A stretch of DNA of 63,641 nucleotides. Source: a virus. Lineage: Duplodnaviria; Caudoviricetes. Position 1 is the stretch's first letter; every line of letters begins with the position of its first letter. A program made the position numbers and the translations under genes. The notes under the pieces were generated by a model. That model did not search any database and had not been told where the DNA came from. It saw nothing but the letters and a program-made list of their open reading frames with translations. The stretch spans positions 1 to 63,641 of IMG/VR virus record IMGVR_UViG_3300032311_000461; one strand, given 5' to 3'. Below, one piece after another: positions 1 to 63,641 of this stretch.

Positions 1-123
1 CCAACTGGTCGAACAGTACCCGATGAGTCCCGCACTAATCCACGCTTGCCATACCCTTGGTAGATGTAGACCTCTCCTCTGCGACCTTGGGAGAAGGCCA
101 CTGGGTGATCCCCGGTGAACTGA
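1..123. repeat. Terminal direct repeat (circular assembly overlap), copy 1
   Basis: 1..123 is identical to 63519..63641, and a CDS reads through the join. Confidence 0.95.
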
Positions 124-398
124 CCAGCCAGCTTGGTGGTTTCAGTGCCACCGTCGAACTCTACGATGTCACCGTTTTCACTCTGACCAAGAATGATGTC
201 GGTCTTGGCGGTGCCGGTGGACAGGCCCCATAGCTCGACCATCCGCTTGCTGGTGGGAATGATTTTCTTTGAGCCGCCGCGAACGGCAATCTGGCCGGGA
301 GTGAGACAGGTGAAGTTGACCTGCTCTACTGCACCACCCGGGGGCAGGATGTACCGGGAGAAGGCAGGGGCCCACCCCTTGAACTTGTTTATCTTCAT
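1..398 (-). CDS. 5' part of the tail tubular/stabilisation protein (continues at 63518..60980)
   Basis: ATG at 398 overlaps the stop of 395..1465 (ATGA). Frame MKINKFKGWAPAFSRYILPPGG...GQFTGDHPVAFSQGRRGEVY joins the 879-aa ORF in frame across the repeat. Confidence 0.85.
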   Translation of the reverse strand, partial: MKINKFKGWAPAFSRYILPPGGAVEQVNFTCLTPGQIAVRGGSKKIIPTSKRMVELWGLSTGTAKTDIILGQSENGDIVEFDGGTETTKLAGQFTGDHPVAFSQGRRGEVYIYQGYGKRGLVRDSSGTVRPV

Positions 399-1465
399 GC
401 GATGGGGTTCCCGCAACTATCGTAGACCGTATCGGAGGAGCCACCGTTGATTTCACCCGGGATGGGACAGGTGCCTTCAGCGTTTGGCCCGCCGGTTGTT
501 CCGCAGTAGGTGCCCTGATCCACACCCGGTCGGAGATACCAGAGCGCGTAGTAGCCGCCGCCACCAGCTTGGCCACCGTTGTGGTTTCTCTGACCAGAAA
601 GAACGGCAATGGCATCGCTCTCAAATGCCATCCTGAGATCACGCCCGTAGACTCCAGTCGCACCCTCGACATTTTTGCCGGTGATCCTCGCCATCCAGAC
701 CTCAGAGCCAGAGAGCAAAGCCGTGTACATCCCGGGCGATATGTCCAGATAGTCGGTGATTACGAACTTAGTCCCATCTGGATAAGCCATCTTGCCCGCC
801 GGGGAGTAGGCATACAGCTTGCCGGTGTTGGCAACCCCGTAGATCAAGCCCTCGTCGCTGTAGGCATTCATCCCGGTAAGGGATTCGGGGTGCTTTCTGG
901 GGTCAGCACTTACCCTCAACACAGACCCGATCATCAGATTGGTGAAGGTAGTGCCATTACCCATTGCCTCTTGGCCGGTCCAAGAAATCGTGCCGTTTCG
1001 GGTCTGCGGCTCCCAGCCCGTGAACCTGAGATCACGGGGGCGGCGACGGTAGGTGACCGACACGCAGCTATCAGATGCCCAGCCGTTGTAGACAATGAGG
1101 TCGAATCGGTCAGGGACCTGAGTGGAAGGGGCGACCGTCCACGCAATGCGGGCAAACCCCCGGAACTGCAAATGAACCAGCCGGTTGAACTCGGTGGGGC
1201 TCAGGTACTCAGCGATCACGCCCGTCTGTGGCAGCATGAACGAGTCCACTGAGGTCACGCCCCACGGCAGGGTATGCCGGGAGATGGTGTCCTGACCACA
1301 GATGTCGATCATCTCCTCGGCCTGATACCAACGCCAATCCCGCACAGACACAAGGTCCCTGTAGGCGGAGAACAAAGCCTGCCTGAGGACCCGGTTCTCT
1401 TGGTCTTGGGCACCGCCGCCAGTAGAGTCCATTAGGTAGCTGATTGCGTCAAAAGCTGTGTACAC
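395..1465 (-). CDS. Putative head-tail adaptor / tail tubular protein A-like
   Basis: 356 aa, WRWY motif after an N-terminal helix, directly upstream of the large tail stabilisation gene as in podoviruses. Confidence 0.55.
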   Translation of the reverse strand: MYTAFDAISYLMDSTGGGAQDQENRVLRQALFSAYRDLVSVRDWRWYQAEEMIDICGQDTISRHTLPWGVTSVDSFMLPQTGVIAEYLSPTEFNRLVHLQFRGFARIAWTVAPSTQVPDRFDLIVYNGWASDSCVSVTYRRRPRDLRFTGWEPQTRNGTISWTGQEAMGNGTTFTNLMIGSVLRVSADPRKHPESLTGMNAYSDEGLIYGVANTGKLYAYSPAGKMAYPDGTKFVITDYLDISPGMYTALLSGSEVWMARITGKNVEGATGVYGRDLRMAFESDAIAVLSGQRNHNGGQAGGGGYYALWYLRPGVDQGTYCGTTGGPNAEGTCPIPGEINGGSSDTVYDSCGNPIA

Positions 1466-1472
1466 AAATCAC

Positions 1473-3071
1473 CTACTTGGAGTAGAGGGATACGCCCGTT
1501 GTGCTGGACATGAGGAACTGGCCGTTGCCGTAAGCCACGCTCGTCCATGTTGCAGACCTAGGCAGAGTCACCTTCGTCCAGTTGATCCCGTCCGAAGAGA
1601 TGGCTGAGACTGCGGATGGGCCACCAACGGCAACCCAAGTCCCGTTACCAAATGCGATGCCCGTCCAGTTCAAGGTGGCGGGCATTCTGATGACTGCCCA
1701 GTTCACCCCATCAGTGCTAGTGACCGCATTGGCACCATCGCACACTGCCACAAACCGGCCATTTCCATAGGCAACGTCATTCCATACGGCTGCGAATGGA
1801 AGGGTTGTGCCCACCCAGCCGCTGGAGTCTGCCGCACGAATGCACTTGTTGGTGGTGTATCGCGTGACCGTAGCTAAGGAATTCTGGTAGAAGCCAGTAC
1901 CAACAGCCACTGCCATTGTAGTGCTGCTTGCCACACCGTTGACGTAGGCCAGATCATATTGCCTGTCTGGAGTGGTAATAGAGGTCAAGCCAGAAGTTAC
2001 TCCCCTTACCCACGTTGATGCGTCTGTGGAGGTGTATGGAGTTACGTTGTAGACGATCTGAGAAGGCGAGAAACCGGCAGGGGTCACCTTGGCGAACGAG
2101 AAGAACTTGCCGTTCAGGAAGGAAACCCACTTGGTTCCCATATAAGAAACGGGCAGTGCGGTTCGGCTCGTCCAGTTGATGCCGTCTGGGCTTGTGCATG
2201 GAGTCACCCCGTCGAAACCTGACCATGTACCCTGACCAAAGGCTGGCACTGTCTCAAGGGTGTTGATGCCAGCCCATGTCAGGCCATCGACAGAAAAGCC
2301 GCCGCCAAGGCCAGCAAATTGCCCTTCGTAAAATTGGATCAGTGATGGTGTTTTGCTGAACCCATCTCGCCATGTCGAGCCCGGGATGCTGGGCAGAACG
2401 CTCAGGTCAGCCAACAGGGAGTAGGCGGGACCCAAGGTGGCAGTGCTGGCCTTGCATCTGTAGGTCTTGCCGTTGTCCGCAAGAACAGCCTTAAACTTGA
2501 GGGACTGGCCGGGGGCAACATCAGTCCAGTTCGCCCCACCGTCTGTGGTCATCTGCCACATATAGACGATAGGAGTCTCGGTTGACTGGGCATTGGCATA
2601 GAGGCTGACCTCATCACCAACGTAGACACTCTTGTCTGCCGGGGAGGACACAAAGGTCAGACTGTCAGTGCCGCCGCCGCCACTGCTTGGCAGGACTAGG
2701 TTCAGGGTCTGGGTGGGTGGTGTGCCCGTGATGGTGGCCATCGGCACCGGGCCGGAAGTCACAGACCCGATGACCAGTGAGTACAAGGGGGCCGCAGGGC
2801 CCACAGCACCAGCGGGACCAGCGGGACCAGCTTCCCCCGGGGGTCCAGCTACACCGGGCTCGGCCTGATAGGGAAGCTCCATGTAGGCCCTGATGCCGTC
2901 ACCGATCTTCCACTTGCCAGTGTCTGACTCATAGGCAGTAGCACCCGCACAGAGAACGGGGTTAGCCAGTGCCCACTCCATAGAGGTCTTGGAGGGCATA
3001 GCAAACGGAGATGGAGAGCCGCAGCCGCAGCCAGCGGGGGTGCCGGTGCAGGTGCTTGGGACAAAGCTCAT
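1473..3071 (-). CDS. Tail fibre / receptor-binding protein (Mtd-N-like motif, short collagen stretch, Ig-like domain, beta-propeller-like repeats)
   Basis: WALANPVLCAGATAYESDTGKWKIGDG; GPAGPAG; YMWQ...TYRCKA Ig pattern; repeated W..VAYGNG.FVAV...SxDGINW. Confidence 0.75.
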   Translation of the reverse strand: MSFVPSTCTGTPAGCGCGSPSPFAMPSKTSMEWALANPVLCAGATAYESDTGKWKIGDGIRAYMELPYQAEPGVAGPPGEAGPAGPAGAVGPAAPLYSLVIGSVTSGPVPMATITGTPPTQTLNLVLPSSGGGGTDSLTFVSSPADKSVYVGDEVSLYANAQSTETPIVYMWQMTTDGGANWTDVAPGQSLKFKAVLADNGKTYRCKASTATLGPAYSLLADLSVLPSIPGSTWRDGFSKTPSLIQFYEGQFAGLGGGFSVDGLTWAGINTLETVPAFGQGTWSGFDGVTPCTSPDGINWTSRTALPVSYMGTKWVSFLNGKFFSFAKVTPAGFSPSQIVYNVTPYTSTDASTWVRGVTSGLTSITTPDRQYDLAYVNGVASSTTMAVAVGTGFYQNSLATVTRYTTNKCIRAADSSGWVGTTLPFAAVWNDVAYGNGRFVAVCDGANAVTSTDGVNWAVIRMPATLNWTGIAFGNGTWVAVGGPSAVSAISSDGINWTKVTLPRSATWTSVAYGNGQFLMSSTTGVSLYSK

Positions 3072-3331
3072 TGTTGCTCCTCAGTTTTCAGTGCCGCCCG
3101 GTACGCATCACACTCGCTCTTGACCACTTGCATGGCCGCATCCTGTTCGGCAGCGATCTTTTTCTCTGCCTCAATTCTTAGCTCCATCTCTGCCAGCATG
3201 GCTTCGTGAGCCACCATGTCGATCTCGCCTAGCTCCTGAAGCTCCGCATCCTTCTTTTCGCGTTCGGCTGCGGCCATGTCGATCACGGGTTCAGTTACGG
3301 TTTCGGTCACTACTTCGTTTTCAGTGGTCAT
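3068..3331 (-). CDS. Acidic coiled-coil protein, possible fibre chaperone
   Basis: 87 aa Glu/Ala-rich, AGGAG SD, overlaps the next gene. Confidence 0.6.
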   Translation of the reverse strand: MTTENEVVTETVTEPVIDMAAAEREKKDAELQELGEIDMVAHEAMLAEMELRIEAEKKIAAEQDAAMQVVKSECDAYRAALKTEEQQ

Positions 3332-3339
3332 GGTTACTC

Positions 3340-4557
3340 CTAGAAAGCAGTTAGGGCTACACGTTTCCAGCTACCACTGGCGACACAAATATAAAGGTAG
3401 TTGGCATCCCATCTCATTGTTCCAGCCACACCGGCAGCGGCAGAGTTGGCGGGAGTGAATGCAGCGTTCCCAATTACAGCGGGTGAGGGAATGCTGTTGG
3501 CCGCGAACGAATGGGCAAGTCCGGTGCTGGTGATGTTGCCAACTACTTCCACTGCCCCTCGCAGAGCAGTGTCGCCACCCACTTCAAGCTGCTTAGTCGG
3601 GACAGCAAAGTTCAGCCCAGTGCGACCCTTGAAGTAAACGTCTGCGGCTGCCTGAGACTCAATCGCATAGCTTCCAGTTGCCGCGACAAGTTCCGCACCG
3701 ATATACAAGCCGACATTGCGGGTAGCTCCACCACTGGCAAAGGCTTGCAGTCCGTAGTTGGTGTTCGCCGTTCCGGTAGCTTCCCCACGAACCCCAACAC
3801 CAACACTGCACGTTCCACTTGCAGCACCCGCAATGGCTGTGACGCTACCGCTGGTGAGGCTTGAGCCGATTGTGCTGGCAGCAAGTGCGACCGATGTTTG
3901 TCCTGTGCCGGTGCCGGTCTGGTCGATGCGGACAGCATCACCAAACTCCGTCCGCTTTATTCTCACCCCGCCCGTATCATTGACGAAGAAATTATCGGCA
4001 CCGATTGAAAGCGTTCTCCCTTTGGCAGCGGAGCAGGCGAGGGCAATGTCCGCGCCGGGCTGACCTGATGCGTAGCCGGTTGTGGTGAACGACATCACGC
4101 TCTCAAAGTACCCGTCTGCCGTTTCAGCACTTGTCGCGGTAACTTGTATCTGAGCCGTAGTCCTGTCGGCAGCACCATTGCTTGGCTTGGTCTGCCAACG
4201 CATAAACCCCAGCGAGGTGTTTACGGTGACGGCGGTTGGTGCGGCGAGAGTGCCGAGTTTTTTGCGGAAGAGTAGACCGGCGGCTCCTGCTCCTACGTTG
4301 TAAATCTCAGCAAAAGACGAGCCGCCCTCACGAACTGCGTGAAGCACTGTCGCCGGATGGATAGCCGTTGCCGGTGTCGTGAACGTCGCACCGACTTGAA
4401 TGCCCAGCGAGCCGGTCATGTTATCGCCAGCCTTCTTCACATAGCGAGCGTCAACGTCTGTGGTGCTGGTCAGTACGTTGCCATCAGCGTCCAGCTTGGT
4501 GACGTTGGTTGGGTCTTTGGATACAGCCCGCAGGGGCCAGAGAATTGTGTCGGACAT
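3340..4557 (-). CDS. Tail fibre protein
   Basis: ARYVKKAGDNMTGSL fibre motif, Gly/Ala/Thr-rich beta repeats, C-terminal GTMRWDANYLYICVASGSWKRVAL. Confidence 0.75.
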   Translation of the reverse strand: MSDTILWPLRAVSKDPTNVTKLDADGNVLTSTTDVDARYVKKAGDNMTGSLGIQVGATFTTPATAIHPATVLHAVREGGSSFAEIYNVGAGAAGLLFRKKLGTLAAPTAVTVNTSLGFMRWQTKPSNGAADRTTAQIQVTATSAETADGYFESVMSFTTTGYASGQPGADIALACSAAKGRTLSIGADNFFVNDTGGVRIKRTEFGDAVRIDQTGTGTGQTSVALAASTIGSSLTSGSVTAIAGAASGTCSVGVGVRGEATGTANTNYGLQAFASGGATRNVGLYIGAELVAATGSYAIESQAAADVYFKGRTGLNFAVPTKQLEVGGDTALRGAVEVVGNITSTGLAHSFAANSIPSPAVIGNAAFTPANSAAAGVAGTMRWDANYLYICVASGSWKRVALTAF

Positions 4558-4566
4558 GTAACTTCC

Positions 4567-6003
4567 TTATGACGAAATCAACACCCAGTTGGTGGTGCCG
4601 GTTTTGTACAGAGTGGCTTTTGAGTATGGGCCAGCTAGGGACACCTGAGCCCCAAGACCACCGCTGGAGCCGCCCGTAATCTGTGGGTTGTAGTTAAGCG
4701 TCACGGTCGGCTCGGCCTGCACGGTCGTTGTGGACGTTACAGACAGATCAACAATCTCAAACCGTGATCCAATCGGAATGCCGCTGTCGGCTGCGGGAAG
4801 GGTGATTACAAGCGCAATGGCATCAGTGCGGACATTTGCCAGCACACAGCCTCTGTCGGGCCCAGAGAGGATTCTGCCGCTGGTCAGCGGAATGTACTTG
4901 GGGCTTCCTGTGATAAAACCCGTTACGTTCAGGTCGCCGCCAAGGCTAGAGGGAGCGGGGCCCTGCGAGTAGAAGGCATACTCGTTTGGCTTGGGTGATG
5001 TCGGGCTTGCGGCTGGGCCAGTGTTTATTGCGTAGAAAGCCGCAACTGGGTTGGAGTAGCCAGATGTACTACTGCTCCTTGTGTCCGCGGAAATAGCCCC
5101 CGTGTTGGGGCCGATGAAGTTACTTGGCAGAGTGACGGTGACCGATTCTGTGTTGGAGCTACTGGTCAGCCGAAGTACGCCGTTGACTGTACTAAGGCCG
5201 GACAGTGCCACAGCACCGACGTTGGCTGCCGTTGGGAACGGGTGCGTGTGATCGGCTCTGGCAAAAGAAGTGGAAGTCCCAACCGTGCCGGTGCTTGTGT
5301 CCGCGAGGGCAGCGGTCGTGCTGGCGGTGCCGCCCGGTGCGGTTCCAGTTAGGTCAGAGTAGTTCAGGGCAGCGTTGACAAAGTTCGTGCCATTCCACCG
5401 GAGAACCTGCCCCGCAGCCGGTGCCGTGACCGTAACGTCCGAGAGAGAGTCAGCGTTCAGGCCAGAGATTGCATTGACCAGAATGGAGTTGGGCTGGAAG
5501 TTGTGGGCGGTGCCAGTGCTTGTGATGTTGCCAGCGACCGAGATGCCCGTACCGGATATTGCGAGCGTCTGAACCGAGTTGGCAAAGAACCTGATTAGAC
5601 CGTTGCCAGTCTGACTAAATGAGGTGGCACCACCAGATGCGTAGTTCACAAAGTTAAACGAGGTGCCCGTCTGGACAAGCTGCCCTGTGTTCGTGCCAGC
5701 CGAGATGTTCAGAGTGGCATTGCCGCCGTCTGTAGACCTAAGGGTCTGTGTAGTGTTGCCTGTGCCGCCGACAACAAGCTGGGCGGCGGCTGGAGATATG
5801 ATGAGGTTGCCCGTCATCGTGTCGCCGGTCATGTTGACATAGCGAGCGTCAAGGTCAACAGACGAGACAAGGACGAGGTTGTCAGTGCCTAGCTTTGCAA
5901 GCTGGCCTGCATTGGCAGACACAGCCGATGGCCCAGCGGGGCCGGTTGGCCCTTTTAGGCTCACCCACGCCGCACCGTCATAAATTCTTACATCAGAAGG
6001 CAT
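4567..6003 (-). CDS. Tail fibre protein
   Basis: ARYVNMTGDTMTGNL, LSDVTVTAPAAGQVLRWNGTNF, ARADHTHP metal-binding knot. Confidence 0.8.
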   Translation of the reverse strand: MPSDVRIYDGAAWVSLKGPTGPAGPSAVSANAGQLAKLGTDNLVLVSSVDLDARYVNMTGDTMTGNLIISPAAAQLVVGGTGNTTQTLRSTDGGNATLNISAGTNTGQLVQTGTSFNFVNYASGGATSFSQTGNGLIRFFANSVQTLAISGTGISVAGNITSTGTAHNFQPNSILVNAISGLNADSLSDVTVTAPAAGQVLRWNGTNFVNAALNYSDLTGTAPGGTASTTAALADTSTGTVGTSTSFARADHTHPFPTAANVGAVALSGLSTVNGVLRLTSSSNTESVTVTLPSNFIGPNTGAISADTRSSSTSGYSNPVAAFYAINTGPAASPTSPKPNEYAFYSQGPAPSSLGGDLNVTGFITGSPKYIPLTSGRILSGPDRGCVLANVRTDAIALVITLPAADSGIPIGSRFEIVDLSVTSTTTVQAEPTVTLNYNPQITGGSSGGLGAQVSLAGPYSKATLYKTGTTNWVLISS

Positions 6004-6065
6004 GGTTCGTTCCTGTGCCGTGAAGGGGAGGCCCTATTGCCATCCCCTGTTGCTATGACCAGAGA

Positions 6066-6857
6066 TCAAGGAACGAGCCAGATAGCACCTTGCAGCATTC
6101 CGGTCGGGGTGGTGACGGTGGTGTAGACCTGATAGTTGGTCCCAGCATCGCCCTTTGCACCCTGCGGGATCGTGAAGTTCAGGACGCTGTTGTTGGGCGA
6201 AGCATCAGTGTCGGTAACGGAAGCCTGTGTTCCGGCTGCCCCGGTTGTGGTTGTCCCTACCGAGACAGTGGCACTGGTGCCATTTGCTCCTGTGCTACCA
6301 GTATCGCCCTTAGGTCCCTTGATGGGTCCCACGTTTACCCACGCGGTGCCTGTCCAAGTGATGCCATCACCGTCTGCCTTCGTGCCGGTGCCTGTGTTGT
6401 TGGGAGCCGCAGTCGGAACTGGGGTGCCCAAGATGTACATATCACCCGTGGCAGGGCTTGTCGGCAGGGGAGTGGCTAGACCGGAGAGCGTTCCCTTGAT
6501 GGTTACGCCGCTACCAGCCGGTCCCTGTGGCCCAGTAACCACCTGAAAATCGAACTTGGCAGCCGAAGTGGAGCCCGAGTTCGTAATGGTAGGTGGTGTG
6601 CCGAACGGAACACTCGTAACAGTGCCCACGGTGATGGTGGCAGCCGTGCCCGCAGCACCCTGAGGAATGCCGAAGGTCAGGTTGGCAATGGCCGGATCGG
6701 GATTGCTGTCCGTAACCGTGGCCGGGGCTCCCGGGGCAAGGGTGTTCACGCCTGCAATAGTTACGGTAGCACCAGTACCTTGGGCACCAGTGTTGCCAGT
6801 AGGGCCTTTCAGGCTAACCCACGCGGCCCCGTCCCAAATTCTTACATCGGATGGCAT
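6066..6857 (-). CDS. Collagen-like tail fibre protein
   Basis: Repeated A.VT...LxFxIPQG units and G-X-Y stretches; first 21 aa nearly identical to 4567..6003. Confidence 0.8.
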   Translation of the reverse strand: MPSDVRIWDGAAWVSLKGPTGNTGAQGTGATVTIAGVNTLAPGAPATVTDSNPDPAIANLTFGIPQGAAGTAATITVGTVTSVPFGTPPTITNSGSTSAAKFDFQVVTGPQGPAGSGVTIKGTLSGLATPLPTSPATGDMYILGTPVPTAAPNNTGTGTKADGDGITWTGTAWVNVGPIKGPKGDTGSTGANGTSATVSVGTTTTGAAGTQASVTDTDASPNNSVLNFTIPQGAKGDAGTNYQVYTTVTTPTGMLQGAIWLVP

Positions 6858-6882
6858 ATTCAATACCTTTCAGGTCGAAGTG

Positions 6883-7209
6883 TTACGAGAGATAAATTAC
6901 ATCAGGGGGCAGGTCCGGTGGTAGATAAACTATCACAGGGTCTGGTGTCGGCGGAAGTCTTTTTACTAGGACTATCTCAGGCTCTGGGGTGGGCATCTGC
7001 TCCAAGATCACGTTGCCTGCATCCCTAACACCGCTATCAATCCACTCGTCACCCTTGCGGGGGTTTGTGGGTGGTGTGGGCTGTGGGCCATAAACAGTGA
7101 TGGAGATACCGTCAGCACCGGGAGGGCCTTGTGGGCCAACACCACCGCCGCCACCCGATGAGATCGGTTGCCAGCCTGTGCCGTCGAAGTAGTAGAGGTT
7201 GTTAGCCAT
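6883..7209 (-). CDS. Short fibre-associated protein
   Basis: YYFDGTGW N-terminus, GPQGPPG, PTNPRKGDEWID motif. Confidence 0.65.
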   Translation of the reverse strand: MANNLYYFDGTGWQPISSGGGGGVGPQGPPGADGISITVYGPQPTPPTNPRKGDEWIDSGVRDAGNVILEQMPTPEPEIVLVKRLPPTPDPVIVYLPPDLPPDVIYLS

Positions 7210-8897
7210 TACGCAACCTTTGCTTTGAGTTCTGCAATGTCAGCCTGTGCTTGCGTGAGTGCCGCCCGCAATGCCGTCAACTCGTCCACTAGGGTCAACT
7301 CATCAGCCACGAACTTTGGAGCGAAGTTGCCGTCAACGTAGTCCTTGCGGGTCAGGTGGCTGGCTGCCGTAGGGGCCGCAGCGGTGGACTCCACATTCGC
7401 GGAAACAGACACAACGCCAGAGACATTGGCTACGGTCGGGCCAACTGAGCCAAACCGAATGGCTGTACCAGTTGCCCTCACTTCCAGCATCACTACTGCC
7501 GCGACACTGGTAGTGGTCACAAGCAGCAAGTTGGAGTTGACATTTCTGACCGCCCAGCCACCGCTGGAGCCAAAGATGTTGTATGTGCTTGCCCAAGTCA
7601 TCGTGTTGACTGCGGTCGGGGCCACGATGGTTCCCGTCATAGTCCCGCCGGTAGTCTTCAGGAAGGCAGTGCTTCCTGAGACAGCCCCATCAACGTACTT
7701 CTTGTTGGTGAGGTCGTTATCATCGGCGGGAGTGAAGGGGGTTTGTGGGTTTGCGCCCAGAAACTGAACCTGTGCCGTGTCTGGTGCGGCTATAAAAGCC
7801 TGCTTGCCACCCGGCATATACAGCCGGTAATAGGAACCGTCGTAGTATGTATAAACGTCGGTTCCGTTGAACCCGGCGGGGCTGGCGTTTGGCGCGTACC
7901 TTAGGGGGCCGTTCATGACATCCCCTGCCTTGTTGACATAGTTGCCTGCAAGGGAAGCCGTGCAAACTCCATTGGCATCAATTGCCAAGCCATTGCCAAT
8001 CTTGATGCCACCCAGAATTGCAGCACTGGCCTTAGGCAAAATATAGTCACTACCAGCACTTGCACTGATGGTGCCGTCAGCCGTAACCGTGATTCCACTA
8101 CCGATCTTCACGCCACCAAGAACAGTGGCAGTGGCAATAGCGGTAGGGCCAGCGGGTCCGACTTCACCCTGCGGACCAGCGGGGCCAGTGACAGAATCAC
8201 CCTTGGGGCCAGCAACCCCGGGCTCGCCCTGAATGCCTTGAATGCCTTGGGGACCCGCCACGCCCTGTGGGCCTTGCACTGGGCCAGAGTCTTGCCATGC
8301 AGCCTTGGTATCATCCCAAACAAATCCCCTAGCTGGCTCGGGGGTCGAGACAACATAGAGATCGCCCTGAGTGGCAGAAGCTGGAAGGTCGCCTTGGGTA
8401 GCGACCGTGCCCATGTACTTAATGCCAAGGCCCGGTTGACCTTGAATGCCTTGAGGACCCTGAATGCCTTCTGTGCCTTGAATGCCCTGCTCGCCCTGAG
8501 GGCCAGCTTCACCAGCCACGCCGGGAACACCCTGAGGGCCAGCGGGACCAGCTACACCGGCCTCACCCTTCACGCCGGGTATCCCCTGCGGAATCTTGAA
8601 TGACAGGGATGCCTTGTTCTCGTTGCCGACATTGATCACTTCGGCTGGCAGTCCACCTTCAATCGTGATCGTTTCGGCTACTTCGATTGTGGCAGCAAGG
8701 CCCGGTTCGCCTTGAGGGCCGGGTTCACCTTCACCCGGGGAGCCGGGAGGGGCAGTGCCGTTGGGCTGAATCCACAAGTCACCGACAGCCGCCGGGTCGG
8801 TTGGCATGGTGTCAGACACAATGTGTGCGGAGTCAGAGCCGCCACCTGTGGAGATGGGCTCCCAACTTGTTCCTGACCAGTAGTACATTGCGGCCAT
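7209..8897 (-). CDS. Collagen-like tail fibre protein
   Basis: Long G-X-Y runs, ATxxxLGGVKIG repeats, LTNKKYVD / LTRKDYVD motifs, C-terminal coiled coil. Confidence 0.85.
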   Translation of the reverse strand: MAAMYYWSGTSWEPISTGGGSDSAHIVSDTMPTDPAAVGDLWIQPNGTAPPGSPGEGEPGPQGEPGLAATIEVAETITIEGGLPAEVINVGNENKASLSFKIPQGIPGVKGEAGVAGPAGPQGVPGVAGEAGPQGEQGIQGTEGIQGPQGIQGQPGLGIKYMGTVATQGDLPASATQGDLYVVSTPEPARGFVWDDTKAAWQDSGPVQGPQGVAGPQGIQGIQGEPGVAGPKGDSVTGPAGPQGEVGPAGPTAIATATVLGGVKIGSGITVTADGTISASAGSDYILPKASAAILGGIKIGNGLAIDANGVCTASLAGNYVNKAGDVMNGPLRYAPNASPAGFNGTDVYTYYDGSYYRLYMPGGKQAFIAAPDTAQVQFLGANPQTPFTPADDNDLTNKKYVDGAVSGSTAFLKTTGGTMTGTIVAPTAVNTMTWASTYNIFGSSGGWAVRNVNSNLLLVTTTSVAAVVMLEVRATGTAIRFGSVGPTVANVSGVVSVSANVESTAAAPTAASHLTRKDYVDGNFAPKFVADELTLVDELTALRAALTQAQADIAELKAKVA

Positions 8898-9073
8898 TAC
8901 TTGTACTTCTCCTCGTCTTCTTTGAGTTGGCGAATGTGTTCGTCAAGCCATCTCTGAAGGGCACGATGCTCTGCGTCCATCCACCAGCCAATGGCTAGGC
9001 CGACTAGGTATCCAGAGATGAATAGCCCGCCAAGGATGATGGTTGTCCAGACGATGAGCGTGTTGATCTGCAT
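8897..9073 (-). CDS. Small single-pass membrane protein
   Basis: MQINTLIVWTTIILGGLFISGYLVGLAIGWW followed by a charged tail; coupled to both neighbours. Confidence 0.55.
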   Translation of the reverse strand: MQINTLIVWTTIILGGLFISGYLVGLAIGWWMDAEHRALQRWLDEHIRQLKEDEEKYK

Positions 9074-10974
9074 CAGTAGGCTGCCTTCCATCGAATGCCA
9101 GAGAAGTTGCATTCGTTAGAGTTCAGGCCGGGGCTCACCCTGATGTCACGGCTGTTGTTGTAGACAGTGCAGAATCCGTAGGTGACGGCAGTGCCTTTAT
9201 TCCGAATCGCCAGCGGATACATGGCCTCAAGTTCTGCAAAGGGAAACTGAGGGGGCATTCGGAGCGGCACCCATTCGTTGATTCCAGTGGTGAATGTCAG
9301 TGTGCCCTTCAACTCAATGAACCCGCCAAGCATTCGGGCTTGAATCTGCGTTGAGGTAGTTTCCTTCGTGCCTTCCATTCGGATGATTGGTGTCCAGCCA
9401 ATGTCTGCCGGTGGCATTTTCGTGCCACCCACCAGCATCAACTTCACTTCATCCAGCACAGACTTCTTGAAAGCAGCGAGTGCTGGATCATTGATCGAAC
9501 TGGCACCAACAGGACTGATCGCCGCCAGCTTGTCATCGACTTGCTTGCGGGAGTACAGCATCAGGGCCATCTGGTTGTCGAAGTCAACCTTGCTGAAAGC
9601 CTTGTCAATCTGCATGAAGCGGTCATCAGCCTGCTTCTGGGTGTAAACGTCAGCCCGGTAAGCGAACTGGTCAATGTCCACAAGCGTCAGGAACTTGGCG
9701 TCGGCCTGAGTCTTCGTGTAGGCATCAATCGTCGGAGCGGCCTTGCTCTCAAGTGCGCCGATGCGGCTAACAAAAGGATCGAAGTCTGACCGCAGGGCCA
9801 CATAGTCGTTGACCATGCCAACTGCGAACACCAGCCGGGGGCCAAAGCCTTCTCCAGTATCGGTGTAAGTCAGAGCAACAGGGGGCAGGGCAGCGTCACC
9901 AAAGCCAACAGCTTGAGTCACAACAGTCTTGGCGAGGATAGCCTGCGTGTTGTCACTGATCTTGGCATAGGCAGTCAGGTCAACCGGGCCAACCTGAGAG
10001 ATGATTTCAGTGATCTGCTCTGGGGTAAGCTGACCGCTCACAGCACCAGCAATGGCCTCGTCTACTTCGGGCTTGGTGTAGGTGCCATCCTTCACTTCCA
10101 TGATGCTGTTCATCAGGGTGGTGCTAAGACCTGACACGGTGGTTTTGTCGGCCTTGAGTTCAAGACTCTCGCCAAGCTGGACGGCAACTTCGCGGGTCAA
10201 GCTCTCTATCCGCTGATGCTCTTGGTCGTTCTCCGAAAACGCTGTGTCCAACTCCGTCTTGGTGTAGGTCGTGGCTTTGTCAGCCTTCAGGTCGAGGGCG
10301 GCATCAACGTCAGGCTTCTGGGCCACAGTTGCAAAGCCCTGATTCAGGAGTCTGAAATACTCCCTGAACTCAGACTCCAATGTGCCGTACTGGCCTTGAA
10401 AGGCAGCAAGCTCAGACTGATCGGCCTTGCCAGCAACAACGCCATCAACCTCTTGTTTGGTGTAGTAGCCAGATAGGTCAGCCGTCACAGGGTCGCCGCC
10501 GGTCAGCGAGAATATGTCCACCTGCTGCGGATTGCCAAAAGCCTTGTCCAACTCATCGCTGGTCAGCTTGAGCCACTGGCCTTCAGCCCTCTGCATGACG
10601 ATCATGGAGGGGTTCTGGGGAGTGGGCAGGCCCGCCTCGCTCTTGACGATCTTGGCGAACGAACTCAACTGACCAGACAACACGATGGTGGTCTGGTATT
10701 CCTGCCGCGTAATGGAGACAAGGGTGCCAACATCTTTGTAGTAGTGCAGCCCGTCAGCCAGAACTGCAAACGCATCCTCTAGCCCTTTAGGTGTGTCGGC
10801 CCCAGCGTCAGGAACTGCACCGGCGTGAGCGGTAATGGCAGCTTCTGGAATGGCAGCAATGGCATCGGTGACGAACTGTTCCGTTGCCAGACCAGCCGTG
10901 TCCACAGTGCCGCCGCCCAGAGGGATGGCAACCCACTCCTGCTTGTCCTTGTCGAAGTAATTCAGGCTTGGCAT
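9073..10974 (-). CDS. Tail fibre / minor structural protein
   Basis: Repeated YTKxEVD...KAD units typical of fibre shafts; C-terminal beta-sandwich-like domain. Confidence 0.75.
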   Translation of the reverse strand: MPSLNYFDKDKQEWVAIPLGGGTVDTAGLATEQFVTDAIAAIPEAAITAHAGAVPDAGADTPKGLEDAFAVLADGLHYYKDVGTLVSITRQEYQTTIVLSGQLSSFAKIVKSEAGLPTPQNPSMIVMQRAEGQWLKLTSDELDKAFGNPQQVDIFSLTGGDPVTADLSGYYTKQEVDGVVAGKADQSELAAFQGQYGTLESEFREYFRLLNQGFATVAQKPDVDAALDLKADKATTYTKTELDTAFSENDQEHQRIESLTREVAVQLGESLELKADKTTVSGLSTTLMNSIMEVKDGTYTKPEVDEAIAGAVSGQLTPEQITEIISQVGPVDLTAYAKISDNTQAILAKTVVTQAVGFGDAALPPVALTYTDTGEGFGPRLVFAVGMVNDYVALRSDFDPFVSRIGALESKAAPTIDAYTKTQADAKFLTLVDIDQFAYRADVYTQKQADDRFMQIDKAFSKVDFDNQMALMLYSRKQVDDKLAAISPVGASSINDPALAAFKKSVLDEVKLMLVGGTKMPPADIGWTPIIRMEGTKETTSTQIQARMLGGFIELKGTLTFTTGINEWVPLRMPPQFPFAELEAMYPLAIRNKGTAVTYGFCTVYNNSRDIRVSPGLNSNECNFSGIRWKAAY

Positions 10975-10976
10975 GG

Positions 10977-11651
10977 CTATCCCTTTGGATTGATCCAGAT
11001 ACTAGAGGTGGTCGTTGGGGCTAGGTCAGACACCACGAACGGCGGCTCGACAGTGGGAGCAATGCCGCCACCAGCCGGGTTCAGCCAAAGCGTGGAGAGG
11101 TTGCCCGGTGCGGTGGTGCCAACGTGGATGTTGCCGGTGTTGGCAAGCACCCAATCTTCAGTGGCAAAGAAGTTGTCTAGGCGGGAGCCCTTGGAGTCAG
11201 ACCGCAGACTCAGCTTCACACTGCCATCTGCATCTTGGGCGATGTAGAGAGTGTTGGGGCCGTCCAAGTCGATGGCCTTGGGGGCAATGACCTTGCCTTT
11301 GATCTCAGCCAGAACGTCAATGGTCGCGGCTTGGGTGTCGGCAGTGGGGTCAATCCACAGGTCGCCAATCTCTTCCCCGGGAGGTGGCTCGACCTCGGAG
11401 ACAATGTGGGCACCGGAGTGGGAGTCGCCGCCAGACCCACTGGCTATCCAAGGAAGCTGGGACCACCTCACCCACCCGTCGCCTACCTTGAGGTTCGGGC
11501 CTTCGGTGTTGCCGATTACATACCCCATCTCACCAGAGGCAAGGATCGGGTCGTTCTTCAGCCAGTTCTCAGCAGTGTCCTGACGAAACCTGATCCGCTG
11601 GTAGCCCCTCTCATCAGAGGCACAGTTGGGATGGGTGCTGGGTGTGGACAT
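10977..11651 (-). CDS. Fibre anchor protein with Mtd N-terminal-like motif
   Basis: RIRFRQDTAENWLKNDPILASGEMGY...LKVGDG..RWSQLPW plus three GDLWI/TLWLN/SIWIN motifs. Confidence 0.7.
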   Translation of the reverse strand: MSTPSTHPNCASDERGYQRIRFRQDTAENWLKNDPILASGEMGYVIGNTEGPNLKVGDGWVRWSQLPWIASGSGGDSHSGAHIVSEVEPPPGEEIGDLWIDPTADTQAATIDVLAEIKGKVIAPKAIDLDGPNTLYIAQDADGSVKLSLRSDSKGSRLDNFFATEDWVLANTGNIHVGTTAPGNLSTLWLNPAGGGIAPTVEPPFVVSDLAPTTTSSIWINPKG

Positions 11652-11669
11652 GGGACTCTCCTGCCCTAT

Positions 11670-11680
11670 TTATGTCCCGG
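11670..11680 (-). promoter_or_regulatory. Late-promoter-like motif CCGGGACATAA, copy 1
   Basis: Exact 11-mer also at 26080 and 58321, each just upstream of a leftward gene. Confidence 0.55.
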
Positions 11681-11698
11681 CCAGACAAAACTGAACCG

Positions 11699-12238
11699 CT
11701 ACTTGCTGCGCTTCCACGCAGGTGCGTGTTTGTCCTTGACCTGACGAACGGCTTCTTGGCGGGTCAACTTGGAGTTACTCGCCATAGCCTGCTTGGCCAG
11801 CTTGTCCACGATCTTGGGATTCAGGGCGGGCTTGACTGGCTCGACCTCATGGCCCTGCACGTTCACGATCCCGCTGACGTTGAGGTTACGGGACTTGGCT
11901 ACACGCTTAATGTCGCTTACAGAGTCCACCCAAGCCCCCGGGTCCATGTGCCCGCGTTTGTCAGCCAGCCCGCCCAAGTAATACTTGCCGTTGATGTTGA
12001 TGCCCGCCGCCTTGGCTTCCCGTGCCATCTTCTTGGCCATCCTTGCCGGGATGCCGTCCATCCAGTTGCCGTCGAGCCGCCCCTGCATGAAGGCCCGGTC
12101 GGTTCCTTGGGTGCCCGGGGGTTGCTGGAGGGCACACATCTCTGCGAACCGGGGTGACTGCCCCGCGTTGACCATGCGGATGTAATGCTCTCGGACCTCC
12201 AAGCTGGCCCGCTGAATGTCAAAGGGAAGCTCAATCAC
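11699..12238 (-). CDS. Hypothetical protein downstream of portal
   Basis: 179 aa, coupled to the portal stop. Confidence 0.75.
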   Translation of the reverse strand: MIELPFDIQRASLEVREHYIRMVNAGQSPRFAEMCALQQPPGTQGTDRAFMQGRLDGNWMDGIPARMAKKMAREAKAAGININGKYYLGGLADKRGHMDPGAWVDSVSDIKRVAKSRNLNVSGIVNVQGHEVEPVKPALNPKIVDKLAKQAMASNSKLTRQEAVRQVKDKHAPAWKRSK

Positions 12239-14337
12239 GGTGCCATCTCCGGGGGAATGGGCTCAGGTGGCGGCACCGATGCCTCCCCGCCACCTTCCGG
12301 GGCCGGGGAGGCGGCATCGGCTGGTCCGGCTGGTGGCTGGGGAGGCTGCGGCGGCGGCTCGGGGATCATGTAGGGCGTGTAATCAACGTCGATGGCCTCG
12401 CAGTAATCCCTCAGAAGGGCATTCATCGGCCCCGGCATCCCCTGCATCACAAGTGGCTGGAGGACCGGGCCCAGCGTCTGGAGAGCGATCTGGAGGGCTT
12501 CGATACGCCCAGCCTTGTTTGGCTTCCTCGCGCTGCCCGCCTCAATGCGGTAGTCATAGTTCATGGCAAGCTGGCCAAGGCTCACTTGCTCTTGAAGACT
12601 CTTCCAGACCGATGCACCGATGGGGCCAAGCACGGGAGCGATGTCCTGTTCTTGGAGTAACCAACGGGCTGCCAGAGCTTCACGGCGGGCCAGCATGGAC
12701 ATAGCGTCCTCAAGCACGTTCGCCATATCGTCTGGCCGCACAGAAATCTGTTCCGACTTCACCTGCGCTTCTGCGGCACTTCTATAGGAATTTCTCGTCA
12801 TACCGTAAGTGAGTTCTGTGAGTCCGACTCTTTTGTCGAACATCTCTGAAACGGCTTGGACAATCGTCCATAATTCCGGCGTGACCTGAGGAAGCTGGAG
12901 GACAGACACGATGTCATTCACCGACCGGCCAAGAGTCTCGGACAACTCAATGAGTGAGAACCCCGATTGCTCATGTCGGAGCAACTGTTCCTTGATGTCA
13001 TCCCCCGCTGCCTTGCTCACGCCCACCATTGTCTTGGACGAGATCATCACCCGGGTGGCAAGGAAAGAAAGTGCCCAGTTCAGGAACTTCAATTCCGGCA
13101 TCCCCGGTTTCATGTGGGAGATAGGCCACACTGAACCCGGCTTGCGGTGACACTGGAACGGAGTGAAAGGCCAGCCGTTGTGATCCGCGTAAAACGGGAT
13201 GGGCCAGCGAGTCCGCGTGAACAAGCTGTTGGGAAGACCTGTCTCGTCAGGCTCCTCTAGGCCAATAGCCTTGGGAACATTCAAGGGGTAATCGACACCC
13301 TCTGCCACCACCAGATAACAGTTCGGGCCCAGCCCATCGAACATCTGGGCGAACTCTTTGGGGGAACCCTTGAGATTGTGGCCGAATCCAGTCTTTGACC
13401 AGATTTTCCAGTAGACGATCAGGTCGTTCGTCTTACCGTTCTTTTTCTTCATCTTGTAGCCACGGTCTTCTTCCATAGACCGGGCCACGAAGCTCTCCAT
13501 GTGCCCCTTCAGTTCCGACCGCTCCAAGCCGTACTTCTCAGCCACCTCGGCAATCGGGTGAACACAGCGACGGGCACACCACAGGATGTCTTCCTGTTCG
13601 TCCGCGTCAGGGTCCAGAAGTAGGTTGTCCACGTTGTCGTGGAATGAACCGATGAGCCCAACCGGCGGGCCATCCTCGCCACCCATCTCAATCAGTTCGG
13701 TCCACCACACACCCATCCCCTTGAGAATGCCCTCGTCCACCACCTTGCGGGTGTGTTCCTTCAAGTTCAACTGGCCGGGGGTGTAGTTCAAGTACGCGCT
13801 GATGATTTCAGAGAACGCTTCCCGCTGCTGCTCGACCATGCCAATCTGTTGACTGGCTTGGATGTACTGCTCGACCTCCGGGGGCAGCATCGGCTGCCCG
13901 GTCATCGGGTCCATCTGCGGCGGCTGGCTCGTATCAATCCCAACAGCTTCAGGCGGGACGGGGGGGAACTTCTTTGCCGTGACCGTCCGCACCGGGTTGC
14001 GAGAATAGATGACTGAGCCGATGAGCTTCACAGCCTCGAAAGCACGGTTCACAGTCATGCGAAAGCTGGGGGGAGAAATCTTGGAGTAGGGGGCCGCACC
14101 CTCTTTCCAGAAGAAGTTCTCTCCACCATCGAAGAAATTACACGCTTCCTTGGCATCGTCCGAAAAAGCCTTCTTTGCCTTGCGGGCAAGTTCCAGCTTC
14201 TTCAGCCAGCCGGTGGAGATGCTTCTGAGGGCATCCTCCATCTGACGCTGTGGCACAACATCCGGCGGTGGGTCAGCCAGTTGGCTGGGATCACCACCGG
14301 ACATGGGAACGTCTGGGTCGATGTTAGCTTCGCTCAT
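12235..14337 (-). CDS. Portal protein
   Basis: 700 aa, near terminase. SAAEAQVKSEQ (TATE-like), IEAGSARKPNK and a Pro/Gln-rich tail, as in P22/T7-type portals. Confidence 0.8.
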   Translation of the reverse strand: MSEANIDPDVPMSGGDPSQLADPPPDVVPQRQMEDALRSISTGWLKKLELARKAKKAFSDDAKEACNFFDGGENFFWKEGAAPYSKISPPSFRMTVNRAFEAVKLIGSVIYSRNPVRTVTAKKFPPVPPEAVGIDTSQPPQMDPMTGQPMLPPEVEQYIQASQQIGMVEQQREAFSEIISAYLNYTPGQLNLKEHTRKVVDEGILKGMGVWWTELIEMGGEDGPPVGLIGSFHDNVDNLLLDPDADEQEDILWCARRCVHPIAEVAEKYGLERSELKGHMESFVARSMEEDRGYKMKKKNGKTNDLIVYWKIWSKTGFGHNLKGSPKEFAQMFDGLGPNCYLVVAEGVDYPLNVPKAIGLEEPDETGLPNSLFTRTRWPIPFYADHNGWPFTPFQCHRKPGSVWPISHMKPGMPELKFLNWALSFLATRVMISSKTMVGVSKAAGDDIKEQLLRHEQSGFSLIELSETLGRSVNDIVSVLQLPQVTPELWTIVQAVSEMFDKRVGLTELTYGMTRNSYRSAAEAQVKSEQISVRPDDMANVLEDAMSMLARREALAARWLLQEQDIAPVLGPIGASVWKSLQEQVSLGQLAMNYDYRIEAGSARKPNKAGRIEALQIALQTLGPVLQPLVMQGMPGPMNALLRDYCEAIDVDYTPYMIPEPPPQPPQPPAGPADAASPAPEGGGEASVPPPEPIPPEMAP

Positions 14338-14852
14338 CACAGGGACTCCAGTGCCTCAAACTCTTCAATGATTTGCTTGGCATTCTGGTGCGCCGCCAAG
14401 GCTTCTTTCTCTGTGCCAAACCCACCCAAGGAATGTTCCTTGCCGTGACGCTTGATTCGGGCAAAAAACCTTTCGCGGATTTTCCTTACACCGCGAGACT
14501 GCTTGTTGCGATTGTTCAGCGACCCACTGGCGGGACGAAGATTCTCCAGCCTGTTGTCGAGCCGGTTGCGGTTGATATGGTCAATCTGGCGGGGAGCCCA
14601 GCCATACTCAGCCTTCCACACCAAGCGATGGAGGTACTCCATGCGACTTCCTACCGAAGCGACTACATAGCCGTTGGTGTGGGTGCGCCACTTGAGCCCG
14701 CCAACCACTCCCTCAAAACGCTCGTCTACAAGAAACAGTGGCCTGACAACGCTTTTGCCGCGACATTCAAGGCTGCACCCAAGACAGCGGCTGTGCCCTT
14801 TTCGGCTGGTGCAACTGCCGCAATCAACGCACTTCCCGGGCTTGCGTGGCAT
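14337..14852 (-). CDS. HNH homing endonuclease with AP2-like domain
   Basis: YLHRLV...IDHINRNRLDNRLENLR; LGGFGTEKEALAA; start at MPRKPGKCVDCG. Confidence 0.85.
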   Translation of the reverse strand: MPRKPGKCVDCGSCTSRKGHSRCLGCSLECRGKSVVRPLFLVDERFEGVVGGLKWRTHTNGYVVASVGSRMEYLHRLVWKAEYGWAPRQIDHINRNRLDNRLENLRPASGSLNNRNKQSRGVRKIRERFFARIKRHGKEHSLGGFGTEKEALAAHQNAKQIIEEFEALESL

Positions 14853-14854
14853 AA

Positions 14855-15187
14855 CTACCTCCCCCGGATGCAGGCATACCACATCCCGTTCGGACCTTGG
14901 GCGACACCCTGATCCATGATCTGAATTTGGCCGTAGTAACAGCACCTGCGGACGGCAGCCTCTGGGGTGGATGCCATACCTATCCCTTCCATCATTCCGC
15001 CGTTTCCGCCCAAATGGCGAAAATCCCCTGTACGAGCAAGAGCTTCCGCGACACCCTGAGCGGTGTTGGTAGCCGCCCGTGCCATGTTCTGGACCGGCTG
15101 GCCTTGCTGGTACTGGCGACGAGGCTTTGCGTGAGCTACCCCCGTCAAGATCGAACACATAGCGAAAGCCGTAAGAAGGCGACTCAT
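14855..15187 (-). CDS. Secreted CAP-like small protein
   Basis: Signal peptide; H...EGIG...AVRRCCY...GVAQGPNGMWYACIR resembles a reduced CAP fold. Confidence 0.55.
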   Translation of the reverse strand: MSRLLTAFAMCSILTGVAHAKPRRQYQQGQPVQNMARAATNTAQGVAEALARTGDFRHLGGNGGMMEGIGMASTPEAAVRRCCYYGQIQIMDQGVAQGPNGMWYACIRGR

Positions 15188-15576
15188 TCGGCCACCTCCA
15201 CTTCCGCCACCTCTTCCTTGCGGGGGCGACCGGGGCCACGGCGAACAGGCTCGTCACTGGGGGTGCGGGCCTCTGCCATCTTGAGCTTTGTCAAGAAAGG
15301 CTTGAGTTCCTTGATGATCTCGGTGGTCGGGTGGACCGTGAAACAGCCCCACTGGAGCCAGTTACCAGCGATCTCAGACTCACGCCAGAACGGATCGTCC
15401 TTGTGGCGAACGCTCTTCTTCTCAACAAGACCGGAGTTCTCGGAGAAGATCAGGATGGAGATTGTCTCTCGCCCCTTCTGGATCATCCAGCCCAAGCTGG
15501 GAGGGGTGGAGTTCGACATGGGGTCATCGTGCCACAACACTAGGTCGCCAATCGACAGTTCCGAAATAATCTGCAT
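15184..15576 (-). CDS. Hypothetical protein with RRGPGRPRK basic motif
   Basis: 130 aa, GGAGG SD. Confidence 0.7.
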   Translation of the reverse strand: MQIISELSIGDLVLWHDDPMSNSTPPSLGWMIQKGRETISILIFSENSGLVEKKSVRHKDDPFWRESEIAGNWLQWGCFTVHPTTEIIKELKPFLTKLKMAEARTPSDEPVRRGPGRPRKEEVAEVEVAE

Positions 15577-15631
15577 GGTTTTGCCTCCACCACGGGGAAA
15601 GGTACTGGCAGTAGCGTACTGACCCCCGGAG

Positions 15632-15651
15632 GGCGGGCAATAGTTACGCGA
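15632..15651 (-). promoter_or_regulatory. Conserved motif TCGCGTAACTATTGCCCGCC
   Basis: 20/20 identical to 26357..26376 (+); core also at 23305 and 19619. Confidence 0.55.
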
Positions 15652-17305
15652 CGTATGTCTGGGAGGTGTAACTTGAGGGGGCTAGGTACACCACGCTGGC
15701 TTCCTCGCCACGATCCCGCCGCCTCTTGGCAAGCCACGGCTCCCACCACGCAACCTCGGCCTTAACCTCTGGCTTGTGGTACTTGGGGTCTGCGGCAAAT
15801 ATGTAACGCATACAGTCCATCAAGTGAGACACAGACCGGGGGTGGGGCTTGTCGAGGACGATTGAGTGACCACCCACCACTGTGGACTGCCGCTTGTAAC
15901 GCTTGATCTCTCGGATGAAGTTGGGCATGGCCCCTTCAAGGACCCGGAGGTAAGGGGTCCCCTTCGACCGGATGTGCATGGCGTTACGGACGCTCTCAAT
16001 GCCAGCCATGATGTCATCGCTGCCGTGCATGAATGACGAGCCGGTAGCCTTCGACCGCACCCCAAGTAACTCAAGCTGTTCCGCGTACTGTTGGCCGGGG
16101 GACTTGCCGCCGCCGATGTCTGTCAGGCGGGCACCATGCGAGTCGATAATGAACGCATAGAACTGGGGCTGCCCTGCCAGCTTGGCCGCGAACTTCTCGG
16201 CAAACACCACGGCGGAACAGTTGGGGATGTAGAGTTCGTCATAGATCAGGACGAAATCCCCGGAGGGCGGGACTGCCGCGAACATCACAGCACAGATCGC
16301 ATGGCCCGGGTCAATCGCCGCATACCGGCACCAGTCTGCGGGAATCTGACCTTCCGGCAGTTCCCTGCGGGAGAAGCCGTGGATGCCCATGTTGAAATTG
16401 CCGTACATCAAAACAGAGTCGAAGGTGAACTCGCCCTCCGCTCTCATCCGCAGGACTTCCTCGCCCTGCGCGGCCCACTGCTCCACTGCCAAGGCGCGGG
16501 CCTCTTTGGAGATGTGTTCGTTGTCGAGGAACCTCAGGACGAACTTCTTGGGGTTGCTGTGCCCTTCCTCTGCCGCTTTATCCGCCCGTTCGCACAGGCC
16601 GAAGAGTGCGTCATTCTTTGAGTGCGGGGTTGCCGACCACACCAGCCTTCCCTTGTAGTCCGCAAGACGAGCCTGCAACTCAGCCAGCCAAGTGCTTTCG
16701 GATGACAAGTCCTCGTCAATCCACGCGAGATGGGCCCGGTAGCCCTGAGGAGGATCGCCCTCAGAGCTAAAGAAGTAGATTTGCCAGCCGTTGGTCAGTT
16801 CGCAGGACTGCATATATCCAGCGGACTTCAGCACCCAACTGATGTTCTTGATCATCCGGGGTGGGATCAAGGGTGGGGATGGCTTGGCCTCGGACTCCCG
16901 GGCCTTGTCCGCTACCGGGTCATACGCGCGCCACTCTTTAGTATGGGCATCCTGAATGATCTTAAATGCGCCAGCCTTGAATAAGCCGCGAACACAGACC
17001 ATCCCGATGTGCCGCCAGTCGGCCCCCACCACCACCGCCGTGCCGTTCTCTTTCGGGTACTTGCCCTCGACTGGGTGCGTCCCGGTTACAGCCCACGCAA
17101 ACTCCAGCATGGCAGCCGTAGTCTTGCCGCTCCGATTGCCGCCCAGCACGATCCGCTCGGAAGCCATGTCATCGTGGAAGGGCTTCTGATTGGCATTGGG
17201 CCGGTAGAGCCTTACAGACTCAAGCTGGCGGGATGCCAACTCCCGCTGGAGGTCGAGCATCTCCTGTCTGGAGTGCTGCGAGACATTATCAAGAGGGTTC
17301 GCCAT
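15644..17305 (-). CDS. terL: Terminase large subunit
   Basis: Walker A GGNRSGKT, Walker B AWIDE, SATP coupling motif, nuclease AIDPG...HLMDCMRY. Confidence 0.93.
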   Translation of the reverse strand: MANPLDNVSQHSRQEMLDLQRELASRQLESVRLYRPNANQKPFHDDMASERIVLGGNRSGKTTAAMLEFAWAVTGTHPVEGKYPKENGTAVVVGADWRHIGMVCVRGLFKAGAFKIIQDAHTKEWRAYDPVADKARESEAKPSPPLIPPRMIKNISWVLKSAGYMQSCELTNGWQIYFFSSEGDPPQGYRAHLAWIDEDLSSESTWLAELQARLADYKGRLVWSATPHSKNDALFGLCERADKAAEEGHSNPKKFVLRFLDNEHISKEARALAVEQWAAQGEEVLRMRAEGEFTFDSVLMYGNFNMGIHGFSRRELPEGQIPADWCRYAAIDPGHAICAVMFAAVPPSGDFVLIYDELYIPNCSAVVFAEKFAAKLAGQPQFYAFIIDSHGARLTDIGGGKSPGQQYAEQLELLGVRSKATGSSFMHGSDDIMAGIESVRNAMHIRSKGTPYLRVLEGAMPNFIREIKRYKRQSTVVGGHSIVLDKPHPRSVSHLMDCMRYIFAADPKYHKPEVKAEVAWWEPWLAKRRRDRGEEASVVYLAPSSYTSQTYVA

Positions 17306-17945
17306 GCGGAACCTCCACAAGGCGGCGCATGGACATGGCCTGCTCTATTTCCACTACGGGAATCTGGTTGGCCTGAATCATCCCATCGGGGATTTCCACC
17401 TCAGTGGACTGGTTCAGGTACTCCAAATTCTTCTGGGACTCCGCAGCCAGAGCAATCTTCTGCGCCAGCCTCGCCTCTAGCTCATCGTCGGTCATCAAGC
17501 TGACTGGCTTCTGGACCGCCCCGCTATCCGCCACGTTGTTCGTGAGCCTGACCACAGTCTCCAGAATGCTGGTGCGGATACGCCCGCCGGGTGGGGCTGA
17601 GTGGTAGGTGTGCGCCAGTTCGTTAGCCAGCCCGTTGACACCACCAAAGAGCGTATAGATCGACTCCAGTAGCTCTGTGCTGTGCGGGATGTTGCTGCCA
17701 CCCTTGCGGACAAGAGGGGCCTGCATGAACGCTTCCGCTGCCCGCCGGGAGGTTGTCTCTACCTTCTGCCGGTGCTTGACCAGCTTGTAGCAGGCTTTGC
17801 AGATCGGCTGGAGGGTGTGCTGGGTTCCGGGGACCAAGGGCCACCGCCGCCGGTCGAGCGGCTTGACCAGACCACACGCCTCGCAGGCACGGCTACTATC
17901 CAGAGGACCGTCCGGGGCAACGTCTGGGATGTCGATCTCTTCCAT
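17289..17945 (-). CDS. Putative terminase small subunit (zinc finger)
   Basis: CxxC...CxxC, SLMTDDELEARL motif, directly upstream of terL. Confidence 0.5.
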   Translation of the reverse strand: MEEIDIPDVAPDGPLDSSRACEACGLVKPLDRRRWPLVPGTQHTLQPICKACYKLVKHRQKVETTSRRAAEAFMQAPLVRKGGSNIPHSTELLESIYTLFGGVNGLANELAHTYHSAPPGGRIRTSILETVVRLTNNVADSGAVQKPVSLMTDDELEARLAQKIALAAESQKNLEYLNQSTEVEIPDGMIQANQIPVVEIEQAMSMRRLVEVPHGEPS

Positions 17946-17948
17946 GCT

Positions 17949-18164
17949 TCACCGATCAAGCTGGAGGTTAGACACGCTGGGGTCAGGTCGAACGCCAGAA
18001 GCCATCTTCTGCATCTTCACCAGAGGGCTTTCTTCCTCAGGTGGCTGGCCATCTTGTCGGGCCATCAGGTCGCCAACGCTCTGACCAGTCAGGAAGTTCC
18101 CAAGTCCAGCTACCGCATCAGAGGGCAGCCGGGAGTCGAGGAGCTTGCGGATCATGTCGCTCAT
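17949..18164 (-). CDS. Small hypothetical protein (MSDMIRKLL N-terminus)
   Basis: 71 aa with AAGGAGG SD. Confidence 0.7.
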   Translation of the reverse strand: MSDMIRKLLDSRLPSDAVAGLGNFLTGQSVGDLMARQDGQPPEEESPLVKMQKMASGVRPDPSVSNLQLDR

Positions 18165-18240
18165 GGGGCCTCCTTGCGTAAAGCCCGGGGGGAGCGTCGT
18201 GACTCACTCGCCCCCGGGCCCCACACAACACACACTCAGA

Positions 18241-18663
18241 TCAGTTACCGAAGAAAGCCTTCGCGGTGGCACCTTCCGCAGCCGCAGCACCGGCAGCTTC
18301 CTGCGCCTTAGCAGCGGCCTTGGCAGCCTTGCGACCAGCCGAAGCCTCTTCCCGCATGGCCTTGCTGACCTTGTGGGCATTCTTGCGGGCACCACGGCGG
18401 CTCATCGGGGCCTTGTCAGACGGGGAGCCTTCGCCCACCGACACTTCTTCGGTCACGGTCACATCACCGGCACCATCGACCTCGACAGTTTCCTTGACCT
18501 TGACACCGGGGGTCACGGTCACATCCTGCTCGACTTCGACAGCCACCGGGGCAGCGACGGTCTTCTTGGTCTTCTTGCCGTGGCAGTCCGTACCGGCGTT
18601 GACAACACCGGAGGTAAGACAGCCAAGGAGGAAGGCAAGGGTGAACACAACAAACTTATTCAT
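18241..18663 (-). CDS. Secreted or membrane-anchored protein
   Basis: Signal peptide MNKFVVFTLAFLLGCLTSGVVNAG, Val/Glu/Thr repeats, Ala/Lys-rich helix. Confidence 0.65.
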   Translation of the reverse strand: MNKFVVFTLAFLLGCLTSGVVNAGTDCHGKKTKKTVAAPVAVEVEQDVTVTPGVKVKETVEVDGAGDVTVTEEVSVGEGSPSDKAPMSRRGARKNAHKVSKAMREEASAGRKAAKAAAKAQEAAGAAAAEGATAKAFFGN

Positions 18664-18692
18664 GGGAGCAATTCCTAGGGGGGAGGGGGGCA

Positions 18693-19145
18693 CTAACGGA
18701 AGACTTGGGTGTAAGACGCGCCGACTTGACCAACACCAATCGTAGTATAGCGGCTACTTAGTATGTTTCTGCGGTGACCGGGGGAGTGCATCCAAGCTCT
18801 TACTGTTGCCTCTGGGCTAGAGTAACCCTTTGCGACATTCTCTCCATAGGGGCCTTTGCTGTGGTGCATCCTGCCTGCGTTCATTACTGCCGACCAGTTA
18901 CGAGCGAACCTCATCATCTCTGGTACGGGTTTCAACGAGGCAAGACCGTGTTTGTTTCTCTCTATGTTGGTGAGCCGGATTACTTCCATCTCGCACTGAT
19001 TACCGATTGGCGGCGGCTTCTTGACTACCTTCTTGGGAGGCGGGCAAGCTACGGGCTCTGGGATCAGTAGGGGAACAACTTGGTTGAGACATAGCAACGC
19101 AAAGGCTGCCATAGCCAATCCGAATGCCGCTCTCAGCGGAGTCAT
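18693..19145 (-). CDS. CAP/SCP-domain protein with N-terminal membrane anchor
   Basis: LTNIERNKHGL...HHS...GENVAKG...WMHSPGHRRNIL...IGVG canonical CAP motifs. Confidence 0.9.
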   Translation of the reverse strand: MTPLRAAFGLAMAAFALLCLNQVVPLLIPEPVACPPPKKVVKKPPPIGNQCEMEVIRLTNIERNKHGLASLKPVPEMMRFARNWSAVMNAGRMHHSKGPYGENVAKGYSSPEATVRAWMHSPGHRRNILSSRYTTIGVGQVGASYTQVFR

Positions 19146-19438
19146 TTTGGATTACTTTCGAGCTTGAACTTCTCCAGCTTCTCTGGCGGCTTGGCATCGT
19201 AGATCACCGCATACACAAGGTCCCGGGTTACACTCGCCGCAACCTCACACCCCTGCCGCTCCAAGCTGTTCTTGAGTTCCAGTAGTTGAATGACCGTTCC
19301 GATCTCACGGGACTGTTCGCGGTTTCTCCTCCACAGGAGAGAGGACAGCCACAAGCTGATTGTCTTGGTTACAAACGGGCTCGTCAGAAGCAATACGCCA
19401 ACGATCAAGATCAGGTTCTGTGGTGTGGCCCAGTCCAT
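19142..19438 (-). CDS. Membrane protein (holin/spanin-like candidate)
   Basis: N-terminal hydrophobic helix, within a cluster of membrane-targeted genes. Confidence 0.5.
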   Translation of the reverse strand: MDWATPQNLILIVGVLLLTSPFVTKTISLWLSSLLWRRNREQSREIGTVIQLLELKNSLERQGCEVAASVTRDLVYAVIYDAKPPEKLEKFKLESNPK

Positions 19439-19439
19439 C

Positions 19440-20225
19440 TTATTCCTTTGTTAGGGAGGCGAATCTGTCGGACTGCCAGTCGATGAAGTTGGAGAGGTGC
19501 TGGAGGTCGAGGTAGTCTGGGTCACGCTTCTTGACCACTGCCAACATCGTCCGGCAGTACCTCTCCATCTCTCTGGCAAAATCCTCTGTCTCGCTACGTT
19601 TCTCCCATCCAAGTTGGCGGCGGGCAATAGTTCCGGTGATGTAGGCATTCCACTCGTCCAGCAAATAGATCGGACTCTTGTTCCAGTCCTTCCGTTGCTC
19701 GACCATGTAGAGCTTGTAGATCGCCCCCCGCTGGTTCTTGGGGACCGTGTTGGCCACCTGTTCAATGGTGATCTCTGGGTGTCTGAGGACGATTCCCTTG
19801 CCGTTCCCTACATAAATGCCGTGTTTGACCGTGCTGGCGTGAAGCCGGTTGGACACCCCGTGGTTCATCTCATGCGCCCAAGTCACCAGATCACCGGGCT
19901 CTGTGGGGTCAGCCCAGTAGTGAGGGTTCTCAAGGCGGCAGTAGAGGTCAGTAAGAACGTCGCACTTCTGCGGTGTTGGCTTCCTGAGGGGCGGGCAGAT
20001 TCCAGTGACAAAGGGAAGGTCCGGCTTGACCAGCACCGACACAGTTTTGGGTTTGGGCGGGGGTGGGTCAGGAAGCCGGACTTGAGTTGGTTCTGTTCTT
20101 AGCTGGTAGGGCTGAAAAGATTTCGGCTGGCGGGGAGCTTTGGGCTCATCCCGCCAGCCGAAGATCGCAAGCACTAGGCCAACCAGAATGGCAATCCGCC
20201 CAGCGGTGATTGCTAGGGATTCCAT
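19440..20225 (-). CDS. Membrane-anchored HExxH metallopeptidase-like protein
   Basis: N-terminal TM, Pro-rich linker, WAHEMNHG and downstream LLDEWNAY (third-ligand Glu). Confidence 0.6.
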   Translation of the reverse strand: MESLAITAGRIAILVGLVLAIFGWRDEPKAPRQPKSFQPYQLRTEPTQVRLPDPPPPKPKTVSVLVKPDLPFVTGICPPLRKPTPQKCDVLTDLYCRLENPHYWADPTEPGDLVTWAHEMNHGVSNRLHASTVKHGIYVGNGKGIVLRHPEITIEQVANTVPKNQRGAIYKLYMVEQRKDWNKSPIYLLDEWNAYITGTIARRQLGWEKRSETEDFAREMERYCRTMLAVVKKRDPDYLDLQHLSNFIDWQSDRFASLTKE

Positions 20226-20236
20226 TCTTGGGTTGG

Positions 20237-21010
20237 TCAGACGGTGGGCTCAGGCGTGACAGCCGGATCGACAACCGGAGCGGGTTCCACCACCGGAGCA
20301 ACTTCCGGGGCGACAACCGGCTCGACCACCGGCTCCGGTGCAGCGACCGGGGCAGCATCGACCGATGGGGCCGGGGCAACCTCGACCACGGGCTCAACCG
20401 CCGTGGAAGGAGCCGCAACCGGATCAACGGCAGCGTCTTCAGTCGCAGGAGCTTCCTCGTCGGCACCCTTCGTCACCGGCACCACCGAACTACCAGCTTG
20501 CACGTTGACGAGCGTCCGAACCTTGCCCTTGGCCGCAGCCGAGATCGCAACGCCAATCGAAGTGCCAGCCGCACCAACCGCCGCAGTACCACCGGCACCG
20601 ACACCCACCAGCGCACCGGGGGCAAAGGTAGCCGAGGTCATGATGGCAGTCGGGCCAGCGGTCACCAGCCAGAAGACATCGCCAACGGCAACACCAGCGG
20701 GCGGGAGGTACTCGTCAACCACACCCATCGGAGCGTCGGCCACCGCAGCCGCAGTGCCGTCCACCTCTTCAAGAATGGCACTCTTCTTGAACTTGGCGAC
20801 CTGTCCCGCGAGAAGGGGGCCAGTCGAGGTGTTGCGAACCGCGATGCAGGTCACAAGCCGGTTGCTAAGGAACGAACCGGCATTGCTCGTCCGGGGGTCG
20901 GTGTCGGTGAACACCTTGGACGATCCAACGACGGCACCACCCTGAGTCGGGTCGGTAACACCGAGAGTCTGACCCCGGCCAAACCAAGGATCGGCACTGA
21001 TGATGGACAT
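20237..21010 (-). CDS. Putative capsid decoration/cement protein with acidic Pro/Val/Ala tail
   Basis: Directly after the MCP; GVVDEYLP...GDVFWLVTAGP. Confidence 0.6.
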   Translation of the reverse strand: MSIISADPWFGRGQTLGVTDPTQGGAVVGSSKVFTDTDPRTSNAGSFLSNRLVTCIAVRNTSTGPLLAGQVAKFKKSAILEEVDGTAAAVADAPMGVVDEYLPPAGVAVGDVFWLVTAGPTAIMTSATFAPGALVGVGAGGTAAVGAAGTSIGVAISAAAKGKVRTLVNVQAGSSVVPVTKGADEEAPATEDAAVDPVAAPSTAVEPVVEVAPAPSVDAAPVAAPEPVVEPVVAPEVAPVVEPAPVVDPAVTPEPTV

Positions 21011-21040
21011 GAAGTTCTACTTTCAGGTGAGGGGTTGGGA

Positions 21041-22174
21041 TCAGGCAATCGCTTGCAGCTTAAAGAAATTACGCGGACTTTTCAGCTTGATGTTCCCGAG
21101 GACACTCACGACGTACCTGTACGCCTGTGTATCTTCGTTATAGAACGGTCCCTCGCTTGTGAGGAGGTTCCCTTCCATGCAGTACAGTTCCATGTTGGCG
21201 ATTGACAATCCGTAGCCGCAGCCTGCCGGAACGGCATACTCGGTCGTGATGTCACAGCCATCCTGCATGAAGGAGTCATTAAATCCGTACTGCTTCAAGC
21301 CGGTGTTACTGGAGATGAGAGCCCGCTCCTTGCTGTCCAACTTGTTCATGTAGTTGATGTACAGCTTCCGGTCGAGGACAACCATGTCGATCTGGCTCTC
21401 CTTAGTATCATTGCGTTTTGCCTGTTGGATGCCCTCGCGCACAGCCTGAACGCACTGGTCATCCCAAGTGAAAGAGTCGCCACCCGTGGCGTTCTTGCCC
21501 TTGAAGTAACGGCTGGTGTAGTTGACCACGATTGGCGACCAGTGGTCATACTCTGGATCGGCCACACCGTTGGGCCAGCTACCCTCAAGCTGCGAGCCAG
21601 CCACGGCACCAAGGCCAGTGCTGAGTCCAGCGTAGTTGTCGGCGGGCCAGCCAAACGGATCGTCTGGGTTGGCAGTCCGCTTGCTACCATCGGTGATGTT
21701 GACCGTACCGTCGATGGCGAATACGGATTCCAGCCCATGAAATCGCAATTCATTGCCGGACTTATTACCGTCGATGTAGATTTCCTTCGACAGGTGCTGG
21801 CTCATCGACTCCTCAAGCCGCGTGGCCATGCCACCAGCGACGTTGATAAGTGCAGCCTGACCGCGATTCTCAAGCATTTCACGCTTGTAAATCGAATCCG
21901 TGACCTGATACCCACGGTACGGGAGGGTCGCGGTCGAGAAGAGATTCTGACGGGCAAAGACTCGGGGAGTCTCACCGTTGTTACCAGACACCGGCTGGTT
22001 CCGCATACGGACCTGCCAGTTGAGATTGAGGCCAGCACTGTTCATCACCACATTGCCGGAACCTTCCAGCATGGCGAAAACTTTGAAGCGACGGAACGTG
22101 GTCTGCTCAGTCTCCCGCAAATAGTTCTGGATCGTAGTCTGAATAACGCGGGCCCAGTCAGTGCTATTAGCCAT
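21041..22174 (-). CDS. Major capsid protein
   Basis: 377 aa after the scaffold; LENRG..ALIN, IYIDG, FHGLESV, C-terminal SPRNFFKL. Confidence 0.8.
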   Translation of the reverse strand: MANSTDWARVIQTTIQNYLRETEQTTFRRFKVFAMLEGSGNVVMNSAGLNLNWQVRMRNQPVSGNNGETPRVFARQNLFSTATLPYRGYQVTDSIYKREMLENRGQAALINVAGGMATRLEESMSQHLSKEIYIDGNKSGNELRFHGLESVFAIDGTVNITDGSKRTANPDDPFGWPADNYAGLSTGLGAVAGSQLEGSWPNGVADPEYDHWSPIVVNYTSRYFKGKNATGGDSFTWDDQCVQAVREGIQQAKRNDTKESQIDMVVLDRKLYINYMNKLDSKERALISSNTGLKQYGFNDSFMQDGCDITTEYAVPAGCGYGLSIANMELYCMEGNLLTSEGPFYNEDTQAYRYVVSVLGNIKLKSPRNFFKLQAIA

Positions 22175-22188
22175 TTGGCTCTCCTAGG

Positions 22189-23265
22189 TCAGATGTAACC
22201 GGCGGCATTAAGGTTTTCCGCCAACATTTGCTCAAAAGTAAGTTTCTGCTTCGGCTGTCGAGGATCGTTGTTGGCGGCACCGGCTGACCGACTTGGATTT
22301 CGGCTGGCTTCCCGGCGTAAGTAACTCATGTTCTGCTGGGCAAGGTCTTGGGGTGCTGGTGCTTGGGCCACTGGGGCTTGCTGCACTGGCGGTGCCGCCT
22401 GAGGTGGCTGGGGCTGATACTGCGGTTGAGGAGGAGCGGCTTCCTGAGCGTACCGTTGCCGGAACAACTCAAGCTCGACCTTCTCGACCGCGTAATCAGC
22501 CCGGGGCTTACCGGGCGGAATACCTTTTGACATTGCTTCGTCAACATACTTATGGAGTAGCAAGCCCGCTGGTGAAACGCTACCTGTGTTCTGGTCGAAC
22601 AACCAGTCAGCGTTTTCCTTCTCAAAGTTGGTTACAAAGCTCTCCCGATCACGGGACTCAAGCTGTTGCTGAACGATCTCTTGTGCCTGTTTTTGAGCCA
22701 ATTCCGCAACCATCGGACCAAGGGCATCCTCCGGGTTACTCAGGAACTTCTGGGCAAAGTCGGCCCGGTAGTTCTGCCACTCGGAAAGTGCCAGCTTCGC
22801 GTCATACGGAGCGTCCGGGTGGATTACATCCCGGCCATTCTCGTCCTTGGTCAGGTAACGCTTGTAGGAATCCTTCAGTTCTGGAGGGTTCCACCACTTC
22901 TTGGCCTGAGGGGCAGCTTGCTGGGGAGCCTGTTGCTGGGGCTGTTGAGCTTGCTGCTGCTGAGAAGCCATCCACTTCTCAAACTCAGGCCGCTTGGAGA
23001 TGTACTCCTGAGCAATCGGCATGATCGAAACATATTGCTGCAACTGCCGGGAAGCAGCTTGTTCACGCTGCATCGACTGATACAGACTTGCCGCTATCGC
23101 CCGATCATCCTGCCCCTGAAACTGGGGCAGTTGCTTGAAACCGTCCCACGGCGAGTACGCGACTTCAGCCTGTGGGGACTGTTCCGGCTGCGAATCCGCA
23201 ACAGGAGCATCATTCTCAACTGGAATGGAATCTTGCTCAATGTCTTCTGACATGGTGGCCTCCAT
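22189..23265 (-). CDS. Putative scaffolding protein
   Basis: Acidic, Gln/Pro-rich helical protein upstream of the MCP with terminal TFEQML helix. Confidence 0.65.
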   Translation of the reverse strand: MEATMSEDIEQDSIPVENDAPVADSQPEQSPQAEVAYSPWDGFKQLPQFQGQDDRAIAASLYQSMQREQAASRQLQQYVSIMPIAQEYISKRPEFEKWMASQQQQAQQPQQQAPQQAAPQAKKWWNPPELKDSYKRYLTKDENGRDVIHPDAPYDAKLALSEWQNYRADFAQKFLSNPEDALGPMVAELAQKQAQEIVQQQLESRDRESFVTNFEKENADWLFDQNTGSVSPAGLLLHKYVDEAMSKGIPPGKPRADYAVEKVELELFRQRYAQEAAPPQPQYQPQPPQAAPPVQQAPVAQAPAPQDLAQQNMSYLRREASRNPSRSAGAANNDPRQPKQKLTFEQMLAENLNAAGYI

Positions 23266-23304
23266 TTAAGAAGTAAGACCACCGAATTGTGTCAAGGGTC
23301 TGGC

Positions 23305-23320
23305 GGCGGGCAATAGTTAC
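23305..23320 (-). promoter_or_regulatory. Conserved motif GTAACTATTGCCCGCC upstream of scaffold/capsid operon
   Basis: Repeat of the 15632 and 26361 motif. Confidence 0.55.
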
Positions 23321-24678
23321 TTGGAGATTAATCCGCGTAACCAACTGCCAGCACCATAAGCAGCATTGCCAGCCGGTGCGATTGCGTTACCTATTTTGGT
23401 TACAGTTGTCTGTGGGCGAACGATCTGGCTGTTGAGGTTTTCCAGCACCTTGAACGATTGGTCGCGGGTTTTATCCTTCTGTTGCTGTGCAACTTCCCAC
23501 TCGCTGTTGCTGCGGGTGTCGCCACCAAGTAACTCCGCACCTAGCTCAACAGCGTTGGTTACATCCGCCGCCTCGTCCTTGATGTGGTGGGCAATTCTGC
23601 CGCCCGCAGTGGGATTGGCGACAAGGTTTTTGGCGATGTCATCGGCTGTACTCTGGGCAAATTTCGCCACACCGGGGACCCCGGTCCTTGCAGCCGCACC
23701 AGCCACACCCCGAACTGCATTGGGAATGGCCTTGTGGGAACCAACGAAACCAGTGCCGTCAAGCATTCCGTTGCCGAAACTGAGGCCAGCATTGATCACG
23801 GGCTGGATGTATGGGACCTGCCCATTCATTCGCTCTGGGAGAAATCGGTTTCCGACTGCACCCCGGAACGTATCCCCGGCACTCATCCCCTCGGAGCCGT
23901 ACCAAGCGTTCTGGCCTTGCTGGATCAGACCGTCGTTGCCCCTCCAGCCATTGTCATTTGCCAACACGGGATTGGTGCGGAAGAAGTCAGACCCCTGTGA
24001 GCGAACTGCCGCATTGCCCATAGCCGCAGTTGGGTCTGTAGTTCTGAGGATCGCCGTCCCAAGTTGGCTCATGCCGTCCGAAACCGCTCCACCCATCTTG
24101 GTCGTGAAGCTGCCAACGAAGTTCTCGGGGTTCCATAGCTCCTGAACACCACCCTCTGGGATGCCCGGGAACATGGTGCCGGGGCCTGAGCCCGGGATGT
24201 AGGCGTGAGTCCGGCCTACCTGTTGTGCGTAATTCTTGGCGTGACCCTCATTCAGCTTGTTGGGAGAGCCGCCAGCCCATGCCGCCGCGCTTGGGAACCA
24301 ACTGTTGTCGGCTTGCTGCGGGGCAATGGAGTCATAGAGCCGGTTTCGGTTCTCAAGCTGGTCGAGGTACTGACCACCCGGCGAGAACTCATAGGACTCC
24401 GGGGCCCTGCCAAGAGCTTTCGATTGCTCGGGAGTCCAGCCCTTCCCCGAATACCCACTGAGCATCTGATCCTGAAGGGCCCGCTCATCGTCATCTTGCG
24501 GCTGGTAGCTGGGGTGACCCACCTGCCGGTAATACTTGAAGTCATCAAGCTGCGGGTGCTGCTTGCCAGCCGCGTGGGCAGCCGCCATAGCTTTCGCATT
24601 GAAACGAAGCTGTTGCTCCGGGGGCAACCGGGCAATGTCACGGGAGTAGGCGTGATAGAGTGCTTCTTCAGGTGTCAT
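23317..24678 (-). CDS. Hypothetical protein, possible internal virion protein
   Basis: 453 aa Gly/Ala/Gln-rich, coupled ORF. Confidence 0.7.
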   Translation of the reverse strand: MTPEEALYHAYSRDIARLPPEQQLRFNAKAMAAAHAAGKQHPQLDDFKYYRQVGHPSYQPQDDDERALQDQMLSGYSGKGWTPEQSKALGRAPESYEFSPGGQYLDQLENRNRLYDSIAPQQADNSWFPSAAAWAGGSPNKLNEGHAKNYAQQVGRTHAYIPGSGPGTMFPGIPEGGVQELWNPENFVGSFTTKMGGAVSDGMSQLGTAILRTTDPTAAMGNAAVRSQGSDFFRTNPVLANDNGWRGNDGLIQQGQNAWYGSEGMSAGDTFRGAVGNRFLPERMNGQVPYIQPVINAGLSFGNGMLDGTGFVGSHKAIPNAVRGVAGAAARTGVPGVAKFAQSTADDIAKNLVANPTAGGRIAHHIKDEAADVTNAVELGAELLGGDTRSNSEWEVAQQQKDKTRDQSFKVLENLNSQIVRPQTTVTKIGNAIAPAGNAAYGAGSWLRGLISK

Positions 24679-25910
24679 GCGAGTAGGGCAGTCCGTAGGC
24701 TGGGATTGGTGGCACCCGTCTTGAAGTTCATGTCCTTGATGTCCCGCAAGCCATCTTTCCCGGCGGCATCAATGATCTCCTGCATCTTCTGCATCCCGCT
24801 CTCGTAGCCGTGGGCAGGCTGGTCGAACTGCCGGTGTCCGGGGAGGTTGATCATGGGATCAGCACCCGTGGCATCGTAATGCCGAACGTAATCAATGAAG
24901 TTGTCCGCTGTGTTCTTGTTGAGCCCGATGTCACGCATCTTCGGGTTGACCGTTTCGGTCTGCCGCTTCAGGTGAAACAGGAGATTGCTCATCTCTGTCC
25001 CGTTGCTGCCCAGATAGTACGAACCGGGGCCAAGCTCCCACTGCCTGTCGGTTACGGCAGGTCGCATTCGCTGCTCATTTATGAACGCTTGCGAAGGATT
25101 GACACCATCAAGGATCGAATGGATTGCTTCATGCTGGCCCACATTGAAGCCGTTTAGTCCGGGGGTGCCGCGACCATTGACGTAGGGGTCACCGAAAGCG
25201 TTGTGGTAAATCTGCTTGTGGAGGGCAGATGCAAACCCCTGCTTGCCGTCCACGTTGGCAAAGCTGTTAGGGCTAAGACCCCGGAACATGAGCCACTTCC
25301 GCTTCCACTCGTCCTCAAGGTTTCCTAGGTGGTAAACGGAAGAGTTGTCTCCCATGCCGTCCGAACCGTCCGGGTGGTTCCTGTCCCTGATTCTGGTGAG
25401 TACCCGGTCGCTCTGGGCCCGGTCACCAGTGATGCCGTCGAGCAACCTCCACGGGGAGGTGCGGGTCACTGCCGTATCAAAGCTGTGGCCCATCATGTCC
25501 GGGGCTCGACTGTCCACCGCCACCTCGGTGCCAAGCAACCCCCTTTTCCTTACGGTGGGGGCATTTCCGGTGAGGGTGTTGCGAAGTTTGTTCGTGTAGT
25601 TGCCGTTCTGGGCAAGGTCAGCCCACATGATGTCATTGGCTACCCGGGCGGATCGGCCAGTCCCGGTACTCTCAATCGCATCAGAGGCAATTCCCATCGG
25701 CATGAGCGGCCAAAGCGGAGAGTCCTTGCTGTCCTGAATGTGTTCTTCAGTCATCTTGATTGCGGTCTGGTCTGCCGAATCAATGTTAGTGGGGTGCGGC
25801 TTGATGCCCCGGTAGGCATCCTCCAGATTGGTTCGCCGGATAGCGCGGGCAGCATCATCGGGAATGAAATACGGAGCCGCCCCAACCAGCTTCCTGATCA
25901 TCTCTGCCAT
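24675..25910 (-). CDS. Hypothetical protein with HExxH zincin-like motif
   Basis: GQHEAIHS...TEMSN; GGAGG SD; MAEMIRKL N-terminus. Confidence 0.7.
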   Translation of the reverse strand: MAEMIRKLVGAAPYFIPDDAARAIRRTNLEDAYRGIKPHPTNIDSADQTAIKMTEEHIQDSKDSPLWPLMPMGIASDAIESTGTGRSARVANDIMWADLAQNGNYTNKLRNTLTGNAPTVRKRGLLGTEVAVDSRAPDMMGHSFDTAVTRTSPWRLLDGITGDRAQSDRVLTRIRDRNHPDGSDGMGDNSSVYHLGNLEDEWKRKWLMFRGLSPNSFANVDGKQGFASALHKQIYHNAFGDPYVNGRGTPGLNGFNVGQHEAIHSILDGVNPSQAFINEQRMRPAVTDRQWELGPGSYYLGSNGTEMSNLLFHLKRQTETVNPKMRDIGLNKNTADNFIDYVRHYDATGADPMINLPGHRQFDQPAHGYESGMQKMQEIIDAAGKDGLRDIKDMNFKTGATNPSLRTALLA

Positions 25911-25928
25911 CAGACTCGCCCTCCGAAA

Positions 25929-26072
25929 CTACTTGTGGTGTCGCTCACGCCACTCTTTCCACCGGAACGCAAGCTCGGCAATCCCGCCTACGAGCGCAAC
26001 GCCACCAACGACAAAAGCGAGGTAGCACACCATCGCGTAAGTCAGGTCAACAACGAAGCGGGCGGGTTCCAT
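25929..26072 (-). CDS. 47-aa membrane protein (not in ORF track)
   Basis: MEPARFVVDLTYAMVCYLAFVVGGVALVGGIAELAFRWKEWRERHHK; ATG 7 nt after CCGGGACATAA. Confidence 0.55.
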   Translation of the reverse strand: MEPARFVVDLTYAMVCYLAFVVGGVALVGGIAELAFRWKEWRERHHK

Positions 26073-26079
26073 GCACTAC

Positions 26080-26090
26080 TTATGTCCCGG
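26080..26090 (-). promoter_or_regulatory. Late-promoter-like motif CCGGGACATAA, copy 2
   Basis: Exact repeat at the head of the leftward structural block. Confidence 0.55.
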
Positions 26091-26286
26091 CTGGCGGATT
26101 TTGCTCCGCTGCCCGCTTCTTGGCCCGGTACTGCTTCATGTAAGCCGCCTTCTTGTCCTTGAAAGCCTTGTAGGCAACCGGGTCCTGCTTCAGCACCCGG
26201 CGACGTTCGTGATAGCCACGGCGACCAGTCTCTCGGTCAGCGTCAGCGTTGATAGCGAGGTAGGCAGCGGACTTGTGCAGCGGCAT
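26080..26286 (-). CDS. Small basic protein
   Basis: 68 aa, KKAAYMKQYRAKK helix. Confidence 0.5.
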   Translation of the reverse strand: MPLHKSAAYLAINADADRETGRRGYHERRRVLKQDPVAYKAFKDKKAAYMKQYRAKKRAAEQNPPAGT

Positions 26287-26339
26287 GGGGAATCTCCCGG
26301 GGGTAATCGAACTGCATTGATTACAAGCACCCTCAGGGA

Positions 26340-26376
26340 GGCGGGCAATCCTTTGATCGCGTAACTATTGCCCGCC
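26340..26376. promoter_or_regulatory. Inverted pair GGCGGGCAAT-N17-ATTGCCCGCC at the divergence point
   Basis: Two opposed copies of the ATTGCCCGCC motif between divergent genes. Confidence 0.5.
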
Positions 26377-26385
26377 GCGTAACTC

Positions 26386-27129
26386 ATGCAGATAATGCGG
26401 TTTCAGGCTGAGTTAGTAGACATTGCCACACGGGGGACACAACCAATGAGGCTGCACGAAATCGGCGCGATATATGACCCGAAACATGAGGAAGCTCTGG
26501 CCAAGCTGAACTGGAACATCCGCAGTGGATATGCCGGGGCAAGCAAGCCCAACCCCGAAACCGGAAAAACGATGTATGCAGGAGCCATGCACCGCATCGT
26601 CTGGGAGCTTGAGTACGGCAGCCCAGCCCCAAAGCTGATCGACCACATAAACCGCAATCGGCTAGACAACCGGGTGTGCAACCTGCGGGCCGGAACACCA
26701 ATCCTGAACGCAGCCAACAACAGCGGGCAGCCAAGCCAACGGAAGTACGGGAACCCGCAGGGCTGTTACTTCGACAAGCGGTCGAGAACATTCAATGCCG
26801 CCATCACGCACAACGGCAAGGCAATCCCTCTCGGCTCCTTTGATACGCCAGAGGAAGCTCACGCCGCATACCTCAAGGCACAAGAATCGGTTCTGAAGCA
26901 CCTGACCACAGGGGAGCCGCTGGCCATCAGGGACACGACAGCAAGGCGGCAAGAAGTGCTGGCGTTACTGCAAGAGCTTGCCGCCAACAGGGCGACCCGA
27001 TCTGAGATTTGCAGAAAGGCTGACATCTCCCGGGTAACGCTTCGCAAGTACGAGAGGCTTCTGGGGCTGGAAATCACGCAGGCAAAGCGTGGAAGACCGT
27101 CAAAACGTGAAAGAAAACTGTCAGCGTAA
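26386..27129 (+). CDS. HNH endonuclease with AP2-like and C-terminal HTH domains
   Basis: MHRIV...IDHINRNRLDNRVCNLR; LGSFDTPEEAHAAY; TRSEICRKADISRVTL. Confidence 0.85.
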   Translation: MQIMRFQAELVDIATRGTQPMRLHEIGAIYDPKHEEALAKLNWNIRSGYAGASKPNPETGKTMYAGAMHRIVWELEYGSPAPKLIDHINRNRLDNRVCNLRAGTPILNAANNSGQPSQRKYGNPQGCYFDKRSRTFNAAITHNGKAIPLGSFDTPEEAHAAYLKAQESVLKHLTTGEPLAIRDTTARRQEVLALLQELAANRATRSEICRKADISRVTLRKYERLLGLEITQAKRGRPSKRERKLSA

Positions 27130-27581
27130 CCCCGTTTGTGTTTTTCGATTTACTCCAGCACCAGAACTAACAGATATACGCCCACACGCGGGGGGGCCCG
27201 GGAGCCCGCCTGCAAGCCCGCACAGGCCCGCGATTCTTCGCCCGCCCGCCCCTAGCCGCGACCGCCCGCCGCCCCGCAGAACCGCAGCCACGCGGCCACA
27301 CGGGCACTCCCGGGCATGGGCATGGCGTGGAAGCCCCGGTTGGCCCTTGGTTCCAAGGGGCAACCTCCCCACTTTTTGGGGGTTTTTCGGCTGACCAGCG
27401 GTGATTTTTTCACCACCCGGTGAACTTTTCCTCACCACCAAGGGGGGGTTTGTTGTCACCTTCGGTGGTCAGGCTGGCAGCTTTCCGCCACGGGCTGCGC
27501 GTTTGCGGTCATGGGCCCGCGCTGTCTTCCCCGGGTGTGTGCGTCCCCTCGCGTGCGCTGTCTTCGTGTGTGTGCGCCCGG

Positions 27582-27611
27582 AATCCCCGGAGGGGATTTT
27601 GGCCCTCTGGT
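27582..27611 (+). repeat. Hairpin-box element 1 (AATCCCC-GGA-GGGGATT-T-TGGCCCTCTGGT)
   Basis: 7-bp stem, 3-nt loop, 1 nt, conserved 12-mer. Confidence 0.9.
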
Positions 27612-27670
27612 TGTTGTCGGCAACGGCCAGTGTGGTCGCTGCGGCACAGCACACAACGGGAGGCACGGTC

Positions 27671-27874
27671 ATGCACACAGTCGAGCAGTACGTCAACGGG
27701 GAGTTCGTGGTGGCGGCACGGTTCACCGACATTCAGGACGCATACGAGTTCGCCAACGACATCGACGGGCTCGTCATCCCTGAAGGGATGACCGACGAGG
27801 GGGCGATTGCCAACCGGCGGCTGGATTTCATGGAGGCCGCTTGCGGGTGGTTCTGTGCGGCTGACGAGCGGTGA
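27671..27874 (+). CDS. Early hypothetical protein
   Basis: MHTVEQYVNGEF, GGGAGG SD. Confidence 0.75.
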   Translation: MHTVEQYVNGEFVVAARFTDIQDAYEFANDIDGLVIPEGMTDEGAIANRRLDFMEAACGWFCAADER

Positions 27875-27892
27875 GCCCTCGCACACACGCGG

Positions 27893-27922
27893 AGTCAGGG
27901 GACCTGACTGTGGCCCTCTGGT
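27893..27922 (+). repeat. Hairpin-box element 2 (AGTCAGG-GGA-CCTGACT)
   Basis: Same geometry, covarying stem. Confidence 0.9.
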
Positions 27923-27927
27923 TGGTG

Positions 27928-27973
27928 GCGGTGGCTGATCGGCAGCCTGACGGGTTCGATGCCCGTTCACCGC
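27928..27973 (+). ncRNA. Anticodon-less tRNA-like element 1
   Basis: GCGGTG/CACCGC closing stem, GCTG-ATCGG-CAGC hairpin, GACGGG-TTCGATG-CCCGTT T-arm. Confidence 0.7.
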
Positions 27974-28009
27974 ACTGGGTTCGGTTGTCCATTCACGGGA
28001 GGAACGATC

Positions 28010-28414
28010 ATGCAAGGGGTCATGCGGCAGGCAGTGACGGGGCGGAAGATTGAGCAGCGCATGGAGCGGGCCATGCGATGGGGCTTTGAAGACTGGCGGC
28101 AGACGAACACTGCGGTCACTTCGTTCTACGAAGGGCCCCTGTGGGTGCAGGAAATTCGCCTGCACGGCAACCTGATTGCCCGGGTCGAAAGGGGCTGCAT
28201 CGGGACCCGAAAGTTCGGCCACCGTCAAGTGAAACTTGACCACTGCGGCTGGAAGACGGCGACCACGAAAAGCCGCATGAACGCAGTGCTGAAAGCACTC
28301 GACCTGCCCATCAGCGTGTACCAGAGCAAGGGCGAGTGGTTCCTCTGGAACCAGACGGCGACCGTTCCGGCTGGTCGCTTTGACGATTTCAACGTGATCA
28401 CGCTCAACCCGTAA
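28010..28414 (+). CDS. Conserved phage early protein
   Basis: IRLHGNLIA...GWKTATTKSRMNA motif seen in many phage proteins; GGGAGG SD. Confidence 0.8.
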   Translation: MQGVMRQAVTGRKIEQRMERAMRWGFEDWRQTNTAVTSFYEGPLWVQEIRLHGNLIARVERGCIGTRKFGHRQVKLDHCGWKTATTKSRMNAVLKALDLPISVYQSKGEWFLWNQTATVPAGRFDDFNVITLNP

Positions 28415-28426
28415 TCACACACGCCT

Positions 28427-28456
28427 ACTCAACGGAGTTGAGTGTGGCCCTCTGGT
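28427..28456 (+). repeat. Hairpin-box element 3 (ACTCAAC-GGA-GTTGAGT)
   Basis: Same geometry. Confidence 0.9.
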
Positions 28457-28460
28457 TGGC

Positions 28461-28506
28461 AGCGACGGTGATCGGCACCGTCCGGGGTTCGACTCCCCGG
28501 GTCGCT
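28461..28506 (+). ncRNA. Anticodon-less tRNA-like element 2
   Basis: AGCGAC/GTCGCT, GGTG-ATCGG-CACC, CCGGGG-TTCGACT-CCCCGG. Confidence 0.75.
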
Positions 28507-28547
28507 CTGTTTCGTGTTCGGTTGTCTCACACACAAGGGGTTTTCAC

Positions 28548-28808
28548 ATGACGGCTACGCAAATTCGGGCGGCACTTCAGGCGGAACGCGACGAGCTTTG
28601 CACCACCTTTGGCTTCGCCAACCGATGGACGGCGATGATTTTCCAGTGGTGCCGCGATGCGGGGTTTGGGGATGACGGCAGTGACCGGGAACTGGGCGAC
28701 ATTGCCTATGACCTGCGGGCCTTCGTGGAGGGGGCGAAAAACGTGCCCGCCTACCGGCTCGACAACGTGGACTTCGTGCAGATCGCACTCTGCTTGCAGA
28801 TCGACTAA
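28548..28808 (+). CDS. Early hypothetical protein
   Basis: 86 aa after the CACACACAAGGGG leader. Confidence 0.75.
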   Translation: MTATQIRAALQAERDELCTTFGFANRWTAMIFQWCRDAGFGDDGSDRELGDIAYDLRAFVEGAKNVPAYRLDNVDFVQIALCLQID

Positions 28809-28860
28809 GGCCGAAACCGGGGAAACCCGGTCGCACCGTAACGCGGTGCCTGACGAGGCC
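28809..28860 (+). ncRNA. Hammerhead ribozyme (type II) 1
   Basis: GGCC-GAAA-CCGGG(GAAA)CCCGG-TC^-GCACCG(TAACG)CGGTGC-CTGACGA-GGCC; full catalytic core, cleavage after C28832. Confidence 0.92.
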
Positions 28861-28897
28861 ATTCGTCCCCCTGATTGGTCGATGGGGTCACTCGACT

Positions 28898-28938
28898 GCC
28901 TCCCGGTGGACGTTCCATCGGGGGGCTTTTCTTTTCTT
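28898..28938 (+). terminator. Intrinsic terminator
   Basis: GCCTCCCGGTGGA/TCCATCGGGGGGC stem plus TTTTCTTTTCTT. Confidence 0.75.
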
Positions 28939-28957
28939 CACGCGAAGGATCACACCC

Positions 28958-29227
28958 ATGTTGGTGCCTGACTATGACCGGATGATCGACGTTTTCCCGG
29001 GCGAAACCTATGAGGTTCTCATGCCCTATTCCGAAGTGTGTATGCACATGGGAATCGCGGGGACCGTTCGACGGATTCTGGTCCGCGAAGCGGGGCAGGG
29101 CGTTTACCTGCTGAACGATGACCTGACAACGGGCCCGCACATGACGAGCGGCGAGGCCGGGATTCTGGGTTGCTCACACAGCCATCCCTACACCTACGGG
29201 TTCAAGTACGAGCCCTCCCGTGCGTAA
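28958..29227 (+). CDS. Early hypothetical protein
   Basis: 89 aa, AAGGA SD. Confidence 0.7.
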   Translation: MLVPDYDRMIDVFPGETYEVLMPYSEVCMHMGIAGTVRRILVREAGQGVYLLNDDLTTGPHMTSGEAGILGCSHSHPYTYGFKYEPSRA

Positions 29228-29256
29228 TTCCCCGGAGGGGAATGTGACCCTCTGGT
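29227..29256 (+). repeat. Hairpin-box element 4 (ATTCCCC-GGA-GGGGAAT)
   Basis: Same geometry, box TGACCCTCTGGT. Confidence 0.9.
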
Positions 29257-29260
29257 TGGC

Positions 29261-29310
29261 AGCGGTTGGCTGACGGAAGCCTCTCCCCGGTTCGACTCCG
29301 GGGAACCGCT
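29261..29310 (+). ncRNA. Anticodon-less tRNA-like element 3
   Basis: AGCGGTT/AACCGCT, GGCT-GACGGA-AGCC, CCCCGG-TTCGACT-CCGGGG (T-stem inverted relative to element 2). Confidence 0.75.
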
Positions 29311-29346
29311 CTGTTTCGGGTTCGATCACACACAAGGGGCACCATC

Positions 29347-29676
29347 ATGGCATGGTCGATTTCGATTACAGCCGAAGGCTGGGCTGACATCCGCAAGGAA
29401 CTGGAAACGTGGGACCGGCAGCGGATTATCGACGCACTGGCTGACGATGCGTTTGAAGCTGCGGAGCAGGCCAACGGCGACGATGGCAAGGGCTACGAGG
29501 AAACCGTGTCGCCCGACGATGCGGCGGATGCCTGCCGTGCCAGTCTGGAATCGGCGGCGGATGACACGCTGGTTGACGCTGCGATGGACTGCATTGAGCG
29601 CAACAACACTTGCGACAACGGCGGCTTCCGGTACTGGATCGACCGGGAGGGGTATCACGGGGTAACGCTCGACTGA
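29347..29676 (+). CDS. Acidic early hypothetical protein
   Basis: MAWSISITAEGW, 109 aa. Confidence 0.75.
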   Translation: MAWSISITAEGWADIRKELETWDRQRIIDALADDAFEAAEQANGDDGKGYEETVSPDDAADACRASLESAADDTLVDAAMDCIERNNTCDNGGFRYWIDREGYHGVTLD

Positions 29677-29678
29677 CA

Positions 29679-29730
29679 AGCCGAAACCGGGGCAACCCGG
29701 TCTGCCAGTAACGCTGGCACTGACGAGGCT
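29679..29730 (+). ncRNA. Hammerhead ribozyme (type II) 2
   Basis: AGCC-GAAA-CCGGG(GCAA)CCCGG-TC^-TGCCAG(TAACG)CTGGCA-CTGACGA-GGCT; stems covary with copy 1. Confidence 0.92.
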
Positions 29731-29755
29731 ACACACTCACAACGGGAGCCATTCA

Positions 29756-30097
29756 ATGGCCGAAAAACTGACGATTGGTGGCGTGGAAATCACGGTGGTG
29801 GCAGGCGACTGCGACCGGGAAGGCCGGACGGTTTTCACCTACACCCTGAAGGGTGCCGGGATCGACCACGAAGCCAGCGACCTGAAATCCGGCTGCGGTA
29901 GCAGGGGCCGGAAGGACCGTGACGGGATGGAATCCCTCCTGTCCTTCCTTGGTGCGGCGGCGGAAGCCTACGGATACCACCTTCGGATGGGCGGCGGGAG
30001 TGACAACGGCGACCTTTTCCCCCCGGAGGTCATGGAATGGGCCTATCAACACGACAACGAAATCAGCATGGCTGCCGACGAGTACGCATATGCGTAA
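29756..30097 (+). CDS. Early hypothetical protein
   Basis: 113 aa, GGGAG SD. Confidence 0.75.
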   Translation: MAEKLTIGGVEITVVAGDCDREGRTVFTYTLKGAGIDHEASDLKSGCGSRGRKDRDGMESLLSFLGAAAEAYGYHLRMGGGSDNGDLFPPEVMEWAYQHDNEISMAADEYAYA

Positions 30098-30125
30098 CCA
30101 ACGGAGTTGGTTCTGGCCCTCTGGT
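30096..30125 (+). repeat. Hairpin-box element 5 (AACCAAC-GGA-GTTGGTT)
   Basis: Same geometry. Confidence 0.9.
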
Positions 30126-30129
30126 ATTC

Positions 30130-30178
30130 GACGGTTGTGGTTCGGCCACCGTCCGGGGTTCGATGCCCCGGAACCGTC
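30130..30178 (+). ncRNA. Anticodon-less tRNA-like element 4
   Basis: GACGGTT/AACCGTC, GTGG-TTCGG-CCAC, CCGGGG-TTCGATG-CCCCGG. Confidence 0.75.
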
Positions 30179-30211
30179 CTGTGTTCGATTGCCCACACTT
30201 GGAGAGCGACC

Positions 30212-30526
30212 ATGACGAAACAGGAAGAGATTGACCTTCTCAAGACCTTTGTGGGCAACCTGCCCGAAGGGTATCTCAAGGATGCACTGGCACCGTTTGT
30301 GCCTGACTTTGAGTGTGGCATTCGTAGCGACATCGTGCCCTCAGTGTGGGATTCCTACCACGCTCGGGTCAAAGCTGACGAAGACCGGGATCGGTCAGAG
30401 CGGCTGGCCCGGATTGCAAAGTCTCAGGCCGACAAGGAAGAGCAACGTCTGCTTGCCGCACAGCGGGCGGTGGACGGCTATGCGGCTTCAATCAAGCAAA
30501 CGCTGCGGAGCTTGACCGGGAACTGA
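30212..30526 (+). CDS. Early hypothetical coiled-coil protein
   Basis: MTKQEEIDLL, GGAG SD. Confidence 0.75.
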   Translation: MTKQEEIDLLKTFVGNLPEGYLKDALAPFVPDFECGIRSDIVPSVWDSYHARVKADEDRDRSERLARIAKSQADKEEQRLLAAQRAVDGYAASIKQTLRSLTGN

Positions 30527-30602
30527 CGGTATCCAACCACCCTCTCCCTTCGGGGAGGGGGAAATTGGGGATCGTTGGTTACACACACAAGAGGGTTCGA
30601 CC

Positions 30603-30995
30603 ATGAAATTCGACCGGAAATTCGACAAGTTTGTCGGCGTTGGGGACACGATCAAGGCAGACATCACCGACAAGATGCAACTCGTTGCCACTCTCGTCTA
30701 TGACGATCAGTGCCAGCCCACAGACTTCGACTGCTACGAGGAAGCCGACATTGAGCGGTGGAAGAATGACGAGTGGATTTTCGTGGGGATCGTGTTGTCC
30801 ATTCAATCGCACGACGGCACGATCCACACACGCCTTGATTCCCTTTGGGGAAACGAGGCCAACCTCGGTGACAACAACGATCACCTGACCGACGTTGCCA
30901 ACGAGTTGATTGACGAGCGGGACATCGTTGACGCACTGCGGAAGATTTACGAACCCGTAACCCGGGCGATTGAGACTCTCACACGCACAGCCTAA
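30603..30995 (+). CDS. Acidic early hypothetical protein
   Basis: 130 aa, WKNDEWIFVGI...SLWG motif. Confidence 0.8.
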   Translation: MKFDRKFDKFVGVGDTIKADITDKMQLVATLVYDDQCQPTDFDCYEEADIERWKNDEWIFVGIVLSIQSHDGTIHTRLDSLWGNEANLGDNNDHLTDVANELIDERDIVDALRKIYEPVTRAIETLTRTA

Positions 30996-31019
30996 CAGAG
31001 TTAGGCATGACCCTCTGGT
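30990..31019 (+). repeat. Hairpin-box element 6 (GCCTAAC-AGA-GTTAGGC)
   Basis: Same geometry, AGA loop, overlaps the upstream stop codon. Confidence 0.9.
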
Positions 31020-31038
31020 TGGTATCGGTTGGATGACG

Positions 31039-31070
31039 GCCCCGGCAATTTCGCCGGGGCTTTTCTTTTT
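31039..31070 (+). terminator. Intrinsic terminator
   Basis: GCCCCGGC/GCCGGGGC plus TTTTCTTTTT. Confidence 0.8.
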
Positions 31071-31092
31071 CACACACAAGGGGACCGCAACG

Positions 31093-31467
31093 ATGGCAAA
31101 CGACAACTACACCGAGAACATGGCCGACATTTTCCAGTGCCCCCGGGAAAGGCGGATGGTGCTGGAAATCCTGAAGGCATGGGAGTCCGGCGGGCTGCCG
31201 AAGGACTTCGATGACAGGGGCGTGAAGCTGGCGTTCAACCGCAGTAGCGGCAACGTCTTCCTCGTCAACGAGGAATATCAGGTGGCAATGGTGGAGGGGC
31301 TCTGTCTGGAGTCCTTCTACTCCAGCCCATACGAGGGCAAGGAGGGGTTCTTCACCGACCTCCTGAGCGAGTACCCGTCGATGCACCGCGAGGATCAGGA
31401 GTGGTTCCGCGACATCGCAGAGGCGACCGGCAAGCAGGACTTGCTGCCCGCCTTGGACGACGAGTGA
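31093..31467 (+). CDS. Early hypothetical protein
   Basis: FNRSSGNVFLVNEEYQVAM...SPYEGKEGF, 124 aa. Confidence 0.8.
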   Translation: MANDNYTENMADIFQCPRERRMVLEILKAWESGGLPKDFDDRGVKLAFNRSSGNVFLVNEEYQVAMVEGLCLESFYSSPYEGKEGFFTDLLSEYPSMHREDQEWFRDIAEATGKQDLLPALDDE

Positions 31468-31469
31468 CA

Positions 31470-31566
31470 GGGCGAAACCGGGGCGGGCTGGGTAGGGGCA
31501 TTGCGTCCCCACTAAATCCGGCAAGCCTGCCCCGGTCTGTGGGTACTTTCCCACACTGACGAGCCC
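31470..31566 (+). ncRNA. Hammerhead ribozyme (type II) 3 with extended stem III
   Basis: GGGC-GAAA-CCGGGGCGGGCT...AGCCTGCCCCGG-TC^-TGTGGG(TACTTT)CCCACA-CTGACGA-GCCC; cleavage after C31537. Confidence 0.88.
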
Positions 31567-31581
31567 ATTACGAGGTGCAGC

Positions 31582-32043
31582 ATGAAGCGGTATCAGGTGC
31601 GGTTCCACCTTGCCAAAGGTGAAAACCACGGGAAGTGGCAGGTCAAGAGCATGGCCGGGGTGCGGTACTACGATCCCGCTGCCGTGAGCCTGACCCTGTT
31701 GGATTGCCAACTGCGGAACCAACCCGCGACGGCAAAGAAGGTCTATGACGGTGCGAACAAGTCGGTGTGTGCGTGGATCGACTGCAACGAGGTGCTGACG
31801 GCAGCACCGCACACCCCGGCGGGACTGCCGGTGTCCTACGATCCCCGGGTTGCACCGCATTGGCGGAACCTGACGGGCGGGAACATCGACGGCATGAGCC
31901 TGTCTGTCCTGCGGACGGTGAGCAAGAGCGTGTTCTTTACGGGAGAGCGGACGATCACAGTCGGCGGTCTGGTGCAGCTTGCACCACCGGCTGATGAGCG
32001 GGAGGAAGAACTGCGGATGACCCGCATGAGGAGGGAGCGATGA
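31582..32043 (+). CDS. Early hypothetical protein
   Basis: VRFHLAKGENHGKWQVK...KSVCAWIDC, GAGG SD. Confidence 0.8.
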   Translation: MKRYQVRFHLAKGENHGKWQVKSMAGVRYYDPAAVSLTLLDCQLRNQPATAKKVYDGANKSVCAWIDCNEVLTAAPHTPAGLPVSYDPRVAPHWRNLTGGNIDGMSLSVLRTVSKSVFFTGERTITVGGLVQLAPPADEREEELRMTRMRRER

Positions 32044-32261
32044 GCCACACAACGACGATGATGGACCTGACCCGGGGTGAGCTTTCCATCCTTGCTACCG
32101 CTCTTGAGAGAGAGTGGCAGCGGACTGGCAAGCTGTGGACCGATGGTAACCGGGACGGTTGGTATGACGAGAAGGCGAAGGAGCGGGTGGCCGTCCACCT
32201 GCATGAGACTGAGCGGCTTTTCAACAAGGTAAACACACGCATCAAGGAGCTTGACGCATGA
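32040..32261 (+). CDS. Early hypothetical protein
   Basis: 73 aa, ATGA coupling. Confidence 0.7.
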   Translation: MSHTTTMMDLTRGELSILATALEREWQRTGKLWTDGNRDGWYDEKAKERVAVHLHETERLFNKVNTRIKELDA

Positions 32262-32279
32262 ACTGGTAACGCACACACG

Positions 32280-32309
32280 GCTCAACAGAGTTGAGCATGA
32301 CCCTCTGGT
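32280..32309 (+). repeat. Hairpin-box element 7 (GCTCAAC-AGA-GTTGAGC)
   Basis: Same geometry. Confidence 0.9.
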
Positions 32310-32318
32310 TGGTATCTG

Positions 32319-32351
32319 ACCCCCGGCAATTTCGCTGGGGGTTTTTCTTTT
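32319..32351 (+). terminator. Intrinsic terminator
   Basis: ACCCCCGGC/GCTGGGGGT plus T-run; same AATTTC loop as 31039. Confidence 0.8.
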
Positions 32352-32367
32352 AACAAGGGGATGAGCG

Positions 32368-32781
32368 ATGGCAACGTCAGACATTATTGCGGCAATGGCA
32401 GCGGGCACCACGGCGACGGCAACCAAGCGGGTTGGACGGGGCAAGGCGGCGGTGGAGGTGACCATCACCCGGACTGCCCCGGAGGTGGTGGTGGTGGACG
32501 AGACAGTGAAGGAGGAGCCGGTCAGCTACAGCAACAAGCTGCCGGTGGACGAGGGCAAGCGGGCGGTGGATGTGCTGCCGGGGCTGCGACTGTGGGCCTA
32601 CTCCCGGGGCTATCGAGTCTTGGAGCAGACCGGAAAGACCTACACCGGCAGCAAGGCAAAGCTGCGGCGGGTTCTGTACCGGGATGACCTGATCCACCTC
32701 GCCAACATCCTGTTGGAAGAAGCGGAGAACACGCTGACCTATGACGAGGCTCACGGCAATGCGGATGCCGTGCCCTTCTAG
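32368..32781 (+). CDS. Early hypothetical protein
   Basis: 137 aa, ends DAVPF. Confidence 0.7.
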   Translation: MATSDIIAAMAAGTTATATKRVGRGKAAVEVTITRTAPEVVVVDETVKEEPVSYSNKLPVDEGKRAVDVLPGLRLWAYSRGYRVLEQTGKTYTGSKAKLRRVLYRDDLIHLANILLEEAENTLTYDEAHGNADAVPF

Positions 32782-32863
32782 TCCTGCGGCCCACTGCCAA
32801 CTCCCGTGACTGAGACACGGGAGCCAGTTGTGGATCGGGGTTCGATGACACAGGAGACACACG

Positions 32864-33466
32864 ATGACACAGGCAACGAGCATTCTGGGCGACACGATCA
32901 TGGCACAGGCGAAGGCTTTCAAGGAGGCCCGGTCGCAGTTCGATGAGCAGTTCATGGACTGGTCCCGGGGCATCCCGCCTCTGGCACCGGAACACTTCTG
33001 GCCGATGGTCGATGAGTTCCGCGAGGTGCTGATCTACACCATGCAGCACAGGAAGGAAGGCTATGTGGAGGCAGCGGCAGACGAGTTCATGCGGCGGACT
33101 GTGGTAAACAGCGGCGACCTTGCTGCGGCTGTTCACTTCGCCCTGTCGTGGACCCACTACAAGGGCAAGGCGTATGCGGCTGGCGACAAGATGGGATTCT
33201 CGTTCGACCGGGGTGATGACAGCTACGGTGACTTGATGGATGCCGTGCCGCTGCTGGGCCAGAGCTTCAACGAAAGGATGGAGCTTGGCAAGTTCGACAC
33301 GCTGCGTGAGTTCAACGAGCAGGTCGATGCCACCTGCAATGTGGCAGGCCGGTGCCTGAGGAATGAGGTGCTGTTCGGGGAGAACTACTTCTCCATGTGC
33401 CTGCAAGATGCGGCACAGAAGTGGTTGGTGATTGAGTCTCGCAACTACGGAAAGGGAGGTGAGTGA
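32864..33466 (+). CDS. Hypothetical protein
   Basis: 200 aa, CAGGAG SD, GDDSYGDL motif. Confidence 0.8.
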   Translation: MTQATSILGDTIMAQAKAFKEARSQFDEQFMDWSRGIPPLAPEHFWPMVDEFREVLIYTMQHRKEGYVEAAADEFMRRTVVNSGDLAAAVHFALSWTHYKGKAYAAGDKMGFSFDRGDDSYGDLMDAVPLLGQSFNERMELGKFDTLREFNEQVDATCNVAGRCLRNEVLFGENYFSMCLQDAAQKWLVIESRNYGKGGE

Positions 33467-33789
33467 TGAACCGGCAAGAGATGTTGCGAAAGCAGGGAAC
33501 GACGCGGCTGTGGCGGGAGCGGGTTCCCTTTATGAAAGAGGAGCGTTGCTCCAAGGTCCGGGTGCTGGGCATCGCACCCTTCACCATCGACAGGGTGGAA
33601 GGGACTTACCTTGTGGAGTTCAACGCTCACACGGGGAAGTCGCTGACCTACGGTGAGATGTACCGGGTGCCGGTGGTTGCGTTCGACCTGCGTTACCCGG
33701 ATGGCAAGGTGGTGCGTTACCAATCCCTGCGGCAAGCACGGGCGGCGGCTGCCCTGATGGCAGCGGAACGAAGAAAGGTGGTGAAGTGA
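33463..33789 (+). CDS. Hypothetical protein
   Basis: Coupled ORF, GGAGG SD. Confidence 0.7.
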   Translation: MMNRQEMLRKQGTTRLWRERVPFMKEERCSKVRVLGIAPFTIDRVEGTYLVEFNAHTGKSLTYGEMYRVPVVAFDLRYPDGKVVRYQSLRQARAAAALMAAERRKVVK

Positions 33790-33974
33790 TGAAGCGGACG
33801 CTTGAGTTGGCGCAGGTCGGGGCACTGAATGGTGTCGGTGTCGGATACCGGGTGGTCAAGCTGACCAATACGGTGGAGCCCTGCATCGGGGAGTATCTCA
33901 GCACCAGTGAGGTGAAGGATTTCATTCGCCGTCCGGGTTGGACGGTGGTCATCAAGAAAGGGAACGGTGAGTGA
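33786..33974 (+). CDS. Hypothetical protein
   Basis: Coupled 62-aa ORF. Confidence 0.65.
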   Translation: MMKRTLELAQVGALNGVGVGYRVVKLTNTVEPCIGEYLSTSEVKDFIRRPGWTVVIKKGNGE

Positions 33975-34252
33975 TGGCAACGATTCGACTGCAATCCCTG
34001 AAGGGGGAGAAGCGAGAAGGGTTCACGCCGATGGGTGTTCACACCCCCGGCCTGATCGGCTGGGCAGTAGCTGGGTTCACGGGCAATGGGAATGATCCCA
34101 TTGTGCGGATCATCGCGGAGTCCTTCAGCCTCAAGCGGGAGGTGGCACTGGCCATCCTGACCGGCGAGGTGGACTACCGGGTGGACGGGGACGATGTGGT
34201 GTTCGACTGGCCGGGGGATGACCCCATTGTCAAGGAGGTGAGCGGTGGATGA
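33971..34252 (+). CDS. Hypothetical protein
   Basis: Coupled 93-aa ORF. Confidence 0.7.
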   Translation: MMATIRLQSLKGEKREGFTPMGVHTPGLIGWAVAGFTGNGNDPIVRIIAESFSLKREVALAILTGEVDYRVDGDDVVFDWPGDDPIVKEVSGG

Positions 34253-34427
34253 GGACATCAAGGTGAATCTGGAGGGGCTAAAGTTCATGGCCCGTCTGGT
34301 GGATGCGGTGGTGCAACTGAGGCAGTACATCCACACCCATACCCCGGGAGGATGGGAAGGGTATGACTATGCCGATAAGGTCGATCAACTTTTAAGCGAA
34401 GCAGATGCCTTCGGGGAGGACGAGTGA
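34245..34427 (+). CDS. Hypothetical protein
   Basis: AAGGAGG SD, 60 aa. Confidence 0.65.
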   Translation: MDEDIKVNLEGLKFMARLVDAVVQLRQYIHTHTPGGWEGYDYADKVDQLLSEADAFGEDE

Positions 34428-34597
34428 TGGACTGTTCGATTTGTGGGAAGCCGATCCCCGCTGTTGGGGACTGGACTGAGGGTAACAGTGCGGAGCCCGT
34501 GAATGACGGGCGGTGCTGCGACCAATGCGACATGGCTGTGGTGATCCCGGCCCGCATTCAAGAGATGAAGCAACGCAGAAAGGTAGGTGGCAAGTGA
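34427..34597 (+). CDS. 56-aa zinc-finger protein (not in ORF track)
   Basis: MDCSICGKPI...GNSAEPVNDGRCCDQCDMAVVIPARI; GGAGG SD, TGATG coupling. Confidence 0.75.
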   Translation: MDCSICGKPIPAVGDWTEGNSAEPVNDGRCCDQCDMAVVIPARIQEMKQRRKVGGK

Positions 34598-34908
34598 GGA
34601 CAACGATGACTCTGGTGCTGGCCCTTGTGGCTGGCGTGGCACAAGCACAGTACCCCTACGTCCAGCCGGGATGGGGGTACTGGAACAAGGCGGAAGCCAT
34701 GCGACAGCAAGCGTGGCAGAACCAACAGTGGCAGCGGGATCAGTGGCAGCGTGAGCGTGACTACCTTTGGGGCGGCGACTCCATTGACTACGGGCAGCGG
34801 GCAGCCAACCTTCGCAAGACAAAGGAGGAAGCGAGGGGCCTGCGATTGCAGAACGACAGGATGGAAAGCCAAGGCAACCCATACCTGAACAATCCGTTTG
34901 AACGATAG
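34594..34908 (+). CDS. Secreted Gln/Trp-rich protein
   Basis: Signal peptide MTLVLALVAGVAQA|QYPY. Confidence 0.65.
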   Translation: MRTTMTLVLALVAGVAQAQYPYVQPGWGYWNKAEAMRQQAWQNQQWQRDQWQRERDYLWGGDSIDYGQRAANLRKTKEEARGLRLQNDRMESQGNPYLNNPFER

Positions 34909-34909
34909 C

Positions 34910-34939
34910 TTGACAGTATACGCATGTATACTTTAGGAT
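34910..34939 (+). promoter_or_regulatory. Sigma70-like promoter with palindromic operator in the spacer
   Basis: TTGACA-N18-TAGGAT; AGTATAC-GCAT-GTATACT perfect inverted repeat at 34915..34932. Confidence 0.7.
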
Positions 34940-34949
34940 AGCGGGCACA

Positions 34950-34979
34950 AGGTAACGGAGTTACCTCTGGCCCTCTGGT
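34950..34979 (+). repeat. Hairpin-box element 8 (AGGTAAC-GGA-GTTACCT)
   Basis: Same geometry, a few nt after the predicted +1. Confidence 0.9.
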
Positions 34980-35002
34980 TAGTAGCAGCAACAACGGACT
35001 TG

Positions 35003-35039
35003 ACCCGGCAGCCACTTTGGCTGACCGGGTTTTCTTTTT
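35003..35039 (+). terminator. Intrinsic terminator
   Basis: ACCCGG-CAGCC/GGCTG-A-CCGGGT plus TTTCTTTTT. Confidence 0.8.
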
Positions 35040-35057
35040 CCCATAAGGAGATTCGCA

Positions 35058-35939
35058 ATGAACGTCCAGACTTCCGGTATCGCTGATCGTATGCGGGCCA
35101 CCTTCCCCACCGTCATCAAGGCTCCCTTGCATGGGCCGGATGGGCTGACAACCGACTGGCATGGGCTGTGGCGGATGGACAACCACCAAGCGGTGGGCCC
35201 CGGCTCAGTCAGTGCAAGGTATGCACCTCACACCAGCGAGGACGTAATCGCTCTGGTCGAGGCGGCGGAACACACCTTCGGTGAGGTGGGGGACGTTGAG
35301 ATGGGCTTCAACCACGGGCACTTCATCAGCGTGGCACCCAAGCTGTCGAAGGAGAAGCGGCTGGAACTGTACGAGAACGACATCGTATTCCCCCGGCTGA
35401 TGATCAATGCCCCCTATGGGTCCAGCTTTCGGGCCAACGTGGGCCTGTTCCGTATCGTGTGCAGCAATTTGTACACGATGCGGGAAGTGTCGGGGATCAG
35501 CGTCACCTTCCGCCATACCCACAGCCTGCGGTCGAAGATGGACGAACTCATCTCCGACTTCCGGTTGCTGGAGCATGGGTGGGACCGGCTGTCGGAGCGG
35601 GTGACCGCGATGACGCAGGCCAAGACTCAGGTGGCCGACTTCCTCGACTCCATATACGGGGTGCCAGCGGACGAGGCCAGTGAGCGGAGCGTGACCATGC
35701 ACAAGAACCGCACCCGGGCAATCATCACCCGGATGGCACAGGAACGCATCCGGGTTCACGGCAATGCCGGTGACCTGATGCAGGCCACCCACTGGGAAAT
35801 GTTCAACGCCATTCAAGGCTTTGTCCAGCACGACAAGTCCCGCAAGGGGAACGTGTCGGCGGTGGATCGCATCATCCTTGCCAACGAGGACGAGACTGTG
35901 CGGCGGGCTGAGAAGTTGCTGTTGGAGTTGGCGGTCTGA
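35058..35939 (+). CDS. DUF932/DUF945-like protein
   Basis: VSARYAPH...INAPYGSS...FRIVCSN...RHT...WEMFNAIQGFVQH. Confidence 0.75.
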   Translation: MNVQTSGIADRMRATFPTVIKAPLHGPDGLTTDWHGLWRMDNHQAVGPGSVSARYAPHTSEDVIALVEAAEHTFGEVGDVEMGFNHGHFISVAPKLSKEKRLELYENDIVFPRLMINAPYGSSFRANVGLFRIVCSNLYTMREVSGISVTFRHTHSLRSKMDELISDFRLLEHGWDRLSERVTAMTQAKTQVADFLDSIYGVPADEASERSVTMHKNRTRAIITRMAQERIRVHGNAGDLMQATHWEMFNAIQGFVQHDKSRKGNVSAVDRIILANEDETVRRAEKLLLELAV

Positions 35940-36005
35940 CCACAAGGCAGAGCGGGGCGGGGAGTGCGTTGCTCCTCGCCCCGCTGGCCACAAGGGGAAC
36001 TAACC

Positions 36006-36314
36006 ATGAACAGGCTGTCCGAATACCGAATGAGTGAACGACGGCTACTGAAACCGGGCACACGATTCACCGCGAAGGGCGGGCCGGTCTACCAGCTATC
36101 TGATGGGACCGCCGTGCCACTGGCATCGCGGGGCCCCTTTGAGTTCATCGCTTACTGCCAAGCGGATGGATATGACTTCATCCAAGCACGGGATAGGGAC
36201 GGGTGTAGTGCAGTGCTGCACCTAACAGGGGAGAGAAAAACAGCCAGCCCTGAGATTATCGGCAGGCCATACACGTTGGGGAAAGTGTTCCGCAAGAAAC
36301 AACCAAGGAGGTGA
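36006..36314 (+). CDS. Hypothetical protein
   Basis: MNRLSEYR, 102 aa. Confidence 0.7.
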   Translation: MNRLSEYRMSERRLLKPGTRFTAKGGPVYQLSDGTAVPLASRGPFEFIAYCQADGYDFIQARDRDGCSAVLHLTGERKTASPEIIGRPYTLGKVFRKKQPRR

Positions 36315-36317
36315 GCG

Positions 36318-36479
36318 ATGTTCAAGTACCGTTACAAGGATGGACTAGCCCAGTCGGAGAGCGAGATGATTCGTGCCCTGCGATTGCGAGGCTATGCGGT
36401 AGTTGTGGTGAAGGCAGGAGCCATGCAGCGGGGGCTGGTCGAAGACGCTATGAAGAAAGCAGCAAAGGTGAAAGCATGA
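36318..36479 (+). CDS. 53-aa hypothetical protein (not in ORF track)
   Basis: AAGGAGGT SD, MFKYRYKDG...ALRLRGYAVVVV. Confidence 0.6.
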   Translation: MFKYRYKDGLAQSESEMIRALRLRGYAVVVVKAGAMQRGLVEDAMKKAAKVKA

Positions 36480-36736
36480 TCGCTATAGTCGAGTTGGGTT
36501 ACGTCATCTACTGGCTGAAAACCTTTTACCCCAGCCTAGAGAACGCGGAGGTGTACAAGCAGCGGCTGTGGGTTACAGCCGGGATGCTTGCGGTCCTGTC
36601 GGTGGCTGGCCACCTATCCTCAAAAGAATTGGGGGCGGTGGTTTCGGGCTGGGCGATTGCCATTGAACTGGCGAGTGTGGTTCTCAACGTGATGAACCTT
36701 GACGATAGACTCTTTCCCCGGAAGGAAACCTACTGA
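36476..36736 (+). CDS. Membrane protein
   Basis: Two to three hydrophobic segments, ATGA coupling. Confidence 0.6.
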   Translation: MIAIVELGYVIYWLKTFYPSLENAEVYKQRLWVTAGMLAVLSVAGHLSSKELGAVVSGWAIAIELASVVLNVMNLDDRLFPRKETY

Positions 36737-36942
36737 TGGAACATGACCCCTACGAAGAGAATCGCAGCCTGCCCAAGGTGGATTACGCCAGCCTTGAGTA
36801 CCGGCTGTACCGGCTGGCATCAGCCTGTTACGCCTACCTTGACGAGAACGATCCCAAGCAGGCGCGGCTCAAACAACTGTGTAACGATCTGCCTCAGGAG
36901 TACGAAGAACGATCCATGCGGCAACACAAGGAAAGGAACTGA
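36736..36942 (+). CDS. Hypothetical protein
   Basis: 68 aa, TGATG coupling. Confidence 0.65.
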   Translation: MEHDPYEENRSLPKVDYASLEYRLYRLASACYAYLDENDPKQARLKQLCNDLPQEYEERSMRQHKERN

Positions 36943-36947
36943 CCACC

Positions 36948-37184
36948 ATGACCAGCACCACGGTAGCCTTGACTGAGCGGCAGGAGGAAATCCTGCGGTT
37001 CATTGCCATGCACATCGACATCAATGGGTTCCAGCCCAGCTTCAGAGAGATGATGGATCGGTTCAAGATCAGGAGCCCCAACGGAATCACTGCCCACCTC
37101 AGGGCACTGGAGAAGAAGGGGGTCATCGCGTCCAACTACCAAACCTCACGGGCAATCAGCTTTGCATGGAAGGAGTGGCTTTGA
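36948..37184 (+). CDS. LexA-type winged-HTH DNA-binding domain only (no peptidase domain)
   Basis: LTERQEEILRFI...GFQPSFREM...SPNGITAHLRALEKKGVI...SRAI. Confidence 0.88.
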   Translation: MTSTTVALTERQEEILRFIAMHIDINGFQPSFREMMDRFKIRSPNGITAHLRALEKKGVIASNYQTSRAISFAWKEWL

Positions 37185-38020
37185 TGAAGGCATACATCTA
37201 CACCCGTGTCTCAACCACGGATCAGAACCTGAGCCCAGAGTGGCAAGGCAACGTGTGCAAGAGCTACTACGAGGCCAGCCTGAAACACAGGGGCTACGAG
37301 TTTGGTGGTATGCTCCACGATCACGGTGAGTCGGCATACAAGATCGACTGGCGTGACCGCACTGCGGGCCGGGAGTTGTTCAACGCTGCCAAGCCCGGTG
37401 ACATCATCATCGTGGCGAAGATGTGCCGTGCCTTCCGGTCTACCCGGGACAGGGAAAACTGCCTCCATTTCCTAGGGCAGGTGGGCATCGACATTGCCAT
37501 CCTCGACTGTGCGATGGACACCACCACGGCAGCCGGGAAGTTCGCGGCTGGGATCATTGCGCTTCAGGTTCAGTGGGAGTCAGACGTTAAGAGTGAGCGG
37601 GCACGGGCTGCCCACTCTGTGCGTAAGGCCCGCCATAACCCAATGAAGAAACGCCCACCGGCTGGGTGGAAGTGGGACCGGGCGATTGATGAACTGGTCC
37701 CAGACTGGGACGAGCGGCGATTGCTGGCCATGATCTATGACCTGAGGGATCGCGGCATCCAGCACATAGCTGGCTCTGCCCGCACCCTCAAGGACAACGG
37801 GGTCAAGCGTGACTGCGGCTACGGCTACAACAAGGCGTGGCTGTGCCGTGCATACGGAGCCTTCCTGAGGAACTTCCCCCGGGAAGGGTTCGTCAAGTCA
37901 CGCGGCAACACCAAGGTGGCAGTCAAGGCTGGGCGTATCAAGGCATCCCTGCCCCGGGCTGAACGCGAAAGGATACTGCGGTCTTCCGAAGTCTCTCCAG
38001 CTTTGCGGCCATCAACTTAG
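37184..38020 (+). CDS. Serine recombinase (resolvase/invertase family)
   Basis: YIYTRVSTTDQ catalytic Ser, DHGESA, RAFRS, DTTTAAGK, WESDVKSER. Confidence 0.9.
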   Translation: MKAYIYTRVSTTDQNLSPEWQGNVCKSYYEASLKHRGYEFGGMLHDHGESAYKIDWRDRTAGRELFNAAKPGDIIIVAKMCRAFRSTRDRENCLHFLGQVGIDIAILDCAMDTTTAAGKFAAGIIALQVQWESDVKSERARAAHSVRKARHNPMKKRPPAGWKWDRAIDELVPDWDERRLLAMIYDLRDRGIQHIAGSARTLKDNGVKRDCGYGYNKAWLCRAYGAFLRNFPREGFVKSRGNTKVAVKAGRIKASLPRAERERILRSSEVSPALRPST

Positions 38021-38495
38021 CCACCTGCCGGGTGCTGATCCCTCTGTCCCGTGCCATCTGCCGGATGCTGGTGCCTTCTATGACATGATCCGTGATCCAC
38101 TGCCGGTCCTCGGGAGGCATGGCATGGAGGGCAACCAGCATCTCGGCAGTGTGGCCGTCATCACTCTCTAGGTCCCGGGCTGGAATCTTTCTCTCTATGA
38201 CTTCCAGCGTTACCCGGTAGGCGACCATCCCTCCCAGCCCGCCATTGGATCGCAACTCTGTCCTGCAACTCTTGAGCAACTCATGCAGGATCGCCCGGGA
38301 GAAGTACCCCCTCAACTCCCGGGACGGGTCATACGTCCTCGCCGCCAACACACAGGCGAAGCGGGCGGCACTCTCTAGCTCTTCCCTGTCCACCACTTCT
38401 CTCAGGCATGGATAGGACCCAAGGAAATAATGCAGGCACGGAGTGATTAACTCCAGAGCCTGCTCTGCGTAACCCTGCTGGTCTTGTGTGAGCAT
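37938..38495 (-). CDS. Sigma-70 family sigma factor (regions 2 and 4)
   Basis: EELESAA...AARTYDPSR..LRGYFSRAI; SIRQMARDRGISTRQV HTH. Confidence 0.75.
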   Translation of the reverse strand: MLTQDQQGYAEQALELITPCLHYFLGSYPCLREVVDREELESAARFACVLAARTYDPSRELRGYFSRAILHELLKSCRTELRSNGGLGGMVAYRVTLEVIERKIPARDLESDDGHTAEMLVALHAMPPEDRQWITDHVIEGTSIRQMARDRGISTRQVAKLMAAKLERLRKTAVSFRVQPGAGMP

Positions 38496-38498
38496 GAT

Positions 38499-38681
38499 CT
38501 ACATACGCGCATGGGCTGCCTCCCGATACACGCGGCTGCAATGTAATTCATAGCAGTCCCGACACCGGCAATCTTCCGTTGTCATCCCATACGGGTCAAC
38601 AGTAACGGTGGCCTTGGCACCGCAATCAACGCACTCACCACGGGCAGGGGCTGGGCCTGTCTCTTCGACGGGCATGGGCAT
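38499..38681 (-). CDS. Small zinc-finger protein
   Basis: CVDC...CRDC, GAGGAG SD. Confidence 0.6.
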   Translation of the reverse strand: MPMPVEETGPAPARGECVDCGAKATVTVDPYGMTTEDCRCRDCYELHCSRVYREAAHARM

Positions 38682-38979
38682 ACTCCTCTATCTTCTTACG
38701 GGCTACCTCAGGGGCCACCTCCAGCACAGCACAGCAATCCTCAAAGGTTACGGTGCCCACCCCACCCTGCATCCAACGCTCGGCAGCTTCCCATGAGTCA
38801 CGCTGCCTCATCCCAAAGCTGCGACAGGCGTAATGATCGGGGCCCCGGGCCTGCCGGTAGAGGTTACGGGCCTCCTTGATCCGCGTGGTTGCGTCAGCCA
38901 TGAGCCCCACGCACAGCATCCGCCAGCCACCCCGGATGGTCAGGTCATCCATGCTCTTTGTCTCAAGATCGGCTTCCAT
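38635..38979 (-). CDS. Hypothetical protein
   Basis: AERWM...TFEDCCAVLEV motif, GGAGG SD. Confidence 0.7.
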   Translation of the reverse strand: MEADLETKSMDDLTIRGGWRMLCVGLMADATTRIKEARNLYRQARGPDHYACRSFGMRQRDSWEAAERWMQGGVGTVTFEDCCAVLEVAPEVARKKIEEYAHARRRDRPSPCPW

Positions 38980-39268
38980 TCTTTGCCTCCGTATCTATTG
39001 CCATCAGCAAGTTCGCTGCGGCGTGACCTAGGTGATCCTCTGACCTGTCGCCAGCCAGATGGTTAAAGATGTGAGCCAACGCATGGTTCAGGATGTCGTT
39101 GACCGGGAACCCCTTCTCCCAGTTATTGAGCCCGTACTTCTCGGCACCCTCTGCCATCGTCAAGGCGACTCGCTTGAGCCCGATGAGGGGGACGAGATCG
39201 TACCGCTCGGTGAGGTGGGATCGCCGCGCCCCGGTGTCATAGAGCTTGAAAGCATCGACACCAGCCAA
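38963..39268 (-). CDS. dATP/dGTP diphosphohydrolase-like (DUF5664) protein, start uncertain
   Basis: TGARRS...RYDLVP...GAEKYGLNNWEKG...EDHLGHAAANL. Confidence 0.8.
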   Translation of the reverse strand: MAGVDAFKLYDTGARRSHLTERYDLVPLIGLKRVALTMAEGAEKYGLNNWEKGFPVNDILNHALAHIFNHLAGDRSEDHLGHAAANLLMAIDTEAKNGSRS

Positions 39269-39585
39269 GGCAGGTCGGTCAGCCTCAGGGTGATCAGCCA
39301 GTCTGTCCTCTTCTTTTTGTGGCAGACCACGGCTAACTTGCTGGTGCCAGCTTCCTGCACTGCCCGCTCCATCGTTGGATGGATCGAAAGGGCCTCGACC
39401 ATCTTGCTCTCCACATGGAGAAGCGGAACCTCCGCTATCACTAGGTCCGCTGCCCCACCCTCCACACAACCGTTGAACTGCTGTGACCGACGCGCCGATT
39501 CCCATCCCATCACCTCCCTTAGTGTTTGTGCTAGTAACCTTTCCGCCCGTGCCCCCTTGGCCCTGCTATTCAGAGGCATGGTCAT
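39160..39585 (-). CDS. Holliday junction resolvase-like PD-(D/E)XK nuclease
   Basis: NSRAKGARAER...ADL...HVESK. Confidence 0.8.
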   Translation of the reverse strand: MTMPLNSRAKGARAERLLAQTLREVMGWESARRSQQFNGCVEGGAADLVIAEVPLLHVESKMVEALSIHPTMERAVQEAGTSKLAVVCHKKKRTDWLITLRLTDLPWLVSMLSSSMTPGRGDPTSPSGTISSPSSGSSESP

Positions 39586-39826
39586 CCTCCTTCTCCCGCT
39601 TCGCCATTGCCCGCTTCAACCAAGCTGGCAGCTTCGGCTTGTAACCCATGAACAAGTATCTGTGCTGCACCCTCAGGGTCCCGTTGGTGACCGGCCTGAG
39701 AACGTGCTGGTAGGTGAACCTCTTGCCCGCACAGTCGTAGGTCAGGTACTCCACGATGTCATCGTCATGCAGCTTCTCTGCCCTTCCGCACAGCGGGCCA
39801 CCCACATAGACAACCCTTCTCTTCAT
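39566..39826 (-). CDS. Hypothetical protein
   Basis: YVGGPLCG motif, coupled ORF. Confidence 0.65.
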   Translation of the reverse strand: MKRRVVYVGGPLCGRAEKLHDDDIVEYLTYDCAGKRFTYQHVLRPVTNGTLRVQHRYLFMGYKPKLPAWLKRAMAKREKEDDHASE

Positions 39827-40137
39827 GCGTCACCTTCTTTCTTGAATGCCCCGCCCGGTGTCATGTGCCCCTTCCGATCCTTGATCTCCTCATAGGCCGC
39901 AGCCAGACACACCGGCAGCGTCAGCCCCGACAGCTTGGCGAGGATCACCAGCACCACGGTGCAATCCCCAATGCCGTCGATCACCCCAGCCTCATCGTTC
40001 TTGATGATGGCATCTGCCAACTCCCCAACTTCCGACACCAACTTGAGGGCCTGAGCCTTGGCATCGGAGTGGGTGAGTATCTGCCGGTCGGCAGCCCACC
40101 TCTCAGTCAGTTCGATCAGGTAGTCCGTACTCTTCAC
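39823..40137 (-). CDS. MazG-like nucleotide pyrophosphohydrolase
   Basis: KLVSEVGELADA...DGIGD...AAYEEIKDRKG; GTG start with AGGAG SD. Confidence 0.85.
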   Translation of the reverse strand: MKSTDYLIELTERWAADRQILTHSDAKAQALKLVSEVGELADAIIKNDEAGVIDGIGDCTVVLVILAKLSGLTLPVCLAAAYEEIKDRKGHMTPGGAFKKEGDA

Positions 40138-40205
40138 GGCATCTCTCCTTGGGGTTAGGGCACTGGCCACGATCTGTTGCGCCACTGTCATGCAGCGTTG
40201 AAGCA

Positions 40206-40640
40206 TCACTCCCCCTTCTCTATGTAAGGTGCTCGGGATGTCAGGAGTCGAGCATTCTTCACCCGCTCCTCCGTCACCCACGCTGGCAATGGCTTGGGGT
40301 CTTCCTTGAGTCCTGCCCTCCGTAGCAGCTTGGCCAGAAACTCAAGGTCAAACATCTCTTCCCCGTCCTCCTCCAGCTTGGCCTGCAACATATGCCCAAG
40401 AGTGAGCGGCCTCTGGCTGTGCCCTTGGTGGTAGTCCTCATGGCAGCGGGCACAGACACAAATCAGATTCCGGTGATCGTGAGCGTCGAGCCCGCCGCGC
40501 CGCCCAACGAGGTGGTGAAGCTGGGCCTCCCTGCGATAAGCCTTCAGATGACGAGGGAAGTAGCACACGGCACACCTCTCAGACATGAAGGCATAGGCTT
40601 CAAGCTGGCGGCGGATGCGTTCCGATTTCTTTGAAGGCAT
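40206..40640 (-). CDS. HNH-type nuclease
   Basis: CAVC...LHHL...RNLICVCARCH. Confidence 0.75.
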   Translation of the reverse strand: MPSKKSERIRRQLEAYAFMSERCAVCYFPRHLKAYRREAQLHHLVGRRGGLDAHDHRNLICVCARCHEDYHQGHSQRPLTLGHMLQAKLEEDGEEMFDLEFLAKLLRRAGLKEDPKPLPAWVTEERVKNARLLTSRAPYIEKGE

Positions 40641-40702
40641 GATGATTCCTTGTGTATTGAAAGCCGGTTTTGATGGCCCGGGTCCGGCAACCGGGATGCA
40701 AA

Positions 40703-41059
40703 CTAGAAAGCGTCATCGAAGGCGGCGGCGGCGGATGGTGCTGCATCGCGGGGCTGCCACTTCACCCAGCCATTGCCACTGAGGAAGGAACCATCCTTGC
40801 CCTTACGTCTGGGGTAGAGCTTGTTGCCCACTCTGGTCTGACCAAACGAGAGGGTTGCGTTGCAGGAGTTGCAGCGCATTTCGTGATAGGAATTTCCATC
40901 ACGCTCTCTCACGGTGGGCATGGTGTCTGGGCTTTGGCAGGCACCGCACACAGTCTGGGAAAACACTTCGATGGACTGTGCCAACTCCACGAAACATTCC
41001 TTGACATCACTGCCCTCGACTTCAATCTCCATACGATCCGTTTTGTGCTTCACTCGCAT
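40703..41059 (-). CDS. Zinc-ribbon protein with SSB-like acidic tail
   Basis: CGAC...CNSC, ends AFDDAF. Confidence 0.7.
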   Translation of the reverse strand: MRVKHKTDRMEIEVEGSDVKECFVELAQSIEVFSQTVCGACQSPDTMPTVRERDGNSYHEMRCNSCNATLSFGQTRVGNKLYPRRKGKDGSFLSGNGWVKWQPRDAAPSAAAAFDDAF

Positions 41060-41562
41060 TGACCTGCCTCCTTAGGAAACTCACTGGGTACAATGACAGG
41101 CTGCCCACCACCCCAGTAAATGGATGGACCTGTGTAAGTATAACTATTGGTATCAAACGGGCACTCGTCCGCATCACCATCAGCACGATCAAACTCAAGC
41201 CGCAGTCTCTGGTACTCGCAGCCCTCTTTGTAATCACCTGAATGATTGCGAGTCTGTGTTTCTTTCTTTGGTTTCGGTGGGGGAGAAGACTTCTTTGGGG
41301 AAGGCAGGGTGGCGTATCTTCTGGCCATCTCTGCCTTCGCCCATCCCCAGTTCATCTTTTCCACAGCCCACTCTAGGTAATCCAATGGCAGGTCTTTGAT
41401 GGCCCTGCCTGCCCACTTACCATTTCTCATCACATAATCAGGGTCGCCAAACCGCACCGGCTGGGCACCAACAACTGGCGCGACCACTGCCGACCGCTCA
41501 CTATCACTGGCGTGGCTAGACTGCCATCCCCGCCATCGTGTACTAACCCTGTGCTTGCTCAT
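41050..41562 (-). CDS. Hypothetical protein with DUF3820-like motif
   Basis: MRNGKWAGRAIKDLPLDYLEW. Confidence 0.65.
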   Translation of the reverse strand: MSKHRVSTRWRGWQSSHASDSERSAVVAPVVGAQPVRFGDPDYVMRNGKWAGRAIKDLPLDYLEWAVEKMNWGWAKAEMARRYATLPSPKKSSPPPKPKKETQTRNHSGDYKEGCEYQRLRLEFDRADGDADECPFDTNSYTYTGPSIYWGGGQPVIVPSEFPKEAGQCE

Positions 41563-41738
41563 CGAACTTCCTTTCTCAATGGTGTTCTTCCGAATCACAC
41601 ACCGCATCGTCGCATCTAACCCGCCTACACCGGGGGCAATGGCACCTAAAAAATAGGACCTAAAGCCCATTGCAAAACGACCTCATTGCCCCTGTGCAAG
41701 CGAGACTAAGCTGCCTGCATTTCCTTACTGCGACCTCA

Positions 41739-42189
41739 GTCCTCCCGTAGACGAGAGAGTTGGGTGTCACCTTTACGCGAACTGCATGGTGGAAGCAGCG
41801 GTTCAGCTACCACCTCGGGCACCTTTCGGCTGTTGCCTACTCCCGGCCCTTCGTCTGTCGCCTTGTGAACATCGTCACGCCCGTCTGTCTTACCTCTGGG
41901 TTAGACCCTGTGGAGGATAGGCCCCTACATCGAACGGTTCAGGGCTTTAATCGTCCCTCATAGTCTGACAGCCACTCTCGGCTGACAGCTTGTTGCTTCT
42001 GTCTCAGGTGCCCGGCCTCTCCCTTTTCGTTAGGAGTTGCGGTAGGTGCGACCCGGGAAAGCTAGAGCCGAAGGTAACACTGAAGTTACTTCCTCAGATT
42101 GCAGTCGCTGCCGGTCGGCCTTGCCTTACTCCATCCGTTACCACGGCTGCCCAACTCCACGGCGGGTGATCGGGTCAGTGCGAGAGGAC
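41739..42189 (-). ncRNA. Candidate large structured ncRNA
   Basis: No convincing ORF; at least five nested long-range helices whose wobble pairs are G-U only on the minus strand. Confidence 0.6.
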
Positions 42190-42254
42190 GGGCACCCAAG
42201 ACAAAAGCGTTTGTGTTCTCCTTGCTATTGCTGATTGTGTCGTTGTGACCAGCG

Positions 42255-42782
42255 TTACCCTGCCCGTGATTTTTGGTCAAGGGTTAGGTCAACAGATTTC
42301 TCGTACCGTTTTGTTTTTGTTCCGGTCATGTCGATGTATGCGTTGCAGCGGTTGGCCACACCACCGTTGATGGTTGCTTGGGTGTTGGTGTTGGCGATTC
42401 GCATGGGCACAACAAACTCCCCATCTTCCGCCAGCTTGCGAACGAGTAGCACCTGCGAAGGGACCAGATAGAGGAAGCCAACCAGAGGGATGCACAAGCC
42501 GTGGGCCAACTGCTTGGCTTTCTCCAGCTTGGAGAACGTCACCAGCCACTCACCCGCGAAGTCCTCAAAGAACACGCTCTCCTCAACGATGCGGCACTTG
42601 GTTTCAACCAGAGCCGCTATGCCATTGCCGTTGATCAGGATGCCGTCTACGGGGCAGGGGGAGTCCTTGTCGGTGGGAGCGTATGCCCACCCCGGATTGA
42701 ACCCCTGCCACAGCGCAACGGCATCATGCTCTTGGCGAAGGGACTCCTGACCACGGGGAGTGTTGATGTCGAGGCTCACCAT
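42255..42782 (-). CDS. PD-(D/E)XK nuclease-like protein
   Basis: PVDGIL...LVETKCR. Confidence 0.7.
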   Translation of the reverse strand: MVSLDINTPRGQESLRQEHDAVALWQGFNPGWAYAPTDKDSPCPVDGILINGNGIAALVETKCRIVEESVFFEDFAGEWLVTFSKLEKAKQLAHGLCIPLVGFLYLVPSQVLLVRKLAEDGEFVVPMRIANTNTQATINGGVANRCNAYIDMTGTKTKRYEKSVDLTLDQKSRAG

Positions 42783-44353
42783 TGGCCCACCCCCCGCTCT
42801 TCAAGGGCCTTCATCCGCCGGTCCACTTCCTGCTTGAAGGCGACCGTCCACATGGCGTTCAACTTGGCATCCCTGAGGGCCCACTGGAGCCACGACAATG
42901 GGATGGCAGGGTCCCGTAGGGGGCGACGTTTCCACTTGCCAAAGGGAACGTAGTAGCCCTTGATCTTGGGGGTCTTAACGTCCGGCCTGTCGAACAGGTC
43001 CCGGGACCGGGAGTCGAACGTGACCCCGACCACACAGGACTTCCTCCGCTCCCGCTCGGCCTCCCGCTCCAGCCGCTCCATCTCCTTGAGGGCATCAAGC
43101 TCGGCCTGAAGGGCAGCGTCGAGTTCATCCAGCGTGACTTCCTCGTCAGCGTTGTCCTGCTTGATTTTGTCGATGATTTCCTTGGGGCCAGCCAGCAACA
43201 TATCTATGGCAGTGACCGGGGAGTGGAACCGGCTGGTGTTCGTGATGTCATGGAAATCCCATGTGGGCTTGGCACTGGCAGCGATGGCAGCGATCCTCTC
43301 CTCTGCCGTGTTCAGCCCATCCAGAGTCCCGGTCAGTGCCCGTGTGCCCCGGCCCAGTCCTTGGAGGAACGTGCCCTTATGCTTGGTGGGGGCCGCATTA
43401 AAAATCTCGTTGACCATTGGGCAATCCCAACCCCTCCCCAAGACACGGCAGTTGGTGATGAGCGTGTTCTCCCCGCTCTCAAACTTCTTGATCTCAAGGT
43501 CCCGCTCCTCCGGTGGTTGCTCACCCCACACGCACGACACCTTCAATCCATAGCGGTCGGTCAGCATCTCCCTGATGGCCTTGGCTTGGGGCACAGACCG
43601 GCAGCGGATCACCCCGTGGGACTTCTTGTGGTGCTGCACAACAAGCTGGCAGATGTCATTCCTGACTGCCTCGGACATGAGGATGCCGTCGATCTCATGG
43701 GGCAGGAAGTCAACCTTGGTCTTGGACAGTTCATCGAAGTTGATGGACCGCACCGTGTGGACAGTCACCCTTGGCTTGACCAGCCAGCCCTGTGAGAAAG
43801 CCTCGCTCAACTCCATGCTGTAGGGGCATGAGGTATAGAAGCCGAACAGCGGGCTCCGCTTGTCGGCGCGTTGGGGAGTCGCGGTTACTCCCAGCACCCG
43901 TGCCCCGGCAGCAATGAACTCCTGCATCATCTCCCTGAATTTCACAGAGAAATGGATGTCAGCCTCGTCAATGATGATCAGGTCAACGTGCCCCACGAAA
44001 CGCTTGTAGCGACCGTCACTCTTGAGGGTCTGGTGGGTGGCGACGATCCACTCATCACCCGGGTCAGCCTTGAGCATGGCCTGCTCGACACTGGCAACCC
44101 GGCCCCGGAGCCTGCGGATGGTGGCCACGGTCTGCTTATTCACATTGTCTTGACCCGACACCACCATCACCCGTGCCCCTTCGCGGGGCAGGGCGACGAA
44201 CGTGGTGGTTTTGCCGACACCCGTAGGCAGGACGAGAAGGACCGCTTGGTTCCCCTCCCGAAATGCCTGCCGGATGGCGACGATGGCTTCCTTCTGGTAG
44301 GGGCGAAGAACTTCAGTGTCGAACAGGGGCAGGAAGACTTGTCCTTTCCTCAT
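42776..44353 (-). CDS. Superfamily 2 DEAD/DEAH-box helicase
   Basis: LRPYQ, LPTGVGKT, IIIDEAD, TATP, GWDCP, QGLGRGTR; C-terminal DUF3820-like PFGKW. Confidence 0.93.
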   Translation of the reverse strand: MRKGQVFLPLFDTEVLRPYQKEAIVAIRQAFREGNQAVLLVLPTGVGKTTTFVALPREGARVMVVSGQDNVNKQTVATIRRLRGRVASVEQAMLKADPGDEWIVATHQTLKSDGRYKRFVGHVDLIIIDEADIHFSVKFREMMQEFIAAGARVLGVTATPQRADKRSPLFGFYTSCPYSMELSEAFSQGWLVKPRVTVHTVRSINFDELSKTKVDFLPHEIDGILMSEAVRNDICQLVVQHHKKSHGVIRCRSVPQAKAIREMLTDRYGLKVSCVWGEQPPEERDLEIKKFESGENTLITNCRVLGRGWDCPMVNEIFNAAPTKHKGTFLQGLGRGTRALTGTLDGLNTAEERIAAIAASAKPTWDFHDITNTSRFHSPVTAIDMLLAGPKEIIDKIKQDNADEEVTLDELDAALQAELDALKEMERLEREAERERRKSCVVGVTFDSRSRDLFDRPDVKTPKIKGYYVPFGKWKRRPLRDPAIPLSWLQWALRDAKLNAMWTVAFKQEVDRRMKALEERGVGQW

Positions 44354-44841
44354 GCTATGTGCCTCCAGCATTTCCCAGTTGCAATGCGGCTGATGGCTGA
44401 CTGACGAACTCCGTACACTTTGGCAATCGAAAGCTGTGGAAAACCAAGTTCGATAGCCCTGCGAATACAGCGAACGTCTTCAGCACTCAGCTTGCAGACC
44501 CCATCACGCCCCTTGTTGTGCATATCCTTTACGTTGTCCTTCGCCGTGCCAGCAAAAAGGTGCAGGTGGTTGCAGCAAACCGGGTTGTCACAGTGGTGGC
44601 AGACGTAAAGCCCATCTGGAACTGTGCCGTAGTGATGCTCGTAGGCAACCCTGTGGGTGCTGTACAGCTTCGCGTTGCCTTCGTATCGGCTCCCAACGCG
44701 AATGTTGCCGTACCCGTCCCCGCTGCAACCACCTGTCCACTCAAGGCACGGTGATCCATCCCATGCGTTGATGATGCTGGTCACGCACTTCCGCATGACT
44801 CGCTCGTAAGCTGGGATTGGAGTTGGCCCCTTCTTCCTCAT
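44350..44841 (-). CDS. HNH endonuclease with C-terminal HTH
   Basis: CLEWTG..GYG..THRVAY..VCHHCDNPVCCNHLHLF.GT..DN..DM..KGR. Confidence 0.9.
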   Translation of the reverse strand: MRKKGPTPIPAYERVMRKCVTSIINAWDGSPCLEWTGGCSGDGYGNIRVGSRYEGNAKLYSTHRVAYEHHYGTVPDGLYVCHHCDNPVCCNHLHLFAGTAKDNVKDMHNKGRDGVCKLSAEDVRCIRRAIELGFPQLSIAKVYGVRQSAISRIATGKCWRHIA

Positions 44842-45059
44842 GCGTCACCTCCTTGCCGATCTCGCTCCTCACGTTCTGCCTGCGCTTGAAGGGCCCCATA
44901 TTTTTTCACAAGCTCTTCACGCAGAATTACATACTCGGGCGGCGCGTCGATGCCGATGCGGACAGCACCACCGCTCGACACGTTGGTCACCGTGATCCTG
45001 ATGCCGCCCGGTTCGATCACGATGGTCTGATTCACTCGTCTGCCTAGCACCAACATCAC
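44838..45059 (-). CDS. csrA: Carbon storage regulator CsrA/RsmA-family RNA-binding protein
   Basis: MLVLGRRVNQTIVI...VRIGIDAP..YVILREEL. Confidence 0.9.
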   Translation of the reverse strand: MMLVLGRRVNQTIVIEPGGIRITVTNVSSGGAVRIGIDAPPEYVILREELVKKYGALQAQAEREERDRQGGDA

Positions 45060-45610
45060 TCACCTCCGTGTTTGATTGGCTCAATCCCAAGCACCGCATC
45101 CAACACAGCCGACTTCTTCGATGGGCGACCGCGCCTCTTCTTCACTGCAACATCAGGCTGGCTGCCTGTTGCAGGTCTGTGTCCCTCTTCTGTGCGAACC
45201 TCCCCACCCACCGCTGGCCCCACTCCCGCTCCGACCATTGGGACTGCACGAACTTGATCCTCTCCGTTAGGTCCGGCGGGACCGGACGCATCTTTCCGCT
45301 GCGGGCTGACCGGGTGTACTGCGTGTACTGACTCCGCAGTTCGTGCTGCCTGAGGTGCGGCAGCCGCTTCTTGACTTCCAGAAAAGACAGCCCCTCCGAC
45401 ACCAGTTCCGCCAACAGCAACTCGTCCTCGTCCGTCATGTCCCGGTATCCCACGAAAGAAGTCCTCCGCTTGGTTGTCGAGTGCCCGCTGCATAGTCCTG
45501 AGTTCCGCAAACAGGAGCGGCAGCACCTTCATCAGCACGTTGGGCAAGTCATTGAGGCTGGCCTTGCAGAGGTAACCCTCAAGCTGGTCGATGTCGCTCT
45601 GACTAAGCAC
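45056..45610 (-). CDS. Hypothetical protein with disordered middle and KKRRGRPSKK
   Basis: GGAGGAGG SD, coupled to both neighbours. Confidence 0.6.
   Translation of the reverse strand: MLSQSDIDQLEGYLCKASLNDLPNVLMKVLPLLFAELRTMQRALDNQAEDFFRGIPGHDGRGRVAVGGTGVGGAVFSGSQEAAAAPQAARTAESVHAVHPVSPQRKDASGPAGPNGEDQVRAVPMVGAGVGPAVGGEVRTEEGHRPATGSQPDVAVKKRRGRPSKKSAVLDAVLGIEPIKHGGE
45142..45438 (-). CDS. Nested alternative-frame ORF (98 aa)
   Basis: MTDEDELLLAELVSEGLSFLEVKKRL...LTERIKFVQSQWSEREW reads as a globular helical protein. Confidence 0.5.
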   Translation of the reverse strand: MTDEDELLLAELVSEGLSFLEVKKRLPHLRQHELRSQYTQYTRSARSGKMRPVPPDLTERIKFVQSQWSEREWGQRWVGRFAQKRDTDLQQAASLMLQ

Positions 45611-46298
45611 TGGCCACCTCCTCCTCCTTGGGAAGCAGTTGCCCGAACTGGCGGCGCAGCTTGGTGATCTCGTCAGCCGTCAGGTCGCCGCTCTCGGCAA
45701 GGCTCTCGGCCTGAGCGAAGACCTTTGCAAGCTCGGCGGGCAGCTTGACCAGCGTCTTGCACTTGGCTTCCACCCTCTTGAACAGGTCGTTCTTGGGTGC
45801 AGGGGCAGGGGCAGGGTCCTTCTCCTTGGCCACCTCGGCGTTGACCTGAGAGTGAGCCTCTTCGGCTTGCTCCAAGTCTTCGGCACCAACGCTCCAGCCA
45901 CCGGCAAGCTGGAGGAACAACTGCTTCTTCGTGTAGGTGGACGCAGCCTCAAGGGACTGGTTGTCCTCACGCCTGTTACCATTTTTGTCGATCATGTCCC
46001 GCATCGGGAGAAGGCAGGACACCCACTCGCCCGTGTTGTGAACAAGCCTGCCGACCATGACCAACTCGGAGCCCATGTACCCAGTCTGGAACAGCGGCAT
46101 GGGGAAGCCATGCTTGTTCAAGGCAGGGAGCAAGGCCACGCAGATGTCGCCCAGAGTTGAATAGTCAAACTTGCCGTACTCGTTGCGGCCCGTCTTCCTG
46201 ATCGGCTTGTACTCCATCTGTGCCTTTGCCAACGCAGTTACTAACTGCTTGGTTTCCGGGGAAGAAGTTACGCCGCGAATGTAGTTGTCGATCTCCAT
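45603..46298 (-). CDS. ERF-family single-strand annealing protein
   Basis: ALAKAQ..PI.K...N...FDYSTL...LVHNTGEW...QSLEAASTY. Confidence 0.85.
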   Translation of the reverse strand: MEIDNYIRGVTSSPETKQLVTALAKAQMEYKPIRKTGRNEYGKFDYSTLGDICVALLPALNKHGFPMPLFQTGYMGSELVMVGRLVHNTGEWVSCLLPMRDMIDKNGNRREDNQSLEAASTYTKKQLFLQLAGGWSVGAEDLEQAEEAHSQVNAEVAKEKDPAPAPAPKNDLFKRVEAKCKTLVKLPAELAKVFAQAESLAESGDLTADEITKLRRQFGQLLPKEEEVASA

Positions 46299-46315
46299 GT
46301 GTTACTCCTTTGTTA

Positions 46316-47188
46316 CTATTCGACTGTGAAGAAAGACCGATCCCCAAACCCGGGCATAGTCAATTCGTTGACTTTGCCGTAACCGTCCTCAAGCCAATCA
46401 CCCGTCGCACGGCGACGGGCAATGTCGGTGAGCAGTTCGTCAAGCCGCCGCCTCGCCCAGTCCATGTAGACCGGGGGCAACGTGACCACCTGCGTGAGAT
46501 AGGGATGCACCGTCTGAGTGACGATGAAGTGCATGGGTGGCTCGGCCAACCCGCTGACCACTGCCCCCTGTTCGTAGAGGGCGGCACTGATTCCGTACCC
46601 GTAAGCCCTTACGGATCGGGACCAGTCCTTGAGAATGTTCTTCTCGCTGGTGGTCTTGTAGTCGCCTAACTGTCCGTTGTTGCCAACGAAGTCAGGGCGG
46701 CAGCGGACCATCACCCCAGCCGTGGACTCCCAGCGGATGCTGGCTTCCCGATGGAGGATGTCCTCTTCAAGCTCGACTGCCTTGGGGTTCAGGCCAAAGC
46801 GGTCCTGCATCTTCCCAAGAATTTCCCCCATCTCGGGGGACAGGATGATGGCATCCGGGGACAGGGTGGCCAGCCAGTCCTTGGTTGCCTTTTTTGTTGA
46901 CAACCCCCTAGATGCGGTACAATGTTCTTCAGGGGCAGTGACCGCCCGCTCCGAGAACTGGTCGTAACCAATCTCTCGGAGTGTATGCCAAACTCTTCCT
47001 AGCTGGAGGGCTGCCGACTTGGAGTCGGACATCCACCCCATCTCCACCGCGTCATGGAAGACGGTGGCTGACTCTGCCAGTCTGATCTGGGTAGAGCCGA
47101 CATGAGCCAGATCACTGTGATAGGTAGTGATCGGCTCGTCGTAGAGAACTGAAAAGCGGGCGACACCATGGACAGAGGGCTCGGTCAT
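46316..47188 (-). CDS. RecE/exonuclease VIII-like PD-(D/E)XK nuclease (DUF3799-like)
   Basis: YH...GR.WH...RCRPD...DYKTT...YGY..SAALY. Confidence 0.85.
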   Translation of the reverse strand: MTEPSVHGVARFSVLYDEPITTYHSDLAHVGSTQIRLAESATVFHDAVEMGWMSDSKSAALQLGRVWHTLREIGYDQFSERAVTAPEEHCTASRGLSTKKATKDWLATLSPDAIILSPEMGEILGKMQDRFGLNPKAVELEEDILHREASIRWESTAGVMVRCRPDFVGNNGQLGDYKTTSEKNILKDWSRSVRAYGYGISAALYEQGAVVSGLAEPPMHFIVTQTVHPYLTQVVTLPPVYMDWARRRLDELLTDIARRRATGDWLEDGYGKVNELTMPGFGDRSFFTVE

Positions 47189-47937
47189 GCCGCCACCCCC
47201 TTCCCCATTTCTTGGGTCAGGGCAGTGAACAGAACCAAGGCTTCCGGCTGGATGGTGTCGCCCTTGGTGGCGTTCTCCTCAAACCACAGGGGTTGCAGGT
47301 TTCTGAAGTTATTGGCTGCGAGGAACTGGGTGCGGTCTGTCAGGTCTGCCGCAGCCAGCGGGTACAGGTGGTCTATGCACCACTTCCCCGGGCCGTTTCC
47401 CCAGTTCCCCCATGTCATCCCGGGCTTGAACTGGGACTCCAGCCAGCCCTTCAGGAACTCGCCAGTGCATCCAAGGTCGCGGACGGCAGAGCCAGCCTTC
47501 AGCCCAAGGGTTACTGCATCGCTGACGCGGCTGCGAAGGTACTTCCTGAGCCTGTACTGGATGTCTGCATCACGACGCTCACGCTCACGGCAAGCGCGCT
47601 TGACCTTGGACTCTGGCTTGGCCTTGTACCGGCGGTCAGCCTCTCGCCTCTTCTGTCGGCTGGCTGGAGCGGATGACCACTTGGCGTCCCGCTCTCGACT
47701 CTTGGCCCTCTGGTCAGGCCGCGACGAGAGCCGCCGCATGTATAGGAGATATGCCGCCCACTCTTCGGGGGTGGCCTCTGACTTCTTCTTGTTGCATTTC
47801 CGGGGGGCTACCCCCTGTGCAATGAAGAACTTGACCGATTCGTCAAAAGCGGGCGAGGGGAATCGAACCCCTGCCACTAGCTTGGGAAGCTCCGGGCCGT
47901 CATGACCGGCAGCGTCCGCAGAACTGGAGTAATCCAT
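47185..47937 (-). CDS. HNH endonuclease (WxIDH..P...NLQPLW type), start uncertain
   Basis: LGCTGEFLKGWLESQFKPGMTWGNW...WCIDHLYPL...NLQPLWFEENATKG. Confidence 0.8.
   Translation of the reverse strand: MDYSSSADAAGHDGPELPKLVAGVRFPSPAFDESVKFFIAQGVAPRKCNKKKSEATPEEWAAYLLYMRRLSSRPDQRAKSRERDAKWSSAPASRQKRREADRRYKAKPESKVKRACRERERRDADIQYRLRKYLRSRVSDAVTLGLKAGSAVRDLGCTGEFLKGWLESQFKPGMTWGNWGNGPGKWCIDHLYPLAAADLTDRTQFLAANNFRNLQPLWFEENATKGDTIQPEALVLFTALTQEMGKGVAA
47848..47919 (-). other. Putative attP: tRNA-Gly(CCC)-like sequence with intact 3' half and degenerate 5' half
   Basis: AGC-TTCCCAA-GCTAG-TGGC-AGGGG-TTCGATT-CCCCT-CGCCCGC-T, 170 bp from the integrase start. Confidence 0.75.
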
Positions 47938-48088
47938 GAGGGTCAACAATCCTTTGTTTTCTGCGGGAAAAGCGAGGGGCAACGCACCCCCCCAAAATGC
48001 GTCCTTAACTAGAGGGGGCGGTGGCAAACCCCCCACTGCGTGGCACGGTTGGCCAAGCAACTTGAATGACACTCAACTGAGGGGAGCC

Positions 48089-48910
48089 ATGCCTCTGACT
48101 GCTGTTGTGGATGAGTACGTTGATAGCCGTGACCTGTGTCACAATTATCGACGGCACCTAATGCGAACCGCTGAGATGCTTGAAGCATCGGGCATAACCT
48201 CCGTGGCCGACTTGACTCCTCAACGGGTCACCCGTTGGCTCGACTCTCTTGCGGTCAGTAAGACCACGAAGTCGAACTACCGTCGCCAAGCCCTCACGAT
48301 TATTCGTGCTGCGCTCGGTCCCCGTTGTGCAGATTTTATCGAAGGAGTCAGGCGTGTCAAGCACTCGGTTCCGCCGCCGGTTGCGTGGACGAGAGAAGAG
48401 TTGTCGAGGTTGCTGCACGTTGCCCGCCACCTCCCCGGCAAGCTGCAATGCGGATGCCCGGTCCACGTTTTCTTCACAGCTTGGGTGCTTGCAGGGTACT
48501 CCTGTGGGCTGCGGTTCAGTGACCTGTTGAACCTGAGGTGCAGTCAGATCAGGGATGGGCGGCTCTATACGATCCAGCACAAGACGGGGGACTCCTTGGT
48601 TCAGGTGCTGCCCCACGAATGCGTGGATGCCCTCAACGAACTGATGGAGCTATCCCCGGACGGCAGGGTCTTCCGCTGGGCCCTGTCGGAGAAGTGGCTG
48701 CGGATCAGGTGGGACCGCATGGTGGCGGCAGCGAAGCTCACAGGCACCTGCAAGTGGATGCGGCGCACGGGGGCCACTTGGGTTGAGGCTACCCAGCCCG
48801 GGAGTTCCAGCCGATTCCTTGGGCATCGGAGCCCTGAACTGGCCATGAAGCATTATGTGGACCGGACGCTCCTGCCCAACTCCTGCCCCATGCCCCCGCC
48901 CATCCGTTAA
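48089..48910 (+). CDS. int: Tyrosine recombinase / integrase
   Basis: GLRFSDL, KTG, KWMRRT (HxxR position), LGH, HY; GGGGAG SD. Confidence 0.9.
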   Translation: MPLTAVVDEYVDSRDLCHNYRRHLMRTAEMLEASGITSVADLTPQRVTRWLDSLAVSKTTKSNYRRQALTIIRAALGPRCADFIEGVRRVKHSVPPPVAWTREELSRLLHVARHLPGKLQCGCPVHVFFTAWVLAGYSCGLRFSDLLNLRCSQIRDGRLYTIQHKTGDSLVQVLPHECVDALNELMELSPDGRVFRWALSEKWLRIRWDRMVAAAKLTGTCKWMRRTGATWVEATQPGSSSRFLGHRSPELAMKHYVDRTLLPNSCPMPPPIR

Positions 48911-51900
48911 AGGAGGAAGGGGTTGCCCAGATCGCCAACTGACTGGGCTTGGGCTTTCTTGGCCTTCCTCGCCTCTTGCCGCATCTGCCGGTCGAGCCGG
49001 TAGAGAAGGACATCCTCGGGGTTGGCGTATGGCAACAACTCCTCGGGAATGTACTTGGACTCAAATTTCTTGATTGCTGGTGAGTCGGAGAGCATATCCC
49101 CCAGTTCCCGGCTGGCATCCATCCTCGCCGCATCCTCGGAGATGTTGGTCACCTTCATCCCGGTGAGGGTATTGAAGGCATTCTGGCCCAGCCGCGCCGA
49201 CAAGTCCGGCACCCGCTCATCGTCCATCAATCGGTTGAGCAACTGGAGGGCCCGGGGTGCGTGGGGCACGAAGTCGAACAGCATATTGCTGCCTTTGAGC
49301 AAGCTGTCGGTGGTGGTGTAGGGGTCCACTCCAAGCTCTCGCCCAATCTTTTGTATGGTCGGCTCAAATTCCGCCATGCTCTTGCCGGTGTGCAGGTTCC
49401 GGCCTGACAGTAGCTCCACCCCGTCCCTGATGATGGGGTGCATGAGTTGGCTGGTGGTGTCGAGGAACGTGTTGTATGCGGAGTCCCCGTATTTGACGCT
49501 CCCATCCAAGCCCTGCTTGACGTTGATCATGTTGATCAGCGAGGAACCCGGCACATCGAAGGAGTTGATGAAGCTGTTGACCCCTTCGGTCTTGGGTGCC
49601 AGCGCGTCGATGGCACTGCCCAGCCCGGGAACATCTCTCAGCCCCTCAAGCGAGAAGCCGATGCTCTCTTTGATTTGCTTGGGGATGTAGCTGTCATCAG
49701 GGTTGTCGAGGCTGGTGCCCTTGGTCAGAGCATCCGGCCCTCTCAGAGCAACCTGTGTGTAGGGACCGCCGGGACGCTCAAACATCTTGGCAGCCACCCA
49801 CGCACCAGTCCTACTGGAGTAACTCCAGAAGGGTATGAAGCTCTTCACGAACCGTTGCTCAAACCTTGTTAGTGAACCGAAGTCCACCTGACTCGCCGCA
49901 GTTCTACGCGCCGCCTCTTGCGGACTCACCCCCTGAAGAAGGAGGGCTGCGTAACCGCCAAGTCGATTGATGCTGTCGGTAGCGTCACCTTGCTTGGCAC
50001 CCCACCGCAGGATCGGGTCAGTCAGTTGACGATCACCGATGTATTCGCTGAAGGACTCTCCGACTGGGATGCCCATGCCCCGCTTGGTGGCAGCCACACC
50101 CGGGATGTCATTGGCAAAGTTGGTGGTGGCACCAACGAATCTCCTGAGCGGAGCCATGACCTGTGCAGTGAGTGGATTGAGTTCGGAGTAGGGAGCGTAT
50201 CGCGGGCTGAGAGGCATCCTGCCCCGCAGTGCATCACCCAACTGATAGCCCACGGTGGTGACAGGTCGTGCCCCGGGAAGAGCGGAGTCGAGGATGGTTT
50301 CGCCAGTCTGGCTTCCAGTCCACCGGGCACCAACGTCTTCGATGCGGCGACCGCTCAACACACCAGATGCACCAAGCTCGTCCCTGAATGCAGCTACGGC
50401 AGCGTCTACTCCTTGGCTTTGAGCTACAGCCCTATACCTCGGCATCTTGACAACCATTGCCTCAAGCCGCTGGAACTGACCCTGCATCAAATACTTTGCA
50501 GTGGAGTAGCCATTGATCAGGTCTACCGGATTGCCCACCTCAATGAAGTTGCTGATCGCTCCTGAATAGCGGTCCCTCACAAATCGACTTGGAAAACTGA
50601 GGACCGATGACTTCCAAAGGTTGGTGAGATCGTCCATAAATTTGCCCATCACACCCTGCACCTCGGGCTGGGCGTAATAGTCAGCGATGCGGTTGAATCT
50701 CTGCACCAACCGCTGGTCAATCGACACGTTGGCGAGGTCATCCATTTCGATAGGTGGCTGACCAGCCGCCGCCAGTCGAGCATTGATCCGCTCTAGCACC
50801 TGATGCTTGGCACCGATAGCGTTGGCAACAGGGGGCAGGCCGGATGCAAGCTGGGGGGTAGCTGGAGCCGGTCCAGTTGGCACACCCTGACTGTTACGGG
50901 GCAGGTTCTGGGGGCCATAAGGAACCCCCGGAACTGGGCCTTGTTGCGGAAGGGATGGGGTCCGCAGGTCAAGCTGTTGGAGCGTCCGGTTCATGGAGTC
51001 ATGGCGACCACCCGGCACGTTCAGGTAGTTGTCATGGACTGCGGATGCACCCAGTGCGTCATACATGACACGGGCACGTTCAATCGCACGTTCCCGGCCA
51101 CGCACATAGCGGGCGGCATCCTCAGTGAAGTGCTGATCGAACAGCCCCCGCCCAGAATCCCGGGCTTGCTGGGTCATGGAGCGGATGTCGCGGGCCAGCT
51201 TGACGGCATGGGCCCGGGAGTAGGTGGGCTGCCCCGGCTGCACCATCCCGTTGATCGTGTTGTAGATGTGATCCGCAGCCAGCCCGTCATTGGCGGCATT
51301 GAGAACACGGGCATCCCGGGACAGGTCATTGATCGTCTGAGTGCCACCGGGAACGGAATAGGCGGCATCGCGGGCGATCTGATCACCCGTCATCACGCTC
51401 CAGTCTTTCCCCTTGCCGCCCATCTGGGGCAGGCCAGTGCGGTCGAACACTCCCTTGTCCACGCCACGGGGGAAATACTCTGTGCCGTATGTGTCCCGTA
51501 GCTCACCGTCACCCAGACCCGCACGGCGGCTGCGGTCGAGGTACTCATTGGCAGTCTGCTTCCACTGAGTGACGAAGCTGTCGAGGTTGTTGCTGGTGAC
51601 GAGTGCTTGGTCGGCAGCACTGGCAGTGCCCTCGACTACATTCCGCACCGCATTGGAGATGGCAGGGTTGCCAAAGACTGCGGGGGATCGCTCCTGCAAC
51701 TCCCGCAGCATCTGGGTGTTTCGCAGGCCAGCCCGCACATCGGCAGCCCTCTCTCCACGCCGCATACTCTTGGCGAAAATCTGGTCACCCTCGTCCACCG
51801 CACCAACCACCTCGTCACCAAACATGGTGGACATGGAGACAAGGTGGCGACCGGGGCCGGACCAACGAACGGCTTGACCAGTTCTGTCAAGGAGGGCGGC

Positions 51901-52710
51901 AGACCGGGCACCACCCAACGCATCGGGAATCTGCCCCGCTATGGACCCACCCAGAAACTTGGGAAGAGCAATGCCAACATCGTTGTAGAGCCTGTCTCCA
52001 GCTACCTCATCGAAGCTCGTCTTGTAGTTCTTCTGGAGCCATTGCTCGACCCCTTCCCGTGCGGCAGTGGGATCAGCCTGAGCATCCACCAATTCCCTGA
52101 GGGTGGTGTTCCTGCCAGCCGTTCTCTTCCCAATGATCGGGCGGGAGAGAAGGTCATCGTCTGTGAGCCGGTCGAGCCCGTGATTGAAGTTCTCTTGGAG
52201 GGAGCGGGTGGCATTCCTCGCGTAACCAAAGTCACCAAGCTCATCGATGTTGCGGACACCACCGGCAAGGTCATCCGCCAGCCGCCGCCCAGCCACACGG
52301 GTAACGTCATCCGCCAGCCCCGCAGCCTTGGCCGCAAGGGATGCCTTGCTGGCAGCACCACCGCCAAACGTCACAAGGTTGAGGGGATCGGTGCCGATGC
52401 CCAGACCAAGCTCTGCCAGCGGTCGGCCCCACCCACCAAGAGCATCCTCGCTGGGACGCATCCCAAAGTCTTCAAGCGTGTCGCCCGGGGAGGAGAACGT
52501 CCCGATGGGCTGCCCTCTGGCAATGTCCAGAATGGTGGCACCGGGGATGTTGATGAGGTCTAGCAGCTTGCTGACCGTAGGGCGGGTGCCACGGGTCAGC
52601 TTCTCCAGAGCCTCGTCCCTCTGCCAAGCTGGGAGTGCAGACGTAGCGGGCTTGTCATCCGGCAAAAACGGATTGCTGCCCGCATCCATGAATGGATCAC
52701 GCCAAGGCAT
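48907..52710 (-). CDS. Large internal virion (ejection) protein
   Basis: 1267 aa; TDPLNLV, VDFGSLTRFEQRFVKSFIPFWSY motif typical of podovirus internal/large polyvalent proteins. Confidence 0.65.
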   Translation of the reverse strand: MPWRDPFMDAGSNPFLPDDKPATSALPAWQRDEALEKLTRGTRPTVSKLLDLINIPGATILDIARGQPIGTFSSPGDTLEDFGMRPSEDALGGWGRPLAELGLGIGTDPLNLVTFGGGAASKASLAAKAAGLADDVTRVAGRRLADDLAGGVRNIDELGDFGYARNATRSLQENFNHGLDRLTDDDLLSRPIIGKRTAGRNTTLRELVDAQADPTAAREGVEQWLQKNYKTSFDEVAGDRLYNDVGIALPKFLGGSIAGQIPDALGGARSAALLDRTGQAVRWSGPGRHLVSMSTMFGDEVVGAVDEGDQIFAKSMRRGERAADVRAGLRNTQMLRELQERSPAVFGNPAISNAVRNVVEGTASAADQALVTSNNLDSFVTQWKQTANEYLDRSRRAGLGDGELRDTYGTEYFPRGVDKGVFDRTGLPQMGGKGKDWSVMTGDQIARDAAYSVPGGTQTINDLSRDARVLNAANDGLAADHIYNTINGMVQPGQPTYSRAHAVKLARDIRSMTQQARDSGRGLFDQHFTEDAARYVRGRERAIERARVMYDALGASAVHDNYLNVPGGRHDSMNRTLQQLDLRTPSLPQQGPVPGVPYGPQNLPRNSQGVPTGPAPATPQLASGLPPVANAIGAKHQVLERINARLAAAGQPPIEMDDLANVSIDQRLVQRFNRIADYYAQPEVQGVMGKFMDDLTNLWKSSVLSFPSRFVRDRYSGAISNFIEVGNPVDLINGYSTAKYLMQGQFQRLEAMVVKMPRYRAVAQSQGVDAAVAAFRDELGASGVLSGRRIEDVGARWTGSQTGETILDSALPGARPVTTVGYQLGDALRGRMPLSPRYAPYSELNPLTAQVMAPLRRFVGATTNFANDIPGVAATKRGMGIPVGESFSEYIGDRQLTDPILRWGAKQGDATDSINRLGGYAALLLQGVSPQEAARRTAASQVDFGSLTRFEQRFVKSFIPFWSYSSRTGAWVAAKMFERPGGPYTQVALRGPDALTKGTSLDNPDDSYIPKQIKESIGFSLEGLRDVPGLGSAIDALAPKTEGVNSFINSFDVPGSSLINMINVKQGLDGSVKYGDSAYNTFLDTTSQLMHPIIRDGVELLSGRNLHTGKSMAEFEPTIQKIGRELGVDPYTTTDSLLKGSNMLFDFVPHAPRALQLLNRLMDDERVPDLSARLGQNAFNTLTGMKVTNISEDAARMDASRELGDMLSDSPAIKKFESKYIPEELLPYANPEDVLLYRLDRQMRQEARKAKKAQAQSVGDLGNPFLL

Positions 52711-52713
52711 TGA

Positions 52714-53997
52714 TTACTTCCAGCCGGGGAAGAGGAAGTCAGGGACCGCCCAGTCGCGGAGAGTGCCCAGCGGTCCAAGCTGCTCGTTCGACTGCGCCCA
52801 CGTTGCGTTCTTATTGAAGATTCGCTGGTAGTTCTTCTGGTTCTCGGGGGTGTCAGCCGCCCCCGAATACTTCAGGAATTGCTGGTAGTTCATGTGACCA
52901 GCAACTTGCTGAAGCTCACTCGTTTCCTCAGGGGATAGCTGGCCCAGCCGACTGCCCATGTCCTTGACGATGGTCTGGTAGTGGTTCTCCACGCTGGCCT
53001 TTGCCGCCTTGGGATCACCGTTGGCACCGGCGTTGTAGAACGCTTCAATCGCAGCCTTGCGGGCAGGACCCGGAGGCATGGCCTGAATCTTTGCCATGTT
53101 CTCCTGAACGGAATCAGCGATTGCCTTGGGAGGCGGCTTCTGTCCGGCGATCTCAGCTTTGGCCCTCTCGCTGGCAGAGTGCTGGTCAGTCATGTTCTTG
53201 GCGGCATAGAGGAAGCCCGGTCCATACCGCTGCGAATACATGGCCGCAGCCGCGCTGGCAGAGGCAACGTCACCACGGGCAGCGTGACGCTGGACATCCT
53301 CCATAGCCATCACATACCCACGGTCCACACCCATCTGGTTGGCCACGTTCTGTTGCTTGGCCCGGTTGTCGATGTTTGTCCAAATCTGCGCTTCTTTCTG
53401 TGCATCCAAGTGCGCAGTCAACGCGCGGGTGGCAACAGCCCTAGCTGAGTGGGCAGAGCCGGGGACGTTGGTGGTGTTTGCTTGGTCGTATGAAGCAACT
53501 ATGTCTCCATAAATCTTAGGGTTGTCTGCAATCTGTGTGCGGTATCGACGCGCCTGATCCTTGAGGAACCGCTCACGCTGACCACGGGTGGCTGGTGTTC
53601 CCGGGGCGACAAACCCATTACCGTAATCCCGGTATCCAGCCGCAACCATCTCATCAATCGTTGCCGTCTTCGGATCGAACGGGGGCTGGGCTGGTGGAGC
53701 CGGGGGCTGCGGAGGAGGAGCCTGATTGCCACCGTTGTTCATGGCATTGATAACGTAACCAAGAACACCACCACCTGCGGCAAGGGCAGCACCAGCACCA
53801 AGTGCAGCACCCCACCCATTCCCTCTAGCCGGAACGTCAGGCGGCGGAAGGTTCCTGCCAGAAGGGGGCGGCGGAACATCCGGCGGCGGTGGCGAGAGAT
53901 TGCGACCGGGCGGAATGGAAGGCGGGCCACTACCACCCGGAGTCATAGACGAGGGGCCGGTCAGCCATTTGAGTGCATTGCGGATTTGCTGACTCAT
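52714..53997 (-). CDS. Putative internal virion protein
   Basis: Pro-rich repeats, Gly/Ala TM-like segment, helical remainder. Confidence 0.6.
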   Translation of the reverse strand: MSQQIRNALKWLTGPSSMTPGGSGPPSIPPGRNLSPPPPDVPPPPSGRNLPPPDVPARGNGWGAALGAGAALAAGGGVLGYVINAMNNGGNQAPPPQPPAPPAQPPFDPKTATIDEMVAAGYRDYGNGFVAPGTPATRGQRERFLKDQARRYRTQIADNPKIYGDIVASYDQANTTNVPGSAHSARAVATRALTAHLDAQKEAQIWTNIDNRAKQQNVANQMGVDRGYVMAMEDVQRHAARGDVASASAAAAMYSQRYGPGFLYAAKNMTDQHSASERAKAEIAGQKPPPKAIADSVQENMAKIQAMPPGPARKAAIEAFYNAGANGDPKAAKASVENHYQTIVKDMGSRLGQLSPEETSELQQVAGHMNYQQFLKYSGAADTPENQKNYQRIFNKNATWAQSNEQLGPLGTLRDWAVPDFLFPGWK

Positions 53998-56504
53998 CGG
54001 TTGTAGCTCTGAAGGATTTGGGTGTGGGGATTGACACGCATCTCAAAATTCTGGAGTGCCCTGATTCGATCCTCAGGCTTGGCACCAAGGTCTTGCCCCA
54101 TCGGGCCACCGGGAGGTCCGTAGGGGACGTAACCACCGGGTCCACCCGGCGGGTCCATAGGCCCACCGCCACCACCGCCACCACCACCCGGCGGCGGTCC
54201 ACCGTTGATCGGCGGCTGGCCACCCTGCCTCAGGAGTTCGTAGCCCAAGATGCCGCCGCCAACCACGCCAGCCCGCTTGGCCCACTTCTTCCAAGCTGGC
54301 TCTGGTGTCGGGGCGGGCTTCTTCACCTCAAACTCAACGTCGATGGGCTCGTTGTTGAGGTCGAGGTCCCTTTGCCGGGGAGGCAGAATCTCGTCAGCAT
54401 CAATGGGTGTGGAGGATGCAGCCAAATTGTTGGCGTGTAGGTCGGCCACCTCGGTCGGCTGCCGGGTCGGGATCATTGCCCCAGCGTTTGGATTTAAAGT
54501 TCCGGTGTCAGGGTCGCGTGGCCCCCGCATGGAGTTGATGCCAGACATTCTGTCCAGCCGCTCGGACAGTCTCAGCCGTTGCTGGAGGTCTGCAATCTGG
54601 GTGGCCTTCGCCGCCGCAGCACGGGTGCCCGGTGCCTCGGGCTCGTTGGATTCCATGAGGGCCCGCAACTGTCTGCGAAGGGTAGAGGAACGCTCAGTCT
54701 CGCCGCCCTCCGTCTGGAACATCCGCCTCTGCTCTAGGTCGTGATCGCTGACGATCCGGTTCTCGCGGTTGTAGGCAGCAAAGGGCTGTTGGTCCTGATA
54801 CTCACCCGGCTTGTTGCCCGGGAGTTCCTTGGTCTTAGTCCGGCCCATGCCAGTGCGGTCACCCAAGTCTCGACCACGGGCGAAGCTGGGCTCCACCTCT
54901 TCGGTCGAGATGGGTTCGCCGTCGCCACCCACTCGCTGTTGGTGAAGGTCGGCAAGGTCATCGGCATCAACGTCCTCGCCAATCTCCATCCCGGGCTTGC
55001 CGGGGCGGGCGACTGCCTTGAGTGGAGGAGCCTCGCCACGCACGTTCGGAGTGCCAAGGTTGGGGACGTTGGCAGGGTCCTGACTGGTGGCAACACCTTC
55101 ACCAACGCCACCAGCCGGGGCCGCAGGCTCACTCGTACCCGGGCGAGTGCTGGGCTTGTAGTTTTCGCCCCACCCCTCATGCCCGAAAATGTCCTGAAAC
55201 TTGCGGGCAAGGGAGGCAACAGCTTGCTCCTGCATGAGTGCCCGCTCGGCAGTCTTGGTGGAACGAACCGTGTCGCTCATGTTCTGCCGCATCATGCGAC
55301 CGGCGGCAGCTTCAGTCATCTCGCCGGGGGGCGGCATATACATCCCCTGATTGCCAAGCCCCGGACTGGTGCGTTCCGTTATGAAATCGTCATCGTAGTT
55401 GTAGCTCTGCAACATCTCTGTCGCATCCGCCCGCTCACGGGCAGTGACCGGCGTGACGTTCAGACCTTCCTGATCCACGCTCTCAACGAACGCACGGGCG
55501 AAGTCTTCAGCGGAGTTGAATTGCTGGTTTGGGTGGGTGAACTCACCCTTCTTCACAAAGCTAAACGCCCGCAAGGCATCGCTGTGGTCGGCAGGCCGGA
55601 CACTCGTAACGTGCCGCTTCATCTTGCTGCCGGTGTTGCCGGGAGCAAAGACGCTGGGGTTGTCTTGCTGGACATCCGCCGTGTCGTACATCAGCGGATC
55701 GTCTGCCCGCTTGCTGTCGATTACACCGTGAGCATTGCTGGTTTCTGCCAGCCTGTGCATGAGCTTGGTGGCTTCTTGCTGCGGAGTCTGAGTGCCAGCG
55801 GACAGGGCTCGACCGGGCTTGCGATTGCCGGGGGTGTTGGCGGCATCGTCATAGATAGGGCCAACAGGCAGACCTTCCTTGGCGCGTTCGATGGAACGCT
55901 TGGTCTGACCGTCGAGGTGCTGGTCGGTGTGCTTGATTCGGAAGCTGCCGTCCTTGTTCTCCGCGATCTCCTCGTTGCTGCGGAAGGATGCAGTGTCCTT
56001 GAGTTTCCGGCTTTGCTCTGACTGCTTGTCAGGCCGGAACGTCTTTGGCTCAAGGTCGGCCTCGGCACTAACGAGGTCGAGCCGCTGCCCACCGCCCGGG
56101 GTGGCTGGCTTGCTGGTAATCCATGACGGGTCCGGGTCCTTCTTGTTGAACACCGCATCAACGAGCATCTGCCCCTCGGGGGTCAGGCTGATTGCCTTGG
56201 CCGGGGACTGCGGGTCGCGTGTCTCTCTGGCAATGGATGCCATGAGGTTGGCCTTGGCCCGGGGCGACAAGCCGTCCACGATCTGCCGCAACTGGGCAAG
56301 GTCTTGCGGGGCACCGCTGTAGATCAGGTTGCGAACCACGCTGATCGGCAGGCCATCGTCTGCATTGTTCAGGGTGGTGTTTGGGCTCTGGGCGAGGGGC
56401 TTGCGCAGAGCGGTATCGCCCGTCTTTAAAGACGGGGCATCAGGAGCGGCTGGAGCGTTCGCCCCGCTGAGTGCCTTGAGTGATTTGCGGATTGTCTCGC
56501 TCAT
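53994..56504 (-). CDS. Putative internal virion protein (largely disordered)
   Basis: 836 aa, coupled, Gly/Pro-rich C-terminus. Confidence 0.6.
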   Translation of the reverse strand: MSETIRKSLKALSGANAPAAPDAPSLKTGDTALRKPLAQSPNTTLNNADDGLPISVVRNLIYSGAPQDLAQLRQIVDGLSPRAKANLMASIARETRDPQSPAKAISLTPEGQMLVDAVFNKKDPDPSWITSKPATPGGGQRLDLVSAEADLEPKTFRPDKQSEQSRKLKDTASFRSNEEIAENKDGSFRIKHTDQHLDGQTKRSIERAKEGLPVGPIYDDAANTPGNRKPGRALSAGTQTPQQEATKLMHRLAETSNAHGVIDSKRADDPLMYDTADVQQDNPSVFAPGNTGSKMKRHVTSVRPADHSDALRAFSFVKKGEFTHPNQQFNSAEDFARAFVESVDQEGLNVTPVTARERADATEMLQSYNYDDDFITERTSPGLGNQGMYMPPPGEMTEAAAGRMMRQNMSDTVRSTKTAERALMQEQAVASLARKFQDIFGHEGWGENYKPSTRPGTSEPAAPAGGVGEGVATSQDPANVPNLGTPNVRGEAPPLKAVARPGKPGMEIGEDVDADDLADLHQQRVGGDGEPISTEEVEPSFARGRDLGDRTGMGRTKTKELPGNKPGEYQDQQPFAAYNRENRIVSDHDLEQRRMFQTEGGETERSSTLRRQLRALMESNEPEAPGTRAAAAKATQIADLQQRLRLSERLDRMSGINSMRGPRDPDTGTLNPNAGAMIPTRQPTEVADLHANNLAASSTPIDADEILPPRQRDLDLNNEPIDVEFEVKKPAPTPEPAWKKWAKRAGVVGGGILGYELLRQGGQPPINGGPPPGGGGGGGGGPMDPPGGPGGYVPYGPPGGPMGQDLGAKPEDRIRALQNFEMRVNPHTQILQSYNR

Positions 56505-56779
56505 GCGTCTTCTTTCTTCTTGCGGCGGAATGGCAGATCGTTGTCGCCAAGATCGTCCTTCGTGACTTTCGGAGTCTTGGGCTTGCCGTTCTTGGCTTCC
56601 TTCAGATCAGCGAGGGACTTGGATTTCGCCTCATCCTTGTCCGCGTGTTCTTCCTTCTCTTCGTCGGTCTTCTTGCCGTAGGGAAGCTGGTTGCGCACGA
56701 TCCCGTTCAGCACCTTGCGGAGTTGCTTGGGGGTGAGGTCATCCAGATCAAGGCCCGAAATCGCTTGGTGGCTCATCAC
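56501..56779 (-). CDS. Small charged protein
   Basis: 92 aa Lys/Glu/Asp-rich, AGGAG SD. Confidence 0.7.
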   Translation of the reverse strand: MMSHQAISGLDLDDLTPKQLRKVLNGIVRNQLPYGKKTDEEKEEHADKDEAKSKSLADLKEAKNGKPKTPKVTKDDLGDNDLPFRRKKKEDA

Positions 56780-56784
56780 TTCTC

Positions 56785-57282
56785 CTATGCAAGACCCTTG
56801 CCCAACATGGCAAGACGCAGACGTTGCTGTGCCTGTTGACGAGCGAATTGAATAGACGCTCGGTTACTTTGTTGATTGAACTTGTTGGCGAATCCCGCTT
56901 CGTTTGCTTCAGTCATCTGTCCGTAGTCGAAAGCCATAGCCCCTTGGCGAAGCATCTCGTTGTCGAATCTCGCCTGAGAGTTAAAGCCTTGGTCTTCCGC
57001 ACGAATGGCGGCAGCACCCTTGGCTCCCTCTGCGGCACCGGCTGCCTCGGCCTGAGCGGCATACATCTGTTGGTTGGCACCAACGGAAAAGCCCTTGCCA
57101 GCGTTGGCCTGCAACGCATCCCTGCCTGCGGTCTGCCCCTTCTGTAGACCACTGGCATAGACGTTGTTCGCCATGTCCTCGGTAGCTGAGTCGGCAATCA
57201 GCCGGGGCGGCTTGATGCGGAACGATGTGTTGCTTGCGCCTAGCATGGTTACCCAATCATTCCGATGAGGCTGGTCTGCCAC
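56785..57282 (-). CDS. Ala/Gln-rich putative internal virion protein
   Basis: 165 aa helical. Confidence 0.65.
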   Translation of the reverse strand: MADQPHRNDWVTMLGASNTSFRIKPPRLIADSATEDMANNVYASGLQKGQTAGRDALQANAGKGFSVGANQQMYAAQAEAAGAAEGAKGAAAIRAEDQGFNSQARFDNEMLRQGAMAFDYGQMTEANEAGFANKFNQQSNRASIQFARQQAQQRLRLAMLGKGLA

Positions 57283-57668
57283 TCAGAGTTCAGGCCGATC
57301 TGTTGCTCAAGCAGCTTGGCGGCGAGAGAGGACTGTTGGTTGCGCTGCCCCATCAGTTGCTTGTAGCGGCCCATCTGAGCCTGCCGCCATTGCTGGCCCA
57401 TCTGTTCGCCTTGCTTCGCCTGAGTGTTGCCCATCTCGGCATTGGCCTTCATCGTGTCACGGTTCACTTGGGCGGCATTTGAGAACGCCATCCCCTTGGC
57501 ATAATCGCTGGCAGCCCGGTCCCCGGTGGCCGTCCCGGTGTGCGGCGTGAAGGCAGAAGACTCTTTGAGAAGCCCCTGACGCAGGGACCCAGCGTTGAAC
57601 CCCTGCCCGTTGGTGGGCATCTTGGGGGCGGAATTGACGGTCGGTGCTTGTGGTAGTGGAGACTTCAT
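57249..57668 (-). CDS. Gln/Ala-rich putative internal virion protein
   Basis: 139 aa. Confidence 0.65.
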   Translation of the reverse strand: MKSPLPQAPTVNSAPKMPTNGQGFNAGSLRQGLLKESSAFTPHTGTATGDRAASDYAKGMAFSNAAQVNRDTMKANAEMGNTQAKQGEQMGQQWRQAQMGRYKQLMGQRNQQSSLAAKLLEQQIGLNSEWQTSLIGMIG

Positions 57669-57671
57669 GGA

Positions 57672-58313
57672 TTACCCCAACAGTGAGCGGGCAAGTGGGC
57701 TTTGAGCATAGGCGTGGGGAGTGAACGTCCGGTTCCCCTGCCCGTCATAGCGGAGCGTGTGCCCGCCCAATCCTGCCATCCCCAAGAGCAAACGGTTACG
57801 GGCCTGACGGGCGGCATCACTTCTCTGAAACCCGCCGCCAAATCCACCCTGAGGTTCAGCTTGTGCCCGCTGGTTGGCACCCTGTTGCCGCAGTGACTCC
57901 ATCTCGTATTCGTGCTGGCGTTCCCGCTCATGCTCTGCCAGCTTCCTGCGGGACTCCATCTCATGGCCGATGGCTGCGTTGGTGGCAGCGAACATATCCT
58001 GTTGGGCACCGAAGTGCTGGGCAGCCATCGGGTGCTGCCACTGCGGGAGAGGAGCGTCACCCATAGCGTTGGCGTGGGCTACCGCATGGCCTGCTGCGGC
58101 ACGGGGGCGGGCCTGACCGTGGCCTTGGTTACGCTCCTTGGCAGCTTGCTGAACCATTCCCTGCCGGAAGGACTGCCCCTTGTCGGGGGTCCAACGCGCG
58201 TGCATATCCTCATTCATCATCTTCTGGGCTTCTTCAGGGTCATCCGAATACATATCCGGGGTTACGCCCTGAGAGCGATAGGCCAAGCCGTAGTTGAAGT
58301 TGTTGAATGCCAT
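57672..58313 (-). CDS. Gln/Ala-rich putative internal virion protein
   Basis: 213 aa; ATG 7 nt after CCGGGACATAA. Confidence 0.7.
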   Translation of the reverse strand: MAFNNFNYGLAYRSQGVTPDMYSDDPEEAQKMMNEDMHARWTPDKGQSFRQGMVQQAAKERNQGHGQARPRAAAGHAVAHANAMGDAPLPQWQHPMAAQHFGAQQDMFAATNAAIGHEMESRRKLAEHERERQHEYEMESLRQQGANQRAQAEPQGGFGGGFQRSDAARQARNRLLLGMAGLGGHTLRYDGQGNRTFTPHAYAQSPLARSLLG

Positions 58314-58320
58314 GCCTTAC

Positions 58321-58331
58321 TTATGTCCCGG
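58321..58331 (-). promoter_or_regulatory. Late-promoter-like motif CCGGGACATAA, copy 3
   Basis: Exact repeat at the head of the internal-protein operon. Confidence 0.55.
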
Positions 58332-58336
58332 TCGGC

Positions 58337-58762
58337 TCAAACTGAAACGCTACCTTCGGCTTTTCGCTCTGCCAGCGTAACCGCAGCCATAACCAAGGCC
58401 CTCCCGGCCATGCGGACAAACGGCAGGCCCCGCTTCTTGGACTCTTCCCCTAGCCAATCAACCACTGTCTCAATGTTATCCTTAACCCACTGGCATCCCA
58501 TCTTGTCCATGTAAGCAGCCCTTGAGTTACAGCTACAAGTCGGGGAAGCCGTAATGCCAATCCGTTTCAACAGGCCCTTGAGTTGGACCCCGGCCAGACA
58601 CTTCGGCTGCTCAGGGCCACGGGCGTGGGGGTAGCTTTCGTGAGTCTCGTCTATGACCCACAGGTCCCCCTTCTGCTTGACTACACATGGCATGACCTCT
58701 TCAAGGGTGTAGCCCCGCTCTTGGCATCTGGCTATCAGGTTGTCTTTGTGGCAGGCGATCAT
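58337..58762 (-). CDS. Conserved hypothetical protein with CSC motif
   Basis: GVQLKGLLKRIGI...TCSCNSRAAYMD..G..W...NIETVVDWL; ATGA coupling. Confidence 0.75.
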   Translation of the reverse strand: MIACHKDNLIARCQERGYTLEEVMPCVVKQKGDLWVIDETHESYPHARGPEQPKCLAGVQLKGLLKRIGITASPTCSCNSRAAYMDKMGCQWVKDNIETVVDWLGEESKKRGLPFVRMAGRALVMAAVTLAERKAEGSVSV

Positions 58763-60327
58763 GGGAGGGGGTTCTCCTTTACCGCAGGACAAAGCGACTG
58801 ATCCGGCGAGAACTCTGGCTGTGCGCTGCCATCAATACAGCCACAGTCCGCGTTGTATTCGCAGCACACGCGGACACAGGTGACAAAATTACCGTCTGCG
58901 TCGTAATCAGCCTGCCACTCGTCACATACCTTTTGGCCTTCGCACGTTGGCGGCGGCGGCTCTCGGCAAGGGGCTTGAGTTGCCATAGGGGCACCACCCA
59001 TTTGCTCGCAATCTTTGATCGCGTCGAGTGTGTCCTGTAGATAGTCTCCGTTCTCCTCAAATCCGCAAGCAACCGGCGTGGATTTGATGCAAAAAATCGC
59101 CCCACCTGCCTCTATGCAGTCATACCCATCTGGGCACCCGTCGCACGTTTCCGGGTAAGCTCCAGAATCACACTCGACACAGCACTCCTTGTCCGGTGGT
59201 GGCGGCGGATTGCAGGCAGCTTCGCATTCCTTGCTGGTGTCGTAGGGTCCAGACACTATTTCCCAGATGTCTGGATTAAAGTCTGTTTCCCTCATGCAGA
59301 ACTTGCTTTGACCAACGCAGTCGGTAAGGGTTGCCTGCGGCCCGTCTATCGTCGCTGGGATTGATGGGTATTGGCAGCCTAAGCCCGGCGGGCACCCCAC
59401 GTTTCGGCAGTCTTGGAAACCGCCCTCCCAGCTAGGAACACCTCCATTTATAACAACTCGCCAGTTGCAGTAGTTCTTGCCCGCATCGCAATACGGCTGC
59501 ACACAGATATACCTAATAGGGGGCGGGCACAATCCGTCGTAGTCATCAGAGCCAGCGTCCAGCCCCTTTTCTTCCCATTTGCTTGGCGGGCAGTTGTTGC
59601 TGCTGTCTAGGATTCTGGCCCTCGCACTGCTGACTTGCCTGTCTTTGTTGGCTAGGTCGCAGGCCACTGACAACGGGCCACATAGCTCAAACAACTGCGG
59701 CCCTAGGTCTGCTGCCCCACCTGCGCCTTTGACTACAGCACCATCTTTGTTCAGGAACTCAATCTCCAAACTAGCCTTAGATCGACTGTCTGCGGAGTCA
59801 TCAAAGCAACCGTCTGGCGGGGACCAATCTGTCTCGATGATCACGCAGAGCAACTGACCGCCGCCATTTGGGTCATCCCGCTTCTCTAGTCTTAGGCTCG
59901 TTATGGAGGGAGGCGGGAAGCACTTGCACTCCTCCAAGCAATCCGCCTCGACATCTTCTTTGTTCGGATTGCCCCCTCTTCCAATGCAATCGTTGGTATA
60001 TGCGGGCCTGTTGACTAGCTCACCGCTTTCGCAGAACCAGCAATCACACGGGGGATTGGGGTTTTTTTCGTACCACTGATTGCAGGCATCCTCGCTGCGG
60101 CAGTCGTAGGGAGCATCACCGCACTGGCTTTCAAGGAATGGGTTGTCATCTATCCGGTCTGGCCTGCACTTGCCGGTAGAGCATGGATCAGGGGGAATCC
60201 ATGTGCAGTATTTGCCGGGAGGGCAGGGGCCGTCGCCACAGCATGAGCATTCCGCAATGTTGTCAGTCTTGACAAACTTGCCGTTCTTCTTCAGGAACTT
60301 GCCGTCCTTTTTGACCAACTTGCCCAT
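58759..60327 (-). CDS. Cysteine-rich protein
   Basis: Dozens of Cys, N-terminal KKDGKF repeats then ECSCC. Confidence 0.8.
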   Translation of the reverse strand: MGKLVKKDGKFLKKNGKFVKTDNIAECSCCGDGPCPPGKYCTWIPPDPCSTGKCRPDRIDDNPFLESQCGDAPYDCRSEDACNQWYEKNPNPPCDCWFCESGELVNRPAYTNDCIGRGGNPNKEDVEADCLEECKCFPPPSITSLRLEKRDDPNGGGQLLCVIIETDWSPPDGCFDDSADSRSKASLEIEFLNKDGAVVKGAGGAADLGPQLFELCGPLSVACDLANKDRQVSSARARILDSSNNCPPSKWEEKGLDAGSDDYDGLCPPPIRYICVQPYCDAGKNYCNWRVVINGGVPSWEGGFQDCRNVGCPPGLGCQYPSIPATIDGPQATLTDCVGQSKFCMRETDFNPDIWEIVSGPYDTSKECEAACNPPPPPDKECCVECDSGAYPETCDGCPDGYDCIEAGGAIFCIKSTPVACGFEENGDYLQDTLDAIKDCEQMGGAPMATQAPCREPPPPTCEGQKVCDEWQADYDADGNFVTCVRVCCEYNADCGCIDGSAQPEFSPDQSLCPAVKENPLP

Positions 60328-60980
60328 CAGCAATTCACCGTGTCTTTGAGTTGCTTCTCAATAGACTTAACCTTATCGTCTAGCTTTTCGAGTCGGTCGC
60401 AAATGCTGGCACGGTCAGTTCCGCAGTCTCCAAATCTGTTGGCTTGCTGTTCAAGGATTGAGCATGGGTCCTGACCCTTGAACTTCCCCTTACAGCACTT
60501 GAGGCAGTTAGTCGGCTTTTCGTCTTCTTCCTCAAGTGCTTTGATTCTTTTGGCAAGGTCTTTTAGCTGCTTGTACAGGTCGCTCAGGTCTACCCCGCCG
60601 CCACGGGTAATGATGGTGGTGATGCCGTCCTGACCGGCCTGACCCTGCATACCGTCTTGGCCGTCTTGCCCAGTGGCCCCGGTAGCACCCCTCGCCCATG
60701 CCCAGAGCCCGTCCTTGCCAGCCCTACCGGCAAGCCCGGGTTGTCGATCCTCTTCAGGGGCACTGAAGCGATTCCTGAAGGCAGCACCATCGCTGTTGGC
60801 CCGGGAGATGTTTTCGAGGTTGGCAGAAGAGTTATCACCACTGCCACCGTTTGCACGGTAGTCGTAGTACATTGCTATTGCTGAAGACAGTCGGGCGGCT
60901 ATGTCCTGTGACTGGCCGGGCGGGATGCCAGTCTGAGTAAGCAGGCTTTGGATTTCGTTGATTGCTTTTTCGTAGGACAT
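60327..60980 (-). CDS. Collagen/coiled-coil protein
   Basis: GATGATGQDGQDG, coiled coils, Cys cluster. Confidence 0.75.
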   Translation of the reverse strand: MSYEKAINEIQSLLTQTGIPPGQSQDIAARLSSAIAMYYDYRANGGSGDNSSANLENISRANSDGAAFRNRFSAPEEDRQPGLAGRAGKDGLWAWARGATGATGQDGQDGMQGQAGQDGITTIITRGGGVDLSDLYKQLKDLAKRIKALEEEDEKPTNCLKCCKGKFKGQDPCSILEQQANRFGDCGTDRASICDRLEKLDDKVKSIEKQLKDTVNC

Positions 60981-63518
60981 TACTCGCTCCCGGCGGCTGC
61001 AACTCCATCTAAATCTACAGAGTGGATTACAACGGGGCCAGAGTTACTTTGCTGCCCATGTAGGCGAACAGATACATGGGAGTCATTGCCATAGAAAGCC
61101 TCTATGGTCTTGCCCGCAAACAGGGCTCTGGCAATGCCGTGCGACTCGGCCTCTTGGTGGGGCAGCTTGACCATGTTGACAAAGGCTTCCGGTGCCTCCA
61201 TGTCATGGATGAACCCCACCCCGCGATCCCTCATGGCTACGTTGCCTCGGGGGGTGTTGCTGCCGTTGTAAAAGTTGGACAGTTTCAGCAAGGAATCGGA
61301 GTCAGTTGGCCGATAGACCACGGCGACATTGCGGGAGTTTTGCTGACCACCGTTCTTGGCAGTGGAATCGGTGATGAACTCCATGTTCCCGGTGCGGAAT
61401 GCGTAGTCCACAGGTGTGCCATCGTCCGTAAGACCATCGGCAAACAGGTGGAGGTTCGACTCACTGGCAGTGATGGCTTGGATAGAGCCATCTTCCATCC
61501 GCGCCTCGGTGGCGGCACTGAAAACGTAGGGGTATTTCTCCTGCCAGTAGGTCTTGGAGTCGGGGTCATAGACAATCTGGCGGGATGGGTAGATGCCCTC
61601 GTCCCCGTTGAATGAAACGTGGATGCGGATGACCCCCAAGTTCTTGTCTGCCCTCACGAAGAACCATTCCCGCTTGCTGAAATCAATGGTGTCCACGGTC
61701 GGATCGGGACTGGTTCGGAACAAGCTGGCGATGTTGTCCGATATGTCCTCGACCTGACCCTGAGGATCAAGCGTGTAGAAGCCGTTGTCATCCAAGAGGT
61801 AGCCAGTGCCCATCCAGATGTCCCAGCACCTCTGATTCAGGCAGCCTCGGTAGGCAACCAAGGAGGTGGTGGCATCCATCTCGGGCCGGGAGACAAAGTT
61901 CAGACGGTTTATGTGCCTCGACTGGCAGACCATCAAGGCTCCTGCGTAGGGGATCAGTGCCGTGACGTAGTCCGTATCGCGGACGTTGGACTGTAGAGGT
62001 AGCTCATTGGTTTCGGGAACAGCCTCGGGCTTGTCGGCCTCGGAGAACAGCAAGGTGTTGGGGCGTTTCCCTGTGGTGTCCACCCCCAGAAAAGTGCGGT
62101 CCTGAAACACCACACCCACCGCGAAATCAGAACTGGCTATACCGTACTTGTTCAGATTCAGGCTGCCGTCTGAGTAGAGAATAGGCTGGGTTTCGTAGCC
62201 TTCTCTCTTGGTGTCCTGAACTAAGTCGGCATCTGACAGAAGGTCTTCGTAGGTGATGATTCCCGGCGACAGCCTGCCATTGTCGGCAGTTGTTCCTATG
62301 GGAAGTTTTGCCACTCGGAATAGCTGGGTGGCCTGATTGCTACTGGACCGCCAAAGCTCTACATGAGTGGCAGTTGCTGGAGGGGTGCCCGGGAGCGTCC
62401 ATGTGAGCTTCTTTGCCACATCCCCGCAGTCCACCTCATTGACGGGACTGAGGTTTGAGTAGATCGGGCCACCGCTTTCCTTGCTCACGTTCTCGTTGGA
62501 GTATCTGTAGTAACACTGATATTTGCCCCGGAAGTGGGCCCTGACGATAGCCAGTCCCTTAGCACCACCAACGTCCCCGGCAGTGTTCACAATCTTGGGT
62601 GGGAAGAGATATAGCTTGTTGGGCTCATCAAGGATCAGCTTGGTGACCTTGCCGTCACAATCAACCTCGGTGTTGATGATGTCGCCATCTTCAGTCGTGA
62701 ATGTCGGGGGAGTGAGGTATCCCGAACCACCATTGGTCACGGTGGTTTTAATCTTCCTCTGCTTGTACGGGTTTGCGTCGATGATCGAAATAAGATCGGG
62801 TGCGCTAGGTCCGTACCGGGTGACACCTTCCGCTTTCAGTTGGCATTGCTGGTATGTTCTGCAATCTGGGCCGACACCACCCCAGCCTGACGAGAATGCG
62901 TTGGCTACATGAACCTGTGCAGTGACAACATCCCCGGGTTGGTAGCCAGAGCCAAAGTCATACACCTGAACGCGAACACCAAAGTCGCTCAGTTCAGTGC
63001 CGTCTGAGTTCTGGTCGAGGCAGTTGCCGTTGTATGGGCCACCGTCAAGCCAGAAGATAGCCTTGGCACCACTGCCAGAGCCGCCAGTTGCATTGACGAT
63101 GATGCCCTGCCCTTCGCGGGCGTAGCTAGACAAGCAGAACCAGAACCAAGTGGGAAGCTCGGAGATCTCCCAGTACACGATCCCAGTGTCAGGGTCACCC
63201 TTGGCGTGACCATCCTCTAGCTCAAGAACTGCCGTTGCTCCAGTTCCAGTTGCCGGGCCGTTGGGTGTGTCGGTGAATGTGACGCAGGGAACTGTTGTGT
63301 AGCCGGCACCGTTGCTGACCATCTCAGTCTCTGACACCCGTGCGTCAGCGATGCGGGAGAGTGCCGTGGCTTGCTTGCCACCTGCGGGAGGAGCAGCAAT
63401 GCTGACAGCAGGGGGAAGGTTGTAGCCGTTGCCTGCGTCGATGATGTCTACACGGGCAACATAGTAGCTGGCAGCGGTGTCGATGGTGATCTCGGGCTTA
63501 TCCGCTGGGGCATCTAAG
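60980..63518 (-). CDS. Tail tubular protein B / P22 gp10-like stabilisation protein (3' part; begins at 398)
   Basis: FQDRTFL...LLFSE..KPE beta-propeller pattern; inserted VTNGGSGY..PP repeats. Confidence 0.65.
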
Positions 63519-63641
63519 CCAACTGGTCGAACAGTACCCGATGAGTCCCGCACTAATCCACGCTTGCCATACCCTTGGTAGATGTAGACCTCTCCTCTGC
63601 GACCTTGGGAGAAGGCCACTGGGTGATCCCCGGTGAACTGA
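63519..63641. repeat. Terminal direct repeat (circular assembly overlap), copy 2
   Basis: Identical to 1..123. Confidence 0.95.

What the first reader, a model, noticed from the sequence alone, without database searches (positions are those of the whole stretch)
41739..42189. Candidate ~450-nt large structured ncRNA in the replication module
Seen on the minus strand, nested helices: GTCCTCTCG(42189-42181)/CGGGAGGAC(41747-41739); GAGTTGGG(42157-42150)/CCCAACTC(41764-41757); GCGACTGCA(42108-42100)/TGCAGTTCGC(41786-41777); GGAAGTAACTTCAGTGTTACCTTCGG(42093-42068)/CCGAGGTGGTAGCTGAACCGCTGCTTCC(41818-41791); GCACCT(42011-42006)/AGGTGC(41824-41819). There are local GNRA-type hairpins such as GCC-GAAA-GGT. 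Wobbles are G-U only on this strand, and no credible ORF is present in an otherwise tightly packed operon. RNase P, tmRNA and intron signatures are not recognisable by eye. No primase or DNA polymerase is recognisable in the genome, so a replication-primer/origin RNA is one hypothesis.
Basis: partly seen in the sequence, partly recalled or inferred. Interest (0 to 1): 0.8.

Follow-up and report, generated by a model that had tools for sequence, protein, structure and literature searches.

The report
Swappable structured RNA cassette in phage
A roughly 690-base stretch with no gene in a lake phage's replication module looks like a large folded RNA of no known family, and related phages carry unrelated folded RNAs at exactly the same spot, so this seems to be a new, interchangeable RNA locus whose job is still unknown.

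Summary
The stretch is real and non-coding, but larger than reported: minus strand 42250-41563, between a conserved ~50-nt element (42299-42248) and the ATG at 41562. All six frames carry 5-13 stops. Rfam and ARAGORN find nothing.

The block is 97-100% identical in one related phage whose flanks drop to 33-65%. It recurs in lake metagenomes.

Folding signal is modest: z -1.84 sense, -0.41 antisense. One 20-bp uninterrupted helix (42208-42189/42014-41995) was matched by 0 of 100 shuffles and carries a compensatory U-A to G-C change.

All 17 related phage contigs hold a non-coding cassette at this position, in seven sequence-unrelated types. Type T4 has 10 compensatory pairs against 2.6 in shuffles. 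Type T5 has 5.

My verdict is a new class of large structured phage RNA at a fixed, hypervariable locus. Expression and function are unproven. A cis-acting role in the replication operon is my leading guess.

The parts
42248..42299 (-). Conserved ~50-nt 5' boundary element (TTGACC-N6-TTGACC ... GGCAGGGTAACGCT). It is promoter- or operator-like. It overlaps the last codons and the TAA stop of the upstream 175-aa ORF.
   Evidence: It is the only sequence shared by all cassette types W, T3, T4 and T12. It was found in 3 IMG/VR contigs and 4 metagenome contigs. The consensus scan does not call it a sigma-70 promoter. A C>A change in L091 is uncompensated, which argues against a hairpin role.
41563..42250 (-). 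The 'W' cassette: a non-coding stretch of about 690 nt, the candidate structured RNA.
   Evidence: All frames carry stops. It is 97-100% identical to L005, whereas sequence just outside is 33-65% identical. z is -1.84 sense and -0.41 antisense. There are no Rfam hits.
42182..42208 (-). 5' arm of the long helix: 20 uninterrupted bp at 42208-42189, then 6 more after a bulge.
   Evidence: Inverted repeat I1, 27 nt, 85% complementary. 0 of 100 shuffles reach 20 bp. The 42194 U>G change is compensated.
41995..42021 (-). 3' arm of the long helix. The helix encloses a 160-nt domain at 42181-42022.
   Evidence: 42009 A>C in L005 restores pairing with 42194. The same letter is seen in lake contigs from runs X6, X7 and X18.
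41821..41830 (-). GCC-GAAA-GGU hairpin with a GNRA-type tetraloop.
   Evidence: Sequence. It is predicted as a hairpin in the folds.
41590..41735 (-). Long irregular 3' hairpin. It is invariant between the window and L005. Its outer arms are GGUCGCA/UGCGAC. Coordinates are approximate.
   Evidence: MFE folds. There are no substitutions between the window and L005 from 41786 to 41546. One change was seen, at 41738, in run X2.
41646..41668 (-). Weak terminator-like hairpin (5 pairs) followed by a U6 tract, about 90 nt before the downstream start codon.
   Evidence: It is the only minus-strand terminator-like site inside the replication operon, but the count is at chance level (1 found, 1.7 expected).
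41678..41758 (-). Two imperfect direct repeats, each ending in UGAGGUCG, with 53-nt spacing.
   Evidence: Family D1, 28 nt, 71% identity. UGAGGUCG is at 41738 and 41685. A two-copy family may be chance.
41050..41562 (-). Downstream gene, with likely true start ATG at 41562 and a GAAAGGAAG ribosome-binding site at 41575-41567. It has a hypervariable N-terminal part and a conserved C-terminal part.
   Evidence: Weak PF12843 match (E 6e-4). 41546-41332 is replaced by other sequence in run X2.
40703..41059 (-). 118-aa four-cysteine zinc-ribbon protein. It is the conserved downstream anchor of the locus in all relatives.
   Evidence: Alignment A3. 17 loci found. No family assigned.
42776..44371 (-). 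SF2 helicase, the conserved upstream anchor of the locus.
   Evidence: Pfam ResIII/DEAD/Helicase_C. phrog_16. Relatives.

Best explanation
What it is (about 0.75 likely). Minus-strand 42250-41563 is a genuine non-coding element that works as a folded RNA read in the direction of the surrounding genes. It is one allele ('W') of at least seven sequence-unrelated cassettes, partly built from shuffled modules. Every related phage carries one of them at the same place, between the SF2 helicase and a zinc-ribbon gene of the replication/recombination module.

How it works (inferred, about 0.4). The RNA is made as part of the replication-operon transcript. The transcript starts either at the conserved element just upstream or at the strong sigma-70-like promoter at 48360-48333. 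The RNA folds into autonomous domains and acts in cis on that transcript. The 20-27-bp helix is long enough to be an RNase III processing site. The invariant 3' hairpin with an embedded hairpin-plus-U6 could gate read-through into the downstream genes.

Shown: non-coding status, conservation, one significant helix, covariation in sister cassettes, and fixed position. Inferred: transcription, processing, and any regulatory effect.
For: Non-coding.

Conservation: the block is 97-100% identical to L005 while the adjacent sequence is 33-65% identical and the helicase is 82.5%. The same block, with the same boundaries at 42264/42251 and 41546, sits in contigs from lake metagenome runs with different flanks.

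Substitution pattern: the fold was predicted from the window sequence alone, and the 15 differences in L005 were then mapped onto it. One is a compensatory pair, 2 are wobble-compatible, 7 are unpaired and 3 break pairs. In 20,000 permutations, P(broken<=3) = 0.013, P(compensatory>=1) = 0.042, and the joint P = 0.0014.

Helix: the 20-bp helix is reached by 0 of 100 shuffles.

Strand: z is -1.84 sense and -0.41 antisense. Alifold gives -246 sense and -216 antisense. Three single transitions give G-U only on this strand, against one the other way.

Sister cassettes: T4 has 145 pairs, 10 of them compensatory, against 2.6 +/- 1.4 in shuffles (0 of 500 reach 10) and 0 in all six slid controls. T5 has 109 pairs, 5 compensatory. 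The module shared by T5 and T7 shows compensatory stems.

Fixed position: 17 of 17 related contigs have a cassette there.

Context: every cassette is followed within about 20-100 nt by a ribosome-binding site and a gene on the same strand.
Against: No expression data: no RNA run holds the stretch.

The thermodynamic signal of W itself is weak, and 2 of 60 shuffles fold as well.

Only two full W sequences were available, so W has a single compensatory pair. Three pairs of the window-only MFE are broken by L005 changes. Of the 6 variant positions seen in run X2, 3 break predicted pairs. The central and 3' parts of the model are therefore unreliable.

The near-identity of the block could reflect recent recombination rather than selection. 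Three HNH endonuclease genes lie in the genome.

For T3, T4 and T12, the antisense strand folds as well as or better than the sense strand by z-score.

The same T4 cassette precedes different first genes in L004 and L091. Unrelated cassettes also replace one another. Both facts fit poorly with a gene-specific cis-regulator.

The terminator-like site is at chance level.
Confidence: 0.4

Rival explanations
1. Trans-acting ornate RNA. The cassette is cut out of the operon transcript, for example at the long helix. It then works as a free, stable RNA or ribonucleoprotein, either as a decoy or binder of a host factor or as a structural RNA like GOLLD, ROOL or phi29 pRNA. Its hypervariability would reflect conflict with the host or with competing phages.
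For: Size and complexity are far above usual leaders: T4 has 20 helices and W has about 200 predicted pairs. Closing helices join the 5' and 3' ends in T4, T7a and T7b. Types are swapped among phages whose helicases are 88-98% identical. Modules are shuffled, for example L012 = T4 5' part + T3 5' part + new sequence. Variable nuclease-like ORFs and a hypervariable N-terminus sit next to the cassette.
Against: No clear own terminator. No complementarity to the rest of the phage genome above shuffled controls. No known family. The cassette is always present rather than patchy, which is unusual for accessory counter-defence loci.
Confidence: 0.25
2. Origin or primer RNA. Transcription through the cassette gives a folded RNA that forms a persistent hybrid with the template and primes, or opens, the phage origin for host enzymes. 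This would resemble ColE1 RNA II or the R-loop origins of T4 (both recalled).
For: A non-coding element is always present at a fixed position inside the replication module. No primase or polymerase family was found in 42 ORFs scanned. Its length of 350-690 nt is similar to RNA II (recalled). Folding under selection is expected for a pre-primer. The RNA strand is G>C and A>U. The closest cultured helicase relatives are Streptococcus phages, whose replication modules are recalled to carry a non-coding origin.
Against: No AT-rich unwinding element, iterons or tandem repeats. Composition is no different from neighbouring genes. No promoter-like site on either strand of 41000-43000, so no sign of an antisense regulator. 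Phages with nearly identical helicases carry unrelated cassettes. Large ORFs of unknown function could still hide a polymerase or primase.
Confidence: 0.2
3. A DNA-level element without RNA function: operator or regulatory DNA, a recombination hotspot, or a single-strand DNA structure. Pairing would be kept at the DNA level.
For: The conserved 5' element and, in other types, a palindrome ATGTCAA-N11-TTGACAT look like protein-binding DNA. Antisense strands of T3, T4 and T12 fold as well as or better than the sense strands. Block boundaries coincide with assembly break points.
Against: 350-690 nt is far more than operators need. G-U-dependent helices and the energy asymmetry favour one strand read as RNA in W, T5 and T12. 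Wobble-preserving transitions favour the sense strand.
Confidence: 0.1
4. A non-functional spacer or decayed gene remnants left by recombination in a plastic region.
For: The region is mosaic and flanked by variable ORFs and homing-type HNH genes.
Against: 17 of 17 relatives keep a cassette. Within-type conservation exceeds that of the flanking genes: W, and T5 at 86-88% against 74-81%. Compensatory changes are present. Phage genomes rarely keep 700 nt of junk (established knowledge).
Confidence: 0.05

Closest known systems
GOLLD and ROOL large ornate RNAs of phages and prophages (recalled; families present in Rfam)
   Same: Several hundred nucleotides long, many helices, encoded in phage genomes, function unknown.
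   Different: No cmscan match even at E<=10. Those RNAs are single conserved families. Here, unrelated types replace one another at one locus. No tRNA genes lie nearby.
ColE1 RNA II pre-primer (recalled)
   Same: About 550-nt folded transcript in a replicon that relies on host polymerases. Sequence diverges between related replicons while the fold matters.
   Different: No antisense promoter-like site, no defined origin, and no test of RNase H or Pol I dependence. This is a phage, not a plasmid.
Phage P4 immunity leader (CI RNA) and P1/P7 c4 RNA (recalled)
   Same: Non-coding RNA in the leader of a replication or early operon of a temperate element. Alleles differ between relatives and set specificity.
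   Different: Those RNAs are under 100 nt and pair with repeated target sites. No internal complementary targets were found for the repeats here.
phi29 pRNA (recalled)
   Same: Essential phage RNA at a fixed locus whose sequence differs strongly between relatives.
   Different: pRNAs share one secondary structure and sit by the packaging genes. Here lengths (300-690 nt) and modules differ, and the locus is in the replication module.
Non-coding replication origins of Streptococcus thermophilus Sfi21-type phages (recalled)
   Same: A non-coding stretch of a few hundred bp within a helicase-containing replication module. The helicase here is most similar (about 31%) to those of Streptococcus phages.
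   Different: Those origins are recalled to be AT-rich with direct and inverted repeats. W has genome-average composition and no repeat arrays.

Membership tests
Any Rfam 15 family (including GOLLD, ROOL, HEARO, OLE, group I/II introns, RNase P, tmRNA, riboswitches, small ribozymes) | Covariance-model score at or above the family's gathering threshold | tested here: not met
   0 matches at gathering in the whole window. At E<=10 over 41300-42600 there were only two chance-level hits, at E 1.2 and 7.7. No hit fell inside a cassette in the related loci, apart from one chance-level microRNA-model hit on the opposite strand of L091 (E 0.1, far below gathering).
tRNA / tmRNA | ARAGORN-detectable cloverleaf, or tag reading frame with a tRNA-like domain | tested here: not met
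   0 genes in the window and 0 in six related loci.
Protein-coding gene (standard or recoded) | An open frame spanning the stretch, conserved in relatives | tested here: not met
   5-13 stops in each of six frames. No single stop reassignment opens it. The small ORFs have no Pfam match. A natural 1-nt deletion occurs at 41963 in run X7.
Structured RNA (general) | Folds better than dinucleotide shuffles | tested here: inconclusive
   W: z -1.78 (1 of 20) and -1.84 (2 of 60). The 20-bp helix alone is significant (0 of 100). T4: z -4.5 (0 of 100).
Structured RNA (general) | Compensatory base changes in predicted helices | tested here: inconclusive
   W: one compensatory pair from two sequences, permutation P 0.042. 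The feature is met for sister cassettes T4 (10 pairs, 0 of 500 shuffles) and T5 (5 pairs). These are not homologous to W.
Independent sRNA gene | Own promoter and intrinsic terminator | tested here: inconclusive
   The conserved upstream element has a TTGACC but no good -10, and the scan does not call it. The hairpin+U6 at 41668-41646 is weak and at chance level.
ColE1-type primer RNA | Antisense regulator RNA and promoter on the opposite strand; origin at the 3' end; RNase H and Pol I dependence | tested here: inconclusive
   No promoter-like site on either strand of 41000-43000. The biochemical features cannot be tested with these tools.
Iteron-type or AT-rich replication origin | Arrays of direct repeats and an AT-rich unwinding element | tested here: not met
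   One two-copy 28-nt repeat at 71% identity, no tandem repeats. GC 0.56, like the neighbouring genes.
Type III toxin-antitoxin RNA | Tandem repeats of about 36 nt upstream of a terminator and a toxin gene | tested here: not met
   No tandem repeats.

The most novel reading that the evidence does not exclude
The locus is a specificity cassette made of RNA. Each phage lineage carries one of many non-cross-reacting large folded RNAs. The RNA either primes or licenses replication of a polymerase-less phage, or sets RNA-based immunity or incompatibility between co-infecting relatives. Diversifying selection would keep swapping whole RNA alleles at conserved boundary sequences. That would be a phage counterpart of ColE1 RNA I/II incompatibility groups or P4 RNA immunity, built from RNAs five to ten times larger.
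Probability: 0.2. Interest if true: 0.85.

Novelty: new variant of a known kind. Interest (0 to 1): 0.62.

Why it matters
Bacterial and phage RNAs of several hundred nucleotides with complex folds are rare, and each new class has opened new biology.

Here there is not one RNA but a fixed genomic slot. A whole group of freshwater phages fills it with at least seven unrelated folded RNAs, some assembled from shared modules. If the RNAs are expressed, this is a natural library of large RNA folds tied to phage replication.

It would also be a testable case of RNA alleles under swap-type (diversifying) evolution, a pattern so far described mainly for proteins such as repressors and receptor-binding proteins.

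It also gives a concrete candidate for how a phage without recognisable primase or polymerase starts or controls replication.

Tried and rejected
Known RNA families. Rfam at gathering and at permissive E-values on the window and on 16 related loci gave nothing relevant. ARAGORN found nothing.

Known phages. No DNA match for 41000-44400 in the phage collection. Helicase and terminase reach only <=31% and <=27% identity to cultured phages.

Upstream ORF. The 175-aa protein has no relatives in IMG/VR.

Other contexts for W. A W-internal 22-mer occurs only in the same IMG/VR relative and in no GTDB genome contig. No prophage relative of the helicase was found in genome contigs. The host is therefore unknown.

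Expression. No RNA holder was listed among the 22 sequencing runs, so nothing can be said about expression.

Coding. No Pfam match for 5 small ORFs. Stop-codon reassignment was rejected.

Repeats. No tandem repeats or iterons.

Antisense-target idea. The best complementarity or similarity of W to the rest of the genome is 14 nt, within the range of 20 shuffles.

Shared core among cassette types. Only short k-mers are shared. The GGGCAACGGG module belongs to T5 and T7 only, and its covariance model R1 does not hit W, T3, T4, T6 or T12.

5' element pairing. The idea that the 5' conserved element pairs with each cassette's first 70 nt gave z between -1.0 and +1.2, so there is no support.

Repeat targets. 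No complementary copies of the T4 or W repeats were found.

Zinc-ribbon protein. The ESM Atlas gave only viral hypothetical clusters.

Literature. One full-text search listed 20 of 24 papers. I saw titles and the starts of abstracts only, and none described such a locus. No paper was read, and all named analogies are recalled. No paper supplements were consulted.

Full report
Setting. The window is a complete 63,641-bp virus record with direct terminal repeats. It has no close cultured relative: there is no DNA match, the helicase reaches at most 31% identity to Streptococcus phages, and the terminase reaches at most 27% to Arthrobacter phages. The finding lies on the minus strand inside a replication/recombination module. 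That module holds a PDDEXK exonuclease (46316-47188), ERF (45603-46298), HNH (44350-44841), an SF2 helicase (42776-44371) and a 175-aa ORF (42255-42782). The gap follows, then a 206-aa ORF call (41050-41670), a 118-aa zinc-ribbon protein (40703-41059), a second HNH and a MazG-like protein.

Checking the observation. The stretch is non-coding. The longest ORFs are 64-67 aa. Each of the six frames has 5-13 stops, and no single stop reassignment opens it. Five small ORFs give no Pfam match at E<=1. Rfam finds nothing at gathering in the whole window and only two chance-level hits at E<=10. ARAGORN finds no tRNA or tmRNA.

The fold is only modestly better than shuffles on the minus strand: z -1.78 with 1 of 20 shuffles as good, and z -1.84 with 2 of 60 for 42250-41570. 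It is no better than shuffles on the plus strand: z 0.02 and -0.41.

Its dominant feature is a helix of 20 uninterrupted pairs, 42208-42189 with 42014-41995, extended to 27 nt arms. None of 100 dinucleotide shuffles reaches 20 pairs; the maximum was 18 and the commonest value 12.

True extent. The relative L002/L005 (one IMG/VR contig) aligns with 97% column identity from the end of the upstream ORF to just past an ATG at 41562. That ATG is preceded by GAAAGGAAG. In 60-nt windows, identity is 56-60 of 60 from 42265 to 41546, but 33 of 60 and 26 of 60 in the adjacent windows. The helicase is 82.5% identical. The element is therefore about 690 nt (42250-41563), preceded by a conserved ~50-nt element (42299-42248).

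Contigs from four lake or freshwater runs from four studies carry the same block. Assembly breaks or changes of flank fall at 42251/42264 and 41546. In one run, 41546-41332 is replaced by 201 other letters. Twenty of the 22 listed runs, from 17 studies, hold part of the 2-kb query. All are DNA runs.

Evidence for RNA-level constraint in W. I predicted a fold from the window sequence alone and then mapped the 15 differences in L005 onto it. One pair changed on both sides and stayed paired: 42194 U>G with 42009 A>C, inside the 20-bp helix. Two changes are wobble-compatible, 7 fall in unpaired positions, and 3 pairs are broken. In 20,000 random placements, P(<=3 broken) = 0.013, P(>=1 compensatory) = 0.042, and the joint P = 0.0014.

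Of the six variant positions in run X2, two are wobble-compatible, one is unpaired and three break predicted pairs. The model of the central and 3' parts is therefore not reliable.

42009 A>C breaks his H5, 42082 C>G hits a paired base of his H4, and 42188 U>A makes a mismatch in H1.

Strand. Three single transitions keep pairing only if read on the minus strand, against one the other way. The alignment fold is -246 kcal/mol sense against -216 antisense.

The locus in relatives. Two closer relatives by helicase (98% and 88% amino-acid identity) keep only the ~50-nt element and then carry different non-coding sequence. A pattern for that element retrieved 3 IMG/VR and 4 metagenome contigs.

Using the helicase and the zinc-ribbon protein as anchors, I collected 17 IMG/VR contigs with the module. 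All 17 have a non-coding cassette between the anchors. Ten were identified by an ORF gap of at least 250 nt. Six more were identified by BLAST to a cassette type; three of those six had a 147-aa ORF call that 1-nt indels in L012 show is not conserved. One was identified by alignment.

The cassettes fall into seven types with no detectable similarity between types:
- W: about 690 nt.
- T3: about 345 nt.
- T4: about 500 nt.
- T12.
- T5: about 340 nt.
- T6: about 480 nt.
- T7: about 300 nt.

The only similarity between types comes from shared modules. L012 is made of the T4 5' part, the T3 5' part and new sequence. T5 and T7 share a 56-nt module. The covariance model of that module finds no copy in W, T3, T4, T6 or T12. 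No cassette locus matches an Rfam family.

Covariation in sister cassettes. The T4 alignment has four sequences, one of them at 82% identity. Of 145 predicted pairs, 10 changed on both sides, against 2.6 +/- 1.4 in 500 column shuffles (none reached 10) and 0 in each of six slid controls. 95.7% of cells are paired. The caveat is that the structure was derived from the same alignment. T4 also folds far better than shuffles, z -4.5.

T5 has three sequences and 109 pairs, 5 of them compensatory. T5 is more conserved (86-88%) than its flanks (74-81%). By alignment energy the sense strand is favoured in T5 and T12 and tied in T4. By single-sequence z-score the antisense is as good or better in T3, T4 and T12.

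These results show that the slot holds structured RNAs in relatives. They do not prove it for W, which is not homologous to them.

Transcription signals. The 5' element has TTGACC twice and an invariant GGCAGGGTAACGCT, separated by a variable spacer. That looks like a promoter or operator, but the -10 is poor and the scan does not call it. A hairpin reading is weakened by an uncompensated change in L091. Other types are preceded by TTGACA, in three cases within a palindrome ATGTCAA-N11-TTGACAT.

A strong sigma-70-like promoter (11 of 12 matches) lies at 48360-48333 on the same strand, upstream of the module. W may therefore simply be internal to a long operon transcript. The only minus-strand terminator-like site within the operon is the weak hairpin+U6 at 41668-41646 inside W, at chance level. 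T6 has a similar site, while T5 and T12 have none.

What it most likely is and does. I hold with about 0.75 probability that W is a functional folded RNA element. It would be one allele of a positionally fixed, sequence-hypervariable RNA locus. The mechanism is inferred only.

My leading reading (0.4) is a cis-acting domain of the replication-operon transcript. The long helix is an obvious candidate RNase III site. The invariant 3' hairpin with its hairpin+U6 is a candidate gate for read-through into the downstream genes.

Against a gene-specific regulator, the same T4 RNA precedes different genes in two phages, and unrelated RNAs substitute for each other.

The origin idea gains from the constant presence in the replication module. 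It also gains from the absence of any primase or polymerase family in 42 scanned ORFs. It lacks any origin hallmark: no repeats, no AT-rich element, and no antisense promoter-like site. In addition, four large ORFs remain unassigned.

Comparison with known systems. The element is not a member of any Rfam family tested. It resembles GOLLD and ROOL in size and phage residence, ColE1 RNA II in length and context, P4 and P1 immunity RNAs in being an allele-like RNA in a replication leader, and phi29 pRNA in being sequence-variable at a fixed locus. All of these are recalled, not tested. What differs is that one slot holds many unrelated, modular, large RNAs.

I found no description of such a locus. 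That rests on Rfam and on a single literature search in which I saw only the listing.

Limits. There are no expression data, only two full W sequences, an unknown host, and structures that are predictions.

Noticed in passing
window 27031, 29659 (+); 38206, 42251 (-): The 10-mer GGGTAACGCT occurs four times in the genome. The 14-mer GGCAGGGTAACGCT gave 16 matches at <=3 mismatches, against 6.1 expected, and 0 of 100 shuffles reached 16. The site near 29659 also shares TCGACC and ATCACGG upstream. It may be a phage-specific promoter or regulator site. ORF 37938-38495 has a weak sigma-factor PHROG hit (E 0.002).
   Followed up: partly
window 48333-48360 (-): Near-consensus sigma-70-type promoter, TTGACA-16-TAAAAT (11 of 12 matches), upstream of the replication module. 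It is likely the early or replication-operon promoter.
   Followed up: no
window 41332-41546 (-): The N-terminal ~70 codons of the gene after the RNA are hypervariable. Identity to L005 is 43-65%, against 95-100% on either side. In an otherwise near-identical lake contig (run X2), they are replaced by 201 unrelated letters.
   Followed up: partly
window 40703-41059 (-): The 118-aa four-cysteine zinc-ribbon protein is conserved in all relatives. In most it ends in an acidic tail with a terminal Phe (AAFDDAF), reminiscent of the C-terminal tips of single-strand-binding proteins (recalled). No family was assigned by Pfam, PHROGs or the ESM Atlas.
   Followed up: partly
L004 6893 and 7014; L091 2134 and 2256; L102 2840 and 2926: In the T4 cassette, a 12-nt direct repeat (AAGAGCGGACAC) brackets the long GAAA-capped hairpin. 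In the distant relative L102, both copies have changed together to AAGAGGCAGAC, which suggests a shared binding partner. No complementary copy was found.
   Followed up: partly
L094 ~2510-2540; L096 ~280-310; L097 ~75-105: A palindrome ATGTCAA-N11-TTGACAT, operator-like, directly precedes the cassettes of three phages that lack the window's 5' element.
   Followed up: no
window 37166-38020 (+): A serine recombinase (integrase or invertase PHROGs, E 4e-34) suggests a temperate lifestyle. Three HNH endonuclease genes (44350-44841, 40206-40640, 26386-27129) could drive the mosaicism.
   Followed up: no
window 42255-42782 (-); L003 6572-7102; L004 ~7690-8130: The variable small ORFs next to the cassettes show D...E-x-K-like motifs by eye, so they may be nucleases. 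The 175-aa and 176-aa ORFs of the window and L003 share only their last residues, which are encoded by the conserved 5' element.
   Followed up: no
L013 1238-1299; L003 2151-2213: Weak tRNA-model hits (E 0.0037 and 0.39) upstream of the helicase in two relatives. ARAGORN did not call one in L003; L013 was not scanned with ARAGORN.
   Followed up: no
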